Positions 1-28,966 are shown, counted from the first letter of the stretch. The stretch is DNA of 28,966 nucleotides from an uncultured Candidatus Sumerlaeota bacterium (GCA_964533125.1 CAZHIT010000001.1:1-28966), one strand, 5' to 3'. A program made the numbers and translations. The notes: generated by a model from the letters alone, not told the origin.

Positions 1-60
1 CGGTACCGGGGGATAAAAGAGGAACTGCAGATCCTACCGGGTGAAGATCAGCTAGATTAG
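1..60 (+). CDS. 3' end of an upstream gene (partial, unknown product)
   Basis: Frame 1 is open from base 1 to TAG at 58-60 (RYRGIKEELQILPGEDQLD*); too short to identify. Confidence 0.3.
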   Translation, partial: RYRGIKEELQILPGEDQLD

Positions 61-118
61 AGGCGGGCAATAAGACACCCGTCAAACGCGCGGGTGAGCG
101 GGAAGCGGGGAGAACAGG

Positions 119-892
119 ATGCCGCTGATGGACAATGTGACCTTGCTCGGGCTTACGGCCAGTATGGCGGCCGGCCTGGCGACGGCGGCCGGGGCTTTGC
201 CCGTATTCTTTCTGCGGCGGGAACTGCCGGCCCGGGTGCTGGATACGCTCCTCGGCTTTGCCGCCGGAGTGATGCTGGCCGCGACTTCGTTCAGCCTGAT
301 CATCCCGGCGATTGAAAAAGGGGGCGGCGGGGTCCGGGGAGCGGGCCTCGCGGTACTCGGGATTTTGCTCGGAGGGTTCTTCCTGGATGCGGCCGACCGC
401 TTTTTCCCCCACCAGCATCCAGGGACCGGACGCGAAGGCAGGCAAAGCAGCCTGCGGAAGATTTGGCTGTTTGTCATCGCGATTACCATCCACAACTTCC
501 CGGAAGGGATGGCGGTGGGGGTTGGCTTTGGCGACGGGGACATCGGTAACGGGCTTAGCCTGGCGCTGGGGATCGGTCTGCAGAATATCCCGGAGGGGTT
601 GGCGGTGGCGCTCGCGCTGCAACGGGAAGGGTACACGCGGGGAAGGCTGTTTTTGGTTGCGCTCCTGACCGGTCTGGTGGAGCCGGTCGGCGGGCTGGTC
701 GGCGTGGTTTTGGTGCAGGCCGCGCGCCCCTTGCTCCCGCTGGCCCTGTCTTTTGCGGCCGGTGCTATGCTGTTTGTGGTCAGTGACGAGATCATTCCTG
801 AGACCCATACCGGTGGCTTCCACCGATCAGCGACCTTTGGCGTACTCTTTGGTTTTGTGATTATGATGTTCCTGGATGTCGTGCTGGGCTGA
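119..892 (+). CDS. zupT: ZIP family divalent metal (Zn) transporter, ZupT/GufA type
   Basis: Multiple TM helices; AITIHNFPEGMAVG and LQNIPEGLAVA metal-site motifs; C-terminal GAMLFVVSDEIIPE. Start could be 119 or 128. Confidence 0.9.
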   Translation: MPLMDNVTLLGLTASMAAGLATAAGALPVFFLRRELPARVLDTLLGFAAGVMLAATSFSLIIPAIEKGGGGVRGAGLAVLGILLGGFFLDAADRFFPHQHPGTGREGRQSSLRKIWLFVIAITIHNFPEGMAVGVGFGDGDIGNGLSLALGIGLQNIPEGLAVALALQREGYTRGRLFLVALLTGLVEPVGGLVGVVLVQAARPLLPLALSFAAGAMLFVVSDEIIPETHTGGFHRSATFGVLFGFVIMMFLDVVLG

Positions 893-1027
893 GGCGGCGG
901 CAGGGGATAGGCCGGGTTTGGAGAAAAGAAAAGGTTACTGGGCTTGACCCGGCCCGGAGGGGGCGGGCGGTCCACCCGGCGGTCGATTAAGATCCTACCA
1001 GTTGAGAGACAGAAAGGGGCGGCAGGA

Positions 1028-1858
1028 ATGAATACCAAGGAAATCATGGATATTGCCCTGGAGTTGGCGGAACTGACGGAGGTACCCAGCGATTCGGGCA
1101 TCTTTGTACCGGGCGAGAATATCCAGAAGGTGTTGTTCGGGGTGGATATGGCCACGCCGGAGCTGATGCTGGCCCGGCAAATGGGGGTGGACCTGGTGAT
1201 CAGCCACCACCCGCAGGGGGACACGTCGACCGTGCACTTCCACAAGGTGATGGAGCGGCAGATCGACTGCATGGTGCGGGCCGGCGTGCCGATTAACAAA
1301 GCCCAGAAGGCGTTGCGCGACACCATGGGGAAAATTGAGCGCTCAAACCATGTGGTAAATTACGACCGGACGGTTTCGGCCGCCCGGGTGATGGGCATCC
1401 CCTTTATGAACATCCACATGCCGGCGGACATCATCACCGAGAATTTCGTCCAGGCCCACCTGGACCGGCGGGTGACCAATCCCCGGGCCACACTGAAAGA
1501 CGTGATAGGTGCGCTGAAGGAGATTCCGGAGTACCGGGAGGCGATTGCCGGGCCGGTGTGCCGGGTCGGCGGGGAGAGCGACTACGCCGGGCGGATTATG
1601 GTGCTGATGGCAGGCGGCACGAACGGCGGCGAGCAGGTCTTCAAGGCTTACTTCGATGCCGGCATCGGCACCATCGTCTGTATGCACGTGCCGGATGATG
1701 TCCGCAAGGCGGTGCAGGAGCAGAATATCGGCAATATTATCGTCGCTGGGCATATGGCGAGCGATAGCATCGGGATCAATATCATCATCAGGGAACTGGA
1801 ACAGCGGGGGCTGGCCGTGAACCGCATGTGCGGGGTCGCCTGCGGCCAGGCGGACTAA
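1028..1858 (+). CDS. Nif3-like (NGG1p-interacting factor 3 related) dinuclear metal-binding protein, 276 aa
   Basis: VLFGVDM, ISHHP, NIHMPAD and GHMASDSIG motifs; ATG 1028 after AAGGGG; ORF-track start 944 is an upstream extension. Confidence 0.75.
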   Translation: MNTKEIMDIALELAELTEVPSDSGIFVPGENIQKVLFGVDMATPELMLARQMGVDLVISHHPQGDTSTVHFHKVMERQIDCMVRAGVPINKAQKALRDTMGKIERSNHVVNYDRTVSAARVMGIPFMNIHMPADIITENFVQAHLDRRVTNPRATLKDVIGALKEIPEYREAIAGPVCRVGGESDYAGRIMVLMAGGTNGGEQVFKAYFDAGIGTIVCMHVPDDVRKAVQEQNIGNIIVAGHMASDSIGINIIIRELEQRGLAVNRMCGVACGQAD

Positions 1859-1884
1859 CGCCGAAAGGAAGGAGGGCGGCAGCA

Positions 1885-3552
1885 GTGCTGAGCGGCGATG
1901 GATTCACCCTGCGCCGGCCCGGCGGCCAGGAGAACTTCTACCCGGTGGGTAAGGACTTGGCAGCTGTGAGTCAGGAGTTGCGGGCGGAGTACCCCCATCC
2001 GATCATTGCGGCCAAGGTGGATAATATGCTGGCGGGGCTGGATGCCCGTCCAGGCGCTGGTTCTAAGGTGGAGTTGGTGCACCTAGGGACGGAGGCGGGT
2101 ATCCGCATTTACGGGCGAAGCCTGTCCTGCGTGCTGATCCGGGCGGCCCGGGAGTTGTACCCGGGTTGTACCGTTCGGGTGGAACATTCCCTAAGCAAGG
2201 GGGTCTTCTGCGAGATCCACTGCGAGCGGGAGTTTGGCGCGGCGGAGGTATCGGCCGTGGAGGAGAGGATGAGGCAAATCGTGGCCGCGGCCGAGCCCAT
2301 TGAGCGGGAGACCCTGCCCTGGGCGGAGGCGATGGCCATCTATCAGGCGCGGGGGCAGGCGGAGATGGTCGGGTTGCTCCGGCATCGGACCGGGCAGCCG
2401 GTGGACTTCTACCGCTGCGGATGGATGCGGGAGCATTTCTACGAAATCCTGGCCCCGGATACCGGGATGCTGACTACTTTCTATCTTCAACCTTTCCCTC
2501 CCGGACTGATCCTTCGCCTGCCGGAGAAGGAAAATCCCCAGGTCGTGTCGACCTACGTGCCCCAGCACCAACTCTCCGGGATCTTCCTGGAGGCGGAGCG
2601 GTGGGGGAAAATCCAGGAAGTCGGGGATGTGGGTTCGCTCAATGACCTGATCACTGCCGGGCAGGGCGCAGAAATGATCCATGTCGGCGAAGCCTTACAC
2701 GAGAAAAAGATAGCTCAGATGGCCGATTTGGTCAGCGCCGAGCGGGAACGGCTGCGGGTGATCACGATCGCCGGGCCGTCTTCGTCCGGCAAAACGACCT
2801 TCGCCCAGCGCCTCTCGGTGCAGATGCGTGTCAATGGCCTGCGACCGGTGGCGATTTCGGCCGACGACTATTTCCTCGACCGGGAGCACACCCCCCGGGA
2901 CGAAAACGGCGATTACGACTACGAAGCGATCGAGGCTATCGACCTGGAGCTATTCAACTCAGACCTGACCCGTCTCATTCATGGGGAAGAGGTAGCCATC
3001 CCGACCTTCAATTTTCTCCAGGGCGCGCGAGAGTACACTGGGCGCAAATTGCGGATCCGGCCGGACCAGATCGTGATTATCGAGGGCATCCACGGCTTAA
3101 ACGAGCGGCTGACAGCGGCCGTGCCCCGGGAGAACAAGTATAAGATCTACATCAGTGCGCTGACCCAGATCAATATCGACGGCTATAACCGGATTCCGAC
3201 CACCGACGCCCGGATTTTGCGGCGGATTGTCCGGGACAGCCAATTCCGCGGGCACAACGCTCAGCAGACGATTAACCGCTGGGCTTCGGTGCGGCGGGGG
3301 GAAGACCGGTACATTTTCCCCTTCCAGGAGGAAGCGGATACGATGTTCAACTCCGCCCTGATTTACGAACTGGCGGTGCTGAAGAAATACGCCGAACCGC
3401 TGCTGCAGGCGGTAAGCCAGGCGGTGCCGGAGTACGCCGAGGCTAACCGGTTTCTGCACCTGCTCAGCTATTTCGTTTCGCTGGAGGATACGGAGGTCAG
3501 CCCGAACTCGATTTTGCGGGAGTTTATCGGCGGCGGCTGCTTCCGGCCGTAA
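1885..3552 (+). CDS. Nucleoside kinase: ThrRS-like N-terminal (TGS + editing-like) region fused to a uridine kinase/PRK P-loop domain, 555 aa
   Basis: IIAAKVDN (TGS); Walker A GPSSSGKTT; SADDYF, IEGIHGLN, RILRRIVRD, WASVRRGEDRYIFPFQE kinase motifs; GTG 1885 after GGAGG at 1871-1875. Confidence 0.85.
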   Translation: MLSGDGFTLRRPGGQENFYPVGKDLAAVSQELRAEYPHPIIAAKVDNMLAGLDARPGAGSKVELVHLGTEAGIRIYGRSLSCVLIRAARELYPGCTVRVEHSLSKGVFCEIHCEREFGAAEVSAVEERMRQIVAAAEPIERETLPWAEAMAIYQARGQAEMVGLLRHRTGQPVDFYRCGWMREHFYEILAPDTGMLTTFYLQPFPPGLILRLPEKENPQVVSTYVPQHQLSGIFLEAERWGKIQEVGDVGSLNDLITAGQGAEMIHVGEALHEKKIAQMADLVSAERERLRVITIAGPSSSGKTTFAQRLSVQMRVNGLRPVAISADDYFLDREHTPRDENGDYDYEAIEAIDLELFNSDLTRLIHGEEVAIPTFNFLQGAREYTGRKLRIRPDQIVIIEGIHGLNERLTAAVPRENKYKIYISALTQINIDGYNRIPTTDARILRRIVRDSQFRGHNAQQTINRWASVRRGEDRYIFPFQEEADTMFNSALIYELAVLKKYAEPLLQAVSQAVPEYAEANRFLHLLSYFVSLEDTEVSPNSILREFIGGGCFRP

Positions 3553-3671
3553 CCTGGCCGTCCGGAGGGTGCGGGTCCAACTGCTCCGCAGCGGATTTTT
3601 AGGCATGTGGTCGGGGTGGCCTGCGCAATAGCGGAACATTTTGTGATTGGGACTTAGAGGAGTTGAGAGCG

Positions 3672-5015
3672 GTGGCGGTGGCGACTGAAAGCCGGGACCG
3701 GGCGGTGCCCTTGCGGGAAATCCTGTTCTTTTTCCTCCCGTTGATGCTGACCTCGATGCTGATGATGACTTCTCATTCCATCGTCACCGGCGGGATCGCC
3801 CGGACGATAGCGCCGGTCGCGTCCATGGCGGCCTATTCGGTGGGGTCGAACATCGCGTTTATGGGGGAAGGCCCTTCGGTTATGATGCGGCAGATGACCT
3901 TGGCTCTGATCAGGGGCCGGAAGTCGTTTGCGACGGCGGTCCGGGTGGGAGTGGTTACACTCGGGCTGGTGTTGTTGGTTGGCTTCGCGATCGGCTATAC
4001 CGCGCTCGGCCGGGTGGTCTTTACCAGACTGCTGGGGGTACCGGAGGAGCTGATGCTGGCGACGCTGACCGTCTATCGAGTGACCATGTTTGTGGCTGCT
4101 TCTTCGGCGCTGCGGTCGTTTTTCCAGGGCACGCTGATTTTGCGCCGTCGGACTTTTTTGGTTACCCAGGCGATGATCGCCCGGATTTCGGTGATGGCGG
4201 TGCTGGTGTATTGTTTTAACCATTACCATTGGGTGCAGGGCAGTCTAGTCGGGGCGATCACGATCCTGGCGGGGATGAGCACGGAGGCGATCTATAACGC
4301 GGTCCGGGGTTTTCGTCACGTCGCCCGGCTGGAAGACGATTTCCCCGGTCAGGACCGGGCGGCCGACTTTGGCCAGGTGGTGCGGTTTTTCTATCCGCTG
4401 GTGCTGGCGGCGCTGGCGGCCAGTTTGGCCCGGCCGGTGATTAACGCGGGGCTGGCGCGGACGGCCGACCCGGTGGTGGCGCTCGCCGCCTTCTCGGTCG
4501 CGACCTCCGTCGGTTTTATCATCGTCAGCCCGACCCAGAACGTGCATCAGGTGGTGCTGGTGTTTTTGCGGGGGAAGGAAAGCTATGCGGCGGTGCGCCG
4601 GTTTGTTTTGGGTTTTGGCCTGTGCGGCTTTGCGGCTCTGGGGCTGGTGGCGGTAACACCGTTTGGCGCCTGGCTGCTGCGGCAGGTCGTCGGAGTCGAT
4701 CCTTCAGTTGTGGCGCCCACCCTGCAGTCGATGCGGGTGTTCAGCCTTTTGCCTCTGGTGATGAGTTTGGGTGAGTTTTACACCGGCTTGCTGCTGCTGC
4801 GCCAGCAGACCCGGCTGATCAGCGCGGCCAAAGCGGCGAACCTGGCGGTGGTGGTGGCGGTGGTCCTCCTGCTGCCCCGGGTGTTCCCGGCGGCGGGCAG
4901 CAGCAGCGGGGCTATCGCGATGGTCTCCGGGACCGGGGCCGAGGCAATCATGGTCTATTTGGCCTCCCGGCGCCTGGTGGTAGCGTCCGATTTGCCGGCG
5001 GGCGGAGCGGGGTAG
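3672..5015 (+). CDS. MOP/MATE-superfamily membrane transporter, ANKH-like, ~447 aa
   Basis: About 12 hydrophobic segments in two repeated halves (FFFLPL...GIAR / FFYPL...RPVINAGLAR); GTG 3672 is 9 nt after GAGGAG; see finding for ANKH similarity. Confidence 0.8.
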   Translation: MAVATESRDRAVPLREILFFFLPLMLTSMLMMTSHSIVTGGIARTIAPVASMAAYSVGSNIAFMGEGPSVMMRQMTLALIRGRKSFATAVRVGVVTLGLVLLVGFAIGYTALGRVVFTRLLGVPEELMLATLTVYRVTMFVAASSALRSFFQGTLILRRRTFLVTQAMIARISVMAVLVYCFNHYHWVQGSLVGAITILAGMSTEAIYNAVRGFRHVARLEDDFPGQDRAADFGQVVRFFYPLVLAALAASLARPVINAGLARTADPVVALAAFSVATSVGFIIVSPTQNVHQVVLVFLRGKESYAAVRRFVLGFGLCGFAALGLVAVTPFGAWLLRQVVGVDPSVVAPTLQSMRVFSLLPLVMSLGEFYTGLLLLRQQTRLISAAKAANLAVVVAVVLLLPRVFPAAGSSSGAIAMVSGTGAEAIMVYLASRRLVVASDLPAGGAG

Positions 5016-5045
5016 ACGGCATTGGGATTTTGCTTGGTCTGAGGG

Positions 5046-5076
5046 TAAACAGCGGCGCGACCGCTGTTTATTTTTT
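5046..5076 (+). terminator. Intrinsic terminator after the ANKH-like gene
   Basis: Perfect 10-bp stem TAAACAGCGG/CCGCTGTTTA, loop CGCGA, then TTTTTT. Confidence 0.85.
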
Positions 5077-5095
5077 CCGCTGGTGGGCAATCTAA
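5066..5095 (+). promoter_or_regulatory. Forespore sigmaF/sigmaG-type promoter
   Basis: GTTTA-15 nt-GGCAATCTAA fits the recalled GYWTA-N15-GGnnAnAnTR consensus; sits upstream of a YhcV-like gene. Confidence 0.55.
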
Positions 5096-5116
5096 GTCTC
5101 AAAGGAGGATGAGCAA

Positions 5117-5545
5117 ATGAAACTGAGCGAACTGATGAGCCGGAAACTGGCCACGGTGACGGCCCAGACGACGGCGGCGGCAGCGGCGAAAGCGATGGAA
5201 GCCCACGATATCGGCTCCGTTCCGGTCTGCGAAGGGAACCAGATCGTGGGGATTCTCACCGATCGGGATATCGTAATCCGGGCCTTGGCGGCGGGCAAAG
5301 ACCCAGCCAAGGTGACGGTGGGAGAGATTATGTCCCGCGAGCTGGTGCTGGGTCACCCGGAGATGGATGTCCACGCCGCGGCCCAACTGATGGCCGACGA
5401 GCAAATCCGGCGTCTGCCGGTGGTGGACAACGGCGGACTGGTAGGCATCGTGGCCCTGGGGGACCTCGCGGTGGAAGACAAGTTTGAGAACGAAGCCGGT
5501 TCGGCCCTGAGCGAGATTTCCCAGCCGGCCGATGCTGCCCACTAA
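5117..5545 (+). CDS. Tandem CBS-domain protein, YhcV/YlbB-like (sporulation associated)
   Basis: GILTDRDIVIR, QIRRLPVV, GIVALGDLAV and AGSALSEIS closely resemble B. subtilis YhcV as recalled; RBS AAGGAGG. Confidence 0.9.
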   Translation: MKLSELMSRKLATVTAQTTAAAAAKAMEAHDIGSVPVCEGNQIVGILTDRDIVIRALAAGKDPAKVTVGEIMSRELVLGHPEMDVHAAAQLMADEQIRRLPVVDNGGLVGIVALGDLAVEDKFENEAGSALSEISQPADAAH

Positions 5546-5561
5546 CGCCGGGAATTTGGCC

Positions 5562-5590
5562 TTGCCGGGAAATCCTGGATAGGGTATAAT
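5562..5590 (+). promoter_or_regulatory. sigmaA promoter for ferredoxin
   Basis: TTGCCG (5562-5567)-17 nt-TATAAT (5585-5590). Confidence 0.7.
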
Positions 5591-5651
5591 TAACGAGGGG
5601 GCGGACGGAGGATTCTGCCGCCGCCCGACCGAAGACGGAGGAGGGATAGGT

Positions 5652-5843
5652 ATGAAAGTTTGGGTTGACCCCGACCTGTGCATCAGTTGTGGGTTGTGCA
5701 TCAACACCTGCCCGGAAGTGTACGAATGGGACAACGGCGGTAAGGCCGTAGCCAAAGACGATGGCGCGGTCCCAGCCGGCAGCCAAGGGGCGGCCAAGGA
5801 AGCGGTGGAAGGCTGCCCGGTGAACGCGATCAAAGAAGAGTAA
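5652..5843 (+). CDS. Single-cluster [4Fe-4S]/[3Fe-4S] ferredoxin, 63 aa
   Basis: CISCGLC...CP and distal GCPV; RBS GGAGG. Confidence 0.95.
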   Translation: MKVWVDPDLCISCGLCINTCPEVYEWDNGGKAVAKDDGAVPAGSQGAAKEAVEGCPVNAIKEE

Positions 5844-5852
5844 TAAATGATA

Positions 5853-5887
5853 CGGCCATTGCCCGCCAGGTGATGGCCGGTTTTTTT
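5853..5887 (+). terminator. Intrinsic terminator after ferredoxin
   Basis: CGGCCATTGCC/GGTGATGGCCG stem (two G-U pairs) followed by G and T7. Confidence 0.7.
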
Positions 5888-5897
5888 GGAGGATAAG

Positions 5898-6560
5898 ATG
5901 GAGGATGCGGTAATCGACACCGTCAGTACTCCCCGGGGCGAGTTGCAGCTGCGCCGCCGGGCGGGAGAATACGAAATCATCTCGAATGGGATCTTCATCA
6001 TGGCGACCTACAACCGCTATTCGGAGCGGGAGCTGGCCACTCTGCCCCTGTCGTTCCTGCCGGCGGAGCAAAAGGACCTGAAGGTGCTGGTGGGGGGCCT
6101 GGGTATCGGGTATACCCTGCAGGCCGCCCTGGCGGACCAGCGCGTGGGCCGGGTGGATGTGGCGGAGATCGAACCGCAGATTGTCTCCTGGAACCGGGAG
6201 TACTTGGGTGGGTTTGCCGGCAGCCCTTTGGAGGATCCCCGGGTCAGGCTGTTGCTCCGGGATGTGGCCGAAGCGGCTCGCCAGGGAGAATGCTACCATG
6301 TGATTGCCCTGGATGTGGATAACGGCCCGGAGTTTTTGCTGCTGACCGAAAACGCCGCGATTTACCGGGACGAGGGTCTGGTGCGGTGGCGGGAGCGGTT
6401 GGAGCCGCAGGGAGTGCTGGCCATTTGGTCCGCCCAGGCCAGCGAAGCGCTCGCGGCCGGGCTGCAGCGGGTCTTCGGTAATTGCACTGCCGTGCCGGTG
6501 GCCCGGGAAGATCGGCCGGAGTTGCCGCCTGACTACATTTATCTGGTCAGGAGGGAATAG
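5898..6560 (+). CDS. Spermidine-synthase-like class I SAM-dependent methyltransferase, 220 aa
   Basis: VLVGGLGIGYTL, VAEIEP, DVDNGP motifs; lacks the GGGDG aminopropyltransferase signature; ATG 5898 after GGAGG. Confidence 0.75.
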   Translation: MEDAVIDTVSTPRGELQLRRRAGEYEIISNGIFIMATYNRYSERELATLPLSFLPAEQKDLKVLVGGLGIGYTLQAALADQRVGRVDVAEIEPQIVSWNREYLGGFAGSPLEDPRVRLLLRDVAEAARQGECYHVIALDVDNGPEFLLLTENAAIYRDEGLVRWRERLEPQGVLAIWSAQASEALAAGLQRVFGNCTAVPVAREDRPELPPDYIYLVRRE

Positions 6561-6606
6561 GCTTTCGCGATCAGAGCCGTGCCGATACATAGTGATACAC
6601 CGCTGA

Positions 6607-6642
6607 CTGACCTGGTTTATTGGCCGGGTCAGCTTTTCTGTT
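6607..6642 (+). terminator. Probable intrinsic terminator
   Basis: CTGACCTGG/CCGGGTCAG stem followed by CTTTTCTGTT. Confidence 0.5.
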
Positions 6643-6933
6643 AATCACTAAACCGATACCAGCGTCAGGCCATTCAGATATACTATACTTTGTGGATAGA
6701 CCTAATACGAGTCTACTTCTAGCAGAACATAAAAACTTACGTTTGAACGGGACAAAATCGGGAGTAACTCGGATATTATCAACTTGTCGGTTCAATTTCA
6801 GTCTTATCTGCGCCGGCAGCAGGTCCAACCAGATAGAGAAGAATAGGATATTCCTCTTTCTTCAAGCGAGATGAAGGAAGGGCGGCGAGCGTAAGGGCTG
6901 CGTCCGGCGCTGTCCGGTCGGCGGGCGGCGGCA

Positions 6934-6962
6934 TTGCGGGGCCATCCGGCGGCTGTTATAAT
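6934..6962 (+). promoter_or_regulatory. sigmaA promoter with extended -10 for the ABC-F gene
   Basis: TTGCGG (6934-6939)-17 nt-TATAAT (6957-6962), with TG at 6954-6955. Confidence 0.65.
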
Positions 6963-6992
6963 AGGAATGACGGTCGGATGGGAGGAAAAGCG

Positions 6993-8888
6993 ATGCTCAT
7001 GCAGGTGCGGGAGTTGAGCAAGTATTTTGGCGACTGGGCGGTGCTGGCGGACATCAATTTATTGGTGAACCAGGGTGACCGCATCGGTTTGGTTGGGCGC
7101 AACGGCGCCGGCAAGACGACCCTCCTGCGGGTGCTGGCGGGTCTCGCACCTTACGACCAGGGCAGCATTGACCGGCAACCGGACTTGACCATCGGCTATT
7201 TGCGGCAGGATTTGGATTTTGGCGGCGGCCATACGCTGTACGCGGAGATGCTGTCGACCTTTCCGGCCATTACCGCCCTGGAGCAGAAGCTGACCGAGGC
7301 GGAGAACCTGCTGGCGGCGGAGGGTCACCAGGATACGCCGGCATTGCGGCAGGCGCTGCGGGACTATGGCCGAGCGCGGGATGAATACGAGCATTTGGGG
7401 GGTTACGAGTTCCGGGCGAAGGTCCGCAATGTCCTGTCCGGCCTGGGTTTTTCGGAACACGATTTTGACCGGCCGGTGGATCAGTTCAGCGGCGGGGAAA
7501 AGATGCGGGCTAATCTGGGGAAGCTGCTGCTGCAGGAGCCGGACCTGCTGCTGCTGGATGAGCCCAACAACCACCTGGATCTGACGACGCTGGAGTGGCT
7601 GGAGGCTTACTTACAGAAATGGAAAAAGGCCATGCTGGTGATCTCGCATGACCGTTATTTCCTCGATAACCTGGTGAGCAGCATCTGGGAGCTGGAGTAT
7701 TCGCACCTGACCCGGTACCCGGGCAACTACACGGCCTATGTGCAGGCCAAGGGAATACGGCAGCAGCAAGAGGAGAAGCAGCGGCAGATTCAGCAGGACA
7801 AGATTGACCGGCTGAGCGGGTTCATCAACCGCTTCCGGGCGAAAGCGACCAAGGCCAGGCAGGCGAAAAGCAAGGAGAAGGTACTCGAACGAATGGAGCC
7901 GGTGACGGTGACCCGGGCGGACAAGCGCCGGATTAAAGTGGATTTCACCCAGCGGCGGACCAGCGACCGGGAGGTGCTGGCGGTACGGGGGTTAGCCAAG
8001 CGCTACGGGGAGCGGGTCGTTTTCCGGGATCTGGATTTGACCGTGCAGCGGGGCGAGCGGGTAGGGATACTGGGCCCGAACGGGGTGGGGAAGACCACCC
8101 TGCTGCAGGTATTGATGGGCGAAGACCTGGACTACCAGGGAGAGGTCAAGCTCGGCTCCCGGGTAAGCATCGGGTACTTCAGCCAGGACCTGTCCCGCTT
8201 AAACGAGGCGCACACGGTGCTGCAGGAACTGATGAGCGCCGGGTCGTTCACTGAAGGCGAGGCCCGGCAGATTCTGGGCTGGTTTCTCTTTACCGGTGAG
8301 GCGGTGTTCAAGCCGGTACAACTGCTCAGCGGCGGGGAGCGAAACCGCCTGGCCCTCGCTAAGCTCGTGACCTGCCGGGCGAACCTCTTGGTGCTGGATG
8401 AGCCAACCAACCACCTGGATATCGATTCCCGGGAGGTTCTGGAGGCGGCGCTGGTGGGTTACCCAGGGACGGTGCTTTTTGTTTCCCACGACCGGTATTT
8501 TCTCGATGCCGTGGCGACCCGGATCGCCATCCTGACCCCGACTGGTTTTGAGATGTACGCCGGCGGGTACCGTTACTACCGGGAAAAACGCCTGGAAAAA
8601 GAAACCGGCCGGCGCGGGAGCGAAGAATCCCGGCCGGCGAGTAAAGCGGAGCCGAAAAAACAACGGGCGCAGTGGGCGAAACGCCTGAGCGAACTGGAGG
8701 CGGCCATCCTTACTCTGGAGGAGCGGAAGGCCGAACTGGAGGATCTGCTGGCTTCCGCATCCCTGTATGCCGACGCCGAGGAGGCGAAGCGGACGGTACA
8801 GGAATACCGGGCCCTGCCGGCCGAACTCGAGGCCCGGTACCGGGAGTGGGTGGAGTGGAGTACAGCCGAACCGGCGGGGCTGGAGTAG
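6993..8888 (+). CDS. ABC-F family ATPase (ribosome-associated, YdiF/YheS/Uup-like) with C-terminal coiled coil, 631 aa
   Basis: Two NBDs (GRNGAGKTT, FSGGE, LLLDEPNNHLD; GPNGVGKTT, LSGGE, LVLDEPTNHLD), charged inter-domain linker, no TM segments; ATG 6993 after GGAGGA. Confidence 0.92.
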   Translation: MLMQVRELSKYFGDWAVLADINLLVNQGDRIGLVGRNGAGKTTLLRVLAGLAPYDQGSIDRQPDLTIGYLRQDLDFGGGHTLYAEMLSTFPAITALEQKLTEAENLLAAEGHQDTPALRQALRDYGRARDEYEHLGGYEFRAKVRNVLSGLGFSEHDFDRPVDQFSGGEKMRANLGKLLLQEPDLLLLDEPNNHLDLTTLEWLEAYLQKWKKAMLVISHDRYFLDNLVSSIWELEYSHLTRYPGNYTAYVQAKGIRQQQEEKQRQIQQDKIDRLSGFINRFRAKATKARQAKSKEKVLERMEPVTVTRADKRRIKVDFTQRRTSDREVLAVRGLAKRYGERVVFRDLDLTVQRGERVGILGPNGVGKTTLLQVLMGEDLDYQGEVKLGSRVSIGYFSQDLSRLNEAHTVLQELMSAGSFTEGEARQILGWFLFTGEAVFKPVQLLSGGERNRLALAKLVTCRANLLVLDEPTNHLDIDSREVLEAALVGYPGTVLFVSHDRYFLDAVATRIAILTPTGFEMYAGGYRYYREKRLEKETGRRGSEESRPASKAEPKKQRAQWAKRLSELEAAILTLEERKAELEDLLASASLYADAEEAKRTVQEYRALPAELEARYREWVEWSTAEPAGLE

Positions 8889-9446
8889 TTATTCCGCTTC
8901 GCTGCCGCGTTTGGGTTTAAACACGACGGAGGGATTGGTCAGACCGGGGTCGGCGAGGTGCCTTACCCGGTTGGTCACTCCCGCTTTTTTTTGCAGTTCT
9001 TCGATCGGGCCAAAGTCCAGGGCGCGCATGGGGCAGGCTTCGACGCAGACCGGTTTTTGGCCGTCCCGGAGGCGCGGGAGGCAGAGGTTGCATTTGCTGA
9101 CCTTTTTAACGGCTGGATCGTATTTGGGCGCGCCGTAGGGGCAGGCCCAGGTACAGTAACGACAGCCGAGGCAGCGGGTGGGGTCGTGGACGACGATGCC
9201 GTCTTCCGGCCGCTTGGTGTAGGCGCCGGCCGGGCAGACCCGGCGGCAGGCCGGGTTTTCGCAGTGGTTACAGGCCAGGGAGAGGTTGTAGACCCAGGTG
9301 GCCGGGTAGGTCCCACCTTCGATGGTCTTCACTTCCCGCCAGCCTGGTCCAAATTCCCGGTCGTTCCAGTCTTTGCAGGCGATGGCACAGGTATGGCAGC
9401 CGATGCAGCGGGAGAGGTCGACGGAAAAGCCGAGTTGTGCGGTCAT
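8889..9446 (-). CDS. dmsB: DmsB-like 4x[4Fe-4S] electron-transfer subunit, 185 aa
   Basis: CIGCHTCAIAC, CNHCENPACRRVC, CLGCRYCTWAC, KCNLC...CVEAC (16 Cys); ATG overlaps the upstream stop (ATGA at 9446-9443) with RBS GAGGTG. Confidence 0.92.
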   Translation of the reverse strand: MTAQLGFSVDLSRCIGCHTCAIACKDWNDREFGPGWREVKTIEGGTYPATWVYNLSLACNHCENPACRRVCPAGAYTKRPEDGIVVHDPTRCLGCRYCTWACPYGAPKYDPAVKKVSKCNLCLPRLRDGQKPVCVEACPMRALDFGPIEELQKKAGVTNRVRHLADPGLTNPSVVFKPKRGSEAE

Positions 9447-12400
9447 GAAATCCACCTCTCATTCTCCGGGGCGGCGGCCACTTCCACCAGGGTGGTGTGG
9501 GTGGTGGACGCCCGGGCGTAAGGGGTCGGCCGGTCGAGATTGAGGACATTGGTATTGGCGCCGCGGTCCTGGCCGGAAGCGTCCGGGCTGAACCAGGCGC
9601 CTTGGTGGACGTTGACCACCCCAGGCATGATCCGGCCGGTGACCTTGGCCGCAAGGATGATGGCGCCGCGGTCGTTATAGACCCGGACCGGGTCGCCGTC
9701 CTTAATCCCCCGCCGGGCGGCATCGGCGGCGTTAATCCAGACCTGGTGGGGTTGGATGGCCCGCGGATAGGGGTTGTTGTCGTGGGAGGAGTGAACCCGC
9801 TGTTTGCTGTGGGCGGTAACTAATTGCAGTGGGTATTTTTGGGCCAGAGGGTCGGCCGGGCCTTCCCAGGGGTCGATGTGCCGGGGGATGGCCGGGATCT
9901 CCGGGTCATTCAGTTCGGCCAGGCGCTCGGAGTAAATCTCGATCTTCCCGGAGGGGGTGGCAAAGGGTTTGCCCTTCTGGATTTGTTCGGTGAAGGCAAT
10001 GTAGGGCTTCTTGCGCTTGTCGCGGTAGATCCCGGTGCGCTTGAACTCGTCGTAATCCTTGATCCCGGCGGCGGCAGCAAACTCCCGCAGCCAGTCTTCT
10101 TCGCTCTTACCTTCGGTGAAGGTATCACCGAAGCCCAGACGCTCCGCCAGGGCGGCGAAGATTTCGTAGTCGGATTTGGACTCGTACAGGGAATCGATGA
10201 CCTTGTTGGCGTAGAGGAGATAGTTGCCCTGCTGGGTGCCGGGAAAACAGATGTCGTTTCGCTCGAGGAAAGTGTTGGCCGGCAGGATGATGTCCGAATA
10301 CTTAGCCGTAGGGGTCATAAATTGCTCGTGGCAGACGATGAACTCGGCCTGCCGGAAGGCTTCGATGTTTTTGTGGACATTGGCGCCCTGGTTTAGGAGG
10401 TTGCCGCCGACCATGTAGATCATTTTGATGTCGCTGGGGTAACCGCCGGCCTTGCCGCGCAGAATCAGGTCGGCCCAGACATAGACCGGCACCCGGGCGG
10501 CGGGATTCGGGTCCGGCGGGATGGGCAGGCCGGGGATGGAGGGGACGCGGCTGTAGTCGACGCCGCCGGTGTTGCCGCCGGGAATGCCGATGTTGCCGGT
10601 CATGGCCGCTAAGGTGATCGCCAGGCGGACCGGCTGTTCACCGTAGGCGGTCCGCTGCAGCGACCAGCCGCAGAGAAGAGCGCCCGGTTTGGCCTGGGCG
10701 TAAGAGAGGGCCAGGTCGCGGGTCGTGGTGGCCGGCACGCCGGTGATGGCCTCAGCCCAGGCGGGGGTTTTGGGGATGCCGTCGCTCTCCCCCCGGACGT
10801 AAGCCGCAAATGTTTCAAAACCGTGGGTGAACCGGTCCAGGAAGGACTGGTCGTGCAAGTTGGCCTCCAGAATGCAGTAAGCCATGGCTACCATCAGGGC
10901 TGAGTCGGTGCCCGGCCGGATGGGGATCCATTGGTCGGCCAGGATGGAGGCGGAGTCGGTACACACGGGGTCGATGGCCACGACTTTGGTCCCCTGCTCG
11001 CGGGCGCGGGCGACAAACCAACTGGTATTGGTCCCGCGAACTCCCTCGGCCGGGCTGAACCCCCAGAGGATGATTAAGTTGGAGTTGAGCAGATCGGCCC
11101 GGTCGTTGCCGGTGAGGCAGGTGCCGCACATGTGCTCGGTGATGATATCCGTCGTTTCGCAGCTATAGCTGCCGAAGAGGACGGTGCGGCAGCCGAACTG
11201 GTTGAGGAAGCGGTCCACGGTCAGCTGGTGGAGCTTGCCGCCGAAGGCGCCGGAGCGGGAAAGGTCGAGGATGGCCGCGTCACCGTAAGTATCTTTAACC
11301 CGCTGCATTTCGCGGGCGACCGTATCCAGGGCTTCTTCCCAACTGATCCGGACGAACTTAGCCTCGCCCCGCTCACCGACCCGCTTGAGGGGCCAGCGCA
11401 GGCGTTCCGGGTGGTAGACCCGCTTCAGATAAGCCCGACCCTTGGCGCAGGCCCGGAGCTGAGGGCTGATGAGCGAAGCATCGTCGGAGGTGTTATCGGT
11501 GGTCAGGTGGACGATTACCCCATCTTTAACATGGGCGAGGAGAACGCATTTGCCGCCGCAGTTGTTGACGCAGGTGGTGGGGATGATCTTTGTTTCTCCA
11601 TCGGCCAAAATGGCGGGCGGAGCATAATCCGCGGGCGAACCCAGAGGAATGCTGCCGGGGTTCATCGCCGGTGTCCAGGGGTCGATCTCGGTCTGCAGGC
11701 GGTCACCTGCGGCCGGCAGGGGGGCCGGGACGACGGTGGCAAAGAACAGACCCCGCTCCAGCAACTCCCCGAGCAGCATCCCCGTTAGGGCGAGGGTATG
11801 GCTGAGCGCCGGATTGAAGTCAAAGACGAGAAAGAGCGCCGGCAGGAAGAAGCCGAGCCCGAGACGGGCCAGGGTGAACCGACGGCCGGGGGTCAGGAGG
11901 AGATGATGGGTCAGTTTAGTTTCGGCGCTCAGCTGCCCAAAGGCGGACAGGCGCAGCCACCACAGGCTAAAGCCCAGGAGGAGAGCGGCGAGGGTGGCAA
12001 GGCGTAAGGGGATCAGAGGCCAGGGCAGGCGGGCAGCCGGGACCAGGAGCCAGGTCAGGACGGGCCCGAAAGAGGCAGCGGCGGTGAACAGGCCGGCCGA
12101 TTGAGTCCAGTGGTACCAGGCCGGCCGGTGGGGCAGGCGGTATATGGCCCCGGTGGCCGCGAGGGCCGCGATCCCGGCCAGCATAGCAGCCTGGGCCAGG
12201 GGGGCGGCGGCCGCGGGCGAGATGATCTCCCGCTGGGCCAGGTACAGCAAGCCCAGCAGGGTGGCAAACCCGCCAAACGCAAGGGCCTCCCGGCTCAGCC
12301 AGGAGCGGGTGAAGTTGCGCAGCGCGGTATAGAAGCGCCAGGGCTGGTTTAAGTGCAGGAAAGCGGCCCCGGCAGCGACCGCCGTCAGGCCCAGCAGCCA

Positions 12401-12538
12401 AAGGTTGACCGCCGGGGTATTGAGCCCGGTCAGCCGGGTGGTGATCAAGGTACCCACCACCAGCGGTTCCAGCACCGCCATAATGATCAGAGGCAGCTCG
12501 GCGCGCAGGGCGGCCGGGAAATTCAGCTTATCTTTCAT
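9443..12538 (-). CDS. Fusion of DmsC/YnfH-type 8-TM membrane anchor (aa ~15-270) and DmsA/YnfE-type molybdopterin catalytic subunit (aa ~315-1031), no Tat signal
   Basis: Anchor motifs ELPL, FLHLNQPWR, SWLSRE, IY...PAW, GELLERGLFF; catalytic motifs CVNNCGGKC...RAC, HPERLRWPLKRVGERG, GSYS, IRPGTDSAL, YPLQLVTAHSKQRVHS; one uninterrupted ORF; ATG 12538 after GGAGGA. Confidence 0.9.
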   Translation of the reverse strand: MKDKLNFPAALRAELPLIIMAVLEPLVVGTLITTRLTGLNTPAVNLWLLGLTAVAAGAAFLHLNQPWRFYTALRNFTRSWLSREALAFGGFATLLGLLYLAQREIISPAAAAPLAQAAMLAGIAALAATGAIYRLPHRPAWYHWTQSAGLFTAAASFGPVLTWLLVPAARLPWPLIPLRLATLAALLLGFSLWWLRLSAFGQLSAETKLTHHLLLTPGRRFTLARLGLGFFLPALFLVFDFNPALSHTLALTGMLLGELLERGLFFATVVPAPLPAAGDRLQTEIDPWTPAMNPGSIPLGSPADYAPPAILADGETKIIPTTCVNNCGGKCVLLAHVKDGVIVHLTTDNTSDDASLISPQLRACAKGRAYLKRVYHPERLRWPLKRVGERGEAKFVRISWEEALDTVAREMQRVKDTYGDAAILDLSRSGAFGGKLHQLTVDRFLNQFGCRTVLFGSYSCETTDIITEHMCGTCLTGNDRADLLNSNLIILWGFSPAEGVRGTNTSWFVARAREQGTKVVAIDPVCTDSASILADQWIPIRPGTDSALMVAMAYCILEANLHDQSFLDRFTHGFETFAAYVRGESDGIPKTPAWAEAITGVPATTTRDLALSYAQAKPGALLCGWSLQRTAYGEQPVRLAITLAAMTGNIGIPGGNTGGVDYSRVPSIPGLPIPPDPNPAARVPVYVWADLILRGKAGGYPSDIKMIYMVGGNLLNQGANVHKNIEAFRQAEFIVCHEQFMTPTAKYSDIILPANTFLERNDICFPGTQQGNYLLYANKVIDSLYESKSDYEIFAALAERLGFGDTFTEGKSEEDWLREFAAAAGIKDYDEFKRTGIYRDKRKKPYIAFTEQIQKGKPFATPSGKIEIYSERLAELNDPEIPAIPRHIDPWEGPADPLAQKYPLQLVTAHSKQRVHSSHDNNPYPRAIQPHQVWINAADAARRGIKDGDPVRVYNDRGAIILAAKVTGRIMPGVVNVHQGAWFSPDASGQDRGANTNVLNLDRPTPYARASTTHTTLVEVAAAPENERWIS

Positions 12539-12652
12539 TGGCAGTCCTCCCATTCTGGTCCGTCAGCCGCAGTTCCTTGCAGCTCTGGGCTGATTGGCAT
12601 AAGTATTCGCCGGGCGGCGGCGTTTCCCTGCCGGCGGCGTGGGCGGAGAAGC

Positions 12653-12681
12653 TTGCTTTGTCCGGCAGTTTATGGTATGTT
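12653..12681 (+). promoter_or_regulatory. sigmaA promoter for the acetamidase/formamidase gene
   Basis: TTGCTT (12653-12658)-17 nt-TATGTT (12676-12681) with TG extension. Confidence 0.5.
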
Positions 12682-12703
12682 TACCCCGGAAGGAGGGATT
12701 AAG

Positions 12704-13603
12704 ATGCTGTGGATCGGCGGTGATAAGGTAGTATATATGATGGACCAAAACAATATGCCGGCGGCGCGGGCCGAGTCCGGTGCCGAAGTGGTAATTATCA
12801 CTATGGACAGCTACGGCAATCAGATAACCCGGGGGGACCAGGATTTCGGGGTACTCCGGCCGGAATACATCAATCCGGCCACCGGGCCGCTCTATGTGGA
12901 AGGGGCGGCGGCCGGGGATACATTGAAAGTGGAGATCCTGGATATCAAGGTTAACTCTTACGGGATTATGGCGCCCCGGCCCGGCAAAGGGGTGCTGGGC
13001 GAGTACTTCCCGGCGGCGAAGATCCGCCGTCTCCCGATTGAGAACGGCCAGGTTCGCTTCAACGACCGGATCAGCCTGAGCATTGACCCGATGATCGGGG
13101 TGATTGGAGTGGCCCCGGCGGGGGAAGGGATAAGAACCACCATCCCCGGGTCGCACGGGGGGAACCTGGACTGCCGGCGGATCGTCCGGGGAGCCACGGT
13201 CTATCTACCGGTACAGGTGGAGGGGGCTTTGCTCGCCATCGGCGACTTGCACGCCTTGATGGGGGACGGGGAAGTGGTCATCTGCGGCCTGGAAGTGGGC
13301 GGCGAGGTGACCGTGCGGGTGGAAGTGATTAAGGGCCAGGTTCTGCCGCTGCCAATCGTGGTTGACGGCGAGACAGTTATGACCATCGCTTCCGCCCCGA
13401 CTCTGGATGAAGCCGCCCGCCAGGCGACGAAGCAGATGCACCGGTTCCTGACCGGGGGGCTGAAGATGGATGTTTATGAAGCGGGGATGCTGCTGTCGCT
13501 GATCGGAAATCTAGTAGTCTGCCAGGTCGTTAATCCCTTAATGACCGTCCGAATGGAACTGCCCCATTCGGTTCTGGAGCGTTACCAATACCGCCTGCCC
13601 TGA
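12704..13603 (+). CDS. Acetamidase/formamidase family protein, 299 aa
   Basis: NPATGPLYVEGA, PMIGVIGVAP, HGGNLD, GDLHALMGDGEV motifs; ATG 12704 after AGGAGG (ORF-track start 12353 overlaps the Dms fusion and is spurious). Confidence 0.9.
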   Translation: MLWIGGDKVVYMMDQNNMPAARAESGAEVVIITMDSYGNQITRGDQDFGVLRPEYINPATGPLYVEGAAAGDTLKVEILDIKVNSYGIMAPRPGKGVLGEYFPAAKIRRLPIENGQVRFNDRISLSIDPMIGVIGVAPAGEGIRTTIPGSHGGNLDCRRIVRGATVYLPVQVEGALLAIGDLHALMGDGEVVICGLEVGGEVTVRVEVIKGQVLPLPIVVDGETVMTIASAPTLDEAARQATKQMHRFLTGGLKMDVYEAGMLLSLIGNLVVCQVVNPLMTVRMELPHSVLERYQYRLP

Positions 13604-13644
13604 CGGGGATTCGCCTCAGGCTCCAACCGGCAAAAAATACCAGC

Positions 13645-13674
13645 TTGACAGGGAAGGCTAACGTGGTGTAGAAT
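13645..13674 (+). promoter_or_regulatory. sigmaA promoter of the his operon
   Basis: TTGACA (13645-13650)-18 nt-TAGAAT (13669-13674). Confidence 0.8.
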
Positions 13675-13699
13675 ATCCAGCAAGTGCATTGGGCCCGAA

Positions 13700-13991
13700 A
13701 ACGATGAGCGGGAACAGTAGGTCCAGGAACGAAGCGCAGCGAGCCGGGTTAGGTGAGAGCCGGTGCGGAGGTCGGGACTGAAACACACCCGGGAGTGCAA
13801 ACCGAAATCCCTGCGGGGACGGTAGGCTTTGCCGGCGACTTCCACCGTTAACCGGAAGGGGATATAAGGACAGCTGGCTGTTCCGTATCCTGGATGGAGT
13901 GAGTTCACCGCTTGCGGTGAGCTAATTAGGGTGGGACCACGGGAAGGATAACTTTCCGCCCCTTTGTTGGGGGCGGAAAGTTTTTATTTTT
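13700..13991 (+). promoter_or_regulatory. Histidine-specific T-box riboswitch (transcription antitermination)
   Basis: Stem I with GA motif, AGTA/GAA S-turn, GGTGAGA apical motif, specifier CAC (13784-13786); stem III 13901-13923; T-box AATTAGGGTGGGACCACG (13924-13941); terminator ACTTTCCGCCCC/GGGGCGGAAAGT + T-tract. Confidence 0.95.
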
Positions 13992-14059
13992 CCCCAGATG
14001 ATGCGAACAGTAAAAGCGAATGAAGGTACTTTTCCAGGGTGCGAAAGGGGTTAATAAGG

Positions 14060-15316
14060 ATGAAACAGTTACTGCCGGCCGGAACCCGCTGCTATCTGCC
14101 GCCGGAAGCGGCCGCCAAGCGCCGGATCGAGGGGATTTTACTCGCGACCTTCGCCGGCTGGGGCTACCGGGAGATCATCGTGCCGACGATGGAGTATATG
14201 GAGACTATCCAGCCGGGGACGAGTGATGGGCTGCTGAAAAGCGCCTACAAGTTTTTCGATCCCCAGGGGAATATCCTGCTGCTGCGCCCGGATCTGACCA
14301 CGCCGATTGCCCATCTGGCGGCGACCCGCCTCAGCCGCCAGCCCCGGCCGCTGCGTTACTGCTACCTGGGCAACGTCTTCCGGTCCACCAACGAGCGCAG
14401 CGGGCAGTTGAACGAGTTTTACCAGGCCGGGGTGGAGCTGATGGGGATTCCGGACGCGCCGGCCGACACTGAACTGATTGCCCTGGCCATCGAATGCCTG
14501 CAAGCCGTCGGCCTCACGGAGTTCCAGATTGGCCTGGGGCAGGTGGACTTTGTGGCAGCGGTGCTCGCCGAGCCGGAGTTGGCGGCGGGGGAGCGGGAGC
14601 GCATCCGGGAGGCGCTGGGTCAGCGCGATCTGGTCGGTTACCGGGAAGCGATAGCCCAATCGGCTTTGCCGGACGCGTCCAGGGAGTTGCTCGAACGGTT
14701 ACCCTCCCTGCACGGCGGCGCGGAGGTCCTGACGCAAGCGGCTGAGTTGACAACCAATGCGGCGGCGCAGCGGGCGCTGGCGAACCTGGGGCAGGTCTAC
14801 ACGGCGCTGGCGGCGGCCGAGCTGGGCCGGTATTTATACCTGGACTTGGCTTTGGTGCGCAACCTGGACTATTATTCGGGGATCGTCTTTGAGGGCTACA
14901 CTGCCGGCCTCGGCCGTCCGATATTGGGCGGCGGGCGGTACGACCGCCTGCCGGGAAAGTTTGGCGAGGATATGGCCGCGACCGGGTTTGCCATCGGGGT
15001 GGAGCCCCTGGCGGCGGTGCTGGAGCGGCAGGGCTGCCTCCCCGCAGAGCCAGCTATCGACTGCTTGGTCGTGCCCGGTCCCGGCGGTACGGTGGCGGCC
15101 CTGGAGCAGGCGGCGAAGCTGCGGCGGTGCGGCAGCCGGGTGGAGATAGAGTTGGTGGTTCGCGGCCGGGAGGCATCGCTGCAGTACGCCCGGCAGAAAG
15201 GGATCGCCCGGGTCATGTTCGAGGCCGGCGGCGGTTGGGAAGAGCAGCGGGTCAGCCCGGAAAGTGGAGAATGTACCACCGGAGAAAGCTATTATGATGC
15301 GTTATTCGGCAGTTAA
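14060..15316 (+). CDS. hisZ: ATP phosphoribosyltransferase regulatory subunit
   Basis: HisRS-like: LRPDLTTPIAH, EFYQAGVEL, LDYYSGIVFEGY, GGGRYDRL; precedes short HisG. Confidence 0.95.
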   Translation: MKQLLPAGTRCYLPPEAAAKRRIEGILLATFAGWGYREIIVPTMEYMETIQPGTSDGLLKSAYKFFDPQGNILLLRPDLTTPIAHLAATRLSRQPRPLRYCYLGNVFRSTNERSGQLNEFYQAGVELMGIPDAPADTELIALAIECLQAVGLTEFQIGLGQVDFVAAVLAEPELAAGERERIREALGQRDLVGYREAIAQSALPDASRELLERLPSLHGGAEVLTQAAELTTNAAAQRALANLGQVYTALAAAELGRYLYLDLALVRNLDYYSGIVFEGYTAGLGRPILGGGRYDRLPGKFGEDMAATGFAIGVEPLAAVLERQGCLPAEPAIDCLVVPGPGGTVAALEQAAKLRRCGSRVEIELVVRGREASLQYARQKGIARVMFEAGGGWEEQRVSPESGECTTGESYYDALFGS

Positions 15317-15334
15317 GCATCTTGAGGGAAGGTG

Positions 15335-16006
15335 ATGACAATGGTGGAGTTAACGGTTGCTCTCCCCAAGGGCCGCTTATTGCAGCCGGCGGTCGAGCTG
15401 CTCTCGGCGGGTGGACTGGATTGCCGCAGTGTGGATGAGGATTCGCGCCGGCTGGTGTTTTGGGATGAGGCCGGAGAACTGCGCCTGATCACCACCCGCC
15501 CGAGCGATGTCCCGACCTATGTGGACCACGGGGCGGCGGACATTGGCCTGGTGGGGAAGGATGTGCTGCTGGAGGAGCCCCGGGATGTGTACGAACTGCT
15601 GGACCTGCGCTTTGGGCTGTGCCGCTTCGTCCTGGCCGCCCCCCGGGAACGGAAAAACAGCGGGAGTTATCTTTCGGGTCTGCGGGTGGCGACGAAGTTT
15701 CCCCGAATCACGGCCGACTATTTCCACCGCAAAGGGATCCACGCCGAGATCATCAAGCTCAATGGCGCGGTGGAACTAGCCCCCGGGGTGGGGCTGGCGG
15801 ATATGATTGTGGACATCGTGTCGACGGGGAAGACCCTGGCGGACAACAATCTGGTGATCGTCGATGAGATTTTTCAAACCACCGCCCGGCTTATCGCCAA
15901 CCGGGCCAGCTATCGGTTGAAGGCAGAGCGGATTGGGCAGCTAATGACGGCGCTCCAGGGGGTACTGGCAGAGGAGGGGAAGACCAATGCGGTTTTGGAC
16001 GGGTAA
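15335..16006 (+). CDS. hisG: ATP phosphoribosyltransferase, short form
   Basis: VALPKGRL, RPSDVPTYV, ADIGLVGKDVLLE, VATKFP, GAVELAP; start may be 15332, 15335 or 15341. Confidence 0.96.
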   Translation: MTMVELTVALPKGRLLQPAVELLSAGGLDCRSVDEDSRRLVFWDEAGELRLITTRPSDVPTYVDHGAADIGLVGKDVLLEEPRDVYELLDLRFGLCRFVLAAPRERKNSGSYLSGLRVATKFPRITADYFHRKGIHAEIIKLNGAVELAPGVGLADMIVDIVSTGKTLADNNLVIVDEIFQTTARLIANRASYRLKAERIGQLMTALQGVLAEEGKTNAVLDG

Positions 16007-17270
16007 GGAGTTTTTGCATAATACGCCGGTGAAGCGCCTTGCGGATTTGACCGCTTACGAAACCGGGGTGCGGGAGATTGTGGATGGGGTGCGGGCCGGG
16101 GGCGACCGGGCGCTCTGCGCTTACACCGAACAGTACGACGGGGTGCGGCTGACTGCCGGGGAACTGACCGTGCGCCCGGAAGAAATGCAGGCGGCCCGGG
16201 CGGCGGTGAGCGATGCGCTCTGGCGGGCGCTGGAGCAGGCGAAAGCGAACATCGCCGCCTTCCACCGCCGCCAGCTGCGCCAGGCCTGGCTGCAGACGGC
16301 GGCCGACGGCAGTATCCTGGGGCAGATGTACCAGCCTCTGGAGCGGGTGGGAATCTATGTGCCGGGCGGCACGGCCCGCTACCCCTCCTCGGTGCTGATG
16401 ACGGCGGTGCCGGCAGTGATCGCCGGGGTAAAGGAGATTATTATGTGTACCCCGCCCGGACCGGAGGGGCGGATTGACCCCTCGGTTCTGGCGGCGGCGG
16501 AACTGGCCGGGGTGACCCGGATTATCAAGGCGGGCGGGGCGCAGGCGATCGCGGCTCTGGCGTACGGGACGGAGACTATCCCGGCGGTGGACAAGATCGT
16601 GGGGCCGGGAAATATCTATGTGACGGCGGCGAAAAAACTGGTGTACGGCCAAGTGGATATCGATATGCTGGCGGGACCGAGCGAGGTGCTGGTGCTGGCG
16701 GACCGGTCGGCCAATCCCCGCTGGGCAGCGGCGGACCTCCTGGCCCAGGCGGAGCACGACCAGCTTTCCGGGGTAGTGCTGGTGACGACGGAGCGGGCGC
16801 TGGCAGAGGAAATCGCCGCCGAGGTGGATCGGCAGATAGAAGCCCTGCCCCGCCGGGAGATCGCCGCGGCCGCGCTCGCGCGGAACGGGGCGGCGGTCAT
16901 CGTTGAGGACCTGGCCGAGGGGATTGCCGTGGTCAACCACTACGCACCGGAGCATCTGGAACTGCTGATCGGGAATCCCTTCGGGGTCCTGGGGCAGATC
17001 CGGCACGCCGGGGCCATCTTCGTCGGGCCATGTTCGCCGGAGCCGGCGGGAGACTACGCCGCCGGCCCGAACCATGTGCTCCCGACCGGCGGCACGGCGC
17101 GCTACGCTTCGGCGCTGGGAGTGGACAGCTTCCGCAAGACCAGCAATGTAATCGCCCTGTCGCCGGGGGGTTTGGCGGCGGTGAGTGACAGCGTGATGAC
17201 CATCGCCGCGGTGGAAGGGCTAACCGCCCACGCCCGGGCGATTGAGGTAAGGGGGGAAGAGGATGTCTGA
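15987..17270 (+). CDS. hisD: Histidinol dehydrogenase
   Basis: [45 protein letters not shown]. Confidence 0.97.
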
Positions 17271-18348
17271 TTGGGGACGGCCGGAACTGCGGGATTTAGC
17301 TCCATATACGGTTTCAACCCGGACTTACCCGGTCAAGCTGGATGCGAACGAAGCGCCGGCTGACTTCCCGCCGGAACTGAAGGACGAGGTCCTGCGGCGT
17401 CTGATGGATATTGATTTTTCCCGGTATCCAGAGAAACTGGCCGGGGAACTGCAGACAACTCTGGGTGAGTTCCTGGGTGTTGGGTCGGATAAAATCCTCC
17501 TGGGTAACGGCTCGGACGAACTGATCCAAATGCTGGCGCTGGCGTTCGGGACGGGACGCAAGGTCCTGTATCCGGCGCCGACCTTCTCCATGTACCGCTT
17601 GAGCGCCTTGATCGCCGGGGCCGAACCGGTGGCGGTGCCGCTAACGGCAAATTTTGGGCTGGATGCTGAAAGTTTGATTGCGGCAGCCGAAGGTGAACCG
17701 GGTTTGATCTTCATCTGTAATCCGAACAATCCGACCGGCAACTCTTTCCCGACGGCGTCAATCGAGCGTATCCTGCAGGAGACCCGGGCAGTCGTGGCGG
17801 TGGACGAGGCGTACGCCGACTATGCCGGCCAAAGCCTGCTCCCGCTGGTGGAGCGGTACGAACGGCTGGTAATCTTGCGGACTTTCTCCAAAGCTTTTGG
17901 TCTCGCCGGCATCCGGGTAGGTTATGCGGTGGCCGGACCGGGCTTGCTCTCGGAACTGGCGAAGGTGAAACCGCCCTATAGCCTCAACTGCTTCGCCCTC
18001 GCGGTTGCTAAGGTGGCGGTAGAGTACCCCGGTTACCGGCAGGAGCGGATTGTCTTGGCGGCAGAGGAACGAGAACGGGTGTGCCGGCGCCTGCAAGCCC
18101 TGTCCGGGATCCAACCCTATCCTTCCGAAACCAACTTCATTCTGTTTCGGGCTGCCGGGCGGGGAGCGGCGGTGGGGGAGGCCCTGCGGGCGCGGGGGAT
18201 CGCGATCCGGTCGTTTGGCCGGGATGAGATGCTAACGGATTGTCTGCGGGTGAGCATCGGGAGCAAGAGCGACAACGACCGCTTTCTGACGGAGGTATCT
18301 TCAATTATGGATAGTCAGCCGGAAGCGGAGGAGGGAGGAAAAGGATGA
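17263..18348 (+). CDS. hisC: Histidinol-phosphate aminotransferase
   Basis: KLDANE, GNGSDELI, CNPNNPTG, DEAY, RTFSKAFGLAGIRVGY. Confidence 0.96.
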   Translation: MSDWGRPELRDLAPYTVSTRTYPVKLDANEAPADFPPELKDEVLRRLMDIDFSRYPEKLAGELQTTLGEFLGVGSDKILLGNGSDELIQMLALAFGTGRKVLYPAPTFSMYRLSALIAGAEPVAVPLTANFGLDAESLIAAAEGEPGLIFICNPNNPTGNSFPTASIERILQETRAVVAVDEAYADYAGQSLLPLVERYERLVILRTFSKAFGLAGIRVGYAVAGPGLLSELAKVKPPYSLNCFALAVAKVAVEYPGYRQERIVLAAEERERVCRRLQALSGIQPYPSETNFILFRAAGRGAAVGEALRARGIAIRSFGRDEMLTDCLRVSIGSKSDNDRFLTEVSSIMDSQPEAEEGGKG

Positions 18349-18932
18349 TGCGCGAAGGCAGCGTGACCAGGCAGACCGCCGAGACCGACATCAGATTATC
18401 CTGCCGTCTGGAGGGGATCGGAGAAGCGTCCATCCGGACCCCGGTCGGTTTCTTGAACCATATGTTAGCCCTCCTGGCCCGGCACGGCGGACTGGGCCTG
18501 AAGATCGAAGCAGCGGGCGATACGGTGGTGGATGACCACCACCTGACCGAAGACATCGGGATTTGCCTGGGGGAAGCCCTGCGGCAAGCGTTAGGTGATA
18601 AAGCGGGGATTAACCGCTACGGGGCGGCGCTGATCCCGATGGACGAGGCGCTGGCCCAGGTGGTGATCGATCTGAGCGGCCGTCCCTACCTGGTCTGGAA
18701 TGTCATGCTCCCGGCGGCCAAAGTGGGCAGCTTTGATACGGAGCTGGCGGAGGAGTTTATGCGGGCGCTCGCGAACCACGCCGGTCTGACACTGCACATT
18801 AATGTCCCTTACGGGAAGAACACGCATCATATTCTGGAGGCGGTGTTTAAAGGATTGGGGCACGCCCTGCGGCAGGCGGTCCGGCAGGAAGGACAATCTT
18901 CGGAAGTGCTGTCCACGAAGGGAATACTCTAG
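18345..18932 (+). CDS. hisB: Imidazoleglycerol-phosphate dehydratase (monofunctional)
   Basis: RQTAETDI, FLNHML, DDHHLTED, PMDEAL, NTHHILEAVFK. Confidence 0.97.
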   Translation: MMREGSVTRQTAETDIRLSCRLEGIGEASIRTPVGFLNHMLALLARHGGLGLKIEAAGDTVVDDHHLTEDIGICLGEALRQALGDKAGINRYGAALIPMDEALAQVVIDLSGRPYLVWNVMLPAAKVGSFDTELAEEFMRALANHAGLTLHINVPYGKNTHHILEAVFKGLGHALRQAVRQEGQSSEVLSTKGIL

Positions 18933-18944
18933 AAAGGCGGGGAT

Positions 18945-19583
18945 ATGATGCTGACCATTGTCGACTACGGGATGGGCAATTTAGGCAGTGTGACCAAGGC
19001 ATTCAATCATCTGGGTTTTCCGGTGCAGGTGACCGGCGATCCGGTGGAGGTGCGGCAGGCGGAGCAACTGGTGCTGCCGGGGGTGGGGGCCTTTGGGGCG
19101 GCTATGGCCAATCTGGAAGCTACCGGTTTGGATATAGCTCTCAGGGATTATGTCCGGACCGGGCGACCGCTCCTGGGGATCTGCCTCGGGATGCAGCTCC
19201 TGGCTTCAATCGGGGAAGAAATGGGGAGCTTTGCTGGCCTCGCGATCATCCCGGGGAAAACCCGGCAGCTTGCCCCCGGGGTCAAGCTGCCCCAGGTCGG
19301 GTGGAACCGGATCGACATTGAGCGCGACATCCCGCTGCTGCGGGGCATCGCGAACGGCTCCTGGGTCTATTTCGTCCATTCCTATTGTTTTGATCCGGCG
19401 GAAGCGGGGGCGGCGGCCGCGACCACGGAATACGGGGAGCGGTTTTGCTCGGTTGTGGCCCAGGGCAACGTCTATGGGGTGCAGTTCCACCCCGAGAAGA
19501 GCAGCCAGGTGGGGCTTTCGATCCTGGGGAATTTTGCCCGGCTGACGGGGAGGGATACGTATGCGGATTATCCCGGCCATTGA
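18945..19583 (+). CDS. hisH: Imidazole glycerol phosphate synthase, glutamine amidotransferase subunit
   Basis: DYGMGNL, LPGVGAF, GICLGMQLL, YFVHSY, QFHPEKS. Confidence 0.97.
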   Translation: MMLTIVDYGMGNLGSVTKAFNHLGFPVQVTGDPVEVRQAEQLVLPGVGAFGAAMANLEATGLDIALRDYVRTGRPLLGICLGMQLLASIGEEMGSFAGLAIIPGKTRQLAPGVKLPQVGWNRIDIERDIPLLRGIANGSWVYFVHSYCFDPAEAGAAAATTEYGERFCSVVAQGNVYGVQFHPEKSSQVGLSILGNFARLTGRDTYADYPGH

Positions 19584-20304
19584 TTTGCGGGGCGGCCGCT
19601 GCGTCCGCTTGTTGCAGGGGGACTATGGGCGGGAGACGGTGTTCGGGGACGATCCTCTGGCGATGGCCCGGCGGTGGGCGGAGCAGGGAGCCGAAATCTT
19701 ACACGTGGTGGACCTCGATGGAGCGCGGGCTGGTGAATCCCGGCAGCTGGCGGTGGCTGTGGCCATCAGCCGGGCGACCGGGCTCCCGGTGCAATTGGGC
19801 GGGGGCCTGCGGACGCGGGCGGCGGTGGCAGAGGCTCTGAACGCGGGGATAGAGCGGGTAGTCCTGGGAACGGCGGCGGTAAACTCACCCGATCTGGTCC
19901 GGGAACTGGTGGCGGCCTATGGTCCTCGCCTCGTGGTGGGGATCGACGCCCGGGCCGGGAAGGCGGCGGTGGGCGGGTGGCTAGCGACGACCGGGAAGAA
20001 TGCCTTCACTCTGGCGAAAGAGATGCAGGACTGCGGAGTGGAGGAGATTATCTATACGGATATCCAGCGGGACGGGATGCTGTCCGGCCCGGATATCGCC
20101 GGATTGCGGATGCTGCTGGCGCTGGGGCTGCGGGTGAACGCTTCCGGGGGAGTGGGGACGCTCGCGGATATCCGGGAGCTGAAAGCTTTGGAAGCGGCGG
20201 GGCTGACCGGGGTAATTATCGGCCAAGCCCTATATACAGGGAGAATCGAACTGTCGGCCGCCATCCGGGTGGCCGGGGGAAGGGGTGAACAGGATGCTGG
20301 GTAA
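19561..20304 (+). CDS. hisA: ProFAR isomerase
   Basis: [47 protein letters not shown]. Confidence 0.97.
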
Positions 20305-21052
20305 GCGGATTATCCCCTGCCTGGATGTGAAGGACGGGCGGGTGGTCAAGGGGGTCAACTTCGTGGCGCTGCAAGACGCCGGCGACCCGGTGGAACTGGC
20401 GGCGCTGTACGACCGGGAAGGTGCGGATGAAATAGCCTTTTTGGATATCTCGGCGACGGTGGAAGGACGCCAAACCATGCTGGAGGTGGTGCGCCGGGTG
20501 GCGGATAAGGTCTTTATCCCCTGCACCGTGGGCGGGGGAATCCGGAGTGTGGAGGATATCCGGGCGCTGCTGCGGGCGGGAGCAGACAAGATTTCGCTGA
20601 ATACGGCGGCAGTGCTGAACCCGGACCTGATCCGGCAGGGGGCGCAGAAGTTTGGCCGGCAGTGCATGGTGGTGGCCATCGACGCCCGGCGGAATGTGGC
20701 AGGGGCTTGGGAGGTCGTCACCCACGGCGGGCAGCAGGGCAACGGTCTGGAAGCGGTGGCCTGGGCGCAGGAGGTGGAAGCTTTAGGGGCGGGGGAGATA
20801 TTGCTCACCAGCATGGACCGGGACGGGACCAAGGTGGGATACGACCTGGAGCTGACCCGGGCGGTCGCAGCGACGGTGAACATCCCGGTGATCGCTTCCG
20901 GCGGTGCCGGCGAACTGGCAGACTTTGCGAGCGTGCTTCGGGAGGGGCAGGCGGATGCGGCGCTCGCAGCCTCGGTTTTCCACTACGGCCGCTTCCGGAT
21001 TAGGGAAGTGAAGCAGTATCTGGTCGAGGAAGGAATCGGGGTGCGGTTATGA
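20294..21052 (+). CDS. hisF: Imidazole glycerol phosphate synthase, cyclase subunit
   Basis: [52 protein letters not shown]. Confidence 0.97.
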
Positions 21053-21864
21053 ATCAATGGATGGATGAGCTTAAGTTCAACGCTGAGGGACTGTTGCCGG
21101 CGATCATCCAGGCGTCGGCGACCGGGGAGGTCCTGATGCTGGCCTATATGAACCGGGAGGCCCTGGAGCTGACGGTAAAGGAAGGCCGGACCGTGTTTTA
21201 TAGCCGCAGCCGGCGCTGCCTGTGGCGCAAAGGTGAGACCTCCGGCGCGGTCCAGAAAGTCCGGCGGATTGGTTACGACTGCGACGCCGATACCCTCCTG
21301 GTGCAGGTTGACCAGACCGGCAGTGCCTGCCATACCGGGGAGCGCTCGTGCTTTTACCGGTGGGTGGGAGAGGAGCAGGGGTGGGCGGGAGAGCAGGGAT
21401 CGGCGGGGGACCAAGGATCAGCGGGGGACTTGGGGTTAGCAGAGGCGCATGGATCAGCGGAAGGCCAGGGATTGGCAGGGGCCCAAGGATCGGCAGAGAA
21501 GCAAGGCTTAGCAGACGTCCGAGGATCAGCGGGGAGCCGGGGATTAGCCGCGGATCAATGGTCGGCAGTCGGAAAGGACATCTTCCCGGAACTCTATGCC
21601 GTCATCCGGCAGCGCCGGGAGAACCCGGTCCCAGGTTCTTACACCGCCTCGCTGATGGCGGCAGGGAACGACCGGATCCTCCGCAAAATCGGGGAAGAAG
21701 CGGGCGAGGTAATCATCGCGGCCAAGAACGGCGACCCGACGGAGATGATTGCCGAGATGGCGGACCTGTGGTTCCACTCGCTGGTGGCGCTGGGGTACCA
21801 CGGGATCGAGCCCGCCCGGGTGTACGCGGAGCTGGCAAAGCGGCGCCGGCCGGAGGGGAAATGA
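21049..21864 (+). CDS. hisIE: Bifunctional PR-AMP cyclohydrolase / PR-ATP pyrophosphatase with a repeat-expanded linker
   Basis: [26 protein letters not shown] (HisI); [22 protein letters not shown] (HisE). Confidence 0.96.
21373..21570 (+). repeat. 11 imperfect 18-bp tandem repeats encoding x-Q-G-[S/L]-A-[G/E] in the HisI-HisE linker
   Basis: Units: [66 protein letters not shown]. Confidence 0.9.
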
Positions 21865-22622
21865 TGCTGGTAGATTATCATGTGCACGCCCTGGGACACG
21901 GCGAATACCAACATAGCCCGGCTTCGATTGGGGCCTTTGCGGCGACCGCCCGGGCCAGGGGAATCGCCGAAATCGGGTTTGCCGACCACGCCTACTATTA
22001 TGAGCAATTCGATTTCACCACCTTCGCCGCCGTGCAGGAGCAGTATCCGGAGGTAAAGATCCAGCTGGGGATGGAAGTGGACTACTATCCGGGTCAAGGC
22101 GAGGCGATCAGGACATTCCTGCGGGGTTATAAACTGGATTTTGTCATCGGCTCGGTCCACAATATCGGCGACTGGACCTTTGACCACCCGGACTACCGGG
22201 AGCTCTACGGACTTTGGGAGAAAGCGGACTTGTACCGGGCGTACTACGGGATACTGAGCGAGGCTGCCGGCGCCGGTTTGTTCGATATTATCGGCCATCT
22301 GGACCTGATTAAGGTCTTCAACTACCGGCTTGCGGGGGCGGTGGACTATGCCGAACCGGCGATCGCGGCCATCGCCCGCTCGGGGCTGTGTGTGGAGCTG
22401 AACACCAATGGCCGCTACAAGCCGGTGGGAGAGTTCTACCCGGAGCCGGCCATCCTGGAGCGGTGTTTTGCCGCCAATATCCCCATCACCTTGGGTTCGG
22501 ACGCCCACGCCCCCGAAAACGTCGGGCGGGACCTGGCCCTGGCAGCGGAATGCGCCAAGCGGGCCGGGTACCGGCGGATTGCCGCCTTTGCGGGGCGGGA
22601 GCGGCGGCTGGTCAGCCTGTAG
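21861..22622 (+). CDS. hisK: Histidinol-phosphatase, PHP family (HisK/HisJ)
   Basis: DYHVH, ADH, GME, GSVH, GHLD, ELNT, GSDAH PHP motifs; ATGA overlap with the hisIE stop. Confidence 0.9.
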
Positions 22623-22657
22623 GCGAGCGTTGATGCTACTGACGGGTAATAAGTACG

Positions 22658-22705
22658 ATGAGATAAGTTGCGGAGAAAATCCAAAAATTTATCTCATTTT
22701 TTATT
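22658..22705 (+). terminator. Probable his operon terminator (AU-rich stem)
   Basis: ATGAGATAA (22658-22666)/TTATCTCAT (22689-22697) inverted repeat followed by TTTTTATT. Confidence 0.6.
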
Positions 22706-22714
22706 GCAATATAC

Positions 22715-22743
22715 TTGACAATATTATTTATATATTATATCAT
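22715..22743 (+). promoter_or_regulatory. Strong sigmaA promoter for the BON gene in an AT-rich context
   Basis: TTGACA (22715-22720)-17 nt-TATCAT (22738-22743). Confidence 0.8.
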
Positions 22744-22909
22744 TAAGACGCGGGAACAAATCGGAAACCAAGGGCTGCACCGGTAACGACCGCGAGTGTC
22801 CCTCTTAAAAGGCAAACCCCTTCGGTCAGTGTTTCAGGCCAGGGGATACGGCCGGCAGCCTGGAATAAACGAATCGAAAACCAGGGGAAAAACGAAGGAG
22901 GAAGAAAAA

Positions 22910-23683
22910 ATGTCCAAAGACAAAAAGGCCCTCGAGAACCTGATCGCAATCCTCGGTTACAACCAGTACTTCACGGATGCTCAGATCAAAGCGGTAGTTG
23001 CGGACGGCGTGGTAACGCTCACCGGTACGGTCTGCGACTGGAAGCAGAAAGAAATGATCGAAGCCCTGGCCCGGAAGAACGACGGCGTGGTGAAGGTTGA
23101 CAATCAGCTCGAAATCGTGGAACCGGCGGTTGAGTCCCTGACCGAATTGGAAGTAATCAACACCGCGAACCGGCAGATGATTCCCGCGGTTCAGGACGCC
23201 CTGTTCGCTCACCCCTCCCTCAACGCCGCGGCGGTGGGAATTGTCGCCGCGAAGCGCCCCGGGGTCTTCTACCTGAAAGGCTTTGTGGCCAGTGAAGCCG
23301 ACTGGCAGGCGGCCGAAGCCGCGGCCAACACGGCCAAAGGCATCCGCTATGTGATCAACGACCTGACCGTGGACGCGACCAAAGTGGCGGAGTTCGCTGT
23401 CGCTGACGCGACGGAAAAGGCTGCCCCCAGCATCGGTCTGATGGAGAAATACGCGGTCAGCGGCCGGAACTCCATCCTCCTCACGGAAGTCAAGGAAGCC
23501 CTGCGGATGCACCCGAGCTTGAACGCGACCGGGATCGAAGTCACCGCGGACGCCACCGAAGTCGGCATCTTCGTCCTGAAGGGCACGGTCCCGACCGCAG
23601 CCGACAAACTGGCCGCCGAAGTCACCGCCCGCAAGGTCAATGGAGTCAAGTACATCGACAGCCGGCTCGAAGTCGTCGCTTAA
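22910..23683 (+). CDS. Triple BON-domain protein without signal peptide, 257 aa
   Basis: Three BON-like units (GVVTLTGTV...GVVKVDNQLEI; GVFYLKGFV...GIRYVINDLTV; GIFVLKGTV...GVKYIDSRLEV); ATG 22910 after AAGGAGG. Confidence 0.85.
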   Translation: MSKDKKALENLIAILGYNQYFTDAQIKAVVADGVVTLTGTVCDWKQKEMIEALARKNDGVVKVDNQLEIVEPAVESLTELEVINTANRQMIPAVQDALFAHPSLNAAAVGIVAAKRPGVFYLKGFVASEADWQAAEAAANTAKGIRYVINDLTVDATKVAEFAVADATEKAAPSIGLMEKYAVSGRNSILLTEVKEALRMHPSLNATGIEVTADATEVGIFVLKGTVPTAADKLAAEVTARKVNGVKYIDSRLEVVA

Positions 23684-23685
23684 TA

Positions 23686-23748
23686 CCCGGCAGACAGTCC
23701 AGGGAGAACAGCGCCGGATAGCCCGGCAGATAGTCACACCAGGGAGAA
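23686..23748 (+). repeat. Short imperfect direct repeat just upstream of and within the BON terminator
   Basis: CCCGGCAGACAGTCCAGGGAGAA (23686-23708) and CCCGGCAGATAGTCACACCAGGGAGAA (23722-23748). Confidence 0.75.
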
Positions 23749-23774
23749 ATGAAAATCATTTCTCCCTTTTTGTT
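23741..23774 (+). terminator. Intrinsic terminator after the BON gene
   Basis: Perfect 12-bp stem AGGGAGAAATGA/TCATTTCTCCCT, loop AAA, then TTTTGTT. Confidence 0.88.
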
Positions 23775-23884
23775 ATTCTGTCCGGACGGCAGGCGGAGAG
23801 TTGGCAGGAAGCGGTATCATTACGGCGAATCTAGCGGTATACTCAACCGGAGCAAGGCTGCGGCCGGGTAAGGAGGCGACAGGA

Positions 23885-24919
23885 TTGACCAAAGCGAGGG
23901 TGGGGCATTTACGGGTGGCGGTGAGCGGGATTCCCCGCGGGTACCATTTCCCCCGGCCGGATGGCAACTGGCTGACGGAGCAGCACCGGGCCAGGATTCA
24001 GGCTTTATCCCCGGCGGTGGAACTGGTGGAGGTCCCGGCGAATGCGGTGAACACCGCGGATCTGACTGGCTGTGAAGTGGTGATGGCCGAAGGGGGCAAC
24101 CGGACCCATTACCCGGGGGAGCTGGATTGGCCGGACTACCAGCGGTTCTTTGTCCCAAGCTTAAAATGGGTGCAGCTGTGCAGCACCGGGTTTAGTGATA
24201 ACATCACCCCGGAGGTACTCGCGGGTACAGTCACGCTGACCAACGCGCCTGGCCTGCATACCGTCCCGATTGCCGAGAGTGTACTCGCGAGTATGTTGGA
24301 CCACGCCAAAAACTTACGGCAGCGGCGTCTGGATCAGGCGGACCATAACTGGCGGCAGATCCATAACAGTGAACTCTCGGGCCGGACGGTGCTGCTGGTT
24401 GGCCTCGGGCGGATTGGTCAGGCGGTAGCCAGGCTGGCTCAGGCGTTTTCGATGCGGGTGATTGGGACGAAACGGCGGGTCGAACCGGTGCCGGGGGTGG
24501 ACCTGGTGTTCCCGGTGAGCGAGCTTTCCCGGTACCTGCCGGAAGCGGACTTTGTCGTCGTCACCACGCCCCTGACCCCGGCGACGGAGCACCTGCTGGA
24601 TGACGCCGCGCTGCGCCGGCTGTCGCCCAAGGCGTACCTGATCAACATCGCCCGCGGGCGGGTGGTCGATGAGGCGGCCCTGGTTGCGGCCCTGCGGGAG
24701 CAGCGGATTGCCGGGGCCTATCTGGATGCCTTTGCCGAAGAGCCCCTGCCGGCGGAACATCCGTTCTGGACGCTTGATAATGTCCTGCTGGTGCCGCACG
24801 ACAGCCACTCTTCGCCGTATATCGGGGACCGGATGGTTGAGATTTTTTGCGCCAACCTGAAACGGTATTTGGCGGGCGAACCGCTGCAAAATGTCTGCGA
24901 TCCGCGGCGCGGGTACTAA
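23885..24919 (+). CDS. D-2-hydroxyacid dehydrogenase family protein, probably NADP(H)-preferring
   Basis: GLGRIG followed by GTKRR (basic, no Asp); catalytic NIARG, EEPL, PHDS; TTG 23885 8 nt after AAGGAGG. Confidence 0.88.
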
Positions 24920-24941
24920 AGTTAGGGAGGAGAGGGAGAAA

Positions 24942-25373
24942 ATGCTGAAAGAGTTCAAGACCTTCATTATGCGGGGCAATGCCTTTGACCTGGCGGTTGG
25001 GATTATCATCGGCGGGGTGTTTGGGAAGATCATTACTTCCTTGGTCAACGATGTGCTGATGCCGCCCATCGGGATGATCCTGGGTAAGGTTGATTTTACG
25101 AACCTGTTTGTCAGTCTGGACGGCAACGCGTACGGCTCCCTGGCGGCCGCCAAGGAAGCAGGGGCGGCGACTCTGAACTACGGTCTGTTCATCAATCAAA
25201 TTGTGGATTTCCTCATTACCGCTTTCGTGGTCTTCCTGCTGGTCCGGCAGGTGAACCGTCTCAAACCCAAACCGGTGGAAGCGCCGGTGACGACCAAGGA
25301 ATGCCCGTTCTGCTATTCGGCTATTCCCTTAAAAGCCAGCCGCTGCCCCAGCTGCACCTCACAGCTGTCCTGA
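24942..25373 (+). CDS. mscL: Large-conductance mechanosensitive channel with C-terminal CxxC...CxxC tail
   Basis: [43 protein letters not shown]; [13 protein letters not shown]; tail CPFC...CPSC. Confidence 0.96.
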
Positions 25374-25406
25374 GAGACTACACGGTTCGTTAGCAGTAAA
25401 GCAAAT

Positions 25407-25438
25407 ACTCCTTCCATCCAAGGGAGGAGTTTTTGTTT
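25407..25438 (+). terminator. Intrinsic terminator after mscL
   Basis: ACTCCTTCC/GGGAGGAGT stem followed by TTTTGTTT. Confidence 0.8.
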
Positions 25439-25558
25439 GCCGGAGAATCGTCACTCTGCCGGTGTTCTTTGGGGCCGGCGGCGGAAGGCGGTCTGGAACC
25501 ATAAGCAAAGCGGTGGCTGGGCACACTAAGGGGTGATTGACTTGCATGTTGGCGGTGA

Positions 25559-25825
25559 ATGGTCTTGGAAAGGGGCGGGGTAAGCGTGGAAACAGTGTGC
25601 CCGGTCTGCAATGGGTTAACGGAAATAGCGCCGGTTTGTCCCCGCTGCGGCCAGGTGATGGAGGATGGCGGGCGGCGGCAGGATTTGGCCGGGCCGTACA
25701 GCCCGTATATGGAACCGGTGTCTGCGGGTTTGATTTCGGATACGGCGGAGCCCTGTGTGCATTTATACTTTTGCCCGGTTTGCCATACGGACCGGCGGGT
25801 CGCCGTCAGCCGGGTGTTGGTATGA
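25559..25825 (+). CDS. Small Cys-rich putative zinc-binding protein of unknown function
   Basis: CPVC, CPRC, CVH, CPVC and GPYSPYME; start ATG 25559 or GTG 25586. Confidence 0.7.
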   Translation: MVLERGGVSVETVCPVCNGLTEIAPVCPRCGQVMEDGGRRQDLAGPYSPYMEPVSAGLISDTAEPCVHLYFCPVCHTDRRVAVSRVLV

Positions 25826-25935
25826 TCCGCGGCGGGCGCAGGATTAGCCGGGCGGTCAGCGAATCCTAGACGGTATAAGGGTGAGAGAAGGAGGAGCGGC
25901 CGGGCCCCGGATTTGGATGCCCGGCTCAAGTATGC

Positions 25936-26787
25936 ATGGAGAAGACACCGGTTTATTGTTTTGGCGCCCATCTCTCGATCGCGGGCGGATGGGCCGCCGC
26001 AGTGGAGAGCGCCGTGGATATCGGGGCCAACACCTTTCAGTTCTTTACCCGCAATCCCCGGGGAGCGAAGTCCAAGGCGCCGGACGAGAGCGACATAGAA
26101 CGGACACGGCAGCTTTTGGCGGAGCACCGCTTCGGGCCGCCGGTGGGGCATGCACCTTACATCGTTAACCTGGCGGCGGCGGAGGAAAGAACCCGGGAGC
26201 TGGCGATCCGGATCCTCCAGGAGGATTTGGCGAAAATTGAGCGAATCGGTTGCCCGTACCTGGTGGTGCACCCCGGAAGCCATGTGGGGGCCGGAGTAGA
26301 GGTGGGAATTGAGCGGATCACGGACTCCCTGGATCAGGTCCTGGCCGGGCCGGGGACGGCGAAAGTATTGCTGGAGACCATGGCGGGCATGGGGAGCGAG
26401 GTTGGCTCCACCTTCGAGGAACTGGAGGCGATTATCGCTGGGTCCGCCGTCCCGGAACGGATTGGGGTTTGCCTCGATACCTGCCATATACACGCCGCCG
26501 GCTATGCGGTCCGGGATGGGTTTGGAGCTACTCTGGACCGCTTTGACCAAGTGATCGGCCTATCGCGTCTGCACGCTATGCACTTAAACGACAGCCGTTT
26601 TCCGGCCGGCGCGAAAAAAGACCGGCACGCCGATTGGGGGGAGGGGAGCATCGGGAGGAAAGGTATCGCCGCGGTGCTGGGCGACCGCCGCCTAGCCGGT
26701 TTGCCGATGATTCTGGAGACCCCAGGGGGCTTGGAGACCTGGCGGACGGACCTAGAGTACCTCCGGTTATTAGTGGAAGGGAACTAA
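25936..26787 (+). CDS. nfo: Endonuclease IV (AP endonuclease)
   Basis: GAHLSIAGG, HAPYIVNL, HPGSH, ETMAG, DTCH, HLNDS, DRHA, ETP zinc-ligand motifs. Confidence 0.95.
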   Translation: MEKTPVYCFGAHLSIAGGWAAAVESAVDIGANTFQFFTRNPRGAKSKAPDESDIERTRQLLAEHRFGPPVGHAPYIVNLAAAEERTRELAIRILQEDLAKIERIGCPYLVVHPGSHVGAGVEVGIERITDSLDQVLAGPGTAKVLLETMAGMGSEVGSTFEELEAIIAGSAVPERIGVCLDTCHIHAAGYAVRDGFGATLDRFDQVIGLSRLHAMHLNDSRFPAGAKKDRHADWGEGSIGRKGIAAVLGDRRLAGLPMILETPGGLETWRTDLEYLRLLVEGN

Positions 26788-26853
26788 TCCTGGAGGGCTG
26801 AATGACCCGGGAAGGCAGTTTTCTGGCCGTTGTGGGTCTAAACCACCTCGTTT

Positions 26854-26883
26854 GCAGGATAATGGTTGCGGGATGTGCAATTC
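26854..26883 (+). promoter_or_regulatory. Possible sigmaH-type promoter upstream of pfk
   Basis: GCAGGATAA-12 nt-GTGCAATTC; one mismatch to the recalled RNAGGAWWW-N11/12-RNNGAATWW consensus. Confidence 0.3.
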
Positions 26884-26912
26884 TAGCACCAGTCTGGTTA
26901 GGAGGGATGCAC

Positions 26913-28010
26913 ATGGCCGAGGAGATGGTCGGGAAACGCATCGGGGTGCTGACCGGCGGGGGCGATGCCCCGGGCCTAAACGCGGTGTTGCGGGCGGTGG
27001 TGAAGACGGCCGTCGGGCGGTACGGGATGGAGGTCTACGGGTTTACGGACGGCTTCAATGGTTTGGTTCTGGGGCAATACCGGCGGCTGACGGAAGCGGA
27101 TGTGGCGGGCATTTTGCCCCGGGGCGGGACCATTTTGGGGACGACCAACCGGGATAATCCATTCCGGTTCCTGGTGCGGGAAGACGGCCGGGAGGAGTAC
27201 CGGGACTGCTCGGACCGGGTTATCGCCAACATGCGGGAGCTAAACCTCTCGGCCCTCGTCGTCATCGGGGGAGACGGGAGCCTCAGCATCGGCCGGGACC
27301 TGTATAACCTCGGGGTGCCGGTGGTGGGGGTGCCCAAGACGATTGACAACGATCTTTCCGCTACGGACTATACCTTTGGCTTTGACACCGCCCTGACTAC
27401 GGCCACGGAGGCGATCGACCGCCTGCATACCACGGCGGAGTCGCACCACCGGGTGATGGTGCTGGAAGTGATGGGCCGGTACGCCGGCTGGATTGCCGTG
27501 GCCGCCGGGATAGCCGGAGGCGCGGATGTAGTGCTGATTCCGGAGATCCCCTTTGGCTACGCGAGCATCGAAGCCAAGATCCGGGAGCGGCAGGCCCGGG
27601 GCCGGCATTTTAGTATCGTGGTGGCCGCCGAAGGGGCAAAGCCCAGCGGCGGGGATATGGTCGTGCGCCGGCTGGTTAAGGATAGTCCGGAGCCGATTCG
27701 GCTGGGCGGGATTGGGGAAAAGGTGGCGGCGGAACTGGAGCTCCGCTTGGGCGTAGAGACCAGGGTGACGGTGTTGGGCCATTTGCAGCGGGGCGGCAGC
27801 CCAACTCCCTTTGACCGGATTTTGGCAACCCGCTGCGGCGTGGCCGCCGTGGACCTGGTCCGGCGGGGAGAATTTGGCCGGATGGTCGCCCTGCAGACGC
27901 CGGCGATAGTATCGGTGTCGTTGGCGGAAGCGCTCCGGCCAAAGCAGGTGGCTCCGGAGGGCGAAATGGTGCACGCGGCCCGGTCGGTGGGAATCAGCTT
28001 TGGGGACTGA
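26913..28010 (+). CDS. pfkA: 6-phosphofructokinase, group III (mixed-substrate clade), probably ATP-dependent
   Basis: TGGGDAPGLNA, GGTILGT, GGDGS, PKTIDND, EVMGR, LGHLQRGG; ATG 26913 after AGGAGG. Confidence 0.93.
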   Translation: MAEEMVGKRIGVLTGGGDAPGLNAVLRAVVKTAVGRYGMEVYGFTDGFNGLVLGQYRRLTEADVAGILPRGGTILGTTNRDNPFRFLVREDGREEYRDCSDRVIANMRELNLSALVVIGGDGSLSIGRDLYNLGVPVVGVPKTIDNDLSATDYTFGFDTALTTATEAIDRLHTTAESHHRVMVLEVMGRYAGWIAVAAGIAGGADVVLIPEIPFGYASIEAKIRERQARGRHFSIVVAAEGAKPSGGDMVVRRLVKDSPEPIRLGGIGEKVAAELELRLGVETRVTVLGHLQRGGSPTPFDRILATRCGVAAVDLVRRGEFGRMVALQTPAIVSVSLAEALRPKQVAPEGEMVHAARSVGISFGD

Positions 28011-28027
28011 AGCAGGGAGGGAGAGGG

Positions 28028-28543
28028 ATGGAGAGCAAGCGGCGGCGGGAGAAACTGCTGGCCCGCCTGGGAGAAACCGAAAGACCCCTGACGGGCGCCG
28101 ATTTGGCCCAGCAATTGCAGGTGAGCCGGCAGGTGATTGTGCAGGACATCGCCATTTTGCGGGCGGGGGGAGCGAACATTCTGGCGACGCCCCAAGGGTA
28201 TTTGCTGCCGTCGCCCCCGGGTGGGGTGCAACGGACTTTTGCCTGCATCCATCCATATGAGGGCATCGAAGCTGAACTCCAGATGATCATTGACCTGGGC
28301 GGCAAGGTGGTGGATGTGGTGGTGGAGCATCCCCTGTACGGGGAGTTGCGGGGTTTGTTGATGCTCGGTTCCCGGAGCGACCTGGCGGAGTTCATGGCGA
28401 GCCTGCAGACGACCAAGGCACAGCCGCTCTCGACCCTGACCGGCGGGGTTCACCTGCACACGGTGACGGCGGCGAAGGAAGCAACGCTCGCACGCATCGG
28501 CGCGGCGCTGGCGGCGGCCGGTTATTTGCTGCCCGGTGATTGA
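28028..28543 (+). CDS. niaR: Niacin-responsive transcriptional repressor (HTH + 3H domain)
   Basis: VSRQVIVQDIAILRA, ATPQGY, VVDVVVEHPLYGEL, LTGGVHLHTV. Confidence 0.93.
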   Translation: MESKRRREKLLARLGETERPLTGADLAQQLQVSRQVIVQDIAILRAGGANILATPQGYLLPSPPGGVQRTFACIHPYEGIEAELQMIIDLGGKVVDVVVEHPLYGELRGLLMLGSRSDLAEFMASLQTTKAQPLSTLTGGVHLHTVTAAKEATLARIGAALAAAGYLLPGD

Positions 28544-28568
28544 CACGGCGCTGAAGGAGGCGTACAAT
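28540..28568 (+). promoter_or_regulatory. sigmaA promoter for niaX whose -35 contains the niaR stop codon
   Basis: TTGACA (28540-28545)-17 nt-TACAAT (28563-28568). Confidence 0.8.
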
Positions 28569-28577
28569 AAAGACAAG

Positions 28578-28597
28578 ACAGATGACAAGACACTAAG
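28578..28597 (+). promoter_or_regulatory. Candidate NiaR operator
   Basis: ACAGATGACAAGACACTAAG resembles the recalled imperfect palindrome ACAGGTGTCxxGACACCTGT; lies between -10 and RBS of niaX. Confidence 0.55.
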
Positions 28598-28609
28598 GAG
28601 GCGGACGGG

Positions 28610-28966
28610 GTGAAAAGCAAGGAAATGGTCATCGGCGGGCTGTTGACCGCTCTGGCCATCATCATTCCCCTGGCGTTTGGGGGCGTGCTGGGAGTAGTGA
28701 TCCCGCCGTTTTCCGCGACGCTGGCCTCTCATGTGCCGATATTGCTCTCGATGCTGGTGAGCCCGCTCGCGGCGGTGCTGGTGGGACTCGGCTCCGCGCT
28801 CGGCTTCTTCCTCAAACTCGGTCCGGTGGTGGCGGCCCGGGCGGCCATGCACGCGGTGTTTGGGTATACCGGGGCCAGGCTGTTCCAGAGCGGAATGCCC
28901 TATACCCGGGTGCTGCTGCTGATGGCGCCCCTGCATGGGCTGCTGGAGGCCATTATCATCGTTCCC
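28610..28966 (+). CDS. niaX: ECF transporter S component for niacin (5' partial, runs off the window)
   Basis: MKSKEMVIGGLLTALAIIIP...PPFSATLASHVP...AARAAMH; adjacent to niaR; GTG after AAGGAGG. Not in the ORF track because it has no stop in the window. Confidence 0.85.
   Translation, partial: MKSKEMVIGGLLTALAIIIPLAFGGVLGVVIPPFSATLASHVPILLSMLVSPLAAVLVGLGSALGFFLKLGPVVAARAAMHAVFGYTGARLFQSGMPYTRVLLLMAPLHGLLEAIIIVP

Follow-up and report, generated by a model that had tools for sequence, protein, structure and literature searches.

Architecture of the locus

A gene in which a membrane anchor runs in frame into a molybdenum catalytic domain, with no export signal between the two, raises the questions of whether the fusion is genuine and on which side of the membrane its product works. 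The gene lies in a 28,966-nt stretch of DNA (the window) from an uncultured Candidatus Sumerlaeota bacterium. The longest reading of its ORF covers 9443..12553 on the minus strand (1036 aa), and the segment 12539..12553 (minus strand) holds this upstream in-frame ATG (12553) together with a Shine-Dalgarno sequence, GGGAGGA, placed 7 nt upstream of a second ATG at 12538. Since the Shine-Dalgarno sequence serves ATG 12538, we chose that start, which gives a gene of 1031 aa plus stop, dmsCA, at 9443..12538 (minus strand); this product is present in the protein database as P0001.

The earlier note had described a single ORF joining a DmsC-type anchor to a DmsA/YnfE-type catalytic domain, and the ORF with its Pfam and NCBIfam domains bears this out. 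All parts are read from the minus strand: the anchor domain (residues 1-270, 11729..12538), a linker (residues 271-316, 11591..11728), the FS0 [4Fe-4S] domain (residues 317-381, 11396..11590) and the Mo-bisPGD catalytic body (9446..11395). Pfam places DmsC (PF04976) at residues 19-270, passing its gathering cut-off (33.6 bits vs 22.3), followed by Molybdop_Fe4S4 (322-381), Molybdopterin (384-805) and Molydop_binding (909-1021).

The gene dmsB follows at 8889..9446 (minus strand) and encodes a four-cluster ferredoxin subunit of 185 aa without a signal peptide. Its start, ATG 9446, lies in an ATGA overlap (9443-9446) behind a GAGGTGG site, so that dmsB is translationally coupled to dmsCA. The coupling and the lack of a signal are just as had been claimed. 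Next to the fusion locus are genes for an ABC-F ATPase and an acetamidase, followed by hisZ. The genes adjacent to dmsCA-dmsB include none of the TorD/DmsD type, which confirms that a chaperone neighbour is missing. Among the genes of the window, none for a regulator, transporter or cofactor hints at what the enzyme does for the cell, and a promoter scan returned nothing above chance.

Catalytic domain and DmsB

The best-scoring model for the catalytic domain is TIGR02166 (dmsA_ynfE), with 697.5 bits over residues 308-1026 and a curated cut-off of 777.7. Cys323, Cys327, Cys331 and Cys364 align with the FS0 cysteines of E. coli DmsA (CxxxCxxxC...C). Ser459 (codon 11162-11164, minus strand) aligns with Ser205 of the E. 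coli DmsA precursor (Ser176 in the old numbering), which we take to be the Mo ligand. The alignment thus upholds the earlier reading that both the FS0 cysteines and the serine are kept. The best solved relatives of this domain are DMSO and TMAO reductases (E 1e-112 to 1e-83). By comparison with E. coli DmsB, the 16 Cys of the window's DmsB fall into four groups; the protein scores 210.7 bits against TIGR02951 (cut-off 214.1). Because both scores fall below their cut-offs, the substrate is not transferable from E. coli DmsAB.

Anchor and quinol site

Hydropathy and the secondary structure of an AlphaFold2 model agree on 8 TM helices and 2 short loop helices in the anchor, for which model confidence was low to moderate (pLDDT 40-80); only secondary structure and confidence were used from this model. 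Together with the Pfam score and a conserved His/Glu pair, this places the anchor in the DmsC family. His62 (codon 12353..12355, minus strand) and Glu84 (12287..12289, minus strand) align with His65, of the quinol site, and Glu87 of E. coli DmsC, as the earlier note stated; Glu87 is involved in menaquinol binding (Geijer & Weiner 2004, as listed in PMC6303296). Homologues of the two predicted orientation classes, N-in and N-out, share these residues: His is found at the His62 position in 114/115 N-in and 25/25 N-out homologues, Glu at the Glu84 position is invariant in both classes, and H62, S79, W80, S82, R83, E84, W141, E258 and R262 are conserved in both. TM8 belongs in the membrane, as it bears the family-wide GE..R motif (E258, R262). 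No NCBIfam model names this class of anchor, and no solved structure in the PDB combines a DmsC-type anchor with this enzyme, the matches being catalytic subunits only.

Linker and absence of a Tat signal

The linker (about residues 271-316) has 10 Pro in 46 residues, a single Arg, pLDDT below 50 and a 19-residue hydropathy below 1.0 throughout, and its only internal ATG has no Shine-Dalgarno sequence upstream. Inspection of hydropathy, motifs and ribosome binding sites therefore agrees with the claim that it lacks a Tat motif, a hydrophobic region and an internal start. A motif, EIDPW..N.G.IPLG...DY, is common to this linker and that of a second fusion described below (P0002), and Tat-less DmsA relatives that stand alone begin with a sequence matching the final part of the linker (DYAPPA...). 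No RR motif was found in the N-termini or linker of either fusion, and the E. coli leader motif SRRGLVK has no counterpart there. Periplasmic molybdopterin proteins are obligately Tat-dependent (PMC10924467). Dual Sec/Tat insertion is known from the Rieske proteins of actinobacteria and from certain polytopic molybdoproteins (Tooke et al. 2017, as cited in PMC10924467). Its hallmark is a conserved RR in the cytoplasmic loop that leads into the last TM helix; here the corresponding loop 7-8 has zero Arg or Lys, and the twin arginine of GRRFTL in loop 6-7 is not conserved, reading FRGYTL in P0002.

A second fusion, relatives and rarity

P0002 is 67% identical to the fusion and sits in the same arrangement, hisZ, dmsCA-dmsB and ABC-F, on a 287-kb JGI contig and on a Logan contig that is an assembly of another run. 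Its frame is continuous and its linker is partly conserved; a stop or Tat signal in a relative's linker, which the earlier note had named as evidence against its reading, is absent, as there is neither an interruption nor an RR. The anchors of these two full fusions are only 48% identical, yet neither has lost any of the 8 helices or of the quinol-site residues that are invariant in the family. We set aside dN/dS between the two, since at 67% protein identity synonymous sites have reached saturation. With the same locus, 67% identity and independent assemblies, the fusion is real and not an artefact.

Other relatives have less of the anchor or none. In P0003, TM2-TM7 are deleted and TM1 and TM8 remain, an even number of helices, in frame with DmsA, and in P0004 the anchor is gone and dmsAB is intact in the same locus. 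The sister lineages P0005 and P0006 are Tat-less dmsA-dmsB pairs that never had an anchor; the nearest DmsA relatives of the fusion are Tat-less DmsAB pairs without one. P0060 comes from the same MAG as P0004, where it is part of a separate A-B-C operon. The tree indicates one gain of the fusion and later loss: in a dmsA-dmsB locus beside hisZ, a dmsC may have been joined once to the 5' end of a Tat-less dmsA, and the fusion would later have suffered a partial deletion in P0003 and disappeared from P0004.

A full-length search of 5.8e9 proteins returned P0002 as the sole further fusion. When an anchor-plus-linker profile was run against 1.84e9 representatives, the best 150 of 1572 matches contained no long protein with an N-terminal DmsC; since P0001 is itself absent from these matches, fusions may hide in 50% clusters represented by a plain DmsA. 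A word-indexed search with the anchor profile gave 9 weak matches only. The GTDB species genomes held 6 loci, all DmsA only, the best being in a Ca. Sumerlaeota MAG whose composition differs strongly (tetranucleotide r about -0.1); JGI metagenome contigs yielded the P0002 contig only, and plasmids gave no match spanning the junction and no anchor match. We found no paper describing a DmsC-DmsA fusion or a Tat-less DmsABC. The search for DmsC-plus-molybdopterin architectures that had been suggested thus added one member and, in the literature, no characterised family. With two lineages carrying the fusion across protein databases, GTDB, JGI contigs and plasmids, this is a rare new gene architecture for a kind of enzyme that is known and little studied.

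Predicted orientation

Lys and Arg are enriched in the N-terminus and in loops 2-3, 4-5 and 6-7 of the anchor, the counts on the two sides being 14 vs 3 in the fusion and 15 vs 2 in P0002, opposite to the 3 vs 6 of E. coli DmsC. Over 86 free-standing DmsC homologues the charge bias is bimodal, with 57/86 scored as N-in. Signal-less DmsB-DmsC fusions serve as an internal control, because their FeS domain, having no signal, must be cytoplasmic, and 58/58 show the same bias as the dmsCA anchor. The closest free-standing anchors, P0060 (132 bits) and P0220, come from A-B-C operons in which the A subunit has no signal and begins with the FS0 cysteines.

Because the catalytic domain is fused to its anchor without an export signal, and because the Lys and Arg bias of that anchor is inverted, the complex is most likely turned towards the inside of the cell, with a predicted N-in/C-in topology. 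This prediction applies the positive-inside rule and comparative logic. The earlier note had proposed the same orientation from basic residues, and it gains in silico support from the charge bias, the 58/58 B-C fusions, the Tat-less partner of P0060 and the anchor-less sister DmsAB pairs. Its suggestion of modelling the fusion succeeded in part: AlphaFold2 returned the 8 TM helices and a low-confidence linker, and the model does not show which membrane face the catalytic domain occupies.

Proposed mechanism and alternatives

From the observed architecture, conserved ligand and quinol-site residues, charge bias, distribution and synteny, we infer a topology, a quinol dependence, a substrate class and a direction of electron flow. 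The locus probably encodes a two-gene, membrane-bound molybdoenzyme of the DmsABC kind, its hydrophilic part wholly cytoplasmic, that carries electrons from menaquinol to an S- or N-oxide. The N-terminal anchor, of the N-in class of the DmsC family, would be inserted co-translationally through the ordinary Sec/YidC route, and its C-terminus would emerge in the cytoplasm, where a flexible linker about 45 residues long would connect it to the DmsA-type domain. This domain would receive FS0 and Mo-bisPGD in the cytoplasm and never be exported, and so would need no Tat signal. DmsB from coupled translation would dock between anchor and catalytic domain. Menaquinol would be oxidised at the His62/Glu84 site, near the cytoplasmic face, and electrons would pass through the four DmsB clusters and FS0 to the Ser459-ligated Mo, where an S- or N-oxide would be reduced inside the cell. 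Since both half-reactions would occur on one side of the membrane, the enzyme itself would be electroneutral, as canonical DmsABC is; electroneutrality is therefore no distinction between them.

The same cytoplasm-facing complex could run backwards as a substrate:quinone dehydrogenase, oxidising a cytoplasmic compound and delivering its electrons into the quinone pool, in the way that SoeABC handles sulfite. SoeABC, so far the one complex described as having an inverted NrfD/DmsC-like anchor, is a dehydrogenase, the direction of electron flow is not readable from sequence, and the scores lie below the DmsA and DmsB equivalog cut-offs. We nevertheless consider this unlikely, as the catalytic domain clearly belongs with the Ser-ligated DmsA/YnfE/BisC/TorA enzymes, with DMSO and TMAO reductases as its best solved relatives; to our knowledge the characterised members of this type are reductases. 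It also seems to fall outside the SoeA/bSreA lineage described in PMC10100899. A second possibility keeps the orientation and dispenses with the quinol site, the anchor being a mere tether or decaying remnant and AB in effect soluble and fed by another donor, such as a ferredoxin or the anchor of a paralogous A-B-C complex. The losses in P0003 and P0004 show that the AB pair survives when it has no quinol anchor of its own, and coupling to quinol may therefore be dispensable; in P0005 and P0006 there was never an anchor, and the P0060 operon in the MAG of P0004 could supply one. Retention of all 8 helices and all family-invariant quinol-site residues at 48% anchor identity, over about 305 codons free of stops and frameshifts in two lineages, makes this a rather improbable account of the full fusions.

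Export of the catalytic domain, with Sec inserting the polytopic part and the last helix and folded Mo domain handed to Tat so that the enzyme faces outwards as in E. coli, draws on the known cases of dual insertion and on 'PGRRFTLARLGLGFFLPALFLVF' ahead of TM7, where a hydrophobic stretch comes after a twin arginine. We judge it very unlikely: the only other fusion reads DFRGYTLTR at this point, the twin arginine precedes TM7 and not the last helix, and the GE..R motif puts TM8 in the membrane. Furthermore, 8 helices and the charge bias place the C-terminus inside, DmsB is signal-less, and close relatives have neither signal nor anchor. That an assembly artefact or isolated read-through mutation joined two genes is hardly credible, even with the fusion limited to two lineages, given the independent second fusion in JGI and Logan assemblies and P0003, which retains both anchor ends in frame with DmsA.

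Comparison with known systems and significance

A cytoplasm-facing quinol reductase of this kind would share with E. coli DmsABC and YnfEFGH (menaquinol:DMSO or selenate reductase) a Ser-ligated Mo-bisPGD with FS0, a four-cluster DmsB, an 8-TM haem-free anchor and, as predicted here, anchor termini on the AB side. It differs in gene order, being a fused C-A followed by B and not the three polypeptides A-B-C, an order confirmed for E. coli, and in lacking a Tat leader on A and a DmsD gene nearby and scoring below the NCBIfam cut-offs; the anchor termini and quinol site, periplasmic in E. coli, are predicted to be cytoplasmic. An inverted anchor is not unprecedented, since that of the SoeABC sulfite:quinone oxidoreductase (Allochromatium vinosum, Aquifex aeolicus, Ruegeria pomeroyi) is already expected to be inverted, with SoeAB and the quinone site on the N-side, and in a review of NrfD-like anchors SoeC alone departs from the rule that the quinone site and the peripheral subunits lie on the P-side (PMC8076601). 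SoeABC is also a membrane-bound Mo/FeS/anchor complex without signal peptides (PMC6335251). The likeness is thus in signal-less A and B and geometry, SoeC being compared by description only. SoeABC consists of three separate subunits, however, and SoeA belongs to the bSreA/SoeA lineage (PMC10100899), unlike the DmsA/YnfE-type fusion; no SoeA model is among the NCBIfam matches of the fusion, the best of which are DmsA, YnfE, BisC and TorA, which argues against SoeABC membership.

Also similar are the Tat-less A-B-C operons with an N-in DmsC anchor (P0060/L022 and P0220/L023) and the signal-less B-C fusions, which have the closest anchors and the same charge bias and come from the same lineage and samples. 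In these the anchor is separate after B or on the C-terminus of B, never on the N-terminus of A, and the A subunit of the operons is a more distant, shorter DmsA-like paralogue (673-677 aa, TIGR02166 about 376 bits). BisC, the biotin/Met sulfoxide reductase, shares the cytoplasmic Mo-bisPGD S-/N-oxide reductase fold and the lack of an export signal, but is not known to have FS0, DmsB or an anchor, whereas the Tat-less DmsAB pairs P0004-P0006 have FS0 and DmsB and lack the anchor.

The locus bears on the orientation of respiratory enzymes, as it physically ties a DmsA-type enzyme to an anchor of opposite predicted orientation, and most of the nearest DmsC homologues share that anchor's charge bias. 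It is possible, and we suggest it tentatively, that most DmsC-family anchors near this one are inverted and serve Tat-independent, cytoplasm-facing, quinone-linked molybdoenzymes, making the fusion the tip of a large, essentially undescribed class. If the predicted orientation is true, the joining of C and A in one chain would be a naturally occurring "topology reporter" for a whole DmsABC-type module flipped across the membrane, and quinol-site function and Mo-enzyme assembly could be studied in a minimal system of two polypeptides that needs neither Tat nor a REMP. A single anchor-catalytic polypeptide plus DmsB might also express heterologously more easily than a Tat-dependent three-subunit complex. 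For the family, it would be a test case for whether a haem-free eight-helix anchor can work in either orientation, for maturation and membrane attachment of Mo-bisPGD/FeS enzymes without Tat proofreading, and for an intracellular role of quinol-linked S-/N-oxide reductases, such as respiration of permeant DMSO or TMAO or repair of oxidised methionine or biotin.

Fusion Gene and Neighbourhood

The earlier note had described a single 1031-aa ORF joining a DmsC anchor to a DmsA-type domain, and database comparison confirmed this architecture. The ORF listing gives a single reading frame of 1036 aa on the minus strand (12553 to 9443), and the second ATG (12538), with GGGAGGA 7 nt upstream, yields a 1031-aa product identical to database entry P0001. 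Pfam assigned residues 19-270 to DmsC (33.6 bits against a gathering score of 22.3), followed by Molybdop_Fe4S4 (322-381), Molybdopterin (384-805, E 4e-53) and Molydop_binding (909-1021). The top NCBIfam model for the fusion is TIGR02166 dmsA_ynfE at 697.5 bits, below its cut-off of 777.7, and the closest solved structures are those of DMSO reductases from Rhodobacter and of TMAO reductases (E 1e-112 to 1e-83). The next gene (8889..9446) encodes a DmsB-type four-cluster ferredoxin (TIGR02951, 210.7 bits vs 214.1). Its ATG shares ATGA with the TGA of the fusion at 9443-9446 and is preceded by a GAGGTGG site, so that the proposed coupling of dmsB was borne out.

The dmsCA-dmsB pair is flanked on one side by a convergent ABC-F ATPase gene; the other side has an acetamidase/formamidase gene in divergent orientation, beyond which lies the his operon. 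Nowhere in the window is there a chaperone, Tat, cofactor or regulator gene, in agreement with the earlier observation that no chaperone gene is adjacent. The acetamidase/formamidase-family gene (PF03069; 12700-13603, plus strand), located between dmsCA and hisZ, is missing at the corresponding position in related loci L001, L004 and L006 and is therefore a lineage-specific insertion. Elsewhere in the window (3663-5015, plus strand), residues 235-404 of an ORF match the ANKH family PF07260 (progressive ankylosis, pyrophosphate/ATP export), which, going only by what Pfam calls it, is an animal protein family.

P0002, a second full fusion of 1032 aa, shares 67% overall identity with the window's fusion, and 48% within the anchor. 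It was found on a 287-kb JGI contig and an independent Logan contig, with hisZ, dmsCA-dmsB and a convergent ABC-F gene in the same order as in the window. The occurrence of P0002 in the same locus on independent assemblies excludes both an assembly artefact and an isolated read-through, the two objections raised in the earlier note, and leaves next to no room for the fusion being artefactual. No further DmsC-DmsA fusions were found in protein databases, GTDB species genomes, JGI metagenome contigs or plasmids, and no description of one was found in the literature. The representative protein library clusters at 50% identity, where a fusion could hide behind a plain DmsA representative, and the window's own protein is absent among the matches listed from that library. 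The C-A fusion thus seems very rare and not previously described, occurring in two lineages and one decayed copy.

Anchor, Linker and Ligand Residues

Hydropathy and AlphaFold2 secondary structure concur on eight long helices in the anchor (residues 7-37, 42-64, 80-102, 108-132, 139-164, 173-197, 223-238 and 243-269), and two further short helices lie in loops 2-3 and 6-7. Loop 6-7 of the window (11860-11885, minus strand) contains 'PGRRFTLARLGLGFF', which resembles a twin-arginine motif and hydrophobic stretch; its RR is not kept in P0002 ('DFRGYTLTRAAVGW'), where GRRFTL ahead of TM7 becomes FRGYTL. The linker (residues 271-316; 11591-11728, minus strand) counts 10 prolines and one Arg among its 46 residues, is predicted to be disordered (AlphaFold2 pLDDT <50), and has a 19-residue hydropathy maximum not above 1.0, with no Shine-Dalgarno sequence ahead of its sole internal ATG. 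These features confirm the earlier reading of a linker free of twin arginine, hydrophobic region and internal RBS.

Half of the linker is kept in P0002 (VVPAP.PA.G....EIDPW.P..N.G.IPLG...DY), and the motif common to both fusions, EIDPW-P--N-G-IPLG---DY, might be a segment where DmsB docks. The end of the linker (DYAPPA..G..KIIPTTC) lines up with the extreme N-terminus of free-standing relatives, for example P0005 (MDYSLFPP..G.AIIPTTC), and the anchor's own tail extends to ~EID when compared with the free-standing anchor P0060. From these two matches the join looks like a plain end-to-start fusion of a dmsC gene with a dmsA gene.

The ligand residues proposed earlier also held up in alignment. 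His62 and Glu84 align with His65 and Glu87 of E. coli DmsC in the family alignment, and Cys323/327/331/364 align with the cysteines of FS0, the [4Fe-4S] cluster of E. coli DmsA. Ser459 aligns with Ser205 of the E. coli DmsA precursor (Ser176 in older numbering), which Trieber et al. reportedly identified as the Mo ligand in 1996. Residues H62, S79, W80, S82, R83, E84, W141, E258 and R262 are invariant in anchors of both orientation classes, which indicates at the sequence level that the quinol pocket beside DmsB is retained.

History of the Locus

In a neighbour-joining tree of catalytic domains, (window,(P0002,(P0003,P0004))) is sister to P0005 and P0006, the latter from a Ca. Sumerlaeota MAG, while the Tat-bearing relatives P0007 and P0029 fall outside this group. 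P0005 and P0006 belong to dmsA-dmsB pairs with neither signal nor anchor, and the ABC-F neighbour is still present at P0005. P0004 (737 aa) lies in the same hisZ/ABC-F locus as the window's fusion and has no anchor, and no anchor remnant was found in the 570-bp spacer of its locus. In P0003 (802 aa; L006:8001-10409), internal deletions that preserve the frame have removed all of the anchor but TM1 and TM8, which remain in frame before DmsA; the protein could serve as a membrane tether of two helices that lacks a quinol site. The simplest reading is that the anchor was gained once among Tat-less cytoplasmic DmsAB and then decayed in one sub-lineage. In related locus L003 (165-5027) the his genes are broken into many short ORFs and are intact in L004 and L005, which carry the same DmsA; the split genes are probably due to an error-rich assembly and not real decay.

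Orientation in the Membrane

Molybdopterin proteins of the periplasm are obligate Tat substrates (PMC10924467), and both fusions lack a twin arginine at the N-terminus as well as in the linker. Lys+Arg were counted in the N-terminus and loops 2-3, 4-5 and 6-7 versus the remaining loops, giving 14 vs 3 for the window, 15 vs 2 for P0002 and 3 vs 6 for E. coli DmsC, whose quinol site and peripheral subunits are on the P-side (PMC8076601). The charge difference is bimodal across 86 free-standing DmsC homologues, with 57 window-type (N-in), 25 E. coli-type and 4 ambiguous. All 58 DmsB-DmsC fusion proteins examined show the window-type bias, and each starts with a signal-less FeS domain that must be cytoplasmic and serves as an internal control. 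The closest free-standing anchors to the window's, among the matches listed, are P0060 (132 bits) and P0220, the third genes of A-B-C operons (L022:5402-8894 and L023:5389-8903) that encode a signal-less DmsA-like protein (673-677 aa), DmsB and the anchor; the A subunit lacks a leader and begins at the FS0 cysteines (MGKTVRTACPRNCYSTCG). Lastly, an even number of helices (eight; two in P0003) puts the catalytic domain on the side of the N-terminus. Since signal absence, charge bias, B-C fusions, the nearest anchor's partner and helix number agree, a cytoplasmic location of DmsA, DmsB and the quinol site is the best-supported prediction, and the N-in topology suggested in the earlier note has in silico support.

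P0220 and P0002 occur in the same two samples, on contigs with near-identical tetranucleotide usage (r = 0.98), and the NCBI accession of P0060 is close to that of P0004, so these two probably come from one MAG. The A-B-C operons probably share genomes with fusion P0002 and anchor-less P0004, and if so would represent a paralogous cytoplasm-facing complex. Both operons adjoin two acetate-kinase genes. Among P0061-P0216, many DmsC homologues form the C-terminal domain of a 400-640-aa protein that carries a DmsB-like four-cluster ferredoxin, lacking a Tat signal, in its N-terminal part, and a subset including P0072, P0082, P0084, P0104 and P0117 shares the N-terminal extension '..LTAVERFA..H....YR.LIP....G.QYAFEVDLD.C'. 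In P0032 (969 aa), a Tat-less DmsA relative is joined to a PF02613 (TorD/NarJ/DmsD-type chaperone) domain, which hints that cytoplasmic members may still employ such a chaperone for cofactor insertion.

Alternatively, a Sec/Tat hand-over could export the Mo domain. This seems very improbable given that the window's RR is misplaced as well as non-conserved, loop 7-8, which leads into the last helix, lacks basic residues, the TM8 motif is conserved and the relatives are signal-less. The anchor losses in P0003 and P0004 would suit an anchor that is a mere tether or decaying remnant, but both fusions keep all helices and pocket residues, making this quite unlikely as well. Operation in reverse as a SoeABC-like dehydrogenase is somewhat easier to envisage, though we still regard it as unlikely.

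Proposed Mechanism and Known Systems

In the cytoplasm-facing complex, the anchor would enter the membrane co-translationally, while the catalytic domain would remain cytoplasmic and have FS0 and Mo-bisPGD inserted there. DmsB, from coupled translation, would span between the anchor and the FS0 domain, and the linker could pass around it, as 45 residues, if extended, would by inferred geometry cover well over 100 Å. Menaquinol would be the electron donor, with FS4-FS1, FS0 and Mo relaying electrons in turn to an S- or N-oxide. Quinol proton release and substrate proton uptake would be on one side of the membrane, which would make the enzyme electroneutral. Canonical DmsABC is electroneutral too, and what would set the fusion complex apart is the compartment of its substrate and its independence of Tat. 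Because scores are under the equivalog cut-offs, the substrate cannot be transferred from E. coli; permeant DMSO or TMAO are candidates, as are the sulfoxides of methionine or biotin inside the cell.

The fusion complex shares its modules and proposed electron path with DmsABC, but is not canonical DmsABC because it lacks a Tat leader, has a different gene order with the anchor fused to the catalytic subunit, and has the opposite anchor charge bias. Its predicted geometry is shared with SoeABC, the only NrfD/DmsC-type complex for which PMC8076601 proposes an inverted anchor (Dahl et al. 2013 cited there). It is probably not SoeABC since its catalytic domain, judged by best family hits only, is of DmsA/YnfE type and not SoeA/bSreA type. 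The nearest kin are uncharacterised metagenomic Tat-less A-B-C operons and DmsB-DmsC fusions. The idea of a cytoplasm-facing Mo/FeS/anchor complex as such has precedent. Among the closest DmsC homologues the N-in bias predominates, and it goes together with partners that have no signal; this by-product of the analysis may be a more important lead than the fusion itself.
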